Virus genome (UHGV): UHGV-1963645 | Direction: 5' to 3' (one strand) | Length of the DNA stretch: 64,000 nt | DNA from: a virus | In this document: positions 1-64,000 of the stretch, piece by piece | Numbering within the stretch: the stretch's first letter is position 1 | How the letters are laid out: each line of letters begins with the position of its first letter | Notes under the pieces: model-generated | Databases searched by the model: none | Seen by the model: only the letters and a program-made list of their open reading frames with translations | Told to the model about the DNA's origin: nothing | Made by a program: the position numbers and the translations under genes

Positions 1-150
<150 letters not shown>

Positions 151-237
151 TCATGAGGTGATTTCAGGGATGAAACGAGTGAATATCGATAGCATTCTGA
201 ATGTTCTTACAAGTTTGGTGAAAAAGGGAGGCGGGAA

Positions 238-681
238 ATGATTGGCTGGGGTGTATGCGTTCTTGCGTTAGCCTTAGCCGATCGCTATTTGCTAAAACGC
301 AAGGACATCACGCATTTAGAACTTGGTGATGTGGAAATTAAACCGGGTTTCATCCGGGTGCCGTTCAAATACCGGTCTAAATTCCCGTTTTTGCGCGGCG
401 CAACGGTCAGATATTGGATCCGCGATGTTCAGAAGCCGACGACAGTGATTGAAGGCGAACAACGTTGTTTGACGTCGGCTGAACAGGGCGAAAACAGTGA
501 ATGGTTGTACATACCCACTGAATATATGGGTAAAGGAGAGCGACTGTGGCATTTCAACGTCATGGTTACGCATGGCGACTCGTTCATTAACCCGTTGTAT
601 CGGATTTTCCCTGTTACTCAGCAAATCCGCAGAAGTTACGTAATAAATCTCGCACAGGATGTGTCAGATGACGAAAAATAA
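238..681 (+). CDS. hypothetical protein at the start of the dar operon region; N-terminal hydrophobic segment
   Basis: ORF with AAGGGAGG Shine-Dalgarno 8 nt upstream of ATG; start overlaps stop of a small upstream ORF (ATGA); no recognisable domain. Confidence 0.5.
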   Translation: MIGWGVCVLALALADRYLLKRKDITHLELGDVEIKPGFIRVPFKYRSKFPFLRGATVRYWIRDVQKPTTVIEGEQRCLTSAEQGENSEWLYIPTEYMGKGERLWHFNVMVTHGDSFINPLYRIFPVTQQIRRSYVINLAQDVSDDEK

Positions 682-1270
682 GTATGCAACGGTCGATTTT
701 GACCAGGTTAATGAAAAGGGGCTGAAATCCCTTATCGCGGCGATCAATAAAACCGGTGTTACGGTAATTGAGGTTGACTCCAGCAACCGCGCAACAACGA
801 AAGATGGCGTTAAAGTTAAAACCGCAAAGCTGGTTCTTAACGATGGACAAATTCTTGCCATACAGGTAAACGATACTGGCGATATATCGTCTGTGAAGCT
901 GAATGGAAAAGCTATTCCTAACGCTCAGTCGCCGGATATCAAGACGCTTGGTACCGTCATGGGGCAAGCGGCCCGCAAAAACTCCGCAAAATTCCAGAAA
1001 TCACTGATCGCCAAAGCGAAACGTGTTGCCAATCCGGTAGACAAGAAACCGGCAGTAAAATCCAACTTTCAGCGCCTGCAAGAGGCAAAACAGCGGAATG
1101 TTCAGGTGGTTGCCGCTTATAAATCAGCGCAGAACTCGGTGTCTTTCAATCAACAGCAGATCACTGATTTGCGGGCGAAGCTGGATAAGGAGACAGGCCG
1201 ACTCAATAACGAAAAGGCCCGAAATGGCGAACTCAAACGCCGTCTTAAGCAACTGAAAGCAGGAAATTAA
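659..1270 (+). CDS. hdf: Hdf-like protein (homologue of a DarA fragment)
   Basis: Shares KNSAKFQ-containing segment with DarA in this window; sits directly upstream of darA as in P1; start could be the ATG at 668. Confidence 0.6.
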   Translation: MCQMTKNKYATVDFDQVNEKGLKSLIAAINKTGVTVIEVDSSNRATTKDGVKVKTAKLVLNDGQILAIQVNDTGDISSVKLNGKAIPNAQSPDIKTLGTVMGQAARKNSAKFQKSLIAKAKRVANPVDKKPAVKSNFQRLQEAKQRNVQVVAAYKSAQNSVSFNQQQITDLRAKLDKETGRLNNEKARNGELKRRLKQLKAGN

Positions 1271-1271
1271 C

Positions 1272-3191
1272 ATGGAACAGTTCAATATCAATAAAGGGGT
1301 GACGATCAAACCTGGGCTTGACGCGCTTCCCCCGCCAGTGACTGATGATGAATATCGCGCATTAATGGCCGGTGAGGACCGCTATCTGATGACGGAATCC
1401 AACACCCTGGAGGAAATCGAGGCTACGTTCTTCTATGACACGCCGATCCACTGGTGTGCTACGGATTTACTGGAGGCGATTAGTTCTACTCGTTTGCAGT
1501 TACACCGGACCATGCAGGCATTTGTCCGGGCATTGAACCAGAAGCTGAATGGTACCGGAATCTCTGCGGGGAGTGATAAAACGGGCGATGTGGCCCAGAG
1601 CGGCGCGCGCGCGATCGGCGGCGCTGAAATTGGTCGGGCACGTAACGTTAACGGGCTGCCGGTCCTGCCAGCCATTATTCCGCTCAGTGATGGTCAGACT
1701 ATCAGCATTCTGTTTCATAGCCCGACAGCGGAAAACCGGATCACCAATAGCGATACGCTGGTTGCTTTCCAGTTCTTACTGAATAAAAAAGACGTTACTC
1801 ACACCGTTGCTCCGATGAGTGGACGTGATATGACGCTGGCGCAGGTCACCATGAAACTTGCCAACCTTGCAGAGAAAAACTCGGCAAAATTCCAGCGTGC
1901 GCAGAAGAAGAAAAAAGCCCTTGTTGATGAAATAACCCAACTACAGGCTGACAGTGACCAGAAAGAGGATGCCATGAGCGACCTCGCGGATCAGGTGGCA
2001 GCGGTAGAAGGGCAGAAGGCAGATCTGGAGCAGAAAATTAACGCTGTTGCATCGGAAGCGGATTCTCTTTATGAAGAGAATGAGCGTTTGCAGACGGAGA
2101 TTGATCAGCTCAATCGCACTGGTGGGCGCGATACCATTGCTCCTGCGGGGATGACTGGTGGGTACTCTCGCGCGCTGACGGATCGCCTTGCCAGTATCAA
2201 AAATCGTATGCATATGAACGGGGAAGTGACGCTCAGTAATGGTGCATCAATGAAGCAATTCATTGAGGACGGCGAAGGGTATATCCAGTTAACCGATTCG
2301 GATGGCAGCGTGTACATGATCAAGGCTAAATCCATACAGGGTGTGGACATGGCAGATGCGATCGGCAAGCTGTTTAAAGCCTATAAAGCGGGTAATGTAT
2401 CGGAATATCTGGTCCAACCAGAAGAACATAAACCGGAAAACGTCGAACCTGAACCAGCGGAGGATACCGGTAGCTCTTCGCCTGAACCAGAAGTCTCTGT
2501 AGGTGCATATCGATATGCCCTGCAAATGCGTCCGGCGGCCCCTGGCGCAATACCTGAAGGTAACAAAGCAATTCTGCCGCGCCCTGATGAAGGTGACCCG
2601 TATTATGAATATGCACGCTACGGCATTGTTACTTACGATACCCCGCTTTCTGATCAGCAAATGAGTGAGTACGACCTGAAGTTATTGCCTCGCGAGGATT
2701 CTTTCGACTTCCTGGCGAAGACACTTACTAATGGTCCGTTTGGCAAATATGCACAAAAAGCTCTGGAGCTGGCCACCAGCTCACCAGACGAGTTCCGCGT
2801 AATGCTGAAAACTCAGTTTCAAAAAACTTTCCCCAATATTGCGTTTCCTGGGGGCGCTGGCATCGAGAAAATGGTGCAGAGCATGATCAATGCATTGCAG
2901 GCCGAAGTCGGTGAGATTACTCAACCAGAACCGGTCCCGGCACAGCCTGATGAAACGGTTAGCGAAGCAGATGCAGAGGCTAATAAAGCCATTGAATATC
3001 TCAATAGCGTGATGGATATGCAAAGCACTGACATGGCGGAGATCCGTAACGCCCGGGGCAATGTCCGGGAAGCGATTGCTGCCCTTCAGGCTGCCGGACG
3101 TTTTGAGGAAAACGAAGAGCTGGTTAACGGTGCTGCTCGCCACCTGGCTGATCTGCTGGTAGCAATCCAGAAAGCGGGGGTAGCGGCATGA
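1272..3191 (+). CDS. darA: DarA, capsid-internal anti-restriction protein precursor
   Basis: 639 aa, same length as P1 DarA; position between hdf and ddrA; coiled-coil central region. Confidence 0.8.
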   Translation: MEQFNINKGVTIKPGLDALPPPVTDDEYRALMAGEDRYLMTESNTLEEIEATFFYDTPIHWCATDLLEAISSTRLQLHRTMQAFVRALNQKLNGTGISAGSDKTGDVAQSGARAIGGAEIGRARNVNGLPVLPAIIPLSDGQTISILFHSPTAENRITNSDTLVAFQFLLNKKDVTHTVAPMSGRDMTLAQVTMKLANLAEKNSAKFQRAQKKKKALVDEITQLQADSDQKEDAMSDLADQVAAVEGQKADLEQKINAVASEADSLYEENERLQTEIDQLNRTGGRDTIAPAGMTGGYSRALTDRLASIKNRMHMNGEVTLSNGASMKQFIEDGEGYIQLTDSDGSVYMIKAKSIQGVDMADAIGKLFKAYKAGNVSEYLVQPEEHKPENVEPEPAEDTGSSSPEPEVSVGAYRYALQMRPAAPGAIPEGNKAILPRPDEGDPYYEYARYGIVTYDTPLSDQQMSEYDLKLLPREDSFDFLAKTLTNGPFGKYAQKALELATSSPDEFRVMLKTQFQKTFPNIAFPGGAGIEKMVQSMINALQAEVGEITQPEPVPAQPDETVSEADAEANKAIEYLNSVMDMQSTDMAEIRNARGNVREAIAALQAAGRFEENEELVNGAARHLADLLVAIQKAGVAA

Positions 3192-3553
3192 CACTATCAG
3201 CTATTGAGTTAATGGACCTCAGCGATAAGTTGGATGCTCTGATGTCCAAAGCGGCTACCGCGAGTGGCATGGAGTTGCTGGATATCAGCGATGAAATTGA
3301 CCAGATCATGCAACAGATGGGGTACGGCGCGTCCGGCGGCAGTAGTGGCGAGGAAAAACAACCTTCGGTACATGATGGTGTGCCAAAACTGGTTGCTGAT
3401 TTCCTGGCTGATAAATTCGTCGATCAGAGCACTGATGCATTTATCGGTACGTTACAGGACTTGAGTCAATATGTTGGCACATACATCGACCTGGACCAGG
3501 TTAAACAGCACACGGCGGCATGGATAGCCGCCAACATTAAAGAGGCAGCGTGA
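3188..3553 (+). CDS. ddrA: DdrA-like small protein of the darA operon
   Basis: 121 aa ORF overlapping darA stop (coupled); assigned by synteny; its 3' end abuts the tnpB element. Confidence 0.55.
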   Translation: MTLSAIELMDLSDKLDALMSKAATASGMELLDISDEIDQIMQQMGYGASGGSSGEEKQPSVHDGVPKLVADFLADKFVDQSTDAFIGTLQDLSQYVGTYIDLDQVKQHTAAWIAANIKEAA

Positions 3554-3555
3554 CA

Positions 3556-4895
3556 TCCTCCACGCCCCGAAGGGCGTGGATTCCTGCTACGTTCAGGCTG
3601 TCGCCTGAATCATTTCGGTGGGTTCCTGCTTCAACGGGCGGCCTGACTGCACCATCCCTCCACAGGCAAGTACGGCGTGCCCCGCCGCTAAAATGTTACG
3701 AGCGCCGTTTACATCGGCGTTCGCTGTATATCCACATACCTGGCATCTGAATTTACTTTGTGACAGGCGATTTTCTTTCGCTGTATGACCACAGCACGCG
3801 CAACGCTGGCTTGTGTACGCTGGCGGAACAGCAAGCACCTGACCGCCACGCCAGAGCTGCTTGTACTCAAGCTGGCGGCGCATTTCATACCAGCCCTGAT
3901 CCAGTATCGAACGGTTTAAACCTGATTTTGCCCGGACATTGCGACCCGGATGACTTATCGTTCCCGCCGCTGACTTTGACATGTATTTAACCTTCAAATC
4001 CTCAATGACAATCATTGCGTGGTTTTTGCTGACGGTCGTTGTGACTTTGTGAAGGTAGTCCCTGCGGATATTTGCGATACGGGAATGCAGTCGCTGTATT
4101 TTGCGTTTCTGCTTCTGCCAGTTGTTGCTGAATTTGACCTTGCGGCTTAACTGTCGCTGAAGTCTCGCCAGCTTCTTCTGGTTTTTCTGAAAACTATTTA
4201 CAGGTTCAAAGACTGTGCCATCTGACAGCGTGGCGAGTTTAGCCACGCCAGCATCCAGTCCGACCATTGATGCTGAAGGGTGAACAGGAGTGGATACCTC
4301 TCTTTCTGTCTGAATACTGATGTACCACTTACCGCAGGACTGGCTGACAGTAACATTTTTCACAATACCCGTGACCTGACGGCTATTCCGGTAGCGCATC
4401 CAGCCAAGTTTCGGCAGAAAAATACGGCTGTTTTCCTGATCGAGCTTAACACCCTGCGGGTAGCGGAATGCATCATTCTGTCCCCGCTTTTTGAATCGGG
4501 GAAAAGCTGCCCGATTCTGGAAGAAGTTTTTGTAAGCCCGCTCAAGGTCTTTCAGTGACTGTTGCAATGGCTGTGAGGGAGAATCTTTAAGCCATTCGGT
4601 TTCAGTGTCTTTTTTCCACTCAACCAACCAGGAAGCCATTTTCGTGTAAGGGATGTATTTTTTACCGGCCTCATGATTCTCATTCTGAAGCGCCAGAGCA
4701 CGGTTGAAAACGAAACGACAAGCTCCGGCAAAGCGCCTCATTTGACGCTCCTGTTGACCATCTGGTTTTAACCGGAATTTGAATGACACCTGTTGTTTCA
4801 TGTCACTATTTTAAGCAAAAATAGCCGGGAGGAAAACTGTGCCTTATATCCCCACTATGAGGAGCGTAGGGGGCGGCACATTGGATAAGGCGTAA
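3556..4895 (-). mobile_element. IS200/IS605-family insertion carrying tnpB only (IS1341-like); boundaries approximate
   Basis: Solo tnpB antisense between ddrA and ddrB; subterminal hairpin CCACGCCC-CGAA-GGGCGTGG at about 3567-3588 just past the tnpB stop; no tnpA nearby. Confidence 0.45.
3593..4801 (-). CDS. tnpB: TnpB (RuvC-like, OMEGA-type RNA-guided nuclease family)
   Basis: 402 aa; RuvC-I GLDAG, RuvC-II IEDL, zinc finger CACCGH...CQVCG, Ruv[14 protein letters not shown] all present. Confidence 0.9.
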
Positions 4896-4900
4896 CAGGG

Positions 4901-7888
4901 ATGAGCTTAAGCGATCAGGTGGTAATGGCCACCAGCATAGAAACGCTGATCGAGCTGCTAAAGAACCTGCCCGATTATGGGCGGGTTTCGTATGTGGTGA
5001 CAGCGAAGGGAGACGAGGTAAAAACAGCGTTTGATATCGTCGATGCCTCAGCTCTTTTGGTATCCAATACTCTGGATGGGAAAATTAATCCTGACTATCC
5101 CCAGGAACTTCAACCGCGCGACCGGACCCGCGCATCCAGCCTTCTTCAGGTTAACCAGATATCCAAGGATTTGCGGCCTGCTCAGCTTACCGATTCCGGT
5201 CTATCCAGCCATGGCGCGCCGATAATTGGTGAGGACAATGCCGTTGAGTCAGGTAATGGACGGACCATGGGGATCATTAAAGCCTATCAGGACGGCAATG
5301 CGGATCGGTATCGTGAGTACCTGATTGATCATGCGACCGAATTCGGCATACGACCTGAAAAGGTTGAATCAATGACGGCTCCGGTACTGGTGCGCCGCCG
5401 GTTAACTAAGGTTGACCGCGTTCAGTTTGCCAAGGACTCAAATATTTCTGATCTTCAGGAAATGGCAGCCAGTGAAAAGGCTTTTGTTGATGCCGACAGC
5501 ATAACACCGGCGATGATGGCGCTTTTTAACCCGTCAGAAAGCGGAGATCTGCTTAGCCGCAGTAATGACACGTTTATTCGCGGATTTATGACGCAAGTTG
5601 GTGCCACACAGGCGGCTGGCCTTGTAACTGAAGATGGGCGACCAACACGGCAACTTGTAGACCGTATACAAAACGCGATCTTTGCCAAGGCATATAAGGA
5701 TGCGCGCCTGGTAAGGATGGTTGCAGAAGAACCTGATCCGGATATGCGTAATGTTCTGACGGCGCTTAATGCGGCAGCCAATGATTTTGTCCAGATGCAG
5801 GCTTTGTCAGGAGAAGCGCACAAGCAGGCTGTGACAACTATTGTTGATGGCATTGAGACAGCGGATAGCCTCGATAAAAAGGCGCTGGCGGCATTGAAAG
5901 ATGCGGTAGACCTGGTAAGGCAATCGAAGGAGTTAGGCCAGCATATTACCGATGTTATTGCTCAGGGGGATATGTTCAGCGAAACGGCCCCGGAAGTGAA
6001 AGCACTCGCGTTGTTCATCGTCGCGAATAACCGTAGCGCGAAGCGTATGGCCACCGCCTTTAAGTTGATGGCGCAACGTATCAATGATGAGTTACAGCAC
6101 CAGGGCCAGGCGCTCGGGGATATGTTTGGCGGCGGCGATGTGTCGTTACAGGATATCCTTCGCCAGGTGTCTCAGGAACTGGAAAACGAAGGCATGCAAG
6201 GGATATCCGGCGGTCTTTTCGAGTCCGTTTCCGGCGGTAGTTACAACGGTGTTGCTCCGTATACCAGTTTGCTATTACATCGGGCATCCGGCATCAAAGA
6301 CATTATTCATCTGATCAGGCTGCTTTCCCGCACAGATCCCCAGGATGAACAGCTTGTACAAGTGCTTGCGCATTTTGTTCGAATGCCTGTTGCCGACGTG
6401 AATAAATGGTGCCGATTATTCGGTATCAGCAATTCGTTACTTCGCGGATTGTTAAATCACGCATCCTCCCTTGGGCGCGACGGCTTTGATGAGATAGCGC
6501 AGGCGATACAAAACGGAGATATGCCACCAGCTATTGACTGGTTTTCCATTCGCCCAACCAGGGTGAAAGCATTCCTTAGCGCGGCGCATTCGGCATCACC
6601 ATTGGCAGAAATGGTTCAGAGGTTGTCGCTCATATTCACAGACCATACCGCGTTGGGTGATCTGACTCTGGACGAGATGAAAGAAGCCTCCATTCAGTGG
6701 GCCGATCAACAAAATGAGGTTAACTCAGACTTCTTGCCAGCATTCAGGAAGGCCGTTAGTAAAGCGGATGATTCCCGTGGAATTCTGAAGGCATTTAAGG
6801 CATTGCAAAGTCGGGTTAATAAACATGTCGGAGATATCGATGGGGTAACGGCGGAAGGCAGGGATATCCTTAAAGAGCACGGCATAACGCCAGAGTTTAT
6901 TGATGAGATCAGGACGGATATGCAGCGTGAGGTCGTATCGTCCCTGCAAATTGTAGCCAGAGCGTTGGCGGATGCTAATCCGAAGAGTGCGGCCATTGTT
7001 AACCGGGTTATTGGTGATATTGAAGCATCGGAGGGCATGGGGGCGCTGAAACTCTTCCTTTCGCGAGCGTTTAATCCTAACGGCAATATTCTCCCTGGCA
7101 TTATTGGTGAGGCTAAAAAGTATGTCAGTGAAGAAGAACTTGAGCAGCTTGACCAACTACTTAAGCGATTCTCATATAACCCGCAGACACGCTGGCAAAT
7201 GAATCAGCGAAGTATGGGTTCGGTCCACGAGAAAGTGTTATCTGCCATGAACAGTGCGATCGCAAACTCATCCGTATCTGAAGAAAAAGCTCTTGAGTGG
7301 GCCGACTCTTTTATCACAGAAGAAGTGGAAGAAGCCCGCGCTGGACAGAATGGTGGGATAGACCTGCGCAAGGAACTTGCTGATATTTATCGCCTGACCG
7401 GCGGGGAAATATCGACCTTATCAAAGGTAGTTCACCACCAGGGAAGGGCATATGCAAATCTAAATGGTGTTGTTGCTGTCAATTTGAACGATGAAAATGC
7501 AAGTGCACTGTGGCACGAGCTGGGTCATCATCTTGAGTACAGTAACCCCGGTTTGTTAGAGAAAGCCCGGTCATTCCTGAAGGCCAATGTTGAAGGGGAT
7601 AAGCCATCTTTCGTCAATATCGGTGGGCGTGGCAAGCCTGAATGGTGCTTCAGATCTCGATTGAGTAATATTTATATGGCGAAGGTATACCCGCCAGCCT
7701 CAGTAAGTAACACCGGGAAAATTCGGCAGAAATCACCGACTATTTCCAAAACGTCAGCAACGGAAGTATTCTCTATGGCTCTTCAGTTGTATCATGACAA
7801 AGAGGCCGCTGCCGCATCACTGATGAATGGTGACGGATTGCTGGAACTGTTATTAGGTGTGGCAAAGGAGCTAAATAATGCAGATTAA
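4901..7888 (+). CDS. ddrB: DdrB-like large anti-restriction-operon protein
   Basis: 995 aa ORF downstream of darA/ddrA; assigned by synteny and size. Confidence 0.65.
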   Translation: MSLSDQVVMATSIETLIELLKNLPDYGRVSYVVTAKGDEVKTAFDIVDASALLVSNTLDGKINPDYPQELQPRDRTRASSLLQVNQISKDLRPAQLTDSGLSSHGAPIIGEDNAVESGNGRTMGIIKAYQDGNADRYREYLIDHATEFGIRPEKVESMTAPVLVRRRLTKVDRVQFAKDSNISDLQEMAASEKAFVDADSITPAMMALFNPSESGDLLSRSNDTFIRGFMTQVGATQAAGLVTEDGRPTRQLVDRIQNAIFAKAYKDARLVRMVAEEPDPDMRNVLTALNAAANDFVQMQALSGEAHKQAVTTIVDGIETADSLDKKALAALKDAVDLVRQSKELGQHITDVIAQGDMFSETAPEVKALALFIVANNRSAKRMATAFKLMAQRINDELQHQGQALGDMFGGGDVSLQDILRQVSQELENEGMQGISGGLFESVSGGSYNGVAPYTSLLLHRASGIKDIIHLIRLLSRTDPQDEQLVQVLAHFVRMPVADVNKWCRLFGISNSLLRGLLNHASSLGRDGFDEIAQAIQNGDMPPAIDWFSIRPTRVKAFLSAAHSASPLAEMVQRLSLIFTDHTALGDLTLDEMKEASIQWADQQNEVNSDFLPAFRKAVSKADDSRGILKAFKALQSRVNKHVGDIDGVTAEGRDILKEHGITPEFIDEIRTDMQREVVSSLQIVARALADANPKSAAIVNRVIGDIEASEGMGALKLFLSRAFNPNGNILPGIIGEAKKYVSEEELEQLDQLLKRFSYNPQTRWQMNQRSMGSVHEKVLSAMNSAIANSSVSEEKALEWADSFITEEVEEARAGQNGGIDLRKELADIYRLTGGEISTLSKVVHHQGRAYANLNGVVAVNLNDENASALWHELGHHLEYSNPGLLEKARSFLKANVEGDKPSFVNIGGRGKPEWCFRSRLSNIYMAKVYPPASVSNTGKIRQKSPTISKTSATEVFSMALQLYHDKEAAAASLMNGDGLLELLLGVAKELNNAD

Positions 7889-8189
7889 AATCGCAGCGCC
7901 ATTAGGCGGAGATGCCATTATCGAATTTGATGATAATGAAGAAGTTTCCGGGCGTTTAAGCATTATCTCCGGTGACATTACCGAGGACATGATCGCTGAA
8001 GCCATAGCTGGGGCAAATCCCAATAGCTATATGGGATTCGTTAACACCCTTGATGCTCCCGCAAGTGATGTTCTCCGAACGCTGCATCTTTACGCTGGCT
8101 GGTTTGTTGATTGGCCAGCAGTAGATGGTGGCGATGAGGACGACGACGACGATGATTTTGGTGATCATGTAGACCAGATCGTATATTGA
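7878..8189 (+). CDS. hypothetical protein with poly-acidic C-terminal tail
   Basis: AAGGAG SD before ATG; overlaps ddrB stop; C-terminus DGGDEDDDDDDFGDH. Confidence 0.5.
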   Translation: MQIKIAAPLGGDAIIEFDDNEEVSGRLSIISGDITEDMIAEAIAGANPNSYMGFVNTLDAPASDVLRTLHLYAGWFVDWPAVDGGDEDDDDDDFGDHVDQIVY

Positions 8190-8192
8190 AGA

Positions 8193-8217
8193 AATCCCGC
8201 CAATCGGCGGGATTTTT
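8193..8217. terminator. bidirectional rho-independent terminator between convergent operons
   Basis: AATCCCGCC-AATC-GGCGGGATT hairpin followed by TTTTT. Confidence 0.6.
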
Positions 8218-8220
8218 ACC

Positions 8221-9315
8221 TCACGAGAAGCTTTTTTCTGATGTCAGCCAACAGTGCTCGTGCAAATCTCTTGGTGGTTTTTCGACAAATGCCTCTTCAG
8301 CCACATCCTGCCAGGGGATTTGTTTAGCCCATTCAGTTATAGCGTTATGGTTTGCCGAGAATAACGGTATTGTATAGGCCTTCAGCCAGTCTAATGTGCT
8401 GGAGTTGTGTTTTTGAGCGTGATGTTTCGCATGGTGTTTGGCGATCACGATCGTAGGCACTACCCATTTACTACCGTCAGTCATTGTGAAGTGCATATTA
8501 CGGGGAACAGATGACTTTTCCATCAACTCCCGAATCCCGGGGAATTTCCCCAAGATCAATCGGCGATATTCATCGCTATTGCGCCCACCAAACTCTTTGG
8601 CTTTGAATTCAAGATATGCTTCAGAAACGAGAGGTGAATCCTCTGTGTTTAGAGTTATCGCCGTGAAAAAACCAGCAGGATTGTTTTTACTATGGGCCAA
8701 CCGGTGATGCGAATCATAAAAGTACCCTTTCTCGCGTTCCGATGGTTTCGACAGCAACAGCAGGCGCGAGTCATAATTGGTTAAATTGCCAGTTATCACT
8801 GCATGAGCGCGATCGCTGATTTCCGCCGAGTTAATAACGATGAAAAGATCGTGCGGTCCAGTAAAACCAGCCAGAGACTCTTCGTTATTCAGACAATAGG
8901 TTATATAGACGCATCCCCATGTTTCACTGATATGCACCAACCCTTTGTCAGGGTGTATTCTGAAATAATTGCCAAGAAAAGGGTGTTTTTGGGTAACTCG
9001 CTCCCAATAACGGAACATATAGTCAATTATTGTTTTTCGACTATCGTTAATAGCAGGAGAAACAACCACTGTACGGGAACACGAATACAGTATTGTTTGC
9101 AGGATGCTAATCACTGCCACAATAGAGGTTTCCCCAATACCATGTGGTGTGGTGGCAGTGACTTTGGCTCCGGTGTTCTTTATCGCGTTAATAATTTTTG
9201 CTTGATGAGGTGTTAACTCAATATCAAGCAACTCTTTCGCTGCCAGTTCCCAATTGTCTTTATACTGTTCTATCAGTGCTAACCAGGCAGATTCATTCTG
9301 TATACGATTAATCAC
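8221..9315 (-). CDS. terminase large subunit (PacB) N-terminal ATPase-domain paralogue with degenerate Walker A/B
   Basis: 364 aa; clear alignment to PacB of this window over about 250 aa; Walker A GHGTGKS becomes PHGIGETS, Walker B IIDEA becomes VINSA; lacks C-terminal nuclease region; GTG start overlapping upstream stop. Confidence 0.75.
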   Translation of the reverse strand: MINRIQNESAWLALIEQYKDNWELAAKELLDIELTPHQAKIINAIKNTGAKVTATTPHGIGETSIVAVISILQTILYSCSRTVVVSPAINDSRKTIIDYMFRYWERVTQKHPFLGNYFRIHPDKGLVHISETWGCVYITYCLNNEESLAGFTGPHDLFIVINSAEISDRAHAVITGNLTNYDSRLLLLSKPSEREKGYFYDSHHRLAHSKNNPAGFFTAITLNTEDSPLVSEAYLEFKAKEFGGRNSDEYRRLILGKFPGIRELMEKSSVPRNMHFTMTDGSKWVVPTIVIAKHHAKHHAQKHNSSTLDWLKAYTIPLFSANHNAITEWAKQIPWQDVAEEAFVEKPPRDLHEHCWLTSEKSFS

Positions 9316-10222
9316 TTTCCACCTCTTCCGTGGTGTTTTCTCGCAGTTCTGTTAATGCAGCACGACACAGGTTCCGGGCTTTGGCTATAGCCACACTTTT
9401 TACCTCATCCGTCATTGTGCAGGTAATGTACTGATCGAGTTCTTCAGCTCGGATGATGCTTTTCCCTATCATAAACTCTATTTGCCAGAGCAGATCGGCA
9501 TCCATCGCCAGTATTTCAGCCTGGCCTTCTGGGCCTGCGGGGAAGCAAACATAAGACTGTTTGCCCAGGCCGATAACTCGACAACTTGCTTCAAGAATTG
9601 CACGCTTGAGGTCTGACTTTGTAACTGAAACAGGTTGATTTTCACCTGTGATTACGCCGTTGACATGGACGTGGAAGGGCATGTAGCTTGAAATTCGCTC
9701 TACTTTCCATACGCCAGCAAGCGATCCTTCATGCAGCACGATGGGGGTAACCGCGAGTTTCATCTCACCATATAACTGCTGGCAGATAACTGGATTACTG
9801 AATACATCCAGAGGTTCACACTCAAACAGCGGCGCAATCTGCATGAGGTCCATCATGGTCATACCAGGGGTACGAGCAGTAATGAATTTGCGCATACCAG
9901 TATCCATTGCGCTCCAGATTGCTACACCATGCTTTTTGCTCACTTCTTCAGTAAAGCCAAGGTGGCACATGATGGTTTTTTCGATAGCCAGATCGGAGAT
10001 AGAAACCTTTTCGCCAGGTACACCATCATTATTGATGGTCACTTCGACACTCTGGCCATTACGCAGGCGGTATTGAATTGCTTTAGTATTTTGTGCTGCC
10101 ATAGTCTTTTCTCTGCTTAAAAACTGATGTATTGCGCCTTCAGGTGGGTCAGGAATGTTTTCCCACCAGCGAAAGCAATATCTCGGGGTGTTCTTTTCGT
10201 GAAAAGCGCGTTCCATTGCCAA
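9308..10222 (-). CDS. hypothetical protein, coupled upstream partner of the PacB-like gene
   Basis: 304-aa ORF (track start is TTG); alternative ATG starts at 10216 and 10102; no recognisable domain. Confidence 0.5.
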   Translation of the reverse strand: MAMERAFHEKNTPRYCFRWWENIPDPPEGAIHQFLSREKTMAAQNTKAIQYRLRNGQSVEVTINNDGVPGEKVSISDLAIEKTIMCHLGFTEEVSKKHGVAIWSAMDTGMRKFITARTPGMTMMDLMQIAPLFECEPLDVFSNPVICQQLYGEMKLAVTPIVLHEGSLAGVWKVERISSYMPFHVHVNGVITGENQPVSVTKSDLKRAILEASCRVIGLGKQSYVCFPAGPEGQAEILAMDADLLWQIEFMIGKSIIRAEELDQYITCTMTDEVKSVAIAKARNLCRAALTELRENTTEEVESD

Positions 10223-10304
10223 CTTTGGCGTTTTTTAGCGAGTTCGTGCTTTTGTTGGCGTTTGGACCACCGCTTTTCTTTCAGTCGTTTTTTACTCATA
10301 AACT

Positions 10305-10793
10305 CTAAAACGGAATATCGTCTTCAAAGTCCATTGGAGGTTCGTTATTGGCGCTGCTCTGAGGTTTGCCGCCACCGCTGTATTGCTGGTGGTTTTGAGG
10401 TTGGTTTGACTGCCCCCAGCCATTTGAGGACTGTGAATCGTCGCGGCGAGCGCCGATCATTTGCATGGTGCCGCCCTGGCTGACGATAATTTCCGTCGTG
10501 TAACGTTCTACACCGGCGTCATCTGTCCACTTACGGGTTTTAAGTTTCCCTTCGATGTAGACCTGAGAACCTTTTCGTAAATACTCACTCGCGATTTCAG
10601 CAAGTTTTCCGAACAAAACGACTTTATGCCATTCTGTTTGCTCTTTCTGTTGGCCTGTTTGCTTGTCGCGCCATGATTCATTCGTTGCGATGCTGAGTCT
10701 TCCGACTGCTCCGCCATTTGGTATATACCTGATATCTGGGTCTTGTCCCAGGGTACCTATCAGGATGACTTTATTTACACCGCGTTGTGCCAC
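10305..10793 (-). CDS. ssb: single-stranded DNA-binding protein
   Basis: OB-fold SSB sequence with Gly/Gln-rich linker and C-terminal DFEDDIPF tail. Confidence 0.95.
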
Positions 10794-10812
10794 TTATCTC
10801 ACCTAATAAAAT

Positions 10813-10829
10813 AAATTAATTAGAGCAAT
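10813..10829 (-). promoter_or_regulatory. C1 repressor operator (1 mismatch to ATTGCTCTAATAAATTT)
   Basis: AAATTAATTAGAGCAAT between divergent ssb and lyz. Confidence 0.6.
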
Positions 10830-10853
10830 AATGTATATCTTTGAAACGTAGCT

Positions 10854-10872
10854 AACAAGTGATTTGCATTAT
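10854..10872 (+). promoter_or_regulatory. candidate Lpa-dependent late promoter
   Basis: AACAAGTGA element followed by -10-like hexamer; same element upstream of prt and the tail cluster. Confidence 0.4.
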
Positions 10873-10962
10873 CCTGTACCTTCTAAAGGGATCGAGTCAG
10901 TCGGTATTGGCTGTGAATGGGTGTTTGTCCTGGAGCGTAAAAAATTCGCTTATGAGGTCTTT

Positions 10963-11520
10963 ATGAAGGGAAAAACAGCCGCAGGAGGCGGTGCAATTTG
11001 CGCTATCGCGGTGATGATTACCATCGTGATGGGTAATGGCAATGTGCGAACCAACCAGGCGGGGCTTGAGCTGATTGGTAACGCTGAAGGTTGCCGACGT
11101 GATCCATACATGTGCCCGGCGGGTGTATGGACTGACGGGATTGGTAATACACACGGGGTAACGCCAGGCGTGCGAAAAACCGACCAGCAAATCGCCGCTG
11201 ATTGGGAAAAGAATATCCTGATCGCTGAACGCTGTATTAACCAGCACTTCCTGGGCAAAGACATGCCCGATAATGCCTTCAGCGCAATGACAAGCGCGGC
11301 ATTCAATATGGGATGCAATAGTTTACGGACCTACTACAGCAAAGCGCGAGGCATGCGAGTAGAAACGTCCATCCACAAGTGGGCGCAGAAAGGAGAATGG
11401 GTGAATATGTGTAACCATCTCCCTGATTTCGTGAACAGTAACGGCGTGCCCCTGCGAGGTTTAAAGATTCGCCGTGAAAAAGAACGCCAGCTTTGCCTGA
11501 CGGGACTGGTCAATGAATAA
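10963..11520 (+). CDS. lyz: SAR endolysin (lysozyme)
   Basis: 185 aa from ATG with GAGG SD; N-terminal Gly/Ala-rich signal-arrest-release domain then lysozyme core (GLELIGNAEG); longer track ORF 10864 start rejected. Confidence 0.9.
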   Translation: MKGKTAAGGGAICAIAVMITIVMGNGNVRTNQAGLELIGNAEGCRRDPYMCPAGVWTDGIGNTHGVTPGVRKTDQQIAADWEKNILIAERCINQHFLGKDMPDNAFSAMTSAAFNMGCNSLRTYYSKARGMRVETSIHKWAQKGEWVNMCNHLPDFVNSNGVPLRGLKIRREKERQLCLTGLVNE

Positions 11521-11811
11521 ACTCCGGCAGCTCCGCCGACTTTCGACAATGAAGTTATCGCTGGCGGCGATAGTTTTCGACTCGATTTTCATGGCGGTAT
11601 ATGTGCTCAATGAGACGTGGCCACTGGAACCGCTATTATATGCCGGGCTTCGGCTGTGCCTGACATTTTTGAGCATGGCTGCAAGATTGATGCAGCAGAA
11701 AGAAACCGCTTCAGATTGCCCACGTCGCGCGGTGCGAAAATATATGGCACGCAGACGAAGGCGATAATAGTTAACGAGAACCCCGGCAGCCGCCGGGGTT
11801 ATTTTTGATGG

Positions 11812-12861
11812 TTATTTAAACGGATTGATTGAATTATTAAACGTGATGATGCTTGTCTCACGCGGTGCCTGGACGTTAGCCGCTTGCGGAACCTCCTTAA
11901 TTTTCTTGGTGACAGGCAAGTTGCGTGCGCCAACTTTGATCAGAGATTCGAAAAGTGTGGCAACGATTTTTGCATCACCAGGTTCTTTGAGGCGGAATGC
12001 GTCTTTTTGGGCGGCGGAGACGAAAATCGGGAGGTTATCCAGTTCGTCTTGCATTGCTGCCAGCACATCGTCGCGGATACCCGCTGTTTCCTCCAGCAAA
12101 GCGATTCGCGCTTCAGCATCTGCGATCTTGGCCATTGCTTCGAGGTGGCGGCCCTGGCTTTCGAGTAGTGCGGTTTCCAGTTCTGCCGTACGCTCTGTCG
12201 CCTCCACCATCATTTCCAGTTCAGCCATTTTGCCGTAATGGGATATAACGGCCTGCACTGACTCGTCGGAGTACCCATGCGCCGCCAGGGACTCTGCCAG
12301 TAAAGATTTAGAATCCGCGCTTTCAAACATTCCGGCGCTGGCAGGATGATCCAGACTGATATAGTTCGGCGTTGTCACATAATCCACACCATGGAAGCTG
12401 GTGGTTACAGCGATTTTCCCGGACTCACGCCCGCCAGTGGCCCAGCTCCAGCCACCAGCTCGGCTTTCGATCATCGCGGCGACAATTTTACCCGGCTCTG
12501 TGTTAAGAATTTCCTGTGTATGGGTAACGATGCCGTTGTCGTCAACGGATATAGCTACTGTGCGGCAAGCTGGAACATTGTCGATAACGACCGGGCGACC
12601 TTCCACCATGATCACGCTGGTTTCTGGTACTTCCAGTTTGCCGGTCAGCTGTCGGCGACCGTGACCGTAATAGCCGAAAAGCTCACCAAGGCGTAAACCT
12701 TCCTGAGTTTCCTTGCTTTCAAGCATGGTCTTTACCGCGCTTAATACATACTGTCGCCCGTTCTGGCGACCTTTTCTAGCATTACTATAGAGACAAAAGC
12801 GGTCAGTGACCGTTTTCAAAACATCAGTCATTCTCGTTTCCCTCTTTAAAGACCGATTCAA
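11812..12861 (-). CDS. pro: Pro-like head processing protein (putative prohead protease)
   Basis: 349 aa ORF between lyz and portal-like gene; assigned by synteny; start may be internal. Confidence 0.55.
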   Translation of the reverse strand: MNRSLKRETRMTDVLKTVTDRFCLYSNARKGRQNGRQYVLSAVKTMLESKETQEGLRLGELFGYYGHGRRQLTGKLEVPETSVIMVEGRPVVIDNVPACRTVAISVDDNGIVTHTQEILNTEPGKIVAAMIESRAGGWSWATGGRESGKIAVTTSFHGVDYVTTPNYISLDHPASAGMFESADSKSLLAESLAAHGYSDESVQAVISHYGKMAELEMMVEATERTAELETALLESQGRHLEAMAKIADAEARIALLEETAGIRDDVLAAMQDELDNLPIFVSAAQKDAFRLKEPGDAKIVATLFESLIKVGARNLPVTKKIKEVPQAANVQAPRETSIITFNNSINPFK

Positions 12862-12877
12862 GGATTTGCGCCAGTTC

Positions 12878-14542
<1,665 letters not shown>

Positions 14543-14576
14543 TTAATTAGAATAATTCGCATCGTGTTTGAACGGA

Positions 14577-14597
14577 ATTTAACACTAGTCACTTGTT
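14577..14597 (-). promoter_or_regulatory. candidate Lpa-dependent late promoter for prt-pro
   Basis: minus-strand AACAAGTGACTAGTGTTAAAT about 40 bp upstream of prt start. Confidence 0.4.
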
Positions 14598-14608
14598 AAG
14601 GATTACCA

Positions 14609-17600
14609 ATGAACAAGCTATCTATGGGTGTGTTTCGCTGTTCAAGTGTCAGCGAAATATTGAAATACATTAGGGCAATAACATCTCACCGAGCGCCGAT
14701 TAAATACGGCGTGGAAAAGGTGGAAGGCAAAAGCTATGACCGACTGCGCCGGGAGGCGAATCAGAAGGCGATAGATTTGCTTAATTCGCTGGTGGACGGC
14801 GCGACACTGACAGATGAACAGCGCCAGATCCTGGCCGGGTACACTGGTGAAGGCGGCATTGGCGGGTCCGTCTCCGAATATTACACACCAAAGCCTATCG
14901 CTGAAGGTGTCTGGGAGATCATGAAGCTCTACGGCGCGGACGTAGGTAACACTCTGGAACCATCGGCGGGAACCGGCGTTTTTAATGAGACAAAACCGGT
15001 TGGTACGGTGATGACCGCGACTGAGATCAGCAGTGTTTCCGGTCGTATAAACCAGTTGTTACACCCGGAAGACAGCGTACAGATTTCCCCGTTCGAACAG
15101 CTGGCTATAAACACGCCTAACGATTCATTCGACCATGTTGTGGGTAACGTTCCGTTCGGCGGTCGTGATAACACACGCAACATCGATAAGCCTTACGCAG
15201 AAGAAACGGACATGGGGTCTTACTTCATGCTCCGCATGCTGGACAAGATAAAACCTGGCGGATTCATGTGTGTGATTGTGCCGCCGTCCATTGTTTCAGG
15301 TTCAAACATGAAACGGTTACGCCTGCGCCTATCACGGAAAGCTGAATTTCTTGGTGCCCACCGCTTGCCTACCGGTACTTTTGACGCAAACGGGACCAGT
15401 ACAGTTGTTGATGTGGTGCTGATGCGCAAACATCCGGCAGAGATGGCTGAGAAAATCCCCCTGGTGGATGAAAGCACTCTCGAATCGGCAAATGTGCTTT
15501 GGCCAACGTTTATTTCTGGCAAGTGGTTTGAAAAGGACGGCCGCCGGTTTGTTCATGGCACCCAGGAAAAGGGCTTCCAGGGGCGTATTGAGGTTCGTGC
15601 CGACGGTCAGATTGATAACCAGGCTCTTAAAGCGAAGCTGATTCATCGTTTCGAAAGCCGTATCGACTGGTCTTTGCTCGATATGGCTGAACCGTCACCG
15701 ACCGCAGACGTTGTTGGTGAAGGGGAAATGCGCCTGATTAATGGCGTATGGCAAAAATATGCTGGTGGTCGCTGGATTGAAGCTGATGCCGGGAAGGAAC
15801 TTAAGATCGATGCTGCCAGTTATGGCGCGGATAGCTGGGAGGCTCTTCAGCGTAACCTGACTACAACAGAAGGCCGTCTCGGCATGACATTTACCCAGAT
15901 GGCAAATGTCCGCGATAAGTACACCACATCAATCAGCGACGATATGGTGCAGCTGGTGGACTGGATTAACAGCCAGCCTGAAAAATACCGTGAACGCTTG
16001 TATCGCGGGGCGATGATTGGCCGGATGTTAATTGAATATCAGGACATGAAGGCCGCCGGGCATAGTGCTGAACAAATCGAACAGCAGCGCCTTTCTCTGG
16101 TATCCCGTTTGCAGGCAGAGATTGACCGTTTTGGTAACCCCGGTCGCGGTCCGATAGCGAAATTGTCGGGGAGCGGTGCGCGCGCCTGGTTTGCTTTCCG
16201 TGGTGCAATTAAGCTGGATGGCACTATTTCTGACGAGCTGACAGGGAAGCTGGTTACGCATGATTCCAGCGCAAGTTATGACTCCACCAGCTATCAGGAC
16301 ACCCTGCGTTATCTCTATAGCGATCTCACCCGCGATCCAATCCAGCTCGATGATTTCCGCCTTGCGTTTACCGGCGAACTGCCAGCCAGTGATGAAGAGT
16401 TGCTTAATTTATTGGCCAGCACCCCTGGTATTGCGGTTTCACCGTATGGCGGGATTGTTCCGTTCGCCCGCGCCACCAGCGGCGACATTAACGAGATAGT
16501 GGCTCCAAAACAGGAATTCCTCGCCACACTCCCCGACGGTCCAGTAAAGAACAACGTCCTTAATCAGCTGGCAGCTATCGAAGAGAAGCGCATCAAGACG
16601 CCAGCAGATAATATCCGGTTTAAGCTCAATAGCCGTTGGTTCGACCGTTCCGTCATTCTGGAATTTTTGCAGGAAAACGGCTATCCGGATCTGCGCTATG
16701 TGCAGTCAGTGCAGCTGGAAGGCGACGAAATGGTTTCTGACACCTATCACGGTGGTGATGGTCTGTTCGTCGGGCACCGATACGGTGTCGTCCAGCGCAA
16801 GGATAAAGAAACAGGTGAGATTCGCTACGAGTGGGACCGTAAATCAGGTGAAAACGCGACCGGGTTCCCGGCACAGCTGGAAAAGTATCTCAATGGTGCG
16901 CGTATCGGTGGCAAAGATAGCGCGACGGCGAACGGCTACCGCGAGCAGATGGCACTGCTTGAGGACCAGTTCAATAAGTGGATCAAGACGCACGATCGCT
17001 ACGATGAGCTGGTTGCCAAATACAACGATGTGTTCAATAGCAATATCCCGTATGAACACTCTGGCGATCCGCTTGGGTTGAAGGGATTAAGCGGTAAGCG
17101 CCAGCCATTTGATTACCAGAATAGCGAGGTGCGCCGACTGTCCGAAGATGGGCGCGGCATCCTGGGCTTCGGCACCGGGCTGGGTAAAACTACGACCGCG
17201 CTGGCGCTTGAGGCGTTCAACTATGAGAACGGTCGCTCCACCCGTACTGCGTATGTAGTGCCTAAATCAGTGCTGGAAAACTGGTATTACGAAGCAAAAG
17301 AATTCCTGAGTGAAGAGGCATTCAGTAACTACCTGTTCGTCGGTCTTGATGTGCTGATGGATGGCGATCAGATTCGCCAGGTGCAGGTGCTCGATGAGAA
17401 CGGTAAACCTGTTCTTGGTACTGATGGCACTCCAGTTATGCGCGATGCTCTTAAGCTGGCAGATGAAGCCACTATCACGGCGCGGATGAACGCGATCCCG
17501 CACTCAAATTACCGTGCAGTCGTGTTTACCAAAGAACAATACGCCCGCATTCCGCTACGTGATGACACCGTAGATGAGCATGCACAGGATATGCTTTATG

Positions 17601-20600
17601 ACTTCGTTGCCGCCGGACGCGTAGCCAGCGCAATGGACTCCGACTCCCACCGCAAAGAGGCCGCGCGTCGCCGGGTATTGTCGGAGTATTCAGATACCGG
17701 CACCGAAAAAGCAGAGAAGTATCCGTACTTTGAGGATATGGGCTTCGATAGTGTGATCGCTGACGAAGGTCACAACTACCGCAATAGCTATAAAAATGGT
17801 CGCGAAGCGTCACAACTGGCCTATCTGCCCACCAGCGCGGTGGCGCAATCGGCGCGAGATATGGCAATTAAAAACGCGTACCTGATGAAAAAGAATGGTG
17901 GGCGCGGGCCGGTTCTCCTGACTGCAACGCCAGTCGTTAACACCCCGATCGATGCATACAACATGCTTTCTCATGTTCTGCCGAAGGAATACTGGCAGAA
18001 CATGGGGATCTACGGTCCTGATGACTTCGTTAAATTCTTCGGCAAGACCAGGCTGGAAACGGTACAGAAAATTAGCGGTGAAGTTGAAGAAAAAATGGCG
18101 CTGGTGGGCTTTGAAAACCTTGATGCGCTGCGCGGTATATTCCATCGCTGGGTAACGCTTAAAACGGCGGAAGACGTTAAGGATACCGTGGAGATCCCGG
18201 AGCTGGACGAACACCAGCAGGATGCACCACTTACTGAAGAACAACTGGCGGCGTATGAAGAATTGCGTCAGCAGGCGGAAGCGGCGGCCAAAGCCAACAA
18301 TGGCGTAACGACCTCGGTCAATGAAGACGGCGTGATTGAGCACGAGAAAGCCCGTCCGATCTTCTCAATAATCAGGGATATGGACCGCGTATGTACTGAC
18401 ATGGACCTGTACTATCGCCGGATCACCTATCGTTTCCTGCCGGAGTACGCCGATGCGGTGCAGCAGCTGGCGGACAGTTTGCCTAAACAAGCCACCAGCG
18501 AAGACGACGACAGTGATGATTCAATCACGCAGCAATCGCAATACTCCCTGATAGATAAGGGCGAGTTTATTCAGTTGCAGGTTCCGGAAGCGTTCGAGCA
18601 GGAAGTGAATAAGCGCCTGGCCAGGTTTGGCATTGACGAACAGACCGTAACTCACCCCGTTACGCCCAAATACGCGAAGCTGATTGCCACGCTGAAGGAG
18701 TTTTTCCCGGAAGGTAAGCAAATCATCTTCACCGATGAAAAAACGCAGCACCAGAAGCTCAAGCGCATTATCTGCAATGCTCTTAACCTTGAACCTTCAA
18801 AGGTGGGGATACTGAATGCTCAGACGGTTGCCGAGGCAGGTAAAACCGGTAAGAAACTGAAAGCGGTTAAACCGCCGAAAGAGTTACCGGATGAACCAAC
18901 AGATGCACAGATAGCGAAATACAACGAGCAAATGGCTCTGTATGACGCCTATATCGCGCAGCAAAATGAAATGTCGTTGGGCGGTCTGGAAAAGATTGCA
19001 GCCGACTTCCAGGAGGGCCGGACTCCGATCATCATCTGCAACAAAAAGGCAGAGGTGGGTATCAACCTGCATCGAGGAACGACTGACATCCATCATCTGA
19101 CGTTGCCATGGACTCCAGCCAGTATTGCGCAACGAAACGGTCGCGGTGCCCGAGTTGGCTCCAACCGTGCAAGCGTTCGCGTTCACTACTACTGCGGCAA
19201 GGGGTCTTTCGATGAATACCGACTGAAGACGCTGAAGCGTAAAGCAGGCTGGATCTCCGATATCCTCCGTTCAGATAAGTCAGAAATGGAGAACGCCGAC
19301 GCCAACGATATGATCGAAATGCAGATGTATACCGCGAAGGATGACGGCGAACGTCTGGCAATGATGCAGGTTCAAATGGATAAGGCGAAAGCTGCGAAAC
19401 GCGCTCGCCAGAAAGAACAGGCTACTATCGACCTTCAGAACTACATCAAGGCGCAGCACGCAGCTGGTGAGGATGTGGAGGTACTTACCGCTGAATTGGA
19501 GCGAAGCAAAGCGGAACTTGAAAAGACCACCGCCGACGTCGCCAAATTCAAACAGGCGGTAATGGCCAAAGCAGCTGATAACGCAGACTGGAAAGCCCGC
19601 TGGGGTAGCGTCCATCACACAGACCGTATGTTGTTAGCACAGTATCGCGCGTCGTTGAAAAGCGCCATTCAGCGCAAGGCTAATATCTCTCAGGCCATCT
19701 CCCGCTATGAGAAATTATTGAACCGTACTCAGAAGGCCGCGACGGATATCAAACGCCTGCGCCCGCTGGTGGAGGATGCAATAAATAAAGGCATTCTGGA
19801 TGTTGATCCTGATCTGGTTAACCATGCGAATGAGTTCCTTGTTATCGGCGATCGCTCATGGCGTGTAGGCCAATACTATGATTGTGCCGGTGATATCGTT
19901 CGCATTAAGTCGCTGGACTTCGACAGCCAGCGCGCAGACGTGGAGATCATCTTTACCTTCAAAGGCACCAAATCGGGTAACTGGGATGTGAAGACGCTGG
20001 ATAAACAGGTTGATGTAACTCCCGATGAAGATGCTGTTATGCAGAAAATCAGTGGTGGCGTCTCCATCGCCGGGATTAACGACATCGTTTCCTGTGACGA
20101 TTTCTACCGTTTCCAGCAGCGCGGCATGATCAAAATCACTGACTCATACGGCGTTCAGACTACAGAGTCAGGCTATAGCATTGATTTTGTTGGTACCTAT
20201 ACGGACCCACTGAAGCATGCGGTTTACCCGGATCGCCGTGACGGCGCGCTGAAGTCGTCAATTGCAAAATGGGTGCTTGGTATGATGTCGGAAGGGAATA
20301 ACCGCCAGATCCGTTCGGCAGAAGCATTCCTGGTTGAACTGTTTGGCTCCAATTATGGCGATGTAATCGCGTCATACGGAGATACGCTATCCCCTGAAGC
20401 AATTCAGGAGAAAATAGCGGATGCGATCGCCAGAATGCCGGAGAAAACAAGCCAGGGGGCTACTCGTAACGGGGATTCTGAACTTGAAGTCACCAATGCC
20501 ATTTTCGGTACCAATGAGTTCCGGGCGTCAGATTATGAGATCACCACAGCACAGTTTGGCACCATTGGCATTTACAGCAATAAAGCCGAGATCAAGCAGG

Positions 20601-21376
20601 CAATGGACGCAGCAAGCGCGCGCATCGCAGCAGAACGGGAAGCCAATCTGAATCATGCAGTCGCCGCGCTGACTCAATCGTGGGTAACAGCAATCAGGGA
20701 GGCCGCCACCACAGGGAAAATCACACCTGCAATTGCGGATGTCGTAAACGACGGCTCTAAATTTATGGATGCCTATCAAATGGATGCGGTGAAGTTGCCA
20801 TCAGCCTATGGTCAACTCAGCTATCGCATGACCTACAACCTGGTATCAATGTTTTCCGACCTTGCCATCCTTGGGCTGGTGGATCTTAACGAGGTTACGC
20901 CGGAATTGCTCAGCATGCGCAAGAATCATGTGGAGATATTGCAGAGAGTTAACACGGTTCTTGCCGGACGCACCGATGAAGAGAAACAGGCCGACGCTGA
21001 TCGGATAAACCTGGCCCTTGGCAACATCACGGAGGAAGAAATTGCCGCCAGAAACGAGAAACAAGAAGAGTTATCATCAATACAGGGTGATGCCACCAGC
21101 ATAGCTCAGTCTCTTGGTCTGAATTATCGCGTATCCACCGCCGACCTGAAGATGATGTACGCACCAAAATTCGCCGCTGGCGAGGTATTTGGGCTTCAGG
21201 AAGCCTCAGGCATGAAAGGCGTTCTTTTCCGTGCGAAAGACGCAATCAAGGCGAAATTCGGCGCTCGCTGGCTGCCAGCGAAGGCGAAGAACAGCGATTT
21301 CCCGGGTAACTGGTGGATTATCGAGACAAAACACAACGTGGCGGACGTTCTGGCCGTCATCCAACAATACGCATAA
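14609..21376 (+). CDS. darB: DarB, anti-restriction protein with N6-adenine methyltransferase and SF2 helicase domains
   Basis: 2255 aa, same length as P1 DarB; methyltransferase motif GNVPFG; helicase Walker A GTGLGKTT and DEGH box. Confidence 0.9.
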   Translation: MNKLSMGVFRCSSVSEILKYIRAITSHRAPIKYGVEKVEGKSYDRLRREANQKAIDLLNSLVDGATLTDEQRQILAGYTGEGGIGGSVSEYYTPKPIAEGVWEIMKLYGADVGNTLEPSAGTGVFNETKPVGTVMTATEISSVSGRINQLLHPEDSVQISPFEQLAINTPNDSFDHVVGNVPFGGRDNTRNIDKPYAEETDMGSYFMLRMLDKIKPGGFMCVIVPPSIVSGSNMKRLRLRLSRKAEFLGAHRLPTGTFDANGTSTVVDVVLMRKHPAEMAEKIPLVDESTLESANVLWPTFISGKWFEKDGRRFVHGTQEKGFQGRIEVRADGQIDNQALKAKLIHRFESRIDWSLLDMAEPSPTADVVGEGEMRLINGVWQKYAGGRWIEADAGKELKIDAASYGADSWEALQRNLTTTEGRLGMTFTQMANVRDKYTTSISDDMVQLVDWINSQPEKYRERLYRGAMIGRMLIEYQDMKAAGHSAEQIEQQRLSLVSRLQAEIDRFGNPGRGPIAKLSGSGARAWFAFRGAIKLDGTISDELTGKLVTHDSSASYDSTSYQDTLRYLYSDLTRDPIQLDDFRLAFTGELPASDEELLNLLASTPGIAVSPYGGIVPFARATSGDINEIVAPKQEFLATLPDGPVKNNVLNQLAAIEEKRIKTPADNIRFKLNSRWFDRSVILEFLQENGYPDLRYVQSVQLEGDEMVSDTYHGGDGLFVGHRYGVVQRKDKETGEIRYEWDRKSGENATGFPAQLEKYLNGARIGGKDSATANGYREQMALLEDQFNKWIKTHDRYDELVAKYNDVFNSNIPYEHSGDPLGLKGLSGKRQPFDYQNSEVRRLSEDGRGILGFGTGLGKTTTALALEAFNYENGRSTRTAYVVPKSVLENWYYEAKEFLSEEAFSNYLFVGLDVLMDGDQIRQVQVLDENGKPVLGTDGTPVMRDALKLADEATITARMNAIPHSNYRAVVFTKEQYARIPLRDDTVDEHAQDMLYDFVAAGRVASAMDSDSHRKEAARRRVLSEYSDTGTEKAEKYPYFEDMGFDSVIADEGHNYRNSYKNGREASQLAYLPTSAVAQSARDMAIKNAYLMKKNGGRGPVLLTATPVVNTPIDAYNMLSHVLPKEYWQNMGIYGPDDFVKFFGKTRLETVQKISGEVEEKMALVGFENLDALRGIFHRWVTLKTAEDVKDTVEIPELDEHQQDAPLTEEQLAAYEELRQQAEAAAKANNGVTTSVNEDGVIEHEKARPIFSIIRDMDRVCTDMDLYYRRITYRFLPEYADAVQQLADSLPKQATSEDDDSDDSITQQSQYSLIDKGEFIQLQVPEAFEQEVNKRLARFGIDEQTVTHPVTPKYAKLIATLKEFFPEGKQIIFTDEKTQHQKLKRIICNALNLEPSKVGILNAQTVAEAGKTGKKLKAVKPPKELPDEPTDAQIAKYNEQMALYDAYIAQQNEMSLGGLEKIAADFQEGRTPIIICNKKAEVGINLHRGTTDIHHLTLPWTPASIAQRNGRGARVGSNRASVRVHYYCGKGSFDEYRLKTLKRKAGWISDILRSDKSEMENADANDMIEMQMYTAKDDGERLAMMQVQMDKAKAAKRARQKEQATIDLQNYIKAQHAAGEDVEVLTAELERSKAELEKTTADVAKFKQAVMAKAADNADWKARWGSVHHTDRMLLAQYRASLKSAIQRKANISQAISRYEKLLNRTQKAATDIKRLRPLVEDAINKGILDVDPDLVNHANEFLVIGDRSWRVGQYYDCAGDIVRIKSLDFDSQRADVEIIFTFKGTKSGNWDVKTLDKQVDVTPDEDAVMQKISGGVSIAGINDIVSCDDFYRFQQRGMIKITDSYGVQTTESGYSIDFVGTYTDPLKHAVYPDRRDGALKSSIAKWVLGMMSEGNNRQIRSAEAFLVELFGSNYGDVIASYGDTLSPEAIQEKIADAIARMPEKTSQGATRNGDSELEVTNAIFGTNEFRASDYEITTAQFGTIGIYSNKAEIKQAMDAASARIAAEREANLNHAVAALTQSWVTAIREAATTGKITPAIADVVNDGSKFMDAYQMDAVKLPSAYGQLSYRMTYNLVSMFSDLAILGLVDLNEVTPELLSMRKNHVEILQRVNTVLAGRTDEEKQADADRINLALGNITEEEIAARNEKQEELSSIQGDATSIAQSLGLNYRVSTADLKMMYAPKFAAGEVFGLQEASGMKGVLFRAKDAIKAKFGARWLPAKAKNSDFPGNWWIIETKHNVADVLAVIQQYA

Positions 21377-21409
21377 CAGGAGCGCCCGGTTCGCCGGGCG
21401 TCGCATAAT

Positions 21410-21850
21410 ATGGCCACACTATCTGATACAATAAAACCGAATAAAACATATCTTGAGGCGGTACTGCGTACGGCATTGTTAGGAAAGACAGAAGACGAAT
21501 ACGTTGATTTCTTCCTGTCAGGGCTACGCGGGCGATTACTGAAAAATCCCCGCCTGTACCGCAGCTATGGCCCATACTGGCCGGAAATTAAAAAATTATT
21601 ACTGGAGCGCGGTTATGGTAATTTCGGTCGTCTCGTTGACCGTGACGTTCGCAAAATTTACCGTTATGACCGCCCGGCGCTAACACTCATAGCCGCGACG
21701 CTCTACAGCCAGGAGCGTTTTGATAATGGTCAGATATACTCAGCCTGGCATTTACTGCCAGTGCCTGAAGAAGTTGACGACCAGGACTATGAGTTTGAGT
21801 CTTACGATTTGGAAGTTGAAGCCTTGGCACAGGCTGGAGAGAAAACTTGA
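21410..21850 (+). CDS. ulx: Ulx-like protein
   Basis: 146 aa ORF immediately downstream of darB, same strand; synteny only. Confidence 0.5.
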   Translation: MATLSDTIKPNKTYLEAVLRTALLGKTEDEYVDFFLSGLRGRLLKNPRLYRSYGPYWPEIKKLLLERGYGNFGRLVDRDVRKIYRYDRPALTLIAATLYSQERFDNGQIYSAWHLLPVPEEVDDQDYEFESYDLEVEALAQAGEKT

Positions 21851-22095
21851 AAAAGCGATACTACACAGTAAAGCATGGGACGCTACGAGCATTACAAGAG
21901 TTTGCTGACAAGCATAACGTTGAGGTGCGCAGGGAAGGGGGAAGTAAAGCTCTGCGCATGTACCGTCCGGACGGGAAATGGCGTACGGTCGTCGATTTCA
22001 AAACTAACAGTGTTCCCCAGGGCGTCCGCGATCGGGCATTCGAAGAATGGGAGCAGATCATCATAGATAACGCATTGCTCCTGAATGCTGATTAA
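21847..22095 (+). CDS. lxc: Lxc-like small protein (immT)
   Basis: 82 aa ORF coupled to ulx-like gene; synteny only. Confidence 0.4.
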   Translation: MKKRYYTVKHGTLRALQEFADKHNVEVRREGGSKALRMYRPDGKWRTVVDFKTNSVPQGVRDRAFEEWEQIIIDNALLLNAD

Positions 22096-22110
22096 ACTTT
22101 CCGCCCTTTT

Positions 22111-22129
22111 GCCCGGTCTGTCGCCGGGC
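22111..22129. terminator. hairpin between convergent lxc-like and mat-like genes
   Basis: GCCCGG-TCTGTCG-CCGGGC stem-loop in 40-bp gap. Confidence 0.4.
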
Positions 22130-22134
22130 ATCTT

Positions 22135-22776
22135 TCAGAGATAATTACCTTTACCCGTCAATTCCCCTCGTGGTACTTGTTTTTGCGCCAGTGTTTGGGT
22201 TCCGCGAATTATGTTAATCAGAGGGCTTAGTAACGATGGTTCCTGGCGGGCCTCAACTTCTCCAGCCATTGCCCTGATGTAGTCGGCGCTGGCAACGTTG
22301 TTGTATTCCGTCGCAAAGCAACATAGTAACGTCAGAACATGCTCTGTCGTTATTTCACTCCAGTTGATGTTGAAAAATTCATCGCCTTTTTTATCGTGTT
22401 CGGAATCGAAGATGCTTTGGTGGAGGATGTATTTGCCGGATTCCTTGCGCGGTAACTTGATCGCTTTCTGGCGTTCCAGCTCCTTGTAAATCTGCATTGC
22501 TTCAATCAGTACCGGCCTGCCGTTCATGAAGGGATCGCGCAACCTTACACGCTGGCCAACTCGACCAGTAATAAAGCTGTTTTCCTCTTCCACCAGCACG
22601 ATAAAACCCTTTTCCTCTTTTTCTCGCAATTCGCGCAGCAGCTGGAGTTCCATGTCGCGGCGGCGTTCAGGGTAGCTGGTCCGCTCAGCCATTATCAGCT
22701 CGTTGTTGATCCATGCAGCAGTCATTGACGCCGGTTTGCCGACGCTCATTGAAACAACGCATATTTTCTTATCCAT
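22135..22776 (-). CDS. mat: Mat-like protein
   Basis: Start placed at ATG preceded by AGGGGG SD (213 aa); longer track ORF N-terminus looks non-coding; synteny. Confidence 0.5.
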   Translation of the reverse strand: MDKKICVVSMSVGKPASMTAAWINNELIMAERTSYPERRRDMELQLLRELREKEEKGFIVLVEEENSFITGRVGQRVRLRDPFMNGRPVLIEAMQIYKELERQKAIKLPRKESGKYILHQSIFDSEHDKKGDEFFNINWSEITTEHVLTLLCCFATEYNNVASADYIRAMAGEVEARQEPSLLSPLINIIRGTQTLAQKQVPRGELTGKGNYL

Positions 22777-22965
22777 AGCGCCCCCTACAAAAAAGAAAAG
22801 CCACCAGCGGCGGCTTAGCAATACAACTGAAGGTAGCGCCCGGTACTCAGACTGTGCCGTCCATGGAATATTTGAAAAGGGATCCATCCGTACCGGGCAT
22901 GTGATGATTCTGACTGAAGTCACTTGTCAGTTGTCAATTATTTCAGATTAAAAATAATATATTTA

Positions 22966-23526
22966 TTAGTGCATGATGTTTGCCATCTCATAGGCGTCAG
23001 CCAGCAACTCCATCTCTGACTTGTTCAGCAAGGTGAATTCTTTCTTGCCTCCAACCACACCATCGGCATGAACAGGGACCAGCCAGGGGTATTTTTCTCT
23101 TACTTCAGCCGGTGCTGCATGCTGGTGGTGCCATCTACAAAGGGGCAATTGCTTTTTGTGACAACCCGGCGCGGTACGACCGGAGATATGGTGCAGAGAT
23201 ACCTCTTCAGATATTACTCCATGCATGTAGCAGGCAATGCAGGGGAGAGCGCCAAGAGCATTGGCGATGCTCCGTTCCTCCGCTGTCGATGTTCGCCCCT
23301 TCAAGCCACGAGATTTTATCTTTACCGCACTTTTCCGCGTTTTGCTGGCTGGTGGGCGCTCTTTCTGTTTAGCGATACGGCGGTCGATAGAATCCCGCAT
23401 TTTCTGATATTGCGATTCTCGCCAGGCGGGGTCAGCCAACTTTTCCCGTTGCCGAGCGATCGCTCGTTCTCTGGCTGCCTTCTGCCACTCGCGGCGCTGT
23501 TCAAGTTTTTGTTCGATTGTTTTCAT
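22966..23526 (-). CDS. ref: Ref, HNH-family recombination enhancement endonuclease
   Basis: 186 aa starting MKTIEQKLEQRREWQ; HNH-like Cys/His cluster; matches P1 Ref. Confidence 0.85.
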   Translation of the reverse strand: MKTIEQKLEQRREWQKAARERAIARQREKLADPAWRESQYQKMRDSIDRRIAKQKERPPASKTRKSAVKIKSRGLKGRTSTAEERSIANALGALPCIACYMHGVISEEVSLHHISGRTAPGCHKKQLPLCRWHHQHAAPAEVREKYPWLVPVHADGVVGGKKEFTLLNKSEMELLADAYEMANIMH

Positions 23527-23624
23527 ATGGCAAAAAAAAGGCGGCCTAATGGCCGCCAATGATGTCAAGGAGTTAAGTAATGGCAACGTCTTCGTAGTTG
23601 ACAAAAACTTCGGCTTAATTATAG

Positions 23625-23641
23625 CAATCAATTAGAGCAAT
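23625..23641 (-). promoter_or_regulatory. C1 operator upstream of ref
   Basis: CAATCAATTAGAGCAAT, core ATTAGAGCAAT conserved. Confidence 0.5.
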
Positions 23642-23772
23642 GGTAGATATTTTGTTAATCGCGAATCACATTTTTTCACTTCAGTACCTGTGTGCTATAC
23701 TCCTTCTTGATTGATTGGATGCGGAATACAAACCCGCTCTTTTGTGCAGCCTGGCTCCTTGCCAGGCTTTTT

Positions 23773-24084
23773 TTATTTCATCATGGAAGCTGTTAACGCT
23801 TTGGATCTTGCTGAACTGATTGAAAGGGCATTGTTTACCTTACCCAGGAGTTCGCCAAATTCCGCCATCACTCTAGTAAGCCCGCGCCGCGCTTCCTCCT
23901 CCGTTGCATTCATCACAAAATGTTCAGCACTCCGCATACTTTTAACGGGGAACGCAACAGATATCGAGTCGATATCAGGCATCCTATCGCTCAACTTTAC
24001 GGTGACAATGACAGATGGTGACTGAATTTGAGAGCTTACAGACAGCACCACATATTTTCCGTCTATTTTGAAATCCTTCCGCAT
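23773..24084 (-). CDS. cra: Cra-like (cre-associated) protein
   Basis: 103 aa ORF between cre and ref; synteny. Confidence 0.5.
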   Translation of the reverse strand: MRKDFKIDGKYVVLSVSSQIQSPSVIVTVKLSDRMPDIDSISVAFPVKSMRSAEHFVMNATEEEARRGLTRVMAEFGELLGKVNNALSISSARSKALTASMMK

Positions 24085-24100
24085 GTGTCACCATAAATAT

Positions 24101-24117
24101 CAAATAATTAGAGCAAT
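24101..24117 (-). promoter_or_regulatory. C1 operator between cre and cra
   Basis: CAAATAATTAGAGCAAT. Confidence 0.5.
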
Positions 24118-24134
24118 CAAGAGTAAATAAACGG

Positions 24135-25166
24135 CTAGTCGCCATCTTCCAGCAGGCGCACCATTGCCCCCGTTTCACTATCCAGGTTACGAATGTAGTT
24201 CATGACAATATTTACGTTGGTCCAGCCACCAGCTTGCATGATCTCCGGTATTGAAACTCCGGCGCGGGCCATATCTCGCGCGGCACCGACACGGGCACTA
24301 TGTCCAGACCAGGCCAGGTATCGCTGACCAGAGTCATCTTTTGCCCCGTAAATCAATCGGTGAGTTGCTTCAAAAATCCCTTCCAGGGCGCGAGTTGATA
24401 GCTGGCTGGTGGATGATGGCGCGGCAACACCATTTTTTCTGACCCGGCAAAACAGGTAGTTATTAGGATCATCAGCTACACCAGAGACAGAAATCCATCG
24501 CTCGACCAGTTTAGTTACCCCCAGGCTAAGTGCCTTCTCTACACCTGCGGCGCTAACCAGCGTTTTCGTTCTGCCAATATGGATTAACATTCTCCCACCG
24601 TCAGTACGTGAGATATCTTTAACCCTGATCCTGGCAATTTCTGCTATACGTAGCAGGGTATTATAAGCAATCCCAAGAAATGCCAGATTACGTATATCCT
24701 GGCAGCGATCGCTATTTTCCATGAGTGAACGAACCTGGTCGAAATCAGTGCGTTCGAACGCCAATGCCTGTTTTGCACGCTCACCGGCATCAACGTTTTC
24801 TTTTCGGATCCGTCGCATGACCAGTGAAACAGCATTGCTGTCACTTGGTCGTGGCAGCCCGGACCGACGATGAAGCATATTTAGCTGGCCCAAATGTTGC
24901 TGGATAGTTTTTACTGCCAGACCGCGCGCCTGAAGATATAGAAGATAATCGCGAACATCTTCAGGTTCTGCGGGAAACCATTTCCGGTTATTCAACTTGC
25001 ACCATGCCGCCCACGACCGGCAAACGGACAGAAGCATTTTCCAGGTATGCTCAGAAAACGCCTGGCGATCCCTGAACATGTCCATCAGGTTCTTGCGAAC
25101 CTCATCACTCGTTGCATCGACCGGTAATGCAGGCAAATTTTGGTGTACGGTCAGTAAATTGGACAT
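24135..25166 (-). CDS. cre: Cre tyrosine site-specific recombinase
   Basis: 343 aa starting MSNLLTVHQNLPALPVDATSDEVRKNLMDMFRDRQAF; near-identical to P1 Cre; loxP 419 bp upstream. Confidence 0.97.
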   Translation of the reverse strand: MSNLLTVHQNLPALPVDATSDEVRKNLMDMFRDRQAFSEHTWKMLLSVCRSWAAWCKLNNRKWFPAEPEDVRDYLLYLQARGLAVKTIQQHLGQLNMLHRRSGLPRPSDSNAVSLVMRRIRKENVDAGERAKQALAFERTDFDQVRSLMENSDRCQDIRNLAFLGIAYNTLLRIAEIARIRVKDISRTDGGRMLIHIGRTKTLVSAAGVEKALSLGVTKLVERWISVSGVADDPNNYLFCRVRKNGVAAPSSTSQLSTRALEGIFEATHRLIYGAKDDSGQRYLAWSGHSARVGAARDMARAGVSIPEIMQAGGWTNVNIVMNYIRNLDSETGAMVRLLEDGD

Positions 25167-25173
25167 TTAACAC

Positions 25174-25395
25174 TCAGATAATGGTTTTAAGTAAAGTGTA
25201 CAGGATCGGCTCTGCCTTTACCTGTTTATGGTTCTCGTCATAGAAACGCCAGCGACCGCGCGTGCGTTCTATTTTCTCTTCACCGCGCGATAATGACAGT
25301 TGACAACTATCACGATCAAACCCTTTTGCCCGCCAGTAACCACGGTTTTTCTCAAGCTCAATATGAGTGGACACTTTAGCAGCTGAATATCCCAT
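25174..25395 (-). CDS. hypothetical small protein between loxP and cre
   Basis: 73 aa ORF with AGAGGTGA SD 7 nt before ATG, ends 8 bp before cre start; may instead be cre leader/promoter region. Confidence 0.35.
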   Translation of the reverse strand: MGYSAAKVSTHIELEKNRGYWRAKGFDRDSCQLSLSRGEEKIERTRGRWRFYDENHKQVKAEPILYTLLKTII

Positions 25396-25492
25396 TTTTC
25401 ACCTCTGATTGATTGGTGGTGCTAAGTGCGCTACGCGAAATCTGGAGCACTAACACTGCCAACATTTCGCAGATTTTACGTAGCGCAACCTT

Positions 25493-25512
25493 GATCAAAT
25501 GATCAAGTGATC
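25493..25512. promoter_or_regulatory. cluster of Dam GATC sites in cre upstream region
   Basis: three GATC within 20 bp (TTGATCAAATGATCAAGTGATCAC), a fourth at about 25562. Confidence 0.5.
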
Positions 25513-25584
25513 ACTATTTGACCTGATAAGGTATTGAACTGTATGGATTTACAGGTAAATTGATCATGTTCAATAACCCTTAAG

Positions 25585-25618
25585 ATAACTTCGTATAATG
25601 TATGCTATACGAAGTTAT
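25585..25618. other. loxP recombination site
   Basis: exact ATAACTTCGTATA-ATGTATGC-TATACGAAGTTAT. Confidence 0.97.
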
Positions 25619-25661
25619 TAGGTCTGAAGAGGAGTTTACGTCCAGCTGCGCATAAAAATCA

Positions 25662-25678
25662 AGAATTATTAGAGCAAT
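25662..25678 (-). promoter_or_regulatory. C1 operator (immC)
   Basis: AGAATTATTAGAGCAAT. Confidence 0.65.
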
Positions 25679-25738
25679 AAATTTTGAGAGAAAAATCCCA
25701 CTCCACCAGCCAAAAACTGGATTGTTTTTCATAGTTGT

Positions 25739-25766
25739 TTGACAATTGCTCTAATAAATTATAGTT
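25739..25766 (+). promoter_or_regulatory. candidate promoter of the coi-c1 operon overlapping a C1 operator
   Basis: TTGACA then operator ATTGCTCTAATAAATTA (25745-25761) then TATAGT-like -10. Confidence 0.55.
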
Positions 25767-25842
25767 TTGCCGCCGTTTCGTAATACGACTTTGGATTCAC
25801 TATTTAATGTGTCTTCAGCGTTGTAGAGCGGCTCAGAAGGAA

Positions 25843-25920
25843 ATGAGCAAACAGGGAAACCTTATACAACGGCATTACAGCTATGCATTGCTCATCTTAC
25901 ACACAGCGCAATGTTGTTAG
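25843..25920 (+). CDS. small ORF upstream of coi (possible imc-like peptide)
   Basis: 25-codon ORF with GAAGGAA SD; position matches where small imc genes are expected. Confidence 0.25.
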   Translation: MSKQGNLIQRHYSYALLILHTAQCC

Positions 25921-25999
25921 ATTACCCCAGCATGGATCATGGGTGAAACAGTAGGTCAGAGCTTCAGGCTCTGTGTTGTCAATACAGTGAGGCATAATT

Positions 26000-26209
26000 A
26001 TGGCTTTCATTCCACCAACCATCGACGACGTTAGACATTGCTCTAACGCTTTATCTGTAGACCCCGCCGAAACCGACGCTGCCCGCGCCATTGCTGAACA
26101 CTACTCAAAGATATCCAATCAGGAGTACCGCATCACCCAAGACGACCTGGATGATCTCACTGACACAATCGAATATCTCATGGCCACTAACCAGCCAGAC
26201 TCACAATAA
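26000..26209 (+). CDS. coi: Coi, C1 inactivator
   Basis: 69 aa ORF with GAGG SD directly upstream of c1. Confidence 0.8.
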   Translation: MAFIPPTIDDVRHCSNALSVDPAETDAARAIAEHYSKISNQEYRITQDDLDDLTDTIEYLMATNQPDSQ

Positions 26210-26319
26210 ATGCACTAATAAATCTATTATTTTCGTTGGATCCTTCTATAATGGTGGCCAACAACTCCCAGTGTAATCCGCTGTGAGTTGTTGGCCATGT
26301 CAATTCTGGAGGAGGATCA

Positions 26320-27171
26320 ATGATAAATTATGTCTACGGCGAACAACTGTACCAGGAGTTCGTCAGCTTCAGGGATCTCTTTCTAAAAAAAGCTGTTGCA
26401 CGCGCCCAACACGTTGATGCCGCCAGCGACGGTCGTCCTGTACGCCCGGTTGTCGTTCTGCCGTTCAAAGAAACTGACAGCATTCAGGCTGAAATTGATA
26501 AATGGACTTTAATGGCGCGGGAACTGGAACAGTACCCAGACCTCAATATCCCAAAGACTATTTTATATCCAGTGCCTAACATCCTTCGCGGTGTGCGTAA
26601 GGTTACGACTTATCAGACAGAAGCTGTGAACAGCGTCAACATGACTGCTGGCCGCATTATTCATCTGATTGATAAGGACATTCGCATCCAAAAAAGCGCG
26701 GGGATCAATGAGCACAGTGCGAAATACATAGAGAACCTGGAAGCAACAAAAGAGCTAATGAAGCAGTACCCGGAGGATGAAAAATTCCGTATGCGTGTAC
26801 ACGGCTTTAGCGAAACAATGCTGCGCGTCCACTACATTTCCAGTAGCCCTAACTACAATGATGGTAAATCAGTTAGTTACCATGTGCCACTGTGTGGCGT
26901 GTTTATCTGCGATGAAACTCTCCGTGATGGAATTATCATCAACGGTGAATTCGAAAAAGCAAAATTTAGCCTTTATGACTCCATAGAACCGATCATCTGC
27001 GACCGCTGGCCGCAAGCAAAAATATATCGCCTGGCAGATATTGAAAATGTAAAAAAACAAATTGCCATCACTCGCGAAGAGAAAAAGGTTAAGTCAGCCG
27101 CATCAGTTACGCGCAGCCGTAAAACCAAGAAGGGGCAGCCAGTAAACGACAACCCCGAAAGCGCGCAATAA
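26320..27171 (+). CDS. c1: C1 repressor of lysis
   Basis: 283 aa starting MINYVYGEQLYQEFVSF; matches P1 C1; its operator occurs many times in window. Confidence 0.95.
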   Translation: MINYVYGEQLYQEFVSFRDLFLKKAVARAQHVDAASDGRPVRPVVVLPFKETDSIQAEIDKWTLMARELEQYPDLNIPKTILYPVPNILRGVRKVTTYQTEAVNSVNMTAGRIIHLIDKDIRIQKSAGINEHSAKYIENLEATKELMKQYPEDEKFRMRVHGFSETMLRVHYISSSPNYNDGKSVSYHVPLCGVFICDETLRDGIIINGEFEKAKFSLYDSIEPIICDRWPQAKIYRLADIENVKKQIAITREEKKVKSAASVTRSRKTKKGQPVNDNPESAQ

Positions 27172-27203
27172 ATTATGCCCGGCATCAACCGGGCATTCTT
27201 CCA

Positions 27204-28316
27204 TTATTCAGCCGCCACCGGTTTTAACAAGCCAGCATCGAGCAGTTTACGCGTCAACCACTGCTGGCCTTTACCCGTTAATTGAGGCGTCAACCGTATC
27301 TGGTAGCCATCTTCATCATCCAGCACCACTTCTTTCACCGTGAAATACCCCGCGTTGATGTACTGCTGGAACGGCACATTTTTACGTCCACCGGACGCTA
27401 TCAGGATGCCGTTCTCCCGTAACCAGGCAAACAGCGCGTTTTGCTTAAGTCCAACAACCTTTGCAAAATTCCCAATCAGGATCCCTTTAGCTACTGATAC
27501 CCGGTCGGCAAAATCGACCTTAGGAGCGGCGGCTACCAGCTGCTGATTTAGCTGGTGGGCTTTCTGTTCCAGAAGCTGCTTTTGTTCAGCCAGTTCGGCA
27601 GCCAGGCGTAGGGCTTCTGGTAATGTTTGGGGGATTGCAACCGGTTGCTGTTCTTTTTGCCGGAAGTAGCTGTCTTCCAGTTTTTCAAAGAATGCCCATG
27701 CTTCATTTGTGTCCACGATCTTAGACATGCGTGCAGCGCCGCGCTCTGTCCAGAGTGTAAGGCTTCTGGCGTTCTTACCAACAGAGTAACTTCCGGTTAC
27801 TCTGTTCTTAAATTCTCTTAATTTTAAACCAGTTAGAAGAAAGTAATGCTTACCTTCTTCAAAGCGGTCAAGGTTGCGAGACAAATTGTTGCGAATATTG
27901 GCTTCATCGACCCCATACCCTCTAGCAAGAGTTTCGGTTGTCACGACACGTACTCCCTGCCATTCCAGAACGGGAATTTCATCCGGCTGATTCTGAACAA
28001 CCACCAGTTCCGATTCCTGAACTGAAGGTGCATAAATTTTTTCTGATTTAACGTTAGTTGCTTTCATTCTGTGTGCCTCCTTGCGTGCTTCGGCTGCGAC
28101 GGTTGCGTAATTCAGATGACCCTGTTCGAGCAGGTATTCACGGATATCGGTTAGCAGAATGCGGTGAACCGCGTGTTTGTCCTTTCTCCGGTAAAGTTGT
28201 TTGGTGATCATGAAGTAGTTGGCAATAACGCCCGGTATATCCCTGGTACTGATACAGGCAGTGTGCTGTTCAATTGCCTCGATCATCTCTTCACGGGTGA
28301 CTAATGACGTTCTCAT
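27204..28316 (-). CDS. antirepressor-like protein (ORF6N-like middle region, KilAC/ANT C-terminal domain)
   Basis: 370 aa; C-terminal region FADRVSVAKGILIGNFAKVVGLKQNALFAWLRENGIL...FQQYINAGYF typical of KilAC; convergent with c1. Confidence 0.7.
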   Translation of the reverse strand: MRTSLVTREEMIEAIEQHTACISTRDIPGVIANYFMITKQLYRRKDKHAVHRILLTDIREYLLEQGHLNYATVAAEARKEAHRMKATNVKSEKIYAPSVQESELVVVQNQPDEIPVLEWQGVRVVTTETLARGYGVDEANIRNNLSRNLDRFEEGKHYFLLTGLKLREFKNRVTGSYSVGKNARSLTLWTERGAARMSKIVDTNEAWAFFEKLEDSYFRQKEQQPVAIPQTLPEALRLAAELAEQKQLLEQKAHQLNQQLVAAAPKVDFADRVSVAKGILIGNFAKVVGLKQNALFAWLRENGILIASGGRKNVPFQQYINAGYFTVKEVVLDDEDGYQIRLTPQLTGKGQQWLTRKLLDAGLLKPVAAE

Positions 28317-28534
28317 AGTCCCTCCTGAGCAGAAGCGTTAACAGGGAGGCACCAGTAACTGAGAGAATTGCGCGAATCGATAGAAAAGCGGGCAGAGAAA
28401 ATACAGGGAGCATCCGGAAGCTGAGAACGTGCCTCATCTTCTGTCGGTGCAATAACGAAGTGATAGTGACGTTTTTGGCAGGAGTAAAAGCGCCAGATAA
28501 ATTCAGAATGAGCAGGGGTAGGGATAGTAGCCAC
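28313..28534 (-). CDS. hypothetical small protein coupled to the antirepressor-like gene
   Basis: 73 aa, GTG start with AAGGAGG SD 8 nt upstream; stop overlaps downstream ATG (ATGA). Confidence 0.45.
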   Translation of the reverse strand: MATIPTPAHSEFIWRFYSCQKRHYHFVIAPTEDEARSQLPDAPCIFSARFSIDSRNSLSYWCLPVNASAQEGL

Positions 28535-28873
28535 AATGGCAGCCTCCTTTTGCTAATTTAAGGAGCTACCGCGTGAGGTCTCAATCTCAATGGCGGTAGC
28601 ACTGACTGGGTTGAGACTACCGGCGCAAAAGGGAACCGGCCTGCCTTTCGGCAGCCCAGCCAGCACTACCATTGATCTCTGAGCTAAACGCTACGTATGG
28701 CTGTGCGATGGCATGACACAAAAAAAGACGCTTTTGGCGTCTGTGTCGCCTTTTGCATTATCCGGGGTCTCAATCCCGGCACCCGTTTTAATGAGGTGCC
28801 TGATAAGCATAAACCGAAAATGCCTCAAGGCGCAAGAGGTCAGGTTCAATGTAACATCGGTAGTTAAAAAACA

Positions 28874-28890
28874 CAATTTATTAGAGCAAA
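28874..28890 (-). promoter_or_regulatory. C1 operator upstream of the small-gene/antirepressor-like pair
   Basis: CAATTTATTAGAGCAAA just downstream of pacB stop. Confidence 0.6.
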
Positions 28891-28893
28891 TAT

Positions 28894-30378
28894 TCATTCG
28901 TTAAGCCATGCCAGAGCTTCATCAACCTGCGCTTCGTCTTCGACGCTAAGCACTTCATCCTGGGGAACATAATCCGCCAGCATAGCGAAACAATATGTAT
29001 CCCAATGGTCTGGTGAGTGCAGGTTGAGTTTTTTCTTCATATCCTCCTTACTCATCACCTTCCATTGACCTGCGGAGTTAATCCCTACAGGGATTTTCGA
29101 CGCTTCCTCAATAGTTTCATTACCCTTATCCAGTCTCATACGACCAGATTTTACGGCCTCTGCGGCTTGAACGTTGGCATAAGCACGTTTATCAAAGTAC
29201 AGGCTCTTATCTTCACGGCTATGCATCTTTTTACCCCAGCGTATACGCTGTACGGTAATACCATAATACTCGTACATCAGATCCGCCGTTGCTTTACCCA
29301 GGCCATCGCCGTCTATCGCTATGGTGATATTTGGGAATCGCTCAGGATTACATTCTGCGAAAATTTTGGCGGCAAGCTGCGTTTCTGTAACGTCTGTGTA
29401 TTCCAGCATTCGATAGTTGATTACACGGCGTTTATTTCGCTGGCCGGACACCATCATGATATTGATAACGGACTTATCCCGTCCCGTACCACCAGCAACG
29501 TCCACACATGCAAGCCAGCCCCATCCTTTTGCAATCTTGACTTTCCGCCGCGTTGCACGTTCAACCTCATCACGTCCAAGAAGGAAGCCATCCTGTGATT
29601 TAGGGAATAGGCCGCGTACCTTAATCATGTACATAGGGTTATCACGCCCGCCGTACTCCGCCAGCTTCATTTTGATAAATGCTGGCGTTACCAACGGTGA
29701 TTCCTCACTGTTAAGCGTGATCGCCGTATAAACGCCATCAGGGTTACCAGGACGCTTGGCCAGTTTATGGTGTGTATCGTAGAAATAGCCGCTTGGGCGT
29801 GTAGGCTGTGACAGCAATAAGATGCGGTTATCCTGTCCGGTAAGAGCACCGGTGATGATACCGAAAGCTCTATCACTGACACCGGAGGCTTCATCGATAA
29901 TATACAGAAGATGATCTGCGTGTTCACCGGCGAGAGCTTCTTCACTTCCCAGACGAAAGCCCTTCGGTACTACAGTCCATACACCTTTACCAGTAATCTC
30001 ATAGAAAGCGGTTTCTGTCAGAACAAAATAATCAGCAAGCCATGGGAAACGGCTGGGGGCAGTAGCCCAGTTTATCTTGATGTACTTGAATATACCGGTC
30101 ATTACCTGCTGAATTTTGTTCGCAACGATAATGGCACGGGCACCTGGATACATGATTATGAACAACATGATCATGATAGAAGTCATGTCTGATTTCCCGG
30201 TACCGTGACCAGACGAAACAGATGTCTTGCTACCCTGTTCCTGCACAGACTCAATAATCAGATCCTGCTGCCAGGTAGGTGTTTTGCCGAACAAAACATC
30301 AGCGGCAGCAATCCAGTCATAACGATATAGCGCCACCAGCTCGCGCCAACGTGGATCCGTTACGCAACTTCTGGCCAT
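28894..30378 (-). CDS. pacB: PacB, terminase large subunit
   Basis: 494 aa; Walker A GHGTGKS, Walker B IIDEA; matches P1 PacB length and N-terminus [11 protein letters not shown]. Confidence 0.95.
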
Positions 30379-31571
30379 TAATCATCATCCCCGTATAGCT
30401 TGCGGGTAACTTCTTCGTCTTCCTCCTCGTCTTCGTCCAGGTCTTGTTCCAGCCATGGGTCGTTTGATACACCTTCAGTATCAACATCTCCATAACCGCC
30501 TGTATCAACGATATCGGCGATTTCTTCCCTACGCTGCTCAATCCACAATGCGGCATCGGCGCGGCGGTTGGCGGCCCGTTCTCGCGCAACTTTGTCCAGA
30601 TCTTCAAGAGAAGGGCCACCGACGGCTGTTTGCCTTTCCTCATCATCGGTATTGGTCTTAGGAGCACGCAGATCGGCTTTGATTTGCTCCAGCATCAGGG
30701 GCGGCACTTTTCCGCCATGCGCCTCGATGAATTCAGCTGCTTCCAGCACTGACCAGTTATTTTCACGCTTTCGTTCGTATGCCAGCTTAACAATGCCAGC
30801 TTGCCCCATAGATAAAGCGTGCTTTTCCGCCTCCCGGCTTTCTTTTCGATAGTTATTCCGGATGCTGTAAATGGTGTTGATCAGGCTGCTTATCTGCGCG
30901 GAACAGCTGTTTAGCATGCTCGCGATACGATATTCAGGCGGAGTCCCTTCATCATCGTCTTTTTGCTGATCGCGCATTTCCTGCACCAGACGAATACACG
31001 TATCCCTGGCATTCTCCAGCATAAGGAGATGAGAAAGAGACTTTTCCAGAAGAGTGGTTTCCAGAACATCGGCCCCGGACCGACGCAACATAGCGCGCGC
31101 AGCCTTCCGCGCTTCAACGTTATCTATCAGGTAATCGCCAGCTTCGAATTCAAAGCGTTCACCATCATCATCCAGGGTGTCGCGTTCCAGGCGATCACGT
31201 AAGGTCCGGTGGGCGCGGGTGATCACGTCATGATCATCAGAACGATCATTTATGCGCTTATTTTGGCGCTTCGCATTCTCGACTGCGGCACTGACAACGG
31301 CATTAACCCTTTGTTTTTCCGCTATTTCAGCCGCAATGTGATCACCTGCATGTTGATCATTAGAGTGATCAATGATCATGCTTTTTAGTGGCTTCCTGAC
31401 TGGCTTATTTGGCTTGCGGCTGTCCGCTGTCCTGGTGTCTTCTTTGAAGGCACGGAGATAACGACGTGCAGTATTAGGGTTAAGATTAAACTCGGCGGCA
31501 TACTGTGCGATGGTGTAACCACCATCTCGCGCCAGGCGAGCAAAATTCTTCTTGTGATCGTCCCAGGTCAC
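30378..31571 (-). CDS. pacA: PacA, terminase small/pac-recognition subunit
   Basis: 397 aa starting [20 protein letters not shown]; acidic C-terminus; contains pac site. Confidence 0.95.
31215..31385. other. pac packaging site inside pacA
   Basis: two clusters of TGATCA-type Dam hexamers, 3 at 31221-31247 and 4 at 31340-31377, about 100 bp apart. Confidence 0.75.
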
Positions 31572-31656
31572 TTATGCTTCCTTTCGTAAAAACTCTTTTT
31601 GACGCGAGGGTAACGAAAGTCACATGTCAAAAGGCCCGGAACGGGCAAGCAATCAA

Positions 31657-32109
31657 TCAGATACGTGCGGATGTGGCATTACCGTAATGACGGTGCTGAC
31701 GGGCCACCTTATTGAAAAGTTGACGCGCCATTACCCAAGGCTGGTGCTCCCGGCGTTCCTTTTCGTCCTGCGTCATATAGAGTTCGTTCTGGAGTTTTTC
31801 ATCAAACCGGCGCGGAGCGCGGCTACGGCGAAAGAATTCAGGATTCAGAGAGTGGATCTGAAATCTACGTGGGCGTGTACTGTCATCAATCAAAACAGAC
31901 GAATACTTAGACACAGCGATAGCCTTTAAGCGCAGATAAACATCGCGCTTATCGACATCCAGATGCGGGTATTCCTTTTCAAGAATTGCTGCGAGTTCTT
32001 TCGCTGATAGAAGAGATTTAGTGCGGATCATGTAATCCGCAATCTCGTACGATGTTATTCGTGAGTGATTTATTTCCATGAAGTGGCGTCCCTGCCAGTT
32101 AAGTAACAT
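31657..32109 (-). CDS. lpa: Lpa, late promoter activator
   Basis: 150 aa, position upstream of pacA, C1 operator just upstream. Confidence 0.85.
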   Translation of the reverse strand: MLLNWQGRHFMEINHSRITSYEIADYMIRTKSLLSAKELAAILEKEYPHLDVDKRDVYLRLKAIAVSKYSSVLIDDSTRPRRFQIHSLNPEFFRRSRAPRRFDEKLQNELYMTQDEKERREHQPWVMARQLFNKVARQHRHYGNATSARI

Positions 32110-32179
32110 CCTGTCACCTACTGATTAGCCCATGTCAACTAATCAACGTGGAATATAATACCCTCGATTAAAGAAATAG

Positions 32180-32196
32180 CAATACATTAGAGCAAT
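32180..32196 (-). promoter_or_regulatory. C1 operator upstream of lpa
   Basis: CAATACATTAGAGCAAT. Confidence 0.5.
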
Positions 32197-32197
32197 T

Positions 32198-33241
32198 TTA
32201 TCTAACGCTCGACGAGTGACTTGTGATAGCGCCGACTCCAAGCGCGTAATCAAAGAACAATCGTTGATGCATCGCCAGCCTACCGTGCGTCTTCTCCCAA
32301 TTATCGCGGTCACGCTCAATATCACGCTGGCATGACTGGCACAGAGGAATTGCGTAAATGTCATGCGCGCATAATCGACTATGACGAACGATATAAGGCG
32401 TAATGTGAGCGCCAGCTCCCGCCGCTCCACACCCACAGCATGGACGGGAAGCAACAAAGTCCATGTACTCAGGTAATTTTAGCGATTGCAGTTTTGGTAT
32501 TTTGAAATGCGCCATGCCAGGGTCGGAGTCAACATCCACAGGGCATACTTTTGCACGCATCGGCGCGGCGCGTTCTTCCATCATCTGAACATATGCTGTA
32601 GCGCGATCGTCATACGGGCGAATATCCGCCTCTTTCAGAGGTCCGCTATCCTGCGTTGCGGCTTTCATCTTATTTATTGATATACGGCAAACTTCTTCCG
32701 GCATCAGGTGCATCATGTTGCGCATGAAAGCCCACCAGCACAGTTCCTGAATACTTAAATCATGGCCATCTGAAAGCCCCATTTCCTGACGGGCGACATC
32801 CAGTATCCAGTTAACGCGATTATTATGCAGCGTTTCTTTCAGCTCATTAAAACCACGCATCCGGTAATGGTTATCGTGATGCCAGCACAACAACACCGCG
32901 CTATTGTCTCGTTCTGCGTGGACAATATGGTTGTCACACCAGCTACGATCTGCGGCCTGGCATTGCCCCTCTTTCCTGCGCAACCACGCCACCAGCGCGT
33001 CAATTCCACCAATACGGCGAAACAGTTCATCGCTGTTAAAAAACGGCTGCAACGCCTCATTTGTTGCCATAGTTTGCTCGGAAACAACGAGGCCGTCGTC
33101 CATGTGCTCGATTAACTCACGCGGCACCGGCTCCATAATAAATTTACGGCCAGCCTCCACCAGCTTTCTGACTTCCTGATCCACTTTGAATGTGGCGACG
33201 CCAAGCTCTTTTTGTACAAAGGGAGTAATTATGGCTTTCAC
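32198..33241 (-). CDS. pdcB: PdcB-like protein (post-doc), Cys-rich C-terminus
   Basis: 347 aa ORF between doc and lpa; synteny. Confidence 0.5.
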
Positions 33242-33268
33242 ATCACACCTTTAATCACTGATTGGGCT

Positions 33269-33469
33269 TTATCTGCTGCCCGGCATTCTCTGTTTAAGCA
33301 CAACCATTTCCTGACGGCATAACACAGCAATAGCGGTCCTGACTCCAATTTGCTTACCAACCAGGTATTGCTTTACCTTGCGGCGGCTCACGCCATCAAG
33401 AAGCATCTTTAACGCTTCACGGGACAACTTGTTGTATTTACGTGCCATTAATCTACTCCGCAGAACCAT
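33269..33469 (-). CDS. pdcA: PdcA-like small basic protein
   Basis: 66 aa ORF overlapping doc 3' end; synteny. Confidence 0.4.
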
Positions 33470-33833
33470 ACAATCTACGTAACGTGTCGGCGACAGAAGA
33501 TACAGATATCTCGCCAGTCGCAGCGCCTACGGTAAGGTCTGCCAGTTCAGGTGAATCAAATACCTGCACCCCGTTACGGCGTAGAAATAGCAGCGCACTG
33601 TTTAGCGCGGTACGCTTATTGGCATCATTGAATATATGCCCTCTCGCTGTAGCCACCAGGTAGGTGGCGGAGACTTCGAAAAGGTCGGTGATCTCTTCGT
33701 AGGCAACTCTGGCCTGAACTCTCCCGATAATGGCCTCTGCCCTACCCGGATCAGACATTCCCGGCAGGCCGCCGTAGCGGCTTATATTCGCATCATGAAG
33801 CGCAACAAGTTCTTCCGGTGATATATGTCTCAT
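33453..33833 (-). CDS. doc: Doc toxin (Fic-fold)
   Basis: 126 aa starting [25 protein letters not shown]; 1-nt overlap with phd. Confidence 0.95.
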
Positions 33834-34054
33834 TATCGGTTAACCAGTTCCTTGTTGGTGGAGTCCAGGGTGTCAAACAGGGATGCAAATTCAGCATCCA
33901 GCGCCGCTTTTTTGTAGGCTTCGAAAGTAGCCTTGCTGACAATTACTGCTGGCTCACGGCCTCTGCGGGTGATTTCAACCTCTTCCCCGGCTTCAACATT
34001 GTTGAGCACTTCAGAAAGGTTGCCGCGCGCGGTACGGAAGTTAATGGATTGCAT
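33833..34054 (-). CDS. phd: Phd antitoxin
   Basis: 73 aa starting [39 protein letters not shown]; track ORF starts 2 codons earlier. Confidence 0.95.
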
Positions 34055-34126
34055 AAACACCTCGTGTACTCGTTATGTGTACACAATTATAAACTTCACA
34101 GGCATAAAGCACCAGCACTTTGCAGC

Positions 34127-34516
34127 TTAAATAACCGGACAATCATCAAATTCCCCACTTCGGGCATCATTGATGACATGAGTGATCACACCAAAAACAG
34201 CATTACTGCCCGTGTATCCATCGTCATCTACTGGTAACGCCTCTTTCTTCCCGGTGCTTAAGTCCTCCAGGTGCTGGCGCGGATACTTCCTGTATCTCTT
34301 TATGCGATATTCACCCTCCATAGCGCACACAAGCAGAGAACCATCAACCGGAGTAAGCGAGGAATCAACCACCAGCAAAGCTCCCTGCAATATTCCCTCA
34401 CGGTGATGGCTATCAGCTGCCCGCATGAAGTAGGTCGCTGAAGGATGTCTAATTATCTGCTGATCAAGAGAAATTCGGCTTTCAACATAATCCGCCGCAG
34501 GAGAAGGGAAGCCCAT
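34127..34516 (-). CDS. humD: HumD, UmuD'-like S24 peptidase-fold protein
   Basis: 129 aa with UmuD-like C-terminal region (VFGVITHVI); LexA box immediately upstream. Confidence 0.85.
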   Translation of the reverse strand: MGFPSPAADYVESRISLDQQIIRHPSATYFMRAADSHHREGILQGALLVVDSSLTPVDGSLLVCAMEGEYRIKRYRKYPRQHLEDLSTGKKEALPVDDDGYTGSNAVFGVITHVINDARSGEFDDCPVI

Positions 34517-34534
34517 AGCGTTTTACCTCAATGA

Positions 34535-34554
34535 TACTGTTTATTCATACAGTA
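34535..34554. promoter_or_regulatory. LexA (SOS) box
   Basis: TACTGT-TTATTCAT-ACAGTA, perfect CTGT-N8-ACAG palindrome 20 bp upstream of humD. Confidence 0.8.
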
Positions 34555-34639
34555 TACATTGAAAAGGCATAGTTTGTGAAAGCGGGGTTTGTAGGCGCGC
34601 CACGCTGGGGGCTAATCACATTTCTCCCCCATCTTGCCG

Positions 34640-34891
34640 TTATTTTTTTGGTGCATCCTCGTTCTGATACACCGGATCGCTCCCTTTTGGCAACTGGAGG
34701 CTTAACTGCCGGTAGTGCCGTAGCCGTTCCATGAAATAGGCGCGCAGGTTTTCCGGTTGCTCACGGGCCACCTGCTCTGCAATCACAGGTATATTCAGCC
34801 GTTCTTTGTAAGCAACGCCGCTGGCGGCAAGGTCTACGTTCACCTTGTCTCGCTCTTCCTGGCTTTTAGCTGCTATATTTCGATCTGACAC
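34640..34891 (-). CDS. hot: Hot, homologue of DNA polymerase III theta subunit (HolE)
   Basis: 83 aa; [36 protein letters not shown] aligns with E. coli HolE; GTG start with GGAGG SD. Confidence 0.85.
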
Positions 34892-34923
34892 AAGAAACCT
34901 CCAGGAGTTAGTGGATCAGGCAC

Positions 34924-35274
34924 ATGCACAATAACGTTCTCAATGTTAGCCGTTCAATTCAGACAATCAGAGACTGCACCAGTGTGGTGGCATCAATCCC
35001 ATTGCGAAACAGCATAGACGAACTGCAAATTCGTGTATTGAATCCGAATCAGGCTAATAAGCAATTGCGCTTTATTTTGACGCTGAAAAGTGAAACAGAG
35101 GGGATAAAGCACAGCGTAAAAGTGTTTTCTGAGGCCATTCTGCTTAATGGGAAGCTCCGGCATCTGGTAAGGCCAGAACGTCAATATCCTGACGTCCTGG
35201 CGCGTGAAAAAGACCTTCTTTCTGAAGTTCAGGATAGGGTGATCGATTTCGTCAAATGCTATCCCCTGCATTGA
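34924..35274 (+). CDS. hypothetical protein on opposite strand to flanking operon
   Basis: 116 aa ORF filling a 367-bp gap between minus-strand genes; weak RBS; no domain recognised. Confidence 0.3.
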   Translation: MHNNVLNVSRSIQTIRDCTSVVASIPLRNSIDELQIRVLNPNQANKQLRFILTLKSETEGIKHSVKVFSEAILLNGKLRHLVRPERQYPDVLAREKDLLSEVQDRVIDFVKCYPLH

Positions 35275-35624
35275 GGGCAGGTGTTCCCTTCCGCAAAGTA
35301 GGGAAAATTGCTATCAAGTTCATCACACCATCTGCGATGGTCGTAGCACCAAAACGCCTCCCACGGTGCACGGAAATACTTCATCCACCAGGACACTCGA
35401 TCAGGTATATCTGCTGGTGGCAGTTCTTCTGGCAATAATTTGCCTGATAATTCCCTTTCCGCCCGCGACAGCATTTTTTTGAGGCTCGCGTTCTCTTTTT
35501 CAAGCTCATCTACGCGCACCTGTAATTCAGCTTTCGTTGGCATGGTCCACCTCATGCTTTTCAGCCACCAGCGGCAATAAAGCCCTGGCCATCTTATGAA
35601 CCAATAGTGCATCAATAATGCCAA
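35259..35624 (-). CDS. hypothetical protein with coiled-coil and C-terminal Cys cluster
   Basis: 121 aa ORF; probable true start at internal Met (MPTKAELQVRV). Confidence 0.45.
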   Translation of the reverse strand: MALLMHYWFIRWPGLYCRWWLKSMRWTMPTKAELQVRVDELEKENASLKKMLSRAERELSGKLLPEELPPADIPDRVSWWMKYFRAPWEAFWCYDHRRWCDELDSNFPYFAEGNTCPQCRG

Positions 35625-36609
35625 GCGTATGCCCCGGCTTAATGTTTAATGCCGCCTCAAGGCGACACCTTTCCAGGCCACTTTTCTCGGCTTGTTTATG
35701 ATGATCTGGTGTAATAACGTCGCCCAAAACACGGCTAATTCTTTCTCGTAATTGCTGGGTGCCAGCACACTTGATCGCTGTATCGTGGAGACGGTTAACC
35801 AGTTCGCGATAAACATGCGGCTTAATTCGGATACGTTCACCGGTGACGCCCTTTCCTGGTGCTGGCACCGAACTATCCGGAATATCCGGATAGTTGCCAG
35901 CCAGTCTACGCAAAACAGCCTTAACAGCCTCAATACGGTCATCATCGCAACTTTCCAGCGTATCTATGCGATCGAGCATGATGATGGCGTTATCAATATC
36001 AGGATTGCCGGTCCACTCATTACCGCGATTGGATTCGGCAGTCTGGTTGCCGCGTACTGGTTGATTCTCGGCTTTACCCTGTCTGTCGTTGCTGCATGAA
36101 TGCCCTTCCAGCCAGACCAGTGCTTGTCGCATGAAATACGCAATATGCTTGCCGTGGTAATCGTCTTCATCGATGTGAAAAGCGATACTGCGGATATATT
36201 CAATTGCGTTTTCAATGGCCTCTAACGCTATCGGTGCTGGCGGAGTGGTATATAGTTTTCGACATTTGTTTATCCAACCGGCATGGTCAGGCGTGTCTGT
36301 AAAGCGCAAATCGTCTTCGTAGCACTCACGACTTCGTTCTTTCCATTCCGTCCACGGAACACCGCTATTCCAGGTGGGACGAGTGCAGGACTGATACAGA
36401 ACAGGCTCTGCTTCCAGTGATGCCAGTGCAATCCGTGCCAGCTCACGCACAACTTCCGGCGGCGCGTAACGGTCATTCAGGTCATCCCACAGGCGTAGCA
36501 TGTTATCGCTACCAGGGTGAACATCCTCGTTAGTTCCGGCCAGCGCACTAATAACCTCATCGGCTGCTTCAATAATTTTCTGTGCCTGTTCTCTGGTAAT
36601 AGTGGTCAT
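35527..36609 (-). CDS. hypothetical protein, MTTIT-family paralogue 1
   Basis: 360 aa; N-terminus MTTITREQAQ...ELARIALASLEAEP shared with 37042-37437 and 37645-38109. Confidence 0.6.
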   Translation of the reverse strand: MTTITREQAQKIIEAADEVISALAGTNEDVHPGSDNMLRLWDDLNDRYAPPEVVRELARIALASLEAEPVLYQSCTRPTWNSGVPWTEWKERSRECYEDDLRFTDTPDHAGWINKCRKLYTTPPAPIALEAIENAIEYIRSIAFHIDEDDYHGKHIAYFMRQALVWLEGHSCSNDRQGKAENQPVRGNQTAESNRGNEWTGNPDIDNAIIMLDRIDTLESCDDDRIEAVKAVLRRLAGNYPDIPDSSVPAPGKGVTGERIRIKPHVYRELVNRLHDTAIKCAGTQQLRERISRVLGDVITPDHHKQAEKSGLERCRLEAALNIKPGHTLGIIDALLVHKMARALLPLVAEKHEVDHANES

Positions 36610-36619
36610 TTGTTATGCC

Positions 36620-36889
36620 TCAATACACGAAATCTGTTTTAAATTCATGGTTACATTCTGGACAGCATGTTTCGTAACCTTTTATTTCTTCACATGCCTG
36701 TTTAGCTCCAGAAAACTCCCAGAAATCAGCATCACAAAGCAGATCGAAATTGTGACCGCATTTTGGGCATTCGGTATCAAGTGACAGATTCCAGTAAGCA
36801 GTGGTGTTTTTATCCATATCAGTCTCCTTTACCCGCTGCTTTCTCCTGCTCTTTAGCAAGCCGCTCCGCTTCTCTGAAATCCCAGTCAA
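36620..36889 (-). CDS. zinc-ribbon small protein
   Basis: CPKCGH...CCPECNH; start probably internal Met MDKNTTAYWN. Confidence 0.5.
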   Translation of the reverse strand: MTGISEKRSGLLKSRRKQRVKETDMDKNTTAYWNLSLDTECPKCGHNFDLLCDADFWEFSGAKQACEEIKGYETCCPECNHEFKTDFVY

Positions 36890-37040
36890 CTCGACGTGCT
36901 ATATCAATTGCAGAACGCACGGTACGTTCAATTAGCGTATCCAGATTATCGATTGTCATTGCCATATCTGGATTGCGAGATAAAATCTCCGCCCTCTGAA
37001 TCTGCCAGTTGTTGCAGGTTTCAAGTAATGAGTTAGCCAT
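36819..37040 (-). CDS. hypothetical small protein
   Basis: 73 aa from ATG 1 nt after upstream stop. Confidence 0.5.
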   Translation of the reverse strand: MANSLLETCNNWQIQRAEILSRNPDMAMTIDNLDTLIERTVRSAIDIARRVDWDFREAERLAKEQEKAAGKGD

Positions 37041-37041
37041 A

Positions 37042-37437
37042 TCACTTTCCTTTCCCATGAAGCATAGCCGCGCGGCAGGCATTCCAGCCTCTCACCTCTG
37101 CAATAGCGGCAACAGCATCAACCGCGTACATGCTAAGAGGATTAGGCATTGGTTTTTCTTCCGGTACTACTGGCGCTGGAGGGGCGGCGTAAATACCCTC
37201 TATCACTAAATGTTTGCGCTCAAAATCATCTGGCTCTCGATGATATACGTAACTCCAATCACCAAGGTTATCATTGCGCCTGCAACGGAAACCTATCGGC
37301 TCGACTTCCAGCGCTGCCAGAGCAATTCGTGCCAGTTCTTCCGCTTCTTCTGCTGGCAGTACAACGTTGCTACCAGGTCCGTATGTTTCGCGCCACTGCT
37401 TGATTGTCAGCAGTCGCTCTTTGGTTATAGTGGTCAT
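37042..37437 (-). CDS. hypothetical protein, MTTIT-family paralogue 2
   Basis: 131 aa; MTTITKERLL...ELARIALAALEVEP. Confidence 0.6.
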   Translation of the reverse strand: MTTITKERLLTIKQWRETYGPGSNVVLPAEEAEELARIALAALEVEPIGFRCRRNDNLGDWSYVYHREPDDFERKHLVIEGIYAAPPAPVVPEEKPMPNPLSMYAVDAVAAIAEVRGWNACRAAMLHGKGK

Positions 37438-37643
37438 TTGTTAATCCTCAAAACTTTATGCCCGGGCGCAAAAGCACGCGTTTTGTCTTTGCTTATTCGC
37501 CAGCCATCCTTGCGCGCCTCTTTTGCACAGCCAGCCCATGACGTACCGATATACTCACCGAAGTCTGGCACTGGATATACACCTTCCGTACACTGGCGGC
37601 AGTCACAATAGAGATGCATTGTGTAACTTGCGGCAATAGCCAT
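37434..37643 (-). CDS. Cys-rich small protein
   Basis: 69 aa, CDCRQC motif, coupled to neighbours. Confidence 0.5.
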   Translation of the reverse strand: MAIAASYTMHLYCDCRQCTEGVYPVPDFGEYIGTSWAGCAKEARKDGWRISKDKTRAFAPGHKVLRINK

Positions 37644-37644
37644 A

Positions 37645-38109
37645 TCACCCTCCTTTACCCTGAAGCATGGCGTCGCTCCGCTCTATACTATCCAGCGCGA
37701 TTCGCAGTGCCTGAATTGTGGTAGTGCTATCGTTTGGGGCTATTCCATATCGCTCGAATACAGCTAAATGGTTGCGCATAATCTCAGGCGTAAGCTCTTT
37801 GTAAGCATAAGCAAGAGGCTCTGATGCATTATCCGGCACAACCGACGCAGGCGCGGCAGCATAAACAGGAATAACGTCCGCTTGCTCTTTATTGCTTTCA
37901 TCCGTTAAAGCCCAGAATAATTTCCCGGCCGGATGTTTGAAAATATAAGCAACTGGTTCTGCACTATCAGCTTCGCGCCGCTTCTGTAGCTCTGCTGCCA
38001 TTGCTCTCACGACTTCAACTGGTGCCCTTGCAGCAAACTCTATGTTGGTGATCAGCTCATTAAGATATTGCTCGCTGGGATACTGTTTCTTATTGGTAAT
38101 AGTGATCAT
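37645..38109 (-). CDS. hypothetical protein, MTTIT-family paralogue 3
   Basis: 154 aa starting MITITNKKQY; AAAPASVVP motif shared with paralogues. Confidence 0.6.
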   Translation of the reverse strand: MITITNKKQYPSEQYLNELITNIEFAARAPVEVVRAMAAELQKRREADSAEPVAYIFKHPAGKLFWALTDESNKEQADVIPVYAAAPASVVPDNASEPLAYAYKELTPEIMRNHLAVFERYGIAPNDSTTTIQALRIALDSIERSDAMLQGKGG

Positions 38110-38621
38110 GCCGCGTTTCCTTCTTTCTTATTAACAATTACACCGTCATATATTTCATTAAGGTGCCCTCTCAACTCCATGCGCCTTAATGCAGATAACA
38201 TGTAATCGCATTCAACCTGCTTATTTCCAGTAAATGGCTTATCGTCAGGATTACCCCAACAGCAATTACCCTTGGGCCACCCATGTACTTTCCGTACTCT
38301 TCCGTTAACAACGTGAAGTAATCCCCAGCCAGGTGGTAAATCCTCAATTGAAATAATTCCCGGCTCACTAATAAAGAATCGCCAGTCGCCCATTCCAAGA
38401 GACGGATTTTTACGGAAACGCTTTTTTCTATCTGCCAACAAGTCAGCACGAGAACACTTCGCCTCTATCAAGCATGATGCTGAACTTCTGAATCCCATAG
38501 CATCTGGCTGTTCTCCGGTGCTGGTTACAGCTATAAAGCGGTCATGAAAGCAAACCTTGAACCCGTTGCGCTTAAGGAACTTGTACGCAATCTGACAGAG
38601 TTCGCGGTGTGTTAACGCCAT
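38106..38621 (-). CDS. hypothetical protein, possible PD-(D/E)xK nuclease fold
   Basis: 171 aa from ATG with AAGGAG SD; D...EAK motif (PDAMGF...LIEAKCS). Confidence 0.5.
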   Translation of the reverse strand: MALTHRELCQIAYKFLKRNGFKVCFHDRFIAVTSTGEQPDAMGFRSSASCLIEAKCSRADLLADRKKRFRKNPSLGMGDWRFFISEPGIISIEDLPPGWGLLHVVNGRVRKVHGWPKGNCCWGNPDDKPFTGNKQVECDYMLSALRRMELRGHLNEIYDGVIVNKKEGNAA

Positions 38622-38989
38622 CTCACTCTCCTTTAGTGCGCAGATAACAGTGGTTTTTCCAGCGGTTTTGCGCCGCGCTGGGCTTTTTGCAAAAACCACA
38701 ATCCATCATCCCGTAATATTTCATCAACCCCATCCGTCGGTTGCTGAGTCTCACCCACTGCCAGACGCCAGGAGCGTTTCTACGAACTAACAGAATCTTT
38801 GCTTTACGGTTTTTCATCGCTTTGCTCTCCTGCGTCTCTTTGCTGCTCGTCGTGCCGCTGCAATACCGGTATGGCGGCGCTTTGGTGCCGGGATGATGTT
38901 GTCAGCCATCAGGACATGTGGCTTTGCAATTAGCGCAGAAGCCCAAAAACGAGTCGGGTACGGTAACAAGCCGATACATGCCACACGCA

Positions 38990-39712
38990 TTACTCACCTC
39001 CTTTGATGCGAATGCCTGCGGCGCGGATTGCAGCGATGACTTCAGAAACTTTGTATGCCATTACCGTTTGGTAATCATCGTGAAAATCTGTTCGATGAAG
39101 CATGCTGCTACGTTCCGGGAGCGATATTTCCCGAGCATCCAGTTCCTTAACGCGTTCCTCCAGTTCGTAGACCCTGCATTGTTCTCTATCATCAATCAGA
39201 TATAACCCAAGACATTCGCTTTCTACCCAACCGCCAAAATCATGATCGTAACGCTCACATGAAAACTCACCGTCACCGTCCTTTGTTGGAATGGTGTAAC
39301 TATCTAATGGGCCACCATATGTCGGCACATTTCCCAATGTTGGATGCTCAATCCACATGAAAAATGCACGTCCGGTTATTGGGCAAATATCTGGCCGCCA
39401 TTGGTTACGAACAGCCTTGGTTTCGGATAATTCTTCAGCGTGTTGTTTTACTTCCTCAAGCTCAACTCTCAGCTTCCCTACCGTTAGCGCAATATCCCCG
39501 TTCTTTCTTTCCCGTTCATCCAGCAGCGCCAGCACGGTTTCTGGTCCGGTCAGAAATTTGAAGGCGTTGAGCGCATCAATATCCACACCGTAATCTTTAA
39601 GTTCCTGTTCACTTAACAAATCATCATCAGCTGGCAACATTAACAGGCGTTCCATTGCTGGAATTGCACGTTCCGCCGCCTCACGCAGTGCCTGGTAATT
39701 AATTTCGCTCAC
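38990..39712 (-). CDS. Ea22/ead-like protein, paralogue A
   Basis: 240 aa starting MSEINYQALREAAERA; shares N-terminal motif with 39709-40374. Confidence 0.6.
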   Translation of the reverse strand: MSEINYQALREAAERAIPAMERLLMLPADDDLLSEQELKDYGVDIDALNAFKFLTGPETVLALLDERERKNGDIALTVGKLRVELEEVKQHAEELSETKAVRNQWRPDICPITGRAFFMWIEHPTLGNVPTYGGPLDSYTIPTKDGDGEFSCERYDHDFGGWVESECLGLYLIDDREQCRVYELEERVKELDAREISLPERSSMLHRTDFHDDYQTVMAYKVSEVIAAIRAAGIRIKGGE

Positions 39713-40374
39713 TGGTTGCCTCCTTTGCGAAGCTGGGCAGCAAAGTCAACTAACCACTCAGTCATTTCAACCTTCCCTACCAGGTCTGAACCAGGGTGCA
39801 TACAGCAATCACTCTGCGCCGCTTTGAAATCCTTATACTCATATTCTTGGGCCACCAGATTTTTTGCAGCTTCTATAGCAGCATCCACCCCCTGCGCCCG
39901 CACTTCAGACAGGAAAGCATCGGTAGCTGGAGTTTCGCTGTGGTGCAGGGCATCGTTGATAATCATTGCAGCAACTCCGGCCTGCCCTGCATCCGTGACC
40001 GACACATGCTCAAGAGTTACGGCCATTGCGTGTTTCAGCCCAGCGTTCTCCGCCACCAGCGCCGCGAGATTAGTCTCAAGCTCTGCAATTCGACACATAG
40101 CATCAATATTTGTGTCCTCCAGGCGCTTAATTTCATCCAGTAGAGCCAGCACAACTTTGGGTGGGATAGCCGCGATATAACGGGCATTGGCACCAGCGTT
40201 TCTCTGTCCATCAATGCCAGGCCAGTCAATAAAGTATCCGCAATGCCTACCCTCAGACGTATGCGCAGGATAAGTGCCGTTTTGCCCCGGCAAAATATAT
40301 GCTACCCATTCATCTTGCGTTGCCTGTTCCGCCGCCTCGCGCAGTACCTGATAGTCAATTGTCATTCTCGCCAT
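39709..40374 (-). CDS. Ea22/ead-like protein, paralogue B
   Basis: 221 aa starting MARMTIDYQVLREAAEQA. Confidence 0.6.
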   Translation of the reverse strand: MARMTIDYQVLREAAEQATQDEWVAYILPGQNGTYPAHTSEGRHCGYFIDWPGIDGQRNAGANARYIAAIPPKVVLALLDEIKRLEDTNIDAMCRIAELETNLAALVAENAGLKHAMAVTLEHVSVTDAGQAGVAAMIINDALHHSETPATDAFLSEVRAQGVDAAIEAAKNLVAQEYEYKDFKAAQSDCCMHPGSDLVGKVEMTEWLVDFAAQLRKGGNQ

Positions 40375-41006
40375 CCTTCACAGTTGTAATCACTACAGCC
40401 TTCAAAATCATATGGGCTGTACTGCCAGGTGATTTTTCCGCAATGCGGACAATTCCAACGCACCTTCCCGCTTCGCGACTTCTTTCTTCTGTTCTGCTCT
40501 TTCAACCAGTCAGGCATGACCAAACCTGCGCCCTGAACCATTGTTCTGCGGTTAAAGTTATTGATATTGAACGTCCGGCGCTTTGCTGCATCAGCAATGG
40601 AAAATGGCAACCAAACTATTCCTGGTTCGTTTTTGTTGGCGACGCTAAAGATGGTCGCTTTACTGAAGTCATCTGTTGGCAATCCACCGTGTTGAAGCCA
40701 GTAAACATCGTTGCCGTTCCAGCTACCTTTTTTGTAGGCCACATACGCAGTGCAATCTGACTCAATCAGGCTTTCTGTAGGGATGTACTGGCAATCAACG
40801 TGCCACACAGCCATTGCATCCACACTATCGGCACAAACAGGCTGATCGATATCTCGCCCACAACTCCAGGCTTTTTGGGCTTCTTCCAGCGTGTAAACAT
40901 GAGCGCGATCGATATCAGAACTGTAACCATTGCCGTTATGGCAATGGAATGAGGCGTTATTACCCACAGTTTCACGCAAGCACATCATGTAAAAGCGGTT
41001 ATTCAC
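40362..41006 (-). CDS. hypothetical Cys-rich protein
   Basis: 214 aa; C-terminal CPHCG...C..YNCEGW. Confidence 0.55.
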   Translation of the reverse strand: MNNRFYMMCLRETVGNNASFHCHNGNGYSSDIDRAHVYTLEEAQKAWSCGRDIDQPVCADSVDAMAVWHVDCQYIPTESLIESDCTAYVAYKKGSWNGNDVYWLQHGGLPTDDFSKATIFSVANKNEPGIVWLPFSIADAAKRRTFNINNFNRRTMVQGAGLVMPDWLKEQNRRKKSRSGKVRWNCPHCGKITWQYSPYDFEGCSDYNCEGWRE

Positions 41007-41283
41007 TGGTTGCCTCCGCTTCCCACGTTTTCAGACTTTCACCACAGAACGGGCAAAATGAAACTCGAATAGGCGATTTAGAAAATTCACCAGACCGCAG
41101 CATGATCAGGTCTTGTGAATGAATTAATTCATGGTTATAGATTTTGTATTTCAGCAGACCTTTTCGCGTCGTGTATTCAGCGTCATGCTCCAGGGATTGT
41201 GCCAACGCCGCGCACGGTTCTATCTTGTTGCCATTAATTTGGCATTTTGACTCACTCACTGGTTGCCCCCTGAATACGCTCAA
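40999..41283 (-). CDS. hypothetical small protein
   Basis: 94 aa ORF coupled to neighbours. Confidence 0.5.
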   Translation of the reverse strand: MSVFRGQPVSESKCQINGNKIEPCAALAQSLEHDAEYTTRKGLLKYKIYNHELIHSQDLIMLRSGEFSKSPIRVSFCPFCGESLKTWEAEATSE

Positions 41284-41992
41284 ACTCGATTACCCACACC
41301 CAGGGATTAGCGTTCCAGCTTTCTTCACCATAGATGGATTCCCACAGGCGCTGGAACGCAACCTTGGCCATTGCGAAATCTCCCTTGGGAGTTAGGAATG
41401 TTCCCGGGTGATCAGGAAGCAAACTTCCAGCAGGCTGAACGCCCTCATCCCTTGCATCGCATTCGCTGATATCGTTCAACCGCTCAACGCGCACGTTGGT
41501 AATTTCCAACAGAATGCGTGATGCCCATCGCGGCATGTGAATTGATGGACGCCACCCACCATCAAACTTTTCATTCACAGTGTGAGGTTTCCAGTCGGCA
41601 TCATCGGGTATCGACCATAAACCGTAATCACCAGGCTTTTGCTCACAACTGGCCCGATAAATCCTTGCTGCGTTCTTCTCATCGCCACGACAAAGGTTGT
41701 CGTTCCAGTCCACACTGCAACCATCTTCATTGCCTAATATCGCCCATGTTTCACGAACCCAAATTCGATCGCCGACGATACCAAAGGGGCAATTGAAAAC
41801 ACTGCTTACACCATCAGCCCCGTACCACTGAAAACCTGCACCAATTTTTCTAACCATCACTGGTGCTTCTGGACCAACTTCCGCAGGCTGATTTTTCATT
41901 ATCCGCCGCGTCTGCGTTTTCCTTCCTTCGAGGATGGCCCGGACCATCTCATCGTTGAAAATCATGCCGCGCTCTTTCACTTCGCCTTTCAT
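41252..41992 (-). CDS. hypothetical protein (possible ASCH/PUA-like N-terminus)
   Basis: 246 aa; N-terminal FNDEMVRAILEGRKTQTRR motif. Confidence 0.55.
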   Translation of the reverse strand: MKGEVKERGMIFNDEMVRAILEGRKTQTRRIMKNQPAEVGPEAPVMVRKIGAGFQWYGADGVSSVFNCPFGIVGDRIWVRETWAILGNEDGCSVDWNDNLCRGDEKNAARIYRASCEQKPGDYGLWSIPDDADWKPHTVNEKFDGGWRPSIHMPRWASRILLEITNVRVERLNDISECDARDEGVQPAGSLLPDHPGTFLTPKGDFAMAKVAFQRLWESIYGEESWNANPWVWVIEFERIQGATSE

Positions 41993-42116
41993 GCATCCCC
42001 CTTACCCATGCGCGACGATGCCGCCAAAAGTGATAGAGAACAGCCAGAAATAGATCGCGGCCATAATGATTTTGAATGCCGTGTTCATATTTTCAGCTCC
42101 TGTGATTGATTGGATA

Positions 42117-42147
42117 CATGCCGCGCCTTGCGGCATGTTTTTATTTT
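42117..42147 (+). terminator. plus-strand rho-independent terminator inside a minus-strand gene block
   Basis: CATGCCGC-GCCTT-GCGGCATG then TTTTTATTTT. Confidence 0.4.
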
Positions 42148-42170
42148 CACTTTCTCTGTTTTAAAAATCA

Positions 42171-42187
42171 AGATTTATTAGAGCAAT
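42171..42187 (-). promoter_or_regulatory. C1 operator (1 mismatch)
   Basis: AGATTTATTAGAGCAAT at 3' end of pap-like gene. Confidence 0.65.

Positions 42188-64000: not shown

Follow-up and report, generated by a model that had tools for sequence, protein, structure and literature searches.

A tnpB-bearing element is inserted antisense between the anti-restriction genes ddrA and ddrB in the virus genome UHGV-1963645, a P1-like phage-plasmid of which a stretch of 64,000 nucleotides (the window) was analysed. Most probably the insert is a fossilised, non-autonomous IS609-type element that codes for a TnpB/omega-RNA pair, with a predicted specificity for the empty ddrA-ddrB junction. The insertion as such is already known, is common in the RCS47/SJ46-like subset of P1-like phage-plasmids and is nothing unusual by the standards of IS200/IS605 biology. 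What keeps it of interest is that dead transposon ends occur together with a nuclease gene under constraint and a guide matching rival phage-plasmids.

Boundaries of the insertion

The gene order in the window is lydA-lydB-hdf-darA-ddrA-[insert]-ddrB-hxr, and the insert and its neighbours are placed as follows.

3550..4884, minus strand: whole inserted element, 1335 bp, delimited by alignment to the uninterrupted P1 ddrA-ddrB junction; no target-site duplication
3188..3553, plus strand: ddrA, 121 aa, with its length and last residue kept
4901..7888, plus strand: ddrB, 995 aa, intact

The breakpoints are unambiguous. The P1 junction reads ...GGCAGC|ATAAGGCG... and the window reads ...GGCAGC[3550...4884]ATAAGGCG.... 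An earlier note had located the insertion at 3556-4895; the insertion is real, and alignment to P1 moves its span to 3550-4884. In line with the note, P1 has no tnpB at this position, its junction being uninterrupted. On the strand of the element, P1 CCTTAT|GCTGCC becomes CCTTAT|element|GCTGCC in the window with zero duplicated bases. Read in this orientation (minus), the 5′ flank CCTTAT is followed by the left end CCAATGTGCC..., and the right end ...GGAGGATGTCAC is followed by the 3′ flank GCTGCCTCTTTAATG.... As is typical of the IS200/IS605 family, the element lies 3′ of a specific tetranucleotide without target duplication or terminal inverted repeats. Its right end rebuilds the 3′ end of ddrA, where P1 GCA-TAA is replaced by GCG-TGA in the window and the protein stays at 121 aa. 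On the other side, the 16 nt ahead of the ddrB ATG are unchanged from the P1 arrangement.

An intact TnpB without TnpA

3593..4801, minus strand: tnpB coding sequence, intact, 402 aa; RuvC residues D183/E267/D363, zinc finger C334/C337/C353/C356

The minus-strand ORF encodes an intact TnpB with three Pfam domains, all scoring above cut-off: HTH_OrfB_IS605 (PF12323, 60 bits), OrfB_IS605 (PF01385, 119 bits) and the Cas12f1-like_TNB zinc-ribbon (PF07282, 86 bits). Among solved structures, that of ISDra2 TnpB (8bf8/8exa/8h1j; E=9.4e-52, residues 5-376) is the closest natural counterpart. The RuvC residues D183, E267 and D363 align with the catalytic residues of ISDra2 TnpB, and the zinc finger is built from two CxxC pairs, C334/C337 and C353/C356. 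This alignment confirms the three RuvC motifs and the zinc finger that had been read from the letters, and the closer look, in which inactivating mutations might have come to light, finds the window gene intact and its catalytic residues conserved.

When the 64-kb window was searched by tblastn, four TnpA proteins of the family used as queries turned up no homologue (the lowest E value was 0.57), and the Y1 (HUH) TnpA of autonomous IS200/IS605 members is missing from both the element and the window. The ORF, Pfam and tblastn results thus agree on an intact, tnpA-less TnpB lying antisense between ddrA and ddrB, as had been proposed. A tnpB-only arrangement of the IS1341 type is the majority state among tnpB genes (bioRxiv 10.1101/2023.03.14.532601), and the absence of tnpA from the window agrees with this layout. 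These sequence features place the element among the IS609-like members of the IS200/IS605 family; it is non-autonomous, lacks tnpA and has a layout of the IS1341 type. From the sequence, TnpB would be a nuclease that uses a guide and might take part in homing.

A TldR-like, nuclease-dead TnpB that the phage has repurposed as a transcription factor was also considered. Its only attractions are the phage context and the lack of tnpA; the RuvC residues and the zinc finger are conserved and the gene sits within recognisable transposon ends. With the catalytic triad intact and both left and right ends present, this candidate was rejected as extremely improbable.

A TAAAAT motif lies 6 nt ahead of the tnpB ATG and no Shine-Dalgarno sequence is seen by eye, so that the mRNA is possibly leaderless.

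Transposon ends and mobility

The family to which the element belongs was defined from 80 related loci in one-genome-per-species contigs together with E. coli chromosomal copies. Full family elements are ~1748 bp long and carry a Y1 tnpA divergent from tnpB, and tnpA-less derivatives of 1332-1336 bp have arisen independently in Citrobacter, Kluyvera and another E. coli plasmid family. An intact TnpA of the family is encoded, for example, at the Serratia locus L013. The ends of the window element are laid out as follows.

4885..4888, minus strand: TTAT target and predicted TAM, directly 5′ of the left end (ATAA on the plus strand)
4802..4884, minus strand: left end; outer stem TGTGCC/GGCACA, inner hairpin remodelled, TAAAA guide 5′ of the hairpin absent
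3559..3580, minus strand: right-end subterminal hairpin UCCACGCCC-UUCG-GGGCGUGGA, with GAAU on the 5′ side of the foot and the end of the element 10 nt away on the 3′ side
3550..3553, minus strand: right-end cleavage tetranucleotide TCAC; on the plus strand GTGA, the last base of ddrA codon 121 plus the new TGA stop

At the right end, positions 3559-3567 pair with 3572-3580 on the minus strand to give a hairpin with a UUCG loop that lies 13 nt beyond the tnpB stop. A hairpin just past the stop had been noticed before; it is real and is the right-end hairpin of the IS200/IS605 family, with 9 bp rather than the 8 first counted. The relatives listed nearly all have ...GGAATCC-hairpin-GGAGGATGTCAA as their right end, after which unrelated flank begins. 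The terminal tetranucleotide, read in ~50 relatives listed, is nearly always TCAA (TTAA in locus L082) and always ends in A. The window element has the hairpin, the GAAT and the 10-nt spacing and ends in TCAC, as against the TCAA of nearly all relatives listed.

The left end has changed more deeply. The family consensus is GCCG-TAAAA-CCCCGTCC-TTCA-GGGCGGGG, whereas the window has GCCG-CCCCCTAC-GCTCCTCATA-GTGGGG without TAAAA. The outer stem is kept by a compensatory change from GCGCC/GGCGC to GTGCC/GGCAC, and the inner hairpin consists of 6 bp and a 10-nt loop in place of the 8 bp and TTCA loop of the family. In most related loci listed TTAT, less often TTAC, stands 5′ of the left end, and target and guide covary, with TTAT-TAAAA in 18 loci and TTAC-TAAAG in 4. 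The window element lacks a left-end hairpin with such a target-pairing guide tetranucleotide, otherwise a mark of the IS200/IS605 family. It is, on the sequence of its ends, a derived member by descent whose left end is without TAAAA.

In IS608 cleavage takes place 10 nt 3′ of the foot of the right-end hairpin, guide tetranucleotides lie 5′ of each foot, and the synaptic complex no longer forms when the left-end guide or the right-end cleavage site is mutated (PMC3201880). Given the loss of TAAAA, the TCAC right end and the lack of tnpA, the IS608 rules indicate that the element is probably immobile and that its classical transposition is now unlikely.

A structured omega-RNA at the right end

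3550..3734, minus strand: omega-RNA scaffold, sharing sequence with the 3′ end of tnpB and with the right end; eight conserved helices with covariation
3734-3732/3618-3616, minus strand: helix 1
3719-3715/3707-3703, minus strand: helix 2
3688-3683/3677-3672, minus strand: helix 3
3666-3662/3629-3625, minus strand: helix 4
3658-3656/3638-3636, minus strand: helix 5
3654-3651/3642-3639, minus strand: helix 6
3607-3604/3597-3594, minus strand: helix 7
3580-3572/3567-3559, minus strand: helix 8
3513..3533, minus strand: hairpin resembling a terminator, with a U-rich tail, just downstream of the predicted guide and inside the ddrA antisense strand; P1 has the same

The earlier note expected an omega-RNA scaffold at this end of the element, and covariation in 45 relatives backs it. 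The homologue search at the protein level returned only proteins >90% identical, which are useless for covariation, and the necessary diversity came from a scan of genome contigs. The resulting alignment covers the 220 nt upstream of the right end in 45 distinct element copies. RNAalifold places 40 pairs on it, 17 of them with compensatory changes. Paired cells make up 94.8% of the total, as compared to 35-54% when the partners are slid by 1-3 columns (with the terminal hairpin in contiguous register). Two-sided changes occur in 18 pairs (67 cells) versus 6-12 pairs (7-29 cells) in the slid controls, and none of 500 shuffles reached any of the observed measures. The covariation signal lies partly within coding sequence, and the terminal hairpin is also the DNA hairpin bound by TnpA, so that the evidence there is not exclusively for an RNA. 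The window sequence of the region, folded singly, has a z-score of -3.68. At gathering thresholds no Rfam family is found within the element; sub-threshold matches inside the omega-RNA region to RAGATH-18, HgcC and sot0042 serve as leads only. These three families comprise RNAs at tnpB 3′ ends or TnpB guide RNAs (PMC4615843; PMC13565253). The structured region thus extends over the tnpB 3′ end and the right end and stops at the transposon boundary, as an omega-RNA should. The A-to-C change that turned TCAA into TCAC falls on the final scaffold base and might affect the RNA.

Downstream of the predicted guide, the hairpin at 3513..3533 could end the omega-RNA transcript; it comes from a consensus scan in which the number of hits was not above chance. 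Sigma-70 promoter and terminator consensus matches in the element did not exceed those in shuffled sequences, and since the promoter counts are not above the shuffles, no promoter is claimed.

Predicted guide and target

3534..3549, minus strand: predicted omega-RNA guide of 16 nt, GCUGCCUCUUUAAUGU, taken from the flank just 3′ of the right end and antisense to the last ddrA codons

The guide of TnpB is the flank that follows the right end (PMC8612924; bioRxiv 10.1101/2023.03.14.532601). By this mechanism the guide of the window TnpB would be the 16-20 nt of flank past the right end. The predicted TAM is TTAT and the predicted guide GCUGCCUCUUUAAUGU, and the corresponding target TTAT-GCTGCCTCTTTAATGT is the sequence of the uninterrupted ddrA-ddrB junction; TTAT followed by GCTGCCTCTTTAATGTTGGC is exactly the empty junction of P1. 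A 32-nt probe (TAM plus 20 nt of target) has a perfect match in 275 PLSDB plasmids. JL22 and phi456 have a K118E allele, with the change at guide position 11. The only similar site in the window is the element's own junction, where TCAC takes the place of TTAT, and no copy of the guide sequence preceded by TTAT occurs within the window. With TCAC rather than TTAT ahead of the guide sequence, the locus of the element would be protected from its own nuclease. The match between guide and target fits homing driven by TnpB or the cleavage of competitors.

Distribution and single origin

The same insertion is annotated in the phages RCS47, SJ46 and vB_EcoM-813R1. RCS47 is 99.7% identical over 2.8 kb and carries the label 'insQ transposase IS605', and in vB_EcoM-813R1 the label is 'IS609'. 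In PLSDB the insertion is present in 72 plasmids, several of them 100% identical, under the annotation 'RNA-guided endonuclease TnpB family protein', and it also occurs in P1-like plasmids of ~64 complete E. coli genomes. Venturini et al. 2019 described IS609, with TTAT/TCAA cleavage sites and a length of 1340 bp, in this backbone stretch of P1-like plasmids, which is the precision of their placement, rather than the exact junction (PMC6906374). The insertion is therefore already on record. The element is nevertheless no conserved resident of all P1-like dar operons. The junction is uninterrupted in P1, P7, JL22, phi456 and others, and in PLSDB in 356 plasmids versus the 72 with the insertion, so that ~17% of P1-like plasmids (about one in six) carry it.

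On the chromosome, matches to IS609/insQ are found in 5015 of 5426 complete E. coli genomes; 4868 of the 5015 have the greater part of the element, and the top match of a record mostly shows 90-99% identity. The chromosomal copies examined (~95% identical) align from element nt 100 onward. In both chromosomal IS609 loci examined (n=2) tnpA is a pseudogene. The copies in RCS47, SJ46, 813R1 and a Salmonella IncY plasmid have junctions identical to those of the window, together with the TCAC right end and the remodelled left end. Independent insertions at the same site were considered and rejected, as all copies share these idiosyncratic ends. Judged by the shared ends, the insertion arose once, in an ancestral P1-like phage-plasmid.

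Selection and mosaicism

Between the window and SJ46 the dN/dS of tnpB is 0.19 (dS 0.098), and against the Salmonella plasmid it is 0.15. The flanking genes have dS values of 0.05-0.10, similar to tnpB, and ddrB has a dN/dS of 0.044 between two insertion-bearing genomes. By these ratios both tnpB and ddrB are under purifying selection since the insertion. Gene conversion by IS609 copies on the chromosome could in part account for the low value for tnpB; at element positions 113-533 the alleles of SJ46 agree with chromosomal IS609 alleles. In 813R1 tnpB is frameshifted, which indicates that the gene is dispensable.

These data bear on whether the element is an inert passenger, a decaying and harmless selfish remnant linked to the dar operon whose ORF is still intact owing to limited time and gene conversion. 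Such a remnant would account for the degeneracy of both ends, the missing tnpA, the frameshifted 813R1 copy, the patchy sharing of alleles with chromosomal copies and the fact that most P1-like plasmids do without the element. It sits less well with a tnpB dN/dS of 0.15-0.19 over a dS of ~0.04-0.10, comparable to the neighbouring phage genes, with the conservation of all catalytic residues and all omega-RNA helices, or with changes specific to SJ46 in the 3′ half that do not derive from chromosomal copies. An inert passenger is accordingly a possibility of appreciable weight that is still judged improbable.

The surroundings of the insert are mosaic. A flank clade of insertion-bearing genomes was looked for and not found: their flank haplotypes do not cluster, and haplotype switches lie no more than 91 bp from the insert on its left side and 79 bp on its right. 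In its flanks SJ46 most resembles the empty phage Ro157c2YLVW, the Salmonella plasmid agrees with P7 at all variable sites of its right flank from +79 onward, and the element itself is also mosaic. Mosaic flanks fit repeated homing with short conversion tracts and, equally, a generally high rate of recombination among P1-like genomes.

A gene drive or competitor weapon, in which TnpB and the omega-RNA cut co-infecting or superinfecting P1-like genomes with an empty junction and either copy the element into them or destroy them, would make sense of several of these observations at once. The guide with TTAT has an exact match in 275 plasmids and would spare the element's own site, selection is purifying in an element without tnpA or usable ends, and the insertion, identical each time, occurs on varied flank haplotypes whose breakpoints lie <100 bp away. 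The concept is recognised as 'non-restorative homing' (PMC13565253). However, the ~17% of P1-like plasmids that carry the insertion is a low share for an efficient drive, and the mosaic flanks can be put down just as well to general recombination. The co-residence of such genomes is also limited by P1 immunity and by IncY incompatibility. A drive or weapon is held here as a tentative and rather improbable reading. Its specific form, with the same tentative standing, is that a P1-like sublineage may have kept the cassette for RNA-guided homing or exclusion; produced in the lysogen, it would cut the uninterrupted junctions of P1-like genomes that enter or are co-resident. If this were true, the cassette would copy itself without TnpA or eliminate rivals, as an RNA-guided counterpart of the T-even homing endonucleases.

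Possible consequences for the dar operon

The earlier note suggested that the insertion may alter ddrB expression by separating the gene from the operon promoter and by antisense transcription across the junction. The sequence lends this no support: ddrA keeps its length, the 16 nt before the ddrB ATG are retained, and ddrB is intact with its dN/dS of 0.044. The purifying selection on ddrB argues against its having been silenced. ddrB is non-essential in P1 (PMC10695390); its loss would be tolerable, which makes its preservation informative.

A regulatory role could still be envisaged, with polarity on ddrB and antisense transcription into ddrA changing dar expression and anti-restriction capacity. 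The insert places 1335 bp, untranslated on the plus strand, between ddrA and ddrB and removes a 12-nt coupling, and from the sequence geometry any tnpB/omega-RNA transcript must run antisense into ddrA. Against this stand the intact ddrB among insertion-bearing genomes with its preserved upstream bases, and the fact that a loss which P1 could afford (PMC10695390) has not occurred. In addition, the consensus scan gave no convincing intrinsic terminator on the plus strand of the insert; the terminator-like hits are not above chance, and the lone plus-strand hit is a weak 5-bp stem. Regulation as the main consequence of the insert is thus unlikely.

Proposed history and significance

In the preferred reading of a fossilised IS609-type element with a TnpB/omega-RNA pair, a single-strand peel-and-paste event would have inserted the element once into an ancestral P1-like phage-plasmid, 3′ of TTAT at the stop codon of ddrA. 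The element would encode, besides intact TnpB, an omega-RNA with a scaffold extending over the 3′ end of tnpB and the right end. Together with TTAT, the guide would specify the ddrA-ddrB junction that P1 and most of its relatives have in uninterrupted form. With defective ends and no TnpA, it would persist by vertical inheritance and homologous recombination among P1-like genomes. Cutting of empty sites by TnpB (non-restorative homing) may assist this persistence.

The element provides a natural test case of a TnpB that lacks TnpA and usable ends, is under purifying selection and has a guide matching the allele of most competing relatives. If the nuclease is active, it could show whether TnpB spreads or defends a mobile element by TnpA-independent homing. 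The support for this idea so far comes mainly from laboratory constructs. On the practical side, ESBL genes travel on P1-like phage-plasmids, which also serve as delivery vectors; a nuclease directed against the dar junction of P1 could, if active, influence co-infection experiments that employ P1-based vectors. The biochemical data on IS609 TnpB found in the literature amount to its purification in one screen (PMC12781874).

Comparison with known systems

The closest relative is IS609 (E. coli insQ), in which tnpB and the right end are 90-96% identical to the window over element nt 100-1334, and the TTAT target, the outer stem of the left end and the GAAT right-end hairpin are all as in the window. 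Chromosomal IS609 copies are ~1748 bp long and have a divergent, usually pseudogenised tnpA between the left end and tnpB, which the window copy lacks. The window-type tnpB starts with ATG instead of GTG and differs in its N-terminal decapeptide. Unlike IS609, the window copy has a remodelled inner left hairpin without TAAAA and a TCAC right end.

ISDra2 TnpB from Deinococcus radiodurans is homologous to the window TnpB over its full length, with the RuvC D/E/D residues and the zinc finger aligned. In ISDra2-like systems, too, the 3′ end of tnpB and the right end encode the omega-RNA, and the flank supplies its guide (PMC8612924). The TAM of ISDra2 is TTGAT, compared to the predicted TTAT of the window TnpB. 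In contrast to ISDra2, the window element has no tnpA and resides in a phage-plasmid.

In IS608 of Helicobacter pylori, as in the IS609 family, the target tetranucleotide lies 5′ of the left end and TCAA lies 10 nt 3′ of the foot of the right hairpin, with GAAT on the 5′ side of that foot. The rule that the cleavage site pairs with the guide 5′ of the hairpin is obeyed by the family (PMC3201880). The window element departs from IS608 in the missing left-end guide and in the C at the fourth position of the right cleavage site; with these changes, the IS608 rules suggest that both ends would be poor substrates for TnpA.

Free-standing T-even homing endonucleases such as SegF and SegB offer a parallel from outside the transposons. 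There too, conserved phage genes flank a nuclease gene that is directed against the allele of relatives without it. As in those systems, the self allele would be protected by the insertion itself (PMC13565253). The difference is that recognition by the window element would be guided by RNA instead of protein, and that its cleavage and homing are hypothetical.

Predicted guide, its target and the omega-RNA 3′ end

The predicted guide of TnpB is the 16-nt flank 3′ of the right end of the element (3534-3549, minus strand), antisense to the end of ddrA. About 80 of the 356 plasmids with an uninterrupted ddrA-ddrB junction lack a perfect target. In the empty-site phages JL22 and phi456 a G replaces the A at the equivalent of window position 3539, and this mismatch sits where the predicted guide would have its TAM-proximal seed. 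A terminator-like hairpin found directly 3′ of the predicted guide lies within the ddrA antisense strand and is shared with P1; the 3′ end of the omega-RNA, the predicted guide RNA, could be set by this hairpin.

3539: JL22/phi456 variant site, guide position 11 (ddrA K118E; -10 from the junction in the phage loci L091 and L094)
3513-3533, minus strand: terminator-like hairpin, TGGCGGC...GCCGCCG, followed by a T-rich tail

Variant copies and a second tnpA-less element

The copies of the element in other phages differ in detail. In Salmonella phage SJ46 the right-end hairpin (L087:1251-1290) has a loop inverted with respect to the window, reading CGAA where the same strand of the window copy has TTCG, and one stem base differs; the change looks like a flip of the hairpin loop. 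The copy in vB_EcoM-813R1 (L088:1294-2319) has lost a single nucleotide at each of element positions 12 and 270. The deletion at position 270 frameshifts tnpB, the annotated product being shorter (341 aa), and the nuclease has therefore been lost in at least one lineage.

A second tnpA-less IS609-like element, independent of that in the window, is found in the 92.5-kb E. coli plasmid NZ_CP022228.3 (L005:3469-4804). It is 1336 bp long and has the target TTTAT, canonical ends (TAAAA, TCAA) and a tnpA remnant of 66 nt. Its host belongs to a distinct family of E. coli plasmids of ~89-96 kb with phage-like genes (Ref nuclease, ead/Ea22-like and DUF968), and ~17 plasmids of this type were matched.

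In the window the start region of tnpB lacks a Shine-Dalgarno sequence:

4802-4815, minus strand: region upstream of the tnpB ATG, with TAAAAT 6 nt ahead of it

TAAAAT is kept before the ATG in the other tnpA-less derivatives (L005, L006 and L007), and this arrangement hints at a leaderless tnpB mRNA that would have arisen through deletion of tnpA.

Backbone of the window

The window contains two RNAs of the P1 ImmI region, C4 antisense RNA (75 bits) and isrK (59 bits), and three tRNA genes (Met, Thr, Asn), all of them ordinary for P1-like genomes.

28589-28799, 55472-55547 and 57548-57700, all minus strand: these RNA features jointly

Beyond the dar operon (7800-20000) the best phage match is vB_EcoM-813R1 rather than RCS47, and the backbone is therefore mosaic.

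Comparison with known systems

Across species, the target tetranucleotide covaries with the internal guide at the left ends of related loci L007-L063 (TTAT with TAAAA, TTAC with TAAAG), as the base-pairing model of IS608 predicts. Matches to IS609/insQ occur in 5015 of 5426 complete E. coli genomes, at a median of two places per genome. At the two loci examined (L003 and L004) tnpB is intact (402 aa) but tnpA is pseudogenised, carrying frameshifts or internal stop codons, a state of TnpB without TnpA like that of the phage-plasmid element.

Follow-up and report, generated by a model that had tools for sequence, protein, structure and literature searches.

We found that the 364-aa protein that we call TerL-N*, encoded in the 64,000-nucleotide stretch of virus genome UHGV-1963645 analysed here (the window), is very probably a pseudo-terminase, a relative of the large terminase subunit (TerL) that has been maintained by selection as the last gene of a mobile cassette. 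As to its function, our best inference is that TerL-N* would be an early, C1-controlled, non-catalytic mimic of TerL, most likely acting in counter-defence, or else modulating packaging. We give the explanation that we favour overall, a dead TerL look-alike carried by a mobile cassette in a counter-defence role, a probability of roughly one in three.

The initial annotation had proposed that this protein is a paralogue of the ATPase domain of the canonical PacB in the same window, and both the proposal and the alignment strings quoted for it held up. In BLASTP, TerL-N* residues 11-272 matched PacB with 35% identity over 266 aa (E 4e-54). TerL-N* also matched phrog_5902 (E 2.7e-186) and phrog_2, and the nearest intact proteins among its 737 HMMER matches were PacB-like. 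Structure prediction likewise yielded a confident TerL ATPase fold: residues 1-260 of the AF2 model had pLDDT above 90, the best PDB matches in Foldseek were the TerL ATPase domains of HK97, Sf6, P74-26, T4 and D6E (E 1e-8 to 1e-5), and the matches in BFVD were TerLs without exception. Judged by its sequence, TerL-N* is by descent a PacB-lineage member of the TerL superfamily. We found no match to either TerL-N* or its partner IsaA in Pfam or NCBIfam, no defence family for either protein in PADLOC-DB 2.0 at E up to 0.1, and nothing for either one in a sequence search of the PDB; a literature search on inactive terminase paralogues and terminase decoys returned nothing about this gene. Within the ssb unit, the gene is flanked by isaA and the convergent hxr, and it is not beside a small terminase and portal, as a member of the packaging module would be; the pacA-pacB pair is at 28894-31571 (Table 1). 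Some database records label the gene "terminase large subunit", although its product would be unable to act as one.

Table 1. Positions in the window of the pseudo-terminase gene, its motifs and the surrounding transcription unit
Feature	Position	Strand	Remarks
Terminator hairpin common to convergent hxr and TerL-N*	8187..8223	-	dG -20.7 kcal/mol, z -5.5
TerL-N* gene	8221..9315	-	364 aa; GTG start 9315-9313, TGA stop 8223-8221; ORF list
C-terminal ~95-aa domain (TMxDGSxWxVP...PLF...WA...W..V...W...EK)	8224..8508	-	Not a nuclease remnant
TerL ATPase-like domain (TerL-N* residues 1-262)	8530..9315	-	AF2, Foldseek PDB, BFVD
Degenerate motif III / coupling motif	8740..8751	-	SKPS replaces SQPT
Degenerate Walker B	8821..8844	-	FIVINSAE replaces YIIDEASG; Asp161 to Ile, Glu162 to Asn
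Degenerate Walker A	9124..9150	-	TPHGIGETS replaces SGHGTGKSD; Lys62 to Glu
isaA (264-aa IsaA, P1 gp017 family, phrog_2326)	9308..10102	-	ORF open upstream to TTG 10222
Partner ORF as first called	9308..10222	-	304 aa, TTG start
Coupling junction	9308..9325	-	GAGG Shine-Dalgarno 9322-9325; GTG 9313-9315; isaA stop TAA 9308-9310
Leader and first codons of deleted Tad2-like (DUF2829) gene	10076..10270	-	Fused to isaA start
ssb, first gene of unit	10305..10793	-	ORF list; P1 annotation
C1 repressor operator (Op21/Ossb equivalent), predicted	10813..10829	-	ATTGCTCTAATTAATTT; 1 mismatch to consensus
Canonical PacB (TerL, 494 aa; comparator)	28894..30378	-	Walker A/B and nuclease domain intact

The losses in the ATPase domain are confined to the catalytic motifs, and the N-terminal helices, GYFYDSHH, EDSPLV and the YGGR..LGxFP lid region are common to dead and intact forms. 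As originally claimed, the Walker A lysine is replaced by glutamate, both in BLASTP and in our alignments. The claimed loss of Walker B was right in that both acidic residues are gone, but the residue pairing was off by one, since BLASTP and MAFFT place YIIDEASG against FIVINSAE. The three residues K62, D161 and E162, all missing from TerL-N*, each show at least 90% conservation in an alignment of 57 TerLs, and their loss persisted when a profile alignment was used. GIGET is unchanged across 22 related loci; motif III is variable throughout the dead clade. The nuclease region reported as missing is indeed absent: TerL-N* has only ~100 residues beyond the ATPase domain, and comparison of residues ~270-364 to PacB-type nuclease domains gave an hhalign probability of 0.1%, equal to the control. 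Since Walker A, Walker B and motif III are all lost, TerL-N* is predicted to act by binding rather than by catalysis, and we infer that it would be unable to bind or hydrolyse ATP in the manner of TerL.

The last ~95 residues, which MAFFT aligned to the nuclease, are not a nuclease remnant, as they occur free-standing in other phages and hhalign detected no relationship. This domain makes up the stand-alone proteins P0261 (123 aa) and gp35 of Cronobacter phage JK004 (98 aa), and it also ends a 511-aa DUF1351 protein of Xanthomonas phage CP2, with 20 positions invariant across distant phages; in the AF2 model of TerL-N* it has pLDDT below 50. The JK004 gene lies two genes downstream of a DnaB-like helicase, and the CP2 fusion adjoins DUF2303, Erf, exonuclease and SSB genes.

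Purifying selection maintains TerL-N*: all 22 related loci have an intact ORF, dN/dS is 0.22-0.27, and orthologues at 49-53% identity retain equal length, the same domains and the gene overlap. The protein belongs to a larger set of short TerL-N proteins from enterobacterial phage-plasmids, at least 11 clusters in all, that are missing the motifs lost here. The Walker A lysine and Walker B acidic pair were missing from each of 11 short representatives (11/11) and kept by nearly all full-length relatives (~470-580 aa). A single origin of the 11 dead clusters received 9% NJ bootstrap support and a core of 8 received 62%, values that may be affected by long-branch attraction. All the dead TerL-N genes that we found were in P1-related phage-plasmids of Enterobacterales, and in PLSDB we found TerL-N* in about 120 + 42 of about 784 PacB-bearing plasmids; a related-locus search of IMG/VR for P0141, P0142 and P0144 found nothing. 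Elsewhere in this set, a Citrobacter phage-plasmid has a related dead TerL-N gene that overlaps with the stop codon of the gene upstream, which encodes a Ref-family HNH nuclease, and the neighbours of a dead TerL-N in Leclercia plasmids are plasmid-maintenance genes.

The gene travels in a cassette of three overlapping genes (Tad2-like/isaA/terL-N*), which is found in RD-2 of P1-group phage-plasmids, a recognised variable region (PMC6906374, PMC9603915), and, with ~50% identity, in D6-group phage-plasmids, where it is located between dut and doc/phd. Among phage-plasmids, Tad2 has been reported for 93% of the D6 and 56% of the P1 group (bioRxiv 10.1101/2025.09.12.675607). TerL-N* is the last gene of the cassette, and isaA was directly upstream of and overlapping it in every P1-type and D6-type locus inspected, with overlaps of 8 nt in the window (GTGATTAA, with GAGG 6 nt before the GTG) and 11-14 nt in the D6-type cassettes. 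Each of the three genes can be missing independently, which argues against an obligate complex. In the window it is the Tad2-like gene that has been deleted: residues 1-65 of the SJ46 Tad2-like protein match positions 10270-10076 with 80% identity in tblastn, and the whole gene is kept in four of the related loci (L003, L005, L009 and L020), with Pfam PF11195 matching intact homologues at E 1e-21.

This deletion bears upon the partner, which had been described as a 304-aa protein without a recognisable domain, translationally coupled to TerL-N*. The coupling and the lack of a recognisable domain both stand, but the protein is already named, being 95% identical over 304 aa to IsaA of P1, and its length is most likely 264 aa. 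The start of isaA is most likely the ATG at 10102 and not the TTG at 10222, judging from the orthologues, which begin MENTK, and from the phrog_2326 match (E 7.7e-149), which begins at residue 44 of the 304-aa ORF; the spurious 40-codon extension would arise because the leader of the deleted Tad2-like gene is fused to the isaA start. The P1 annotation of IsaA (320 aa) includes upstream leader in the same manner as the 304-aa call, whereas the orthologues support 264 aa. IsaA orthologues with 45-48% identity lie upstream of TerL-N* in D6-group plasmids, but isaA is often present without a TerL-like gene and is dispensable in P1 (PMC10695390). Its AF2 model had a pLDDT of 38.5, and an IsaA profile searched against the PDB gave noise only. 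We considered that IsaA might be a degenerate PacA, so that the pair would be a duplicated pacAB, and ruled this out (BLASTP E 91; hhalign probability 0.2%); a Ref-like identity was also ruled out, as IsaA is not similar to Ref or any nuclease. The distant IsaA homologues P0019 and P0021 come from contigs of <2 kb, and P0021, like P0018, looks frameshifted.

TerL-N* is absent from P1, P7 and SJ46. It had been suggested that it might be the intact form of a gene that is IS-disrupted in reference P1, but this is not supported: P1 has unrelated sequence at this position (IS1 and isaB, E 0.055 for isaB), and tblastn found no remnant of TerL-N* in RD-2 of P1, SJ46 or Ro157c2YLVW. The ends of blastn matches suggested that the first 24 nt of TerL-N* persist in P1; we rejected this idea, as the junction shows homology that in effect reaches no further than the stop codon of isaA. 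In SJ46, isaA is directly followed by the same terminator hairpin that follows TerL-N* in the window, and therefore the presence or absence of TerL-N* is a clean one-gene indel.

The claim that ssb, isaA and TerL-N* form one transcription unit is supported by the predicted C1 operator ahead of ssb, and we found no terminator-like site on the strand of the unit between this operator and the hairpin. There are 9 C1-operator sites in the window compared to 0.05 expected, and the P1 annotation marks the homologous site. By analogy with P1, whose annotation is the basis for the timing, TerL-N* would be made early in lytic growth, ahead of the late PacA and PacB. The dar anti-restriction operon (hxr, ddrB) adjoins the unit.

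The large terminase is the best-documented protein pattern by which Avs1-3 and Upx detect tailed phages. The link to immune sensors suggested in the initial annotation is made more concrete by recent work: the ATPase domain of TerL alone triggers EcAvs2 and Upx; Avs2 employs TerL-bound ATP plus a bridging ATP, and SeAvs3 reads active-site residues as well as ATP (PMC13601566). We consider it possible, if tentative, that TerL-N* acts against this terminase-sensing immunity. As a TerL look-alike, it could interfere, perhaps in concert with IsaA, with the host sensors of the TerL ATPase domain (Avs1-3, Upx), and without its nucleotide site it would not make the contacts, through ATP and the active site, by which Avs2 and Avs3 become activated. 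In its most specific form, the dead TerL-N proteins of P1/D6 phage-plasmids would be dedicated antagonists, in which an ATP-blind early copy of the phage's most conserved immune target titrates Avs1-3 or Upx without triggering them; TerL-N* would occupy the sensors before the real terminase appears, with IsaA and the C-terminal domain aiding in targeting. We regard this specific form as unlikely. The anti-defence link is one of guilt by association, with the Tad2-like PF11195 gene in the cassette of sister loci and with the adjacent dar operon, and a protein that lacks the ATP site may just not bind Avs2 or Avs3, which would leave TerL-N* invisible to them and not inhibitory.

We also considered that TerL-N* could be a modulator or competitor of packaging, a possibility that we view as somewhat doubtful. 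According to this explanation, TerL-N* would keep the PacB surfaces that contact PacA, other PacB subunits, DNA or the portal and would act as a non-hydrolysing subunit; TerL motors are oligomers, and therefore a dead subunit could be dominant negative. Early TerL-N* might hold back premature pac cleavage of the phage's own genome. Alternatively, it might disable the pacase or motor of a competing P1/D6-type element that shares the cell. Such roles are consistent with its origin in the phage's own TerL lineage, with PacB-type proteins as its nearest intact relatives, with the loss of the catalytic motifs alone, and with its restriction to P1-related Enterobacterales phage-plasmids, as expected for a lineage-specific partner. 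The retained PacB-like N-terminal helices and lid are just as compatible with binding to packaging proteins of the phage itself. However, P1, P7 and SJ46 package normally without TerL-N*, which thus is not part of the core mechanism; moreover, the gene is grouped with early genes and not with late pacAB (by the P1 annotation), it is in a hot spot beside counter-defence genes, and neither the added C-terminal domain nor IsaA shows a packaging connection.

A different set of associations points instead to early DNA metabolism, in which TerL-N* would be a non-catalytic ASCE-fold module that binds DNA or protein and works with SSB, IsaA or a nuclease such as Ref when phage DNA is replicated, recombined or repaired, with its C-terminal domain as an adaptor. 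The likely co-transcription with ssb, the Ref-family nuclease gene overlapped in the Citrobacter phage-plasmid, and the location of the C-terminal domain near DnaB-like helicase or Erf/exonuclease/SSB genes all argue for such a role, but these associations could be due to nothing more than a common early timing, ssb is not a neighbour of the D6-type cassette, DNA binding by a dead ATPase domain is unsupported, and IsaA resembles no nuclease. We think this role quite improbable. It is very unlikely that the cassette is a prophage defence or exclusion system that protects the lysogen, for example by sequestering the small terminase or portal of other phages. While P1-like variable regions also hold defence genes (bioRxiv 10.1101/2025.09.12.675607) and the Leclercia gene has plasmid-maintenance neighbours, the unit in the window is behind a C1 operator and should be repressed in the lysogen, and PADLOC gave no match. 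Finally, the loss of the catalytic motifs and nuclease domain together with the patchy distribution might suggest that an old duplication or capture of pacB left behind a gene without function, now in neutral decay. We give this explanation almost no credence, as it is largely refuted by the selection and conservation data: 22 of 22 ORFs are intact with dN/dS about 0.25, the distant orthologues preserve length, domains and overlap, and a conserved extra domain has been gained.

Stand-alone look-alikes of the terminase ATPase (T4 vs.8, Ksap1/2) have been noticed only recently, and what is new here is a conserved and selected family of them in P1/D6 phage-plasmids, in which the nucleotide-binding motifs are systematically lost and which travels with a Tad2-like gene. 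The question that the family addresses is whether terminase mimics serve immune evasion, packaging control or DNA metabolism. If the proteins were dedicated antagonists of the sensors, they would provide the first example of a phage that defeats pattern recognition by means of a pseudo-enzyme version of the very protein recognised, and they would suggest a function for vs.8-like proteins. P1/D6 phage-plasmids are clinically relevant and the system is tractable, with easy P1 genetics and natural isolates with and without terL-N*. The analysis also corrects the "terminase large subunit" label and clarifies how RD-2 is organised and how far isaA extends.

Among known systems, P1 PacB has in common with TerL-N* the ATPase domain along its entirety, the predicted fold, the Q-motif, the N-terminal helices and the lid motifs, but TerL-N* differs in the lost motifs, in having no RNase H-like nuclease, and in being encoded in the early ssb unit and not beside pacA. 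The Tad2 (DUF2829) anti-Thoeris sponge family (PF11195) is represented at the head of the cassette in sister loci and D6-type plasmids. In P1/D6 elements these putative counter-defence proteins measure 225-281 aa, including additional N-terminal sequence, and the window has only the leader and first codons of the gene. Ksap1 and Ksap2, which activate KpAvs2 without being terminases and have a secondary structure like that of the TerL ATPase (PMC11564622, PMC13601566), are likewise small, lineage-restricted and sensor-relevant, but they are without clear sequence homology to TerL, whereas TerL-N* is an unambiguous TerL homologue.

The closest known analogue of TerL-N* is T4 vs.8, a stand-alone TerL-ATPase paralogue that is toxic with EcAvs2; proteins of this kind may be anti-defence factors, as suggested in the study that describes it (PMC13601566). 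Both proteins are homologous to the ATPase domain of their own lineage's TerL, without the nuclease, and both are lineage-restricted accessories; TerL-N* also resembles the vs.8 type in being encoded away from the packaging module. They differ in that T4 vs.8 keeps Walker A and B (PMC13601566), while the TerL-N* family has lost both, and in that each would come from its own TerL lineage, with no direct relationship in sequence apparent from the description of vs.8. Moreover, unlike T4 vs.8, TerL-N* carries an additional domain at its C-terminus and is coupled to IsaA.

The window is a P1-type phage-plasmid; MH422554 and MH445380 match its region 7800-10900 at 98% identity, and reference P1 matches that region only partly. 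We found open reading frames where the initial annotation had placed terL-N*, its upstream partner and ssb. That annotation had also described terL-N*, which encodes the PacB paralogue TerL-N*, as catalytically dead and coupled to its partner within an ssb unit, and this description held up: the two genes overlap by 8 nt (GTGATTAA), with a GAGG 6 nt upstream, and on the unit's coding strand we detected nothing resembling a terminator ahead of a terminator hairpin at 8187-8223 (dG -20.7 kcal/mol, z -5.5). With up to 2 mismatches allowed, a search for the C1 operator (ATTGCTCTAATAAATTT) gave nine similar sites in the window, compared to 0.05 expected by chance. Since one lies upstream of ssb and no terminator-like site intervenes, ssb, isaA and terL-N* are likely co-transcribed early under C1 control. 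Elsewhere, one site (28874-28890) sits just downstream of the pacB stop codon and another location (58355-58382) is an overlapping pair. Across the hairpin, the match to Hxr ends at residue 81-82 in most related loci (L002-L023). A few of these loci share with the window a match of 103 residues with an acidic DDDDDD tail; the C-terminus of Hxr is thus variable beside the terminator shared with terL-N*.

Coordinates of the terL-N* locus and related features in the window
Feature	Position	Strand	Remarks
hxr	7878-8189	+	convergent with terL-N*
terL-N* ORF	8221-9315	-	364 aa, GTG start
ORF upstream of terL-N* (isaA)	9308-10222	-	304 aa as ORF
Leader and first codons of deleted Tad2-like (DUF2829/PF11195) gene	10076-10270	-	between ssb and isaA
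ssb	10305-10793	-	
C1 operator	10813-10829		one mismatch; just upstream of ssb; corresponds to annotated P1 Op21/Ossb
C1-operator-like sites	10813-10829, 25662-25761, 28874-28890, 42171-42187, 47937-47953, 58355-58382, 61888-61904		
Canonical pacA and pacB	28894-31571	-	

TerL-N* is 35% identical over residues 11-272 to PacB, the window's own large terminase (TerL), which is far beyond chance (BLASTP E 4e-54). Its AlphaFold model, computed from a 57-sequence TerL alignment, has pLDDT above 90 for residues 1-260 and most resembles the HK97, Sf6, P74-26, T4 and D6E terminases in their ATPase domains (E 1e-8 to 1e-5); terminases were the sole matches in a viral structure library. By descent, we conclude, TerL-N* belongs to the PacB-type TerL superfamily. 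At the Walker A lysine and Walker B Asp-Glu positions, which are at least 90% conserved in the 57-sequence alignment, TerL-N* carries Glu62, Ile161 and Asn162. This alignment confirms the Walker loss proposed earlier, but corrects the Walker B pairing by one residue (PacB YIIDEASG to TerL-N* FIVINSAE). In a position-by-position comparison of 8 dead relatives (catalytic motifs lost) with 30 intact ones, the dead forms had lost every position of Walker A (SGHGTGKS), TA..Q, Walker B (DEASG) and motif III (SQPT) that is conserved to at least 90% in the intact enzymes. Still present were the Q-motif, the N-terminal helices, GYFYDSHH, EDSPLV and the YGGR..LGxFP region. TerL-N* has no nuclease domain; its residues ~270-364 form a separate domain. 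Since TerL-N* lacks five of six defining features of a working terminase, the label "terminase large subunit" in some records is misleading.

The C-terminal domain (~270-364) shows no resemblance at profile level to nuclease domains of the PacB type, and it has no Pfam family. It is an uncharacterised mobile domain, which occurs alone in a 123-aa protein (P0261) and has 20 invariant positions across TerL-N*, P0261 and proteins of Cronobacter phage JK004 (gp35) and Xanthomonas phage CP2. JK004 carries it as a separate 98-aa gene (L034 4010-4306), two genes downstream of a DnaB-like helicase; in CP2 it ends a 511-aa DUF1351 protein (L035 1765-3300), beside DUF2303, Erf, exonuclease and SSB genes.

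The 364-codon terL-N* ORF is undisrupted in 21 IMG/VR loci and MH422554, all with conserved GIGET and IN[SA]A, and its dN/dS (Nei-Gojobori) was 0.26-0.27 relative to the two most divergent copies (0.22 between those two). These data mark terL-N* as a working gene rather than debris. Searched exhaustively with HMMER, 1.8 billion representatives yielded 737 relatives. The nearest are short (230-366 aa, plus one of 444 aa), and end right after the ATPase domain; none of them has the lysine of Walker A or the acidic pair of Walker B, residues that almost all relatives of ~470-580 aa retain. Support in a neighbour-joining tree was modest for grouping 8 dead clusters (62%) and only 9% for all 11, and thus dead TerL-N may have had one origin or several. 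On a C. freundii plasmid (NZ_CP114569, L031 4333-5789), a dead TerL-N gene of 263 aa is inserted between mat and ref, the latter encoding a 222-aa HNH nuclease of the Ref family, and overlaps the ref stop by 4 nt; the pseudo-terminase there thus has a different partner and locus. In Leclercia plasmids, dead TerL-N stands alone among maintenance genes.

The upstream partner, initially annotated as a 304-aa protein of no recognisable domain, is by sequence IsaA, 95% identical to the P1 protein. Translation of IsaA almost certainly begins at ATG 10102, giving 264 aa: the PHROG match covers the longer ORF from residue 44 on, orthologues begin MENTK, and the 40 extra codons, along with sequence reaching to 10270, come from the 5' end (leader and initial codons) of a Tad2-like gene. 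This gene is intact in sister loci L003, L005, L009 and L020, as well as in SJ46 and Ro157c2YLVW, and is deleted in the window and in P1. The deletion seems to have joined similar 5' ends (MNNMTTKE... of the Tad2-like gene, MENTKAIQ... of isaA), creating the hybrid start MAAQNTK; the same deletion accounts for the over-long 320-aa isaA annotation in P1. The very basic 60-aa ORF (10117-10299, minus strand; MSKKRLKEKRWSKRQQKHELAKKRQ...) that begins 6 nt past the end of ssb, in a different frame from the leader remnant it overlaps, probably does not represent a gene. IsaA homologues in L024 (GCA_974481825.1 contig), P0018 and P0021 look frameshifted and may be pseudogenes or assembly errors; in L024 the leader/IsaA N-terminus is partially matched once more, upstream. 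isaA itself has been reported only as non-essential (PMC10695390).

The ancestral unit is a three-gene cassette, Tad2-like/isaA/terL-N*, and this cassette is mobile. In D6-group phage-plasmids (rep_cluster_1704) it lies between dut and doc/phd, with IsaA 45-48% and TerL-N* 49-53% identical to the window versions and an isaA/terL-N* overlap of 11-14 nt. The order in four such loci (L032, L033, L036, L037) is cre-like recombinase, two hypotheticals, dut, Tad2-like, isaA, terL-N* and convergent doc-phd; the Tad2-like proteins of these plasmids have 220-233 aa, with an N-terminal region extending past the 73-residue Tad2 domain. SJ46 has the Tad2-like gene and isaA, and its isaA stop abuts the hairpin that follows terL-N* in the window; thus, the presence or absence of terL-N* reflects a clean indel of that one gene. 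The position following isaA holds a 95-aa ORF unrelated to TerL-N* and without a Pfam match in vB_EcoM-Ro157c2YLVW (L028 2103-2390), nmpC in P7, and unrelated sequence in P1, namely IS1 and isaB (L001 1999-2604; 201 aa, phrog_30162), the latter also unrelated to TerL-N*. The suggestion that terL-N* is the intact form of a gene IS-disrupted in P1 was therefore rejected, given this unrelated sequence and the clean indel relative to SJ46. In PLSDB, ~120 plasmids carry the window-type gene and ~42 a type of ~50% identity, among ~784 with a PacB-type match; IsaA occurs in 474. RD-2, a region of P1-group phage-plasmids, has been reported only as variable (PMC6906374, PMC9603915).

We considered what such a protein might do. 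A TerL fold under selection, ATP-blind and nuclease-less, that has acquired a binding-type domain and is encoded by a mobile, non-essential cassette within an early operon points to action by binding. We rank counter-defence first of three readings, tentatively (probability about 0.3): a TerL look-alike without a nucleotide site could occupy immune sensors and leave them silent, or at least not set them off. EcAvs2 and Upx are activated by the TerL ATPase domain alone, Avs2 uses TerL-bound ATP and a bridging ATP, and SeAvs3 reads ATP and active-site residues (PMC13601566). We also counted for counter-defence that the cassette includes the Tad2-like gene and adjoins the dar anti-restriction operon; Tad2 has been reported in most P1/D6 elements (bioRxiv 10.1101/2025.09.12.675607).

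Descent from the TerL lineage of the phage itself and retention of the non-catalytic surfaces in the dead family favor a modulator or competitor of packaging, which we place second and consider doubtful. The recurrent neighbors ssb, Ref, DnaB, Erf and SSB would suit an early DNA-metabolism factor, ranked third and less likely still. A defence role in the prophage is unlikely, and neutral decay, which the maintained ORF and low dN/dS argue against, even more so.

We found no paper describing terL-N* in the literature searched. Its nearest functional counterpart is T4 vs.8, a free-standing paralogue of the TerL ATPase that has no assigned function and is toxic with EcAvs2 (PMC13601566). In contrast to vs.8, the TerL-N* family has lost the Walker motifs and gained a C-terminal domain, and TerL-N* is coupled to IsaA. 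TerL-N* is a pseudo-enzyme derivative of TerL, parallel to the vs.8 type; though its function is putative, it offers a clearly delimited and readily tested lead on the role of terminase mimics.

What the first reader, a model, noticed from the sequence alone, without database searches (positions are those of the whole stretch)
27204..28890. Antirepressor-like module inserted between convergent c1 and pacB, under its own C1 operator
Between the c1 stop (27171) and pacB stop (28894) lies a minus-strand pair: a 73-aa gene (GTG start, AAGGAGG SD) coupled by ATGA overlap to a 370-aa protein whose C-terminal part has the KilAC/ANT antirepressor signature and whose middle resembles an ORF6N domain. 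A C1 operator-like 17-mer (28874-28890) sits immediately upstream. As I recall P1, c1 and pacB are adjacent with no such gene, and its antirepressor lies in a different immunity region, so this looks like an accessory module expressed only when C1 repression is lifted. It could act on the phage's own repressor circuitry, on repressors of resident prophages, or as an anti-defence factor.
Basis: partly seen in the sequence, partly recalled or inferred. Interest (0 to 1): 0.65.

Follow-up and report, generated by a model that had tools for sequence, protein, structure and literature searches.

The report
Second antisense-controlled antirepressor operon in P1-like phage
The stretch between the repressor gene c1 and the packaging gene pacB is a complete extra copy of phage P1's "immI" immunity operon (a small antisense RNA, the icd gene and a nested antirepressor gene). 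It is absent from reference P1 but present in about half of P1-like plasmid prophages, so it is real and coherent but largely ordinary.

Summary
On the minus strand there is a 73-aa ORF (GTG start, AAGGAGG) joined by an ATGA overlap to a 370-aa ORF6N+KilAC protein. A C1-operator-like 17-mer lies just after the pacB stop. Reference P1 has only 24 bp between c1 and pacB.

It encodes a C4 antisense RNA (Rfam RF01695, 75 bits) preceded by an IsrK/c4-a1b1-type element with a terminator. The C4 loops are complementary to sites a1/b1 and a2/b2, and b2 covers the Shine-Dalgarno of the 73-aa gene. That gene is icd (70% identical to P1 Icd). The 370-aa protein is an Ant1 homologue (61%) with the conserved internal Ant2 start at codon 84.

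So this is a full paralogue of the P1 immI operon, not a simple C1-only accessory gene. Its C4 specificity is D6-like (a TTGAGAC, b GCAAAAGG). That differs from the canonical immI of its 99.6%-identical relative JL22.

In 158 related modules the C4 loops and all four targets co-vary, giving 16 types. The module sits at this junction in 300 of about 600 P1-like elements in complete E. coli genomes. It is annotated in RCS47 and mentioned by Venturini et al. 2019. Interest is modest.

The parts
28874..28890 (-). C1 operator-like 17-mer TTTGCTCTAATAAATTG, 3 nt after the pacB stop codon
   Evidence: It matches the consensus ATTGCTCTAATAAATTT at 15 of 17 positions. The motif occurs 17 times in the window against 0.31 expected. 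It aligns with P1 Oc4/Op51. An equivalent 17-mer lies about 197-220 nt upstream of C4 in 60 of 61 modules at this junction. C1 binding itself was not tested.
28848..28876 (-). Promoter equivalent to P1 P2c4 (former P51a): -35 TTGTGT at 28871-28876, 17-nt spacer, -10 TACATT at 28848-28853. The -35 overlaps the operator by 3 nt.
   Evidence: Position-for-position alignment with the annotated P1 P2c4 (TTTGTAT / TATCTT), which also overlaps Oc4 by 3 nt. The generic promoter scan did not call it. This is inferred by homology.
28806..28835 (-). Promoter equivalent to P1 P1c4 (former P51b): -35 TTGCGC at 28830-28835, 18-nt spacer, -10 TATGCT at 28806-28811. It lies downstream of the operator.
   Evidence: It aligns with P1 TTGACC/TATAGT and with D6 TTGCGC/TATATT. 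This is inferred by homology. The generic scan did not call it.
28721..28799 (-). Leader element of IsrK / c4-a1b1 type. It carries target sites a1 (TTGAGAC, 28767-28773) and b1 (GCAAAAGG, 28749-28756) and ends in an intrinsic terminator (28720-28742).
   Evidence: Rfam RF01394 isrK scores 59 bits against a gathering score of 50. RF03163 c4-a1b1 scores 22.3 bits, below its gathering score.
28589..28676 (-). C4 antisense RNA gene, with loop b' CCCUUUUGC (28625-28633) and single-stranded a' GUCUCAA (28611-28617)
   Evidence: Rfam RF01695 scores 75 bits against a gathering score of 45, over the full model 1-87. The fold is -46.4 kcal/mol with z = -5.6, and a' and b' are unpaired. PGAP mis-annotates this stretch as a 39-aa 'ash family protein'.
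28543..28584 (-). C4 target sites a2 (TTGAGAC, 28578-28584) and b2 (GCAAAAGG, 28546-28553). b2 overlaps the icd Shine-Dalgarno AAGGAGG (28543-28549).
   Evidence: The sites are exactly complementary to a' and b'. The layout is the same as the annotated P1 a2/b2 sites, described there as 'repression of icd ant translation'.
28313..28534 (-). icd (73 aa, GTG start)
   Evidence: It is 70% identical to P1 Icd, which is also 73 aa. NCBIfam phage_ICD_like scores 49.6 bits against a cut-off of 25. The ORF is intact at 73 aa in 60 of 61 modules at this junction; the start is GTG in 14 and ATG in 47.
27204..28316 (-). ant1 (370 aa). Its ATG overlaps the icd stop (ATGA, 28313-28316) and is preceded by AGGAGG.
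   Evidence: It is 61% identical to P1 Ant1. The N-terminal 84 aa and the C-terminal ~145 aa are conserved, and the middle is replaced by ORF6N. It is intact with the ATGA overlap in 50 of 54 complete loci.
27204..28067 (-). Nested in-frame ant2 (287 aa). The ATG is at codon 84 (28065-28067), with AAGGAGG 8 nt upstream (28076-28082).
   Evidence: M84 is invariant in the alignment with P1, JL22, RCS47 and D6 Ant, and P1 ant2 also starts at codon 84 of ant1. Use of this start here is inferred.
27175..27196 (.). Hairpin ATGCCCGGT-TGAT-GCCGGGCAT between the ant stop and the c1 stop; a likely bidirectional terminator separating the convergent ant and c1 transcripts
   Evidence: Terminator-like site with 9 pairs, 6 of them G-C. 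It replaces the 24-bp P1 spacer.
26320..27171 (+). Flank: c1 repressor gene, convergent with the module
   Evidence: NCBIfam phage_rep_C1 scores 611 bits. It is 282/283 identical to P1 C1.100.
28894..30378 (-). Flank: pacB (terminase subunit), co-directional with and immediately upstream of the module
   Evidence: ORF. It is annotated as pacB in JL22, RCS47 and P1.

Best explanation
The 1,722 bp between c1 and pacB are a complete, functional second copy (paralogue) of the phage P1 immI immunity operon.

Predicted mechanism. Transcription starts at two promoters. The upstream one overlaps a C1 operator, so C1 represses it in the prophage. The downstream one is not covered by the operator. By analogy with P1 P51b it stays on and keeps making the leader and the C4 RNA.

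The leader carries decoy sites a1/b1 and an intrinsic terminator. Readthrough transcripts contain C4, which is cut out as an ~80-nt stable RNA.

C4 pairs through its exposed a' and b' segments with a2/b2. b2 covers the icd ribosome-binding site, so icd is not translated. ant1 is translationally coupled to icd (ATGA overlap), so Ant1 and the nested Ant2 are not made either.

When the operon enters a cell that lacks the cognate C4, Icd and Ant1/Ant2 are made. Ant then inactivates the P1-type C1 repressor.

This module's C4 specificity is D6-like (a TTGAGAC, b GCAAAAGG). It differs from the canonical immI found next to kilA-repL in its closest relative. The phage therefore carries two independent antisense locks and two antirepressor keys. 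This should widen the set of related prophages it can override, and the set of superinfecting relatives it can hold in check.

Shown here: the anatomy, the homology, the complementarity and its covariation, conservation and prevalence.

Inferred: promoter use, C4 processing, Ant-C1 binding and the ecological consequence.
For: Every defining part of immI is present in the P1 order, as laid out in the parts list. These are the operator overlapping the -35 by 3 nt, two promoters, a1/b1, C4, a2/b2 over the icd SD, icd, the ATGA coupling, and ant1 with an internal ant2 start at codon 84.

The C4 loops and all four target sites change together between variants. The window and D6 have a TTGAGAC / b GCAAAAGG. 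RCS47 has b GTCAAAGG. 673R5 has a TTGGCC / b GTCTAAGG. P1 has TTGACAG / GTTAGTG. In 158 of 158 testable IMG/VR modules, every C4 has at least 7 nt of complementarity at a1, b1, a2 and b2, across 16 loop combinations.

The ORFs and the operator are conserved across the 61 modules at this junction (counts in the parts list).

The likely target is conserved. C1 is 282/283 identical to P1 C1.100, and the Ant C-terminal ~145 residues are nearly identical to P1 Ant. The P1 record states that Ant1/Ant2 antagonise C1 by complex formation.

JL22 is 99.6% identical over this region. It also has a canonical c4-icd-ant1-kilA-repL with a different C4 (b CACAATC, a CTGTCAA). In 23 contigs and 38 isolate genomes with more than one module, the C4 types always differ, apart from one tandem duplication.
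Against: No experiment supports any step in this element. C1 binding to a site with 2 mismatches, promoter activity, C4 processing and Ant-C1 interaction are all extrapolated from P1.

The generic promoter scan did not call either promoter.

The middle third of Ant is an ORF6N domain that P1 Ant lacks, so its target or mode of action could differ.

The canonical immI lies outside this 64-kb window, so the 'two locks' picture rests on the relative JL22 and on other genomes.

The finding that co-resident modules always differ is confounded. The pacB-c1 site and the canonical site draw on two different C4 lineages (81-nt D6-like versus 79-nt P1-like backbone), so the difference may reflect ancestry rather than selection.

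My crude complementarity matrix shows only partial discrimination for some non-cognate pairs.
Confidence: 0.85

Rival explanations
1. It is an IsrK-type activating switch rather than a C4-type repressing switch. As in Gifsy-1 isrK-orf45-anrP, the short terminated leader RNA would act in trans on the readthrough mRNA. It would open the ribosome-binding site of the small upstream ORF and so switch on the coupled antirepressor. C4 would play a secondary role, or serve only as the partner that the leader titrates.
For: The leader reaches the Rfam gathering score for isrK (59 bits against 50) and ends in a good intrinsic terminator. In Gifsy-1, short IsrK activates translation of the small ORF and the coupled anrP, and a stable RNA (STnc1160) complementary to IsrK lies just downstream (PMC4825925). 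Here a1/b1 on the leader are complementary to C4, so a terminated leader could sequester C4.
Against: C4 scores far above threshold, and its loops match a2/b2 over the icd SD exactly as in P1, where repression by C4 is established. The three-way covariation includes a2/b2, which the repression model needs. The two models are not exclusive, because the leader may act as an anti-antisense decoy within the C4 circuit.
Confidence: 0.25
2. It is an accessory antirepressor aimed at other elements. On this view the ORF6N-KilAC protein inactivates repressors of unrelated resident prophages, or acts as an anti-defence factor, rather than acting on the P1-type C1.
For: The middle ORF6N domain is absent from P1 Ant. 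KilAC/ORF6N proteins are widespread antirepressor-type proteins in many phages. The c4-icd part is 95% identical to that of D6, a different plasmid-prophage group.
Against: The N-terminal 84 aa, the Ant2 start and the C-terminal ~145 aa are those of P1 Ant (61% overall, near-identical C-terminus), and C1 is identical to P1's. The ORF6N-type and P1-type middle cassettes occur at both the pacB-c1 site and the canonical site, so the middle domain is not tied to this locus. No similarity to an anti-defence family was seen in Pfam or NCBIfam; PADLOC was not searched.
Confidence: 0.1
3. It is a decaying duplicate: a non-functional remnant of an immI copy picked up by recombination and carried passively.
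For: The module is dispensable, since P1 and P7 lack it. Its icd start is GTG rather than the ATG seen in most relatives. A few copies elsewhere are truncated.
Against: The ORFs and the operator are intact across 61 loci. The a1/b1/a'/b'/a2/b2 covariation is perfect across 5 specificity combinations at this site alone, and that requires selection on the RNA-RNA pairing.
Confidence: 0.04

Closest known systems
Phage P1/P7 immI operon (Oc4/Op51 - P51a/P51b - a1 b1 - c4 - a2 b2 - icd - ant1/ant2)
   Same: It has the same parts in the same order and with the same overlaps. These are the operator overlapping the -35, a C4 RNA of the same Rfam family, target sites complementary to the C4 loops with b2 over the icd SD, a 73-codon icd (70% identical), the ATGA coupling, ant1 with ant2 starting at codon 84, and a KilAC C-terminus that is nearly identical.
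   Different: The location is between c1 and pacB rather than between sim and kilA-repL. The C4 backbone is the 81-nt D6-like lineage, with different a and b specificity. The leader matches the IsrK model. The middle of Ant is an ORF6N domain. It is present in addition to a canonical immI in relatives such as JL22.
Phage D6 immI-like region (c4 - icd - Rha-type ant)
   Same: The leader, C4 and the 5' part of icd are 95.4% identical over 328 bp, and the a/b specificity is identical.
   Different: D6 lacks the P1-type C1 operator and the P2c4-like promoter upstream. Its antirepressor is a Phage_pRha/HTH protein only 19% identical to this Ant.
Gifsy-1 isrK-orf45-anrP locus of Salmonella (Hershko-Shalev et al. 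2016, PMC4825925)
   Same: There is a leader sRNA with its own terminator (Rfam isrK hit above threshold). Readthrough mRNA encodes a small ORF translationally coupled to an antirepressor, and a stable complementary RNA lies just downstream of the leader.
   Different: There the leader acts as an activator, the small ORF is orf45 rather than icd, and the output is the antiterminator AntQ. Here a full-length C4 and an icd homologue are present, and no antQ-like gene is adjacent.
Satellite phage P4 immunity (CI RNA with seqA/seqC)
   Same: It belongs to the same Rfam clan (CL00128). It follows the same logic: a processed small RNA pairs with sites upstream and downstream of itself in its own transcript (PMC4825925 discussion).
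   Different: P4 CI causes premature transcription termination of replication genes. No icd or ant is involved. The best Rfam match here is C4, not CI.
The same insertion in RCS47, JL22, vB_EcoM-673R5, pTZ20_1P and hundreds of P1-like plasmids
   Same: The junction and gene pair are the same, at 88-99.9% nucleotide identity. Venturini et al. [quoted passage not shown] RCS47'.
   Different: Those records annotate only ant and sometimes icd. The C4 gene is unannotated or called an 'ash family protein'. Different copies carry different C4 specificities: 3 a alleles and 3 b alleles at this site.

Membership tests
P1-type immI operon | C4 antisense RNA gene upstream of icd | tested here: met
   RF01695 scores 75 bits against a gathering score of 45, with a full-length match. 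The fold has z = -5.6 with exposed a' and b'.
P1-type immI operon | Target sites a1/b1 upstream and a2/b2 downstream of c4, complementary to the C4 loops, with b2 overlapping the icd ribosome-binding site | tested here: met
   There is exact 7-nt (a) and 8-nt (b) complementarity at all four sites, and b2 at 28546-28553 overlaps the SD at 28543-28549. The sites co-vary in 158 of 158 related modules.
P1-type immI operon | icd: a ~73-codon ORF homologous to P1 Icd | tested here: met
   It has 73 aa and is 70% identical to P1 Icd. NF033153 scores 49.6 bits against a cut-off of 25.
P1-type immI operon | ant1 translationally coupled to icd, with a nested in-frame ant2 and a KilAC C-terminus | tested here: met
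   There is an ATGA overlap, 61% identity to P1 Ant1, an invariant M84 with AAGGAGG 8 nt upstream, and PF03374 at E 1.5e-31. Actual use of the ant2 start was not tested.
P1-type immI operon | C1-controlled operator overlapping the upstream promoter | tested here: inconclusive
   The sequence and position match P1 Oc4/P2c4 (15 of 17 to consensus, the same 3-nt overlap with the -35, conserved in 60 of 61 loci). C1 binding and repression cannot be tested with these tools.
P1-type immI operon | Map position between sim and kilA-repL | tested here: not met
   The module lies between c1 and pacB. It is therefore a paralogous locus, not the canonical immI.
P1-type immI operon | Ant1/Ant2 antagonise the C1 repressor | not testable with these tools
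   The evidence is only indirect: C1 is 282/283 identical to P1's and the Ant C-terminus is nearly identical.
IsrK sRNA locus (Gifsy-1) | IsrK-like RNA with its own Rho-independent terminator, followed by a small ORF coupled to an antirepressor | tested here: met
   RF01394 scores 59 bits against a gathering score of 50. The terminator is at 28720-28742, and icd-ant are coupled.
IsrK sRNA locus (Gifsy-1) | The short leader activates translation of the readthrough mRNA in trans; an antQ antiterminator is the output | not testable with these tools
   No antQ-like gene is adjacent, because pacB lies upstream. The activating role cannot be assessed in silico.
Phage antirepressor, ORF6N + KilAC architecture (Pfam PF10543 + PF03374) | Both domains above the gathering score | tested here: met
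   ORF6N scores 66.6 bits (gathering 27.8) and ANT scores 109.3 bits (gathering 25.3).

The most novel reading that the evidence does not exclude
P1-like phage-plasmids may carry up to three or four immI-type modules, at the canonical site, the pacB-c1 site and a site near c8/cre. Each would have a different C4 'a/b' specificity drawn from a combinatorial pool; at least 16 combinations were seen here. Together these would act as a multi-locus antisense-RNA 'barcode'. The barcode would decide which relatives a phage can override by expressing an unrepressed Ant, and which it can exclude because its resident C4 set covers all of the invader's modules. The pacB-c1 module would be the main vehicle of this arms race. 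It would also link the immunity networks of P1-like and D6-like plasmid prophages, because they share C4 types. Its placement convergent with c1 might add transcriptional interference with c1 once the module is derepressed.
Probability: 0.35. Interest if true: 0.6.

Novelty: new member of a known kind. Interest (0 to 1): 0.33.

Why it matters
P1/P7 heteroimmunity is the classic case of phage immunity specificity set by an antisense RNA. This result shows that about half of natural P1-like elements carry a second complete immI operon, with a C4 specificity different from the canonical one. Many of these elements are antibiotic-resistance-bearing phage-plasmids such as RCS47 and JL22.

If the two C4 specificities really act independently (only partly discriminated in silico, untested experimentally), then superinfection immunity, cross-induction and co-residence among these plasmids are governed by more than one RNA lock. 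That can be tested directly with C4 swaps and superinfection assays.

Practically, it also flags a systematic annotation error. The C4 gene is unannotated or called an 'ash family protein', and the leader is called a hypothetical protein.

The module itself is common and its presence is already on record, so it does not change the understanding of how immI works.

Tried and rejected
(1) I tried to read the classical P1 immI papers: Lobocka 2004 (PMC523184), Heinrich 1994 (PMC196329) and Citron & Schuster 1992 (PMC312442). None is held. A search for P51a/P51b/Op51 returned nothing relevant. Statements about P51b being constitutive, RNase P processing of C4 and Rho-dependent polarity therefore rest on my own knowledge and on the P1 GenBank annotation.

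(3) The generic sigma-70 scan did not call the two promoters. I kept them only as homology-based inferences.

(4) Pfam and NCBIfam gave nothing for the 68-aa ORF at 28691-28897 or the 81-aa ORF at 28291-28536. I treat both as spurious overlaps of the leader and of icd.

(5) Pfam on the middle of P1 Ant found no domain, so I cannot say what the ORF6N cassette replaced.

(6) A crude contiguous-pairing matrix, cognate against non-cognate, puts the maximum on the diagonal. It does not cleanly separate some 'a' alleles once G-U pairs are allowed. I do not use it as proof of orthogonality.

(7) I considered selection for different C4 types within one genome. I rejected it as a demonstrated result, because the two sites use different C4 lineages, which makes the difference automatic.

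(8) I saw no sign of a transposon-type insertion. The homology break is exactly at the two stop codons, which fits cassette exchange by recombination. No dedicated search for terminal repeats was run.
Full report
WHAT IS THERE

The window is a P1-like phage-plasmid (Punavirus). Over 27100-29000 it is 99.6% identical to Escherichia phage JL22 and 99.9% identical to an E. albertii plasmid.

c1 (26320-27171, +) is 282/283 identical to P1 C1.100. pacB (28894-30378, -) converges on it. In P1 NC_005856 the two stop codons are 24 bp apart. Here they are 1,722 bp apart, and homology to P1 breaks exactly at the two stop codons.

The 340 nt between the operator and the 73-aa gene are a structured RNA region.

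Rfam finds a full-length C4 antisense RNA at 28676-28589 (75 bits against a gathering score of 45). Upstream of it, at 28799-28721, is an element that passes the isrK threshold (59 bits against 50) and also resembles c4-a1b1.

C4 folds with z = -5.6. The loop CCCUUUUGC (b') and the segment GUCUCAA (a') are left unpaired. Exact complements occur twice. a1 TTGAGAC and b1 GCAAAAGG lie in the leader, which ends in a hairpin plus T7 terminator. a2 and b2 lie downstream of C4, with b2 overlapping the AAGGAGG of the 73-aa gene.

This is the layout annotated in P1 immI. Alignment with P1 also places the operator, its 3-nt overlap with a -35, and a second promoter downstream at equivalent positions.

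THE TWO PROTEINS

The 73-aa product is Icd. It is 70% identical to P1 Icd, has the same length, and hits NCBIfam phage_ICD_like.

The 370-aa product is an Ant1 homologue, 61% identical to P1 Ant1. The N-terminal 84 residues and the C-terminal KilAC part are conserved. The middle is an ORF6N cassette that P1 lacks.

Met84 is invariant and is preceded by AAGGAGG. P1 ant2 starts at the same codon. The nested ant1/ant2 arrangement is therefore retained.

The region is thus a full paralogue of immI: operator and promoters, a1/b1, c4, a2/b2, icd, ant1/ant2, then a terminator hairpin (27175-27196) before c1.

IS IT FUNCTIONAL?

I collected 159 icd-containing loci from IMG/VR and located C4 upstream of nearly all of them.

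In 158 of 158 testable modules, the module's own C4 loops have at least 7 nt of complementarity at a1, b1, a2 and b2. This holds although the loops fall into 16 different a/b combinations. Six-site covariation of this kind is hard to explain without selection on the RNA-RNA pairing.

Sixty-one modules lie at the pacB-c1 junction. Of these, 60 have an intact 73-codon icd, and 50 of 54 complete loci have an intact coupled ant. Sixty keep the operator-like 17-mer about 200 nt upstream of C4.

At this site I found three a alleles and three b alleles in five combinations.

ORIGIN AND SPECIFICITY

The leader, C4 and the start of icd are 95.4% identical to the immI-like region of phage D6 and have the same a/b specificity. 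D6 lacks the P1-type operator and has an unrelated Rha-type Ant.

The module is therefore a mosaic of three pieces. The first is a P1-type operator and promoter. The second is a D6-lineage specificity cassette. The third is a P1-type ant with a swapped middle domain. Both middle-domain types occur at both genomic sites.

The canonical immI is outside this window. The window corresponds to JL22 coordinates about 25.6 kb running down through the origin to 61.2 kb. JL22 has the canonical copy at 43.4-44.9 kb, next to kilA-repL. Its C4 has P7-type b (CACAATC) and P1-type a (CTGTCAA).

Twenty-three contigs and 38 isolate genomes carry more than one module. In all of them the C4 types differ, apart from one tandem duplication. 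This is expected anyway, because the two sites use different C4 lineages, so it does not by itself show selection.

A third site, between the res/mod side and c8/cre, holds further modules in other plasmids. It does not in this window, where Rfam finds only one C4.

HOW IT MOST LIKELY WORKS

By homology with P1 (plus my own knowledge of the immI literature), C1 represses the operator-overlapping promoter. A downstream promoter keeps supplying C4 in the prophage. C4 occludes the icd ribosome-binding site, and without icd translation the coupled ant1/ant2 are not expressed.

In a cell without cognate C4, Icd and Ant are made and Ant inactivates C1.

The leader's IsrK-like terminator suggests an additional layer. 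A short a1/b1-bearing RNA could titrate C4. In Gifsy-1 the homologous IsrK activates the coupled antirepressor (PMC4825925).

A second module with a different C4 specificity should give the phage a second way to defeat a related resident's immunity. It should also give a second RNA with which to silence invaders. This last step is inference.

HOW NEW IS IT?

It is not new as a sequence feature. Among 5,426 complete E. coli genomes, 599 have pacB and 300 have the c1-module-pacB arrangement. In PLSDB, 307 records cover at least 80% of the query.

RCS47 annotates the gene as ant. Venturini et al. [quoted passage not shown] RCS47)'.

I did not find one reading in the searchable literature. That reading is a complete second immI with its own C4 of different specificity, together with the combinatorial diversity of C4 types. 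The older P1 literature and the D6 genome paper could not be read, so this absence is weak evidence.

Database annotation misses the RNA. PGAP calls a 39-aa 'ash family protein' exactly over C4. JL22 calls hypothetical proteins over the leader and icd.

VERDICT

The element is a new paralogous member of a well-known kind of system. It is common in nature and already noted in passing. Interest is modest. The multi-locus C4 specificity picture is the only part that might repay further work.

Noticed in passing
window 28553-28672 (-): RefSeq/PGAP annotates a 39-aa 'ash family protein' (WP_071527722.1) in plasmids that are 99.8% identical here. The ORF coincides with the C4 antisense RNA gene, so the protein call is probably a translation of a conserved RNA. 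The ORF is in frame with icd and separated from it by a TAG. In the 673R5-type variant, by eye on the sequence (not checked by translation), the frame appears to stay open into icd.
   Followed up: partly
window 28691-28897 (-) and 28291-28536 (-): JL22 annotates these as hypothetical proteins gp120 and gp121. The first overlaps the operator, the promoters and the IsrK-like leader. The second is an out-of-frame overlap of icd. Neither has a Pfam hit (NCBIfam was run only on the first ORF and found nothing), so they are probably spurious calls.
   Followed up: partly
L170 (E. albertii plasmid p2RM10705) 14687-16431; loci L072-L087: A third immI-type module (C1 operator, C4, icd, ant) sits between the res/mod side and c8/cre in some P1-like plasmids, with yet other C4 types such as CATGTAC/CTGTCAA. 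It matches the 'icd-ant1/2 homologs in RD-1' of pSvP1 in Venturini 2019. It is not present in this window.
   Followed up: partly
L017 (2863 and 4429), L165, L073: L017 has a tandem duplication of the pacB-c1 module with identical C4 types. L165 has two different C4 genes in tandem at the pacB-c1 site. L073 has two divergently oriented modules that share the a allele but differ in b. These suggest active recombination and duplication of the modules.
   Followed up: no
window-wide, e.g. 10813, 25745, 42171, 58366, 61888: There are seventeen C1-operator-like 17-mers (up to 3 mismatches) in the 64-kb window against 0.31 expected. They include a perfect site at 58366-58382 that overlaps an inverted partner at 58355-58371, which looks like a bivalent operator.
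   Followed up: no
window 26320-27171 (+), codon 193: C1 differs from the P1 reference C1.100 only at residue 193 (Gly here, Cys in C1.100). The window probably carries the wild-type residue at what may be the site of the thermosensitive c1.100 mutation.
   Followed up: no
window 27640-28060 (-); loci L009, L056, L040: The middle third of Ant is a swappable cassette. The ORF6N type and the P1 type (no Pfam domain) occur both at the pacB-c1 site and at the canonical site, independently of the C4 type.
   Followed up: partly
window 55475-55547, 57551-57623, 57629-57700 (-): Three tRNA genes are called by Rfam. They correspond to the tRNA cluster annotated in JL22 (Asn, Thr, Met).
   Followed up: no
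window 28532-28534: icd starts with GTG here and in 14 of 61 modules at this junction. The other 47 start with ATG. This might lower basal Icd/Ant translation in this sub-lineage.
   Followed up: partly
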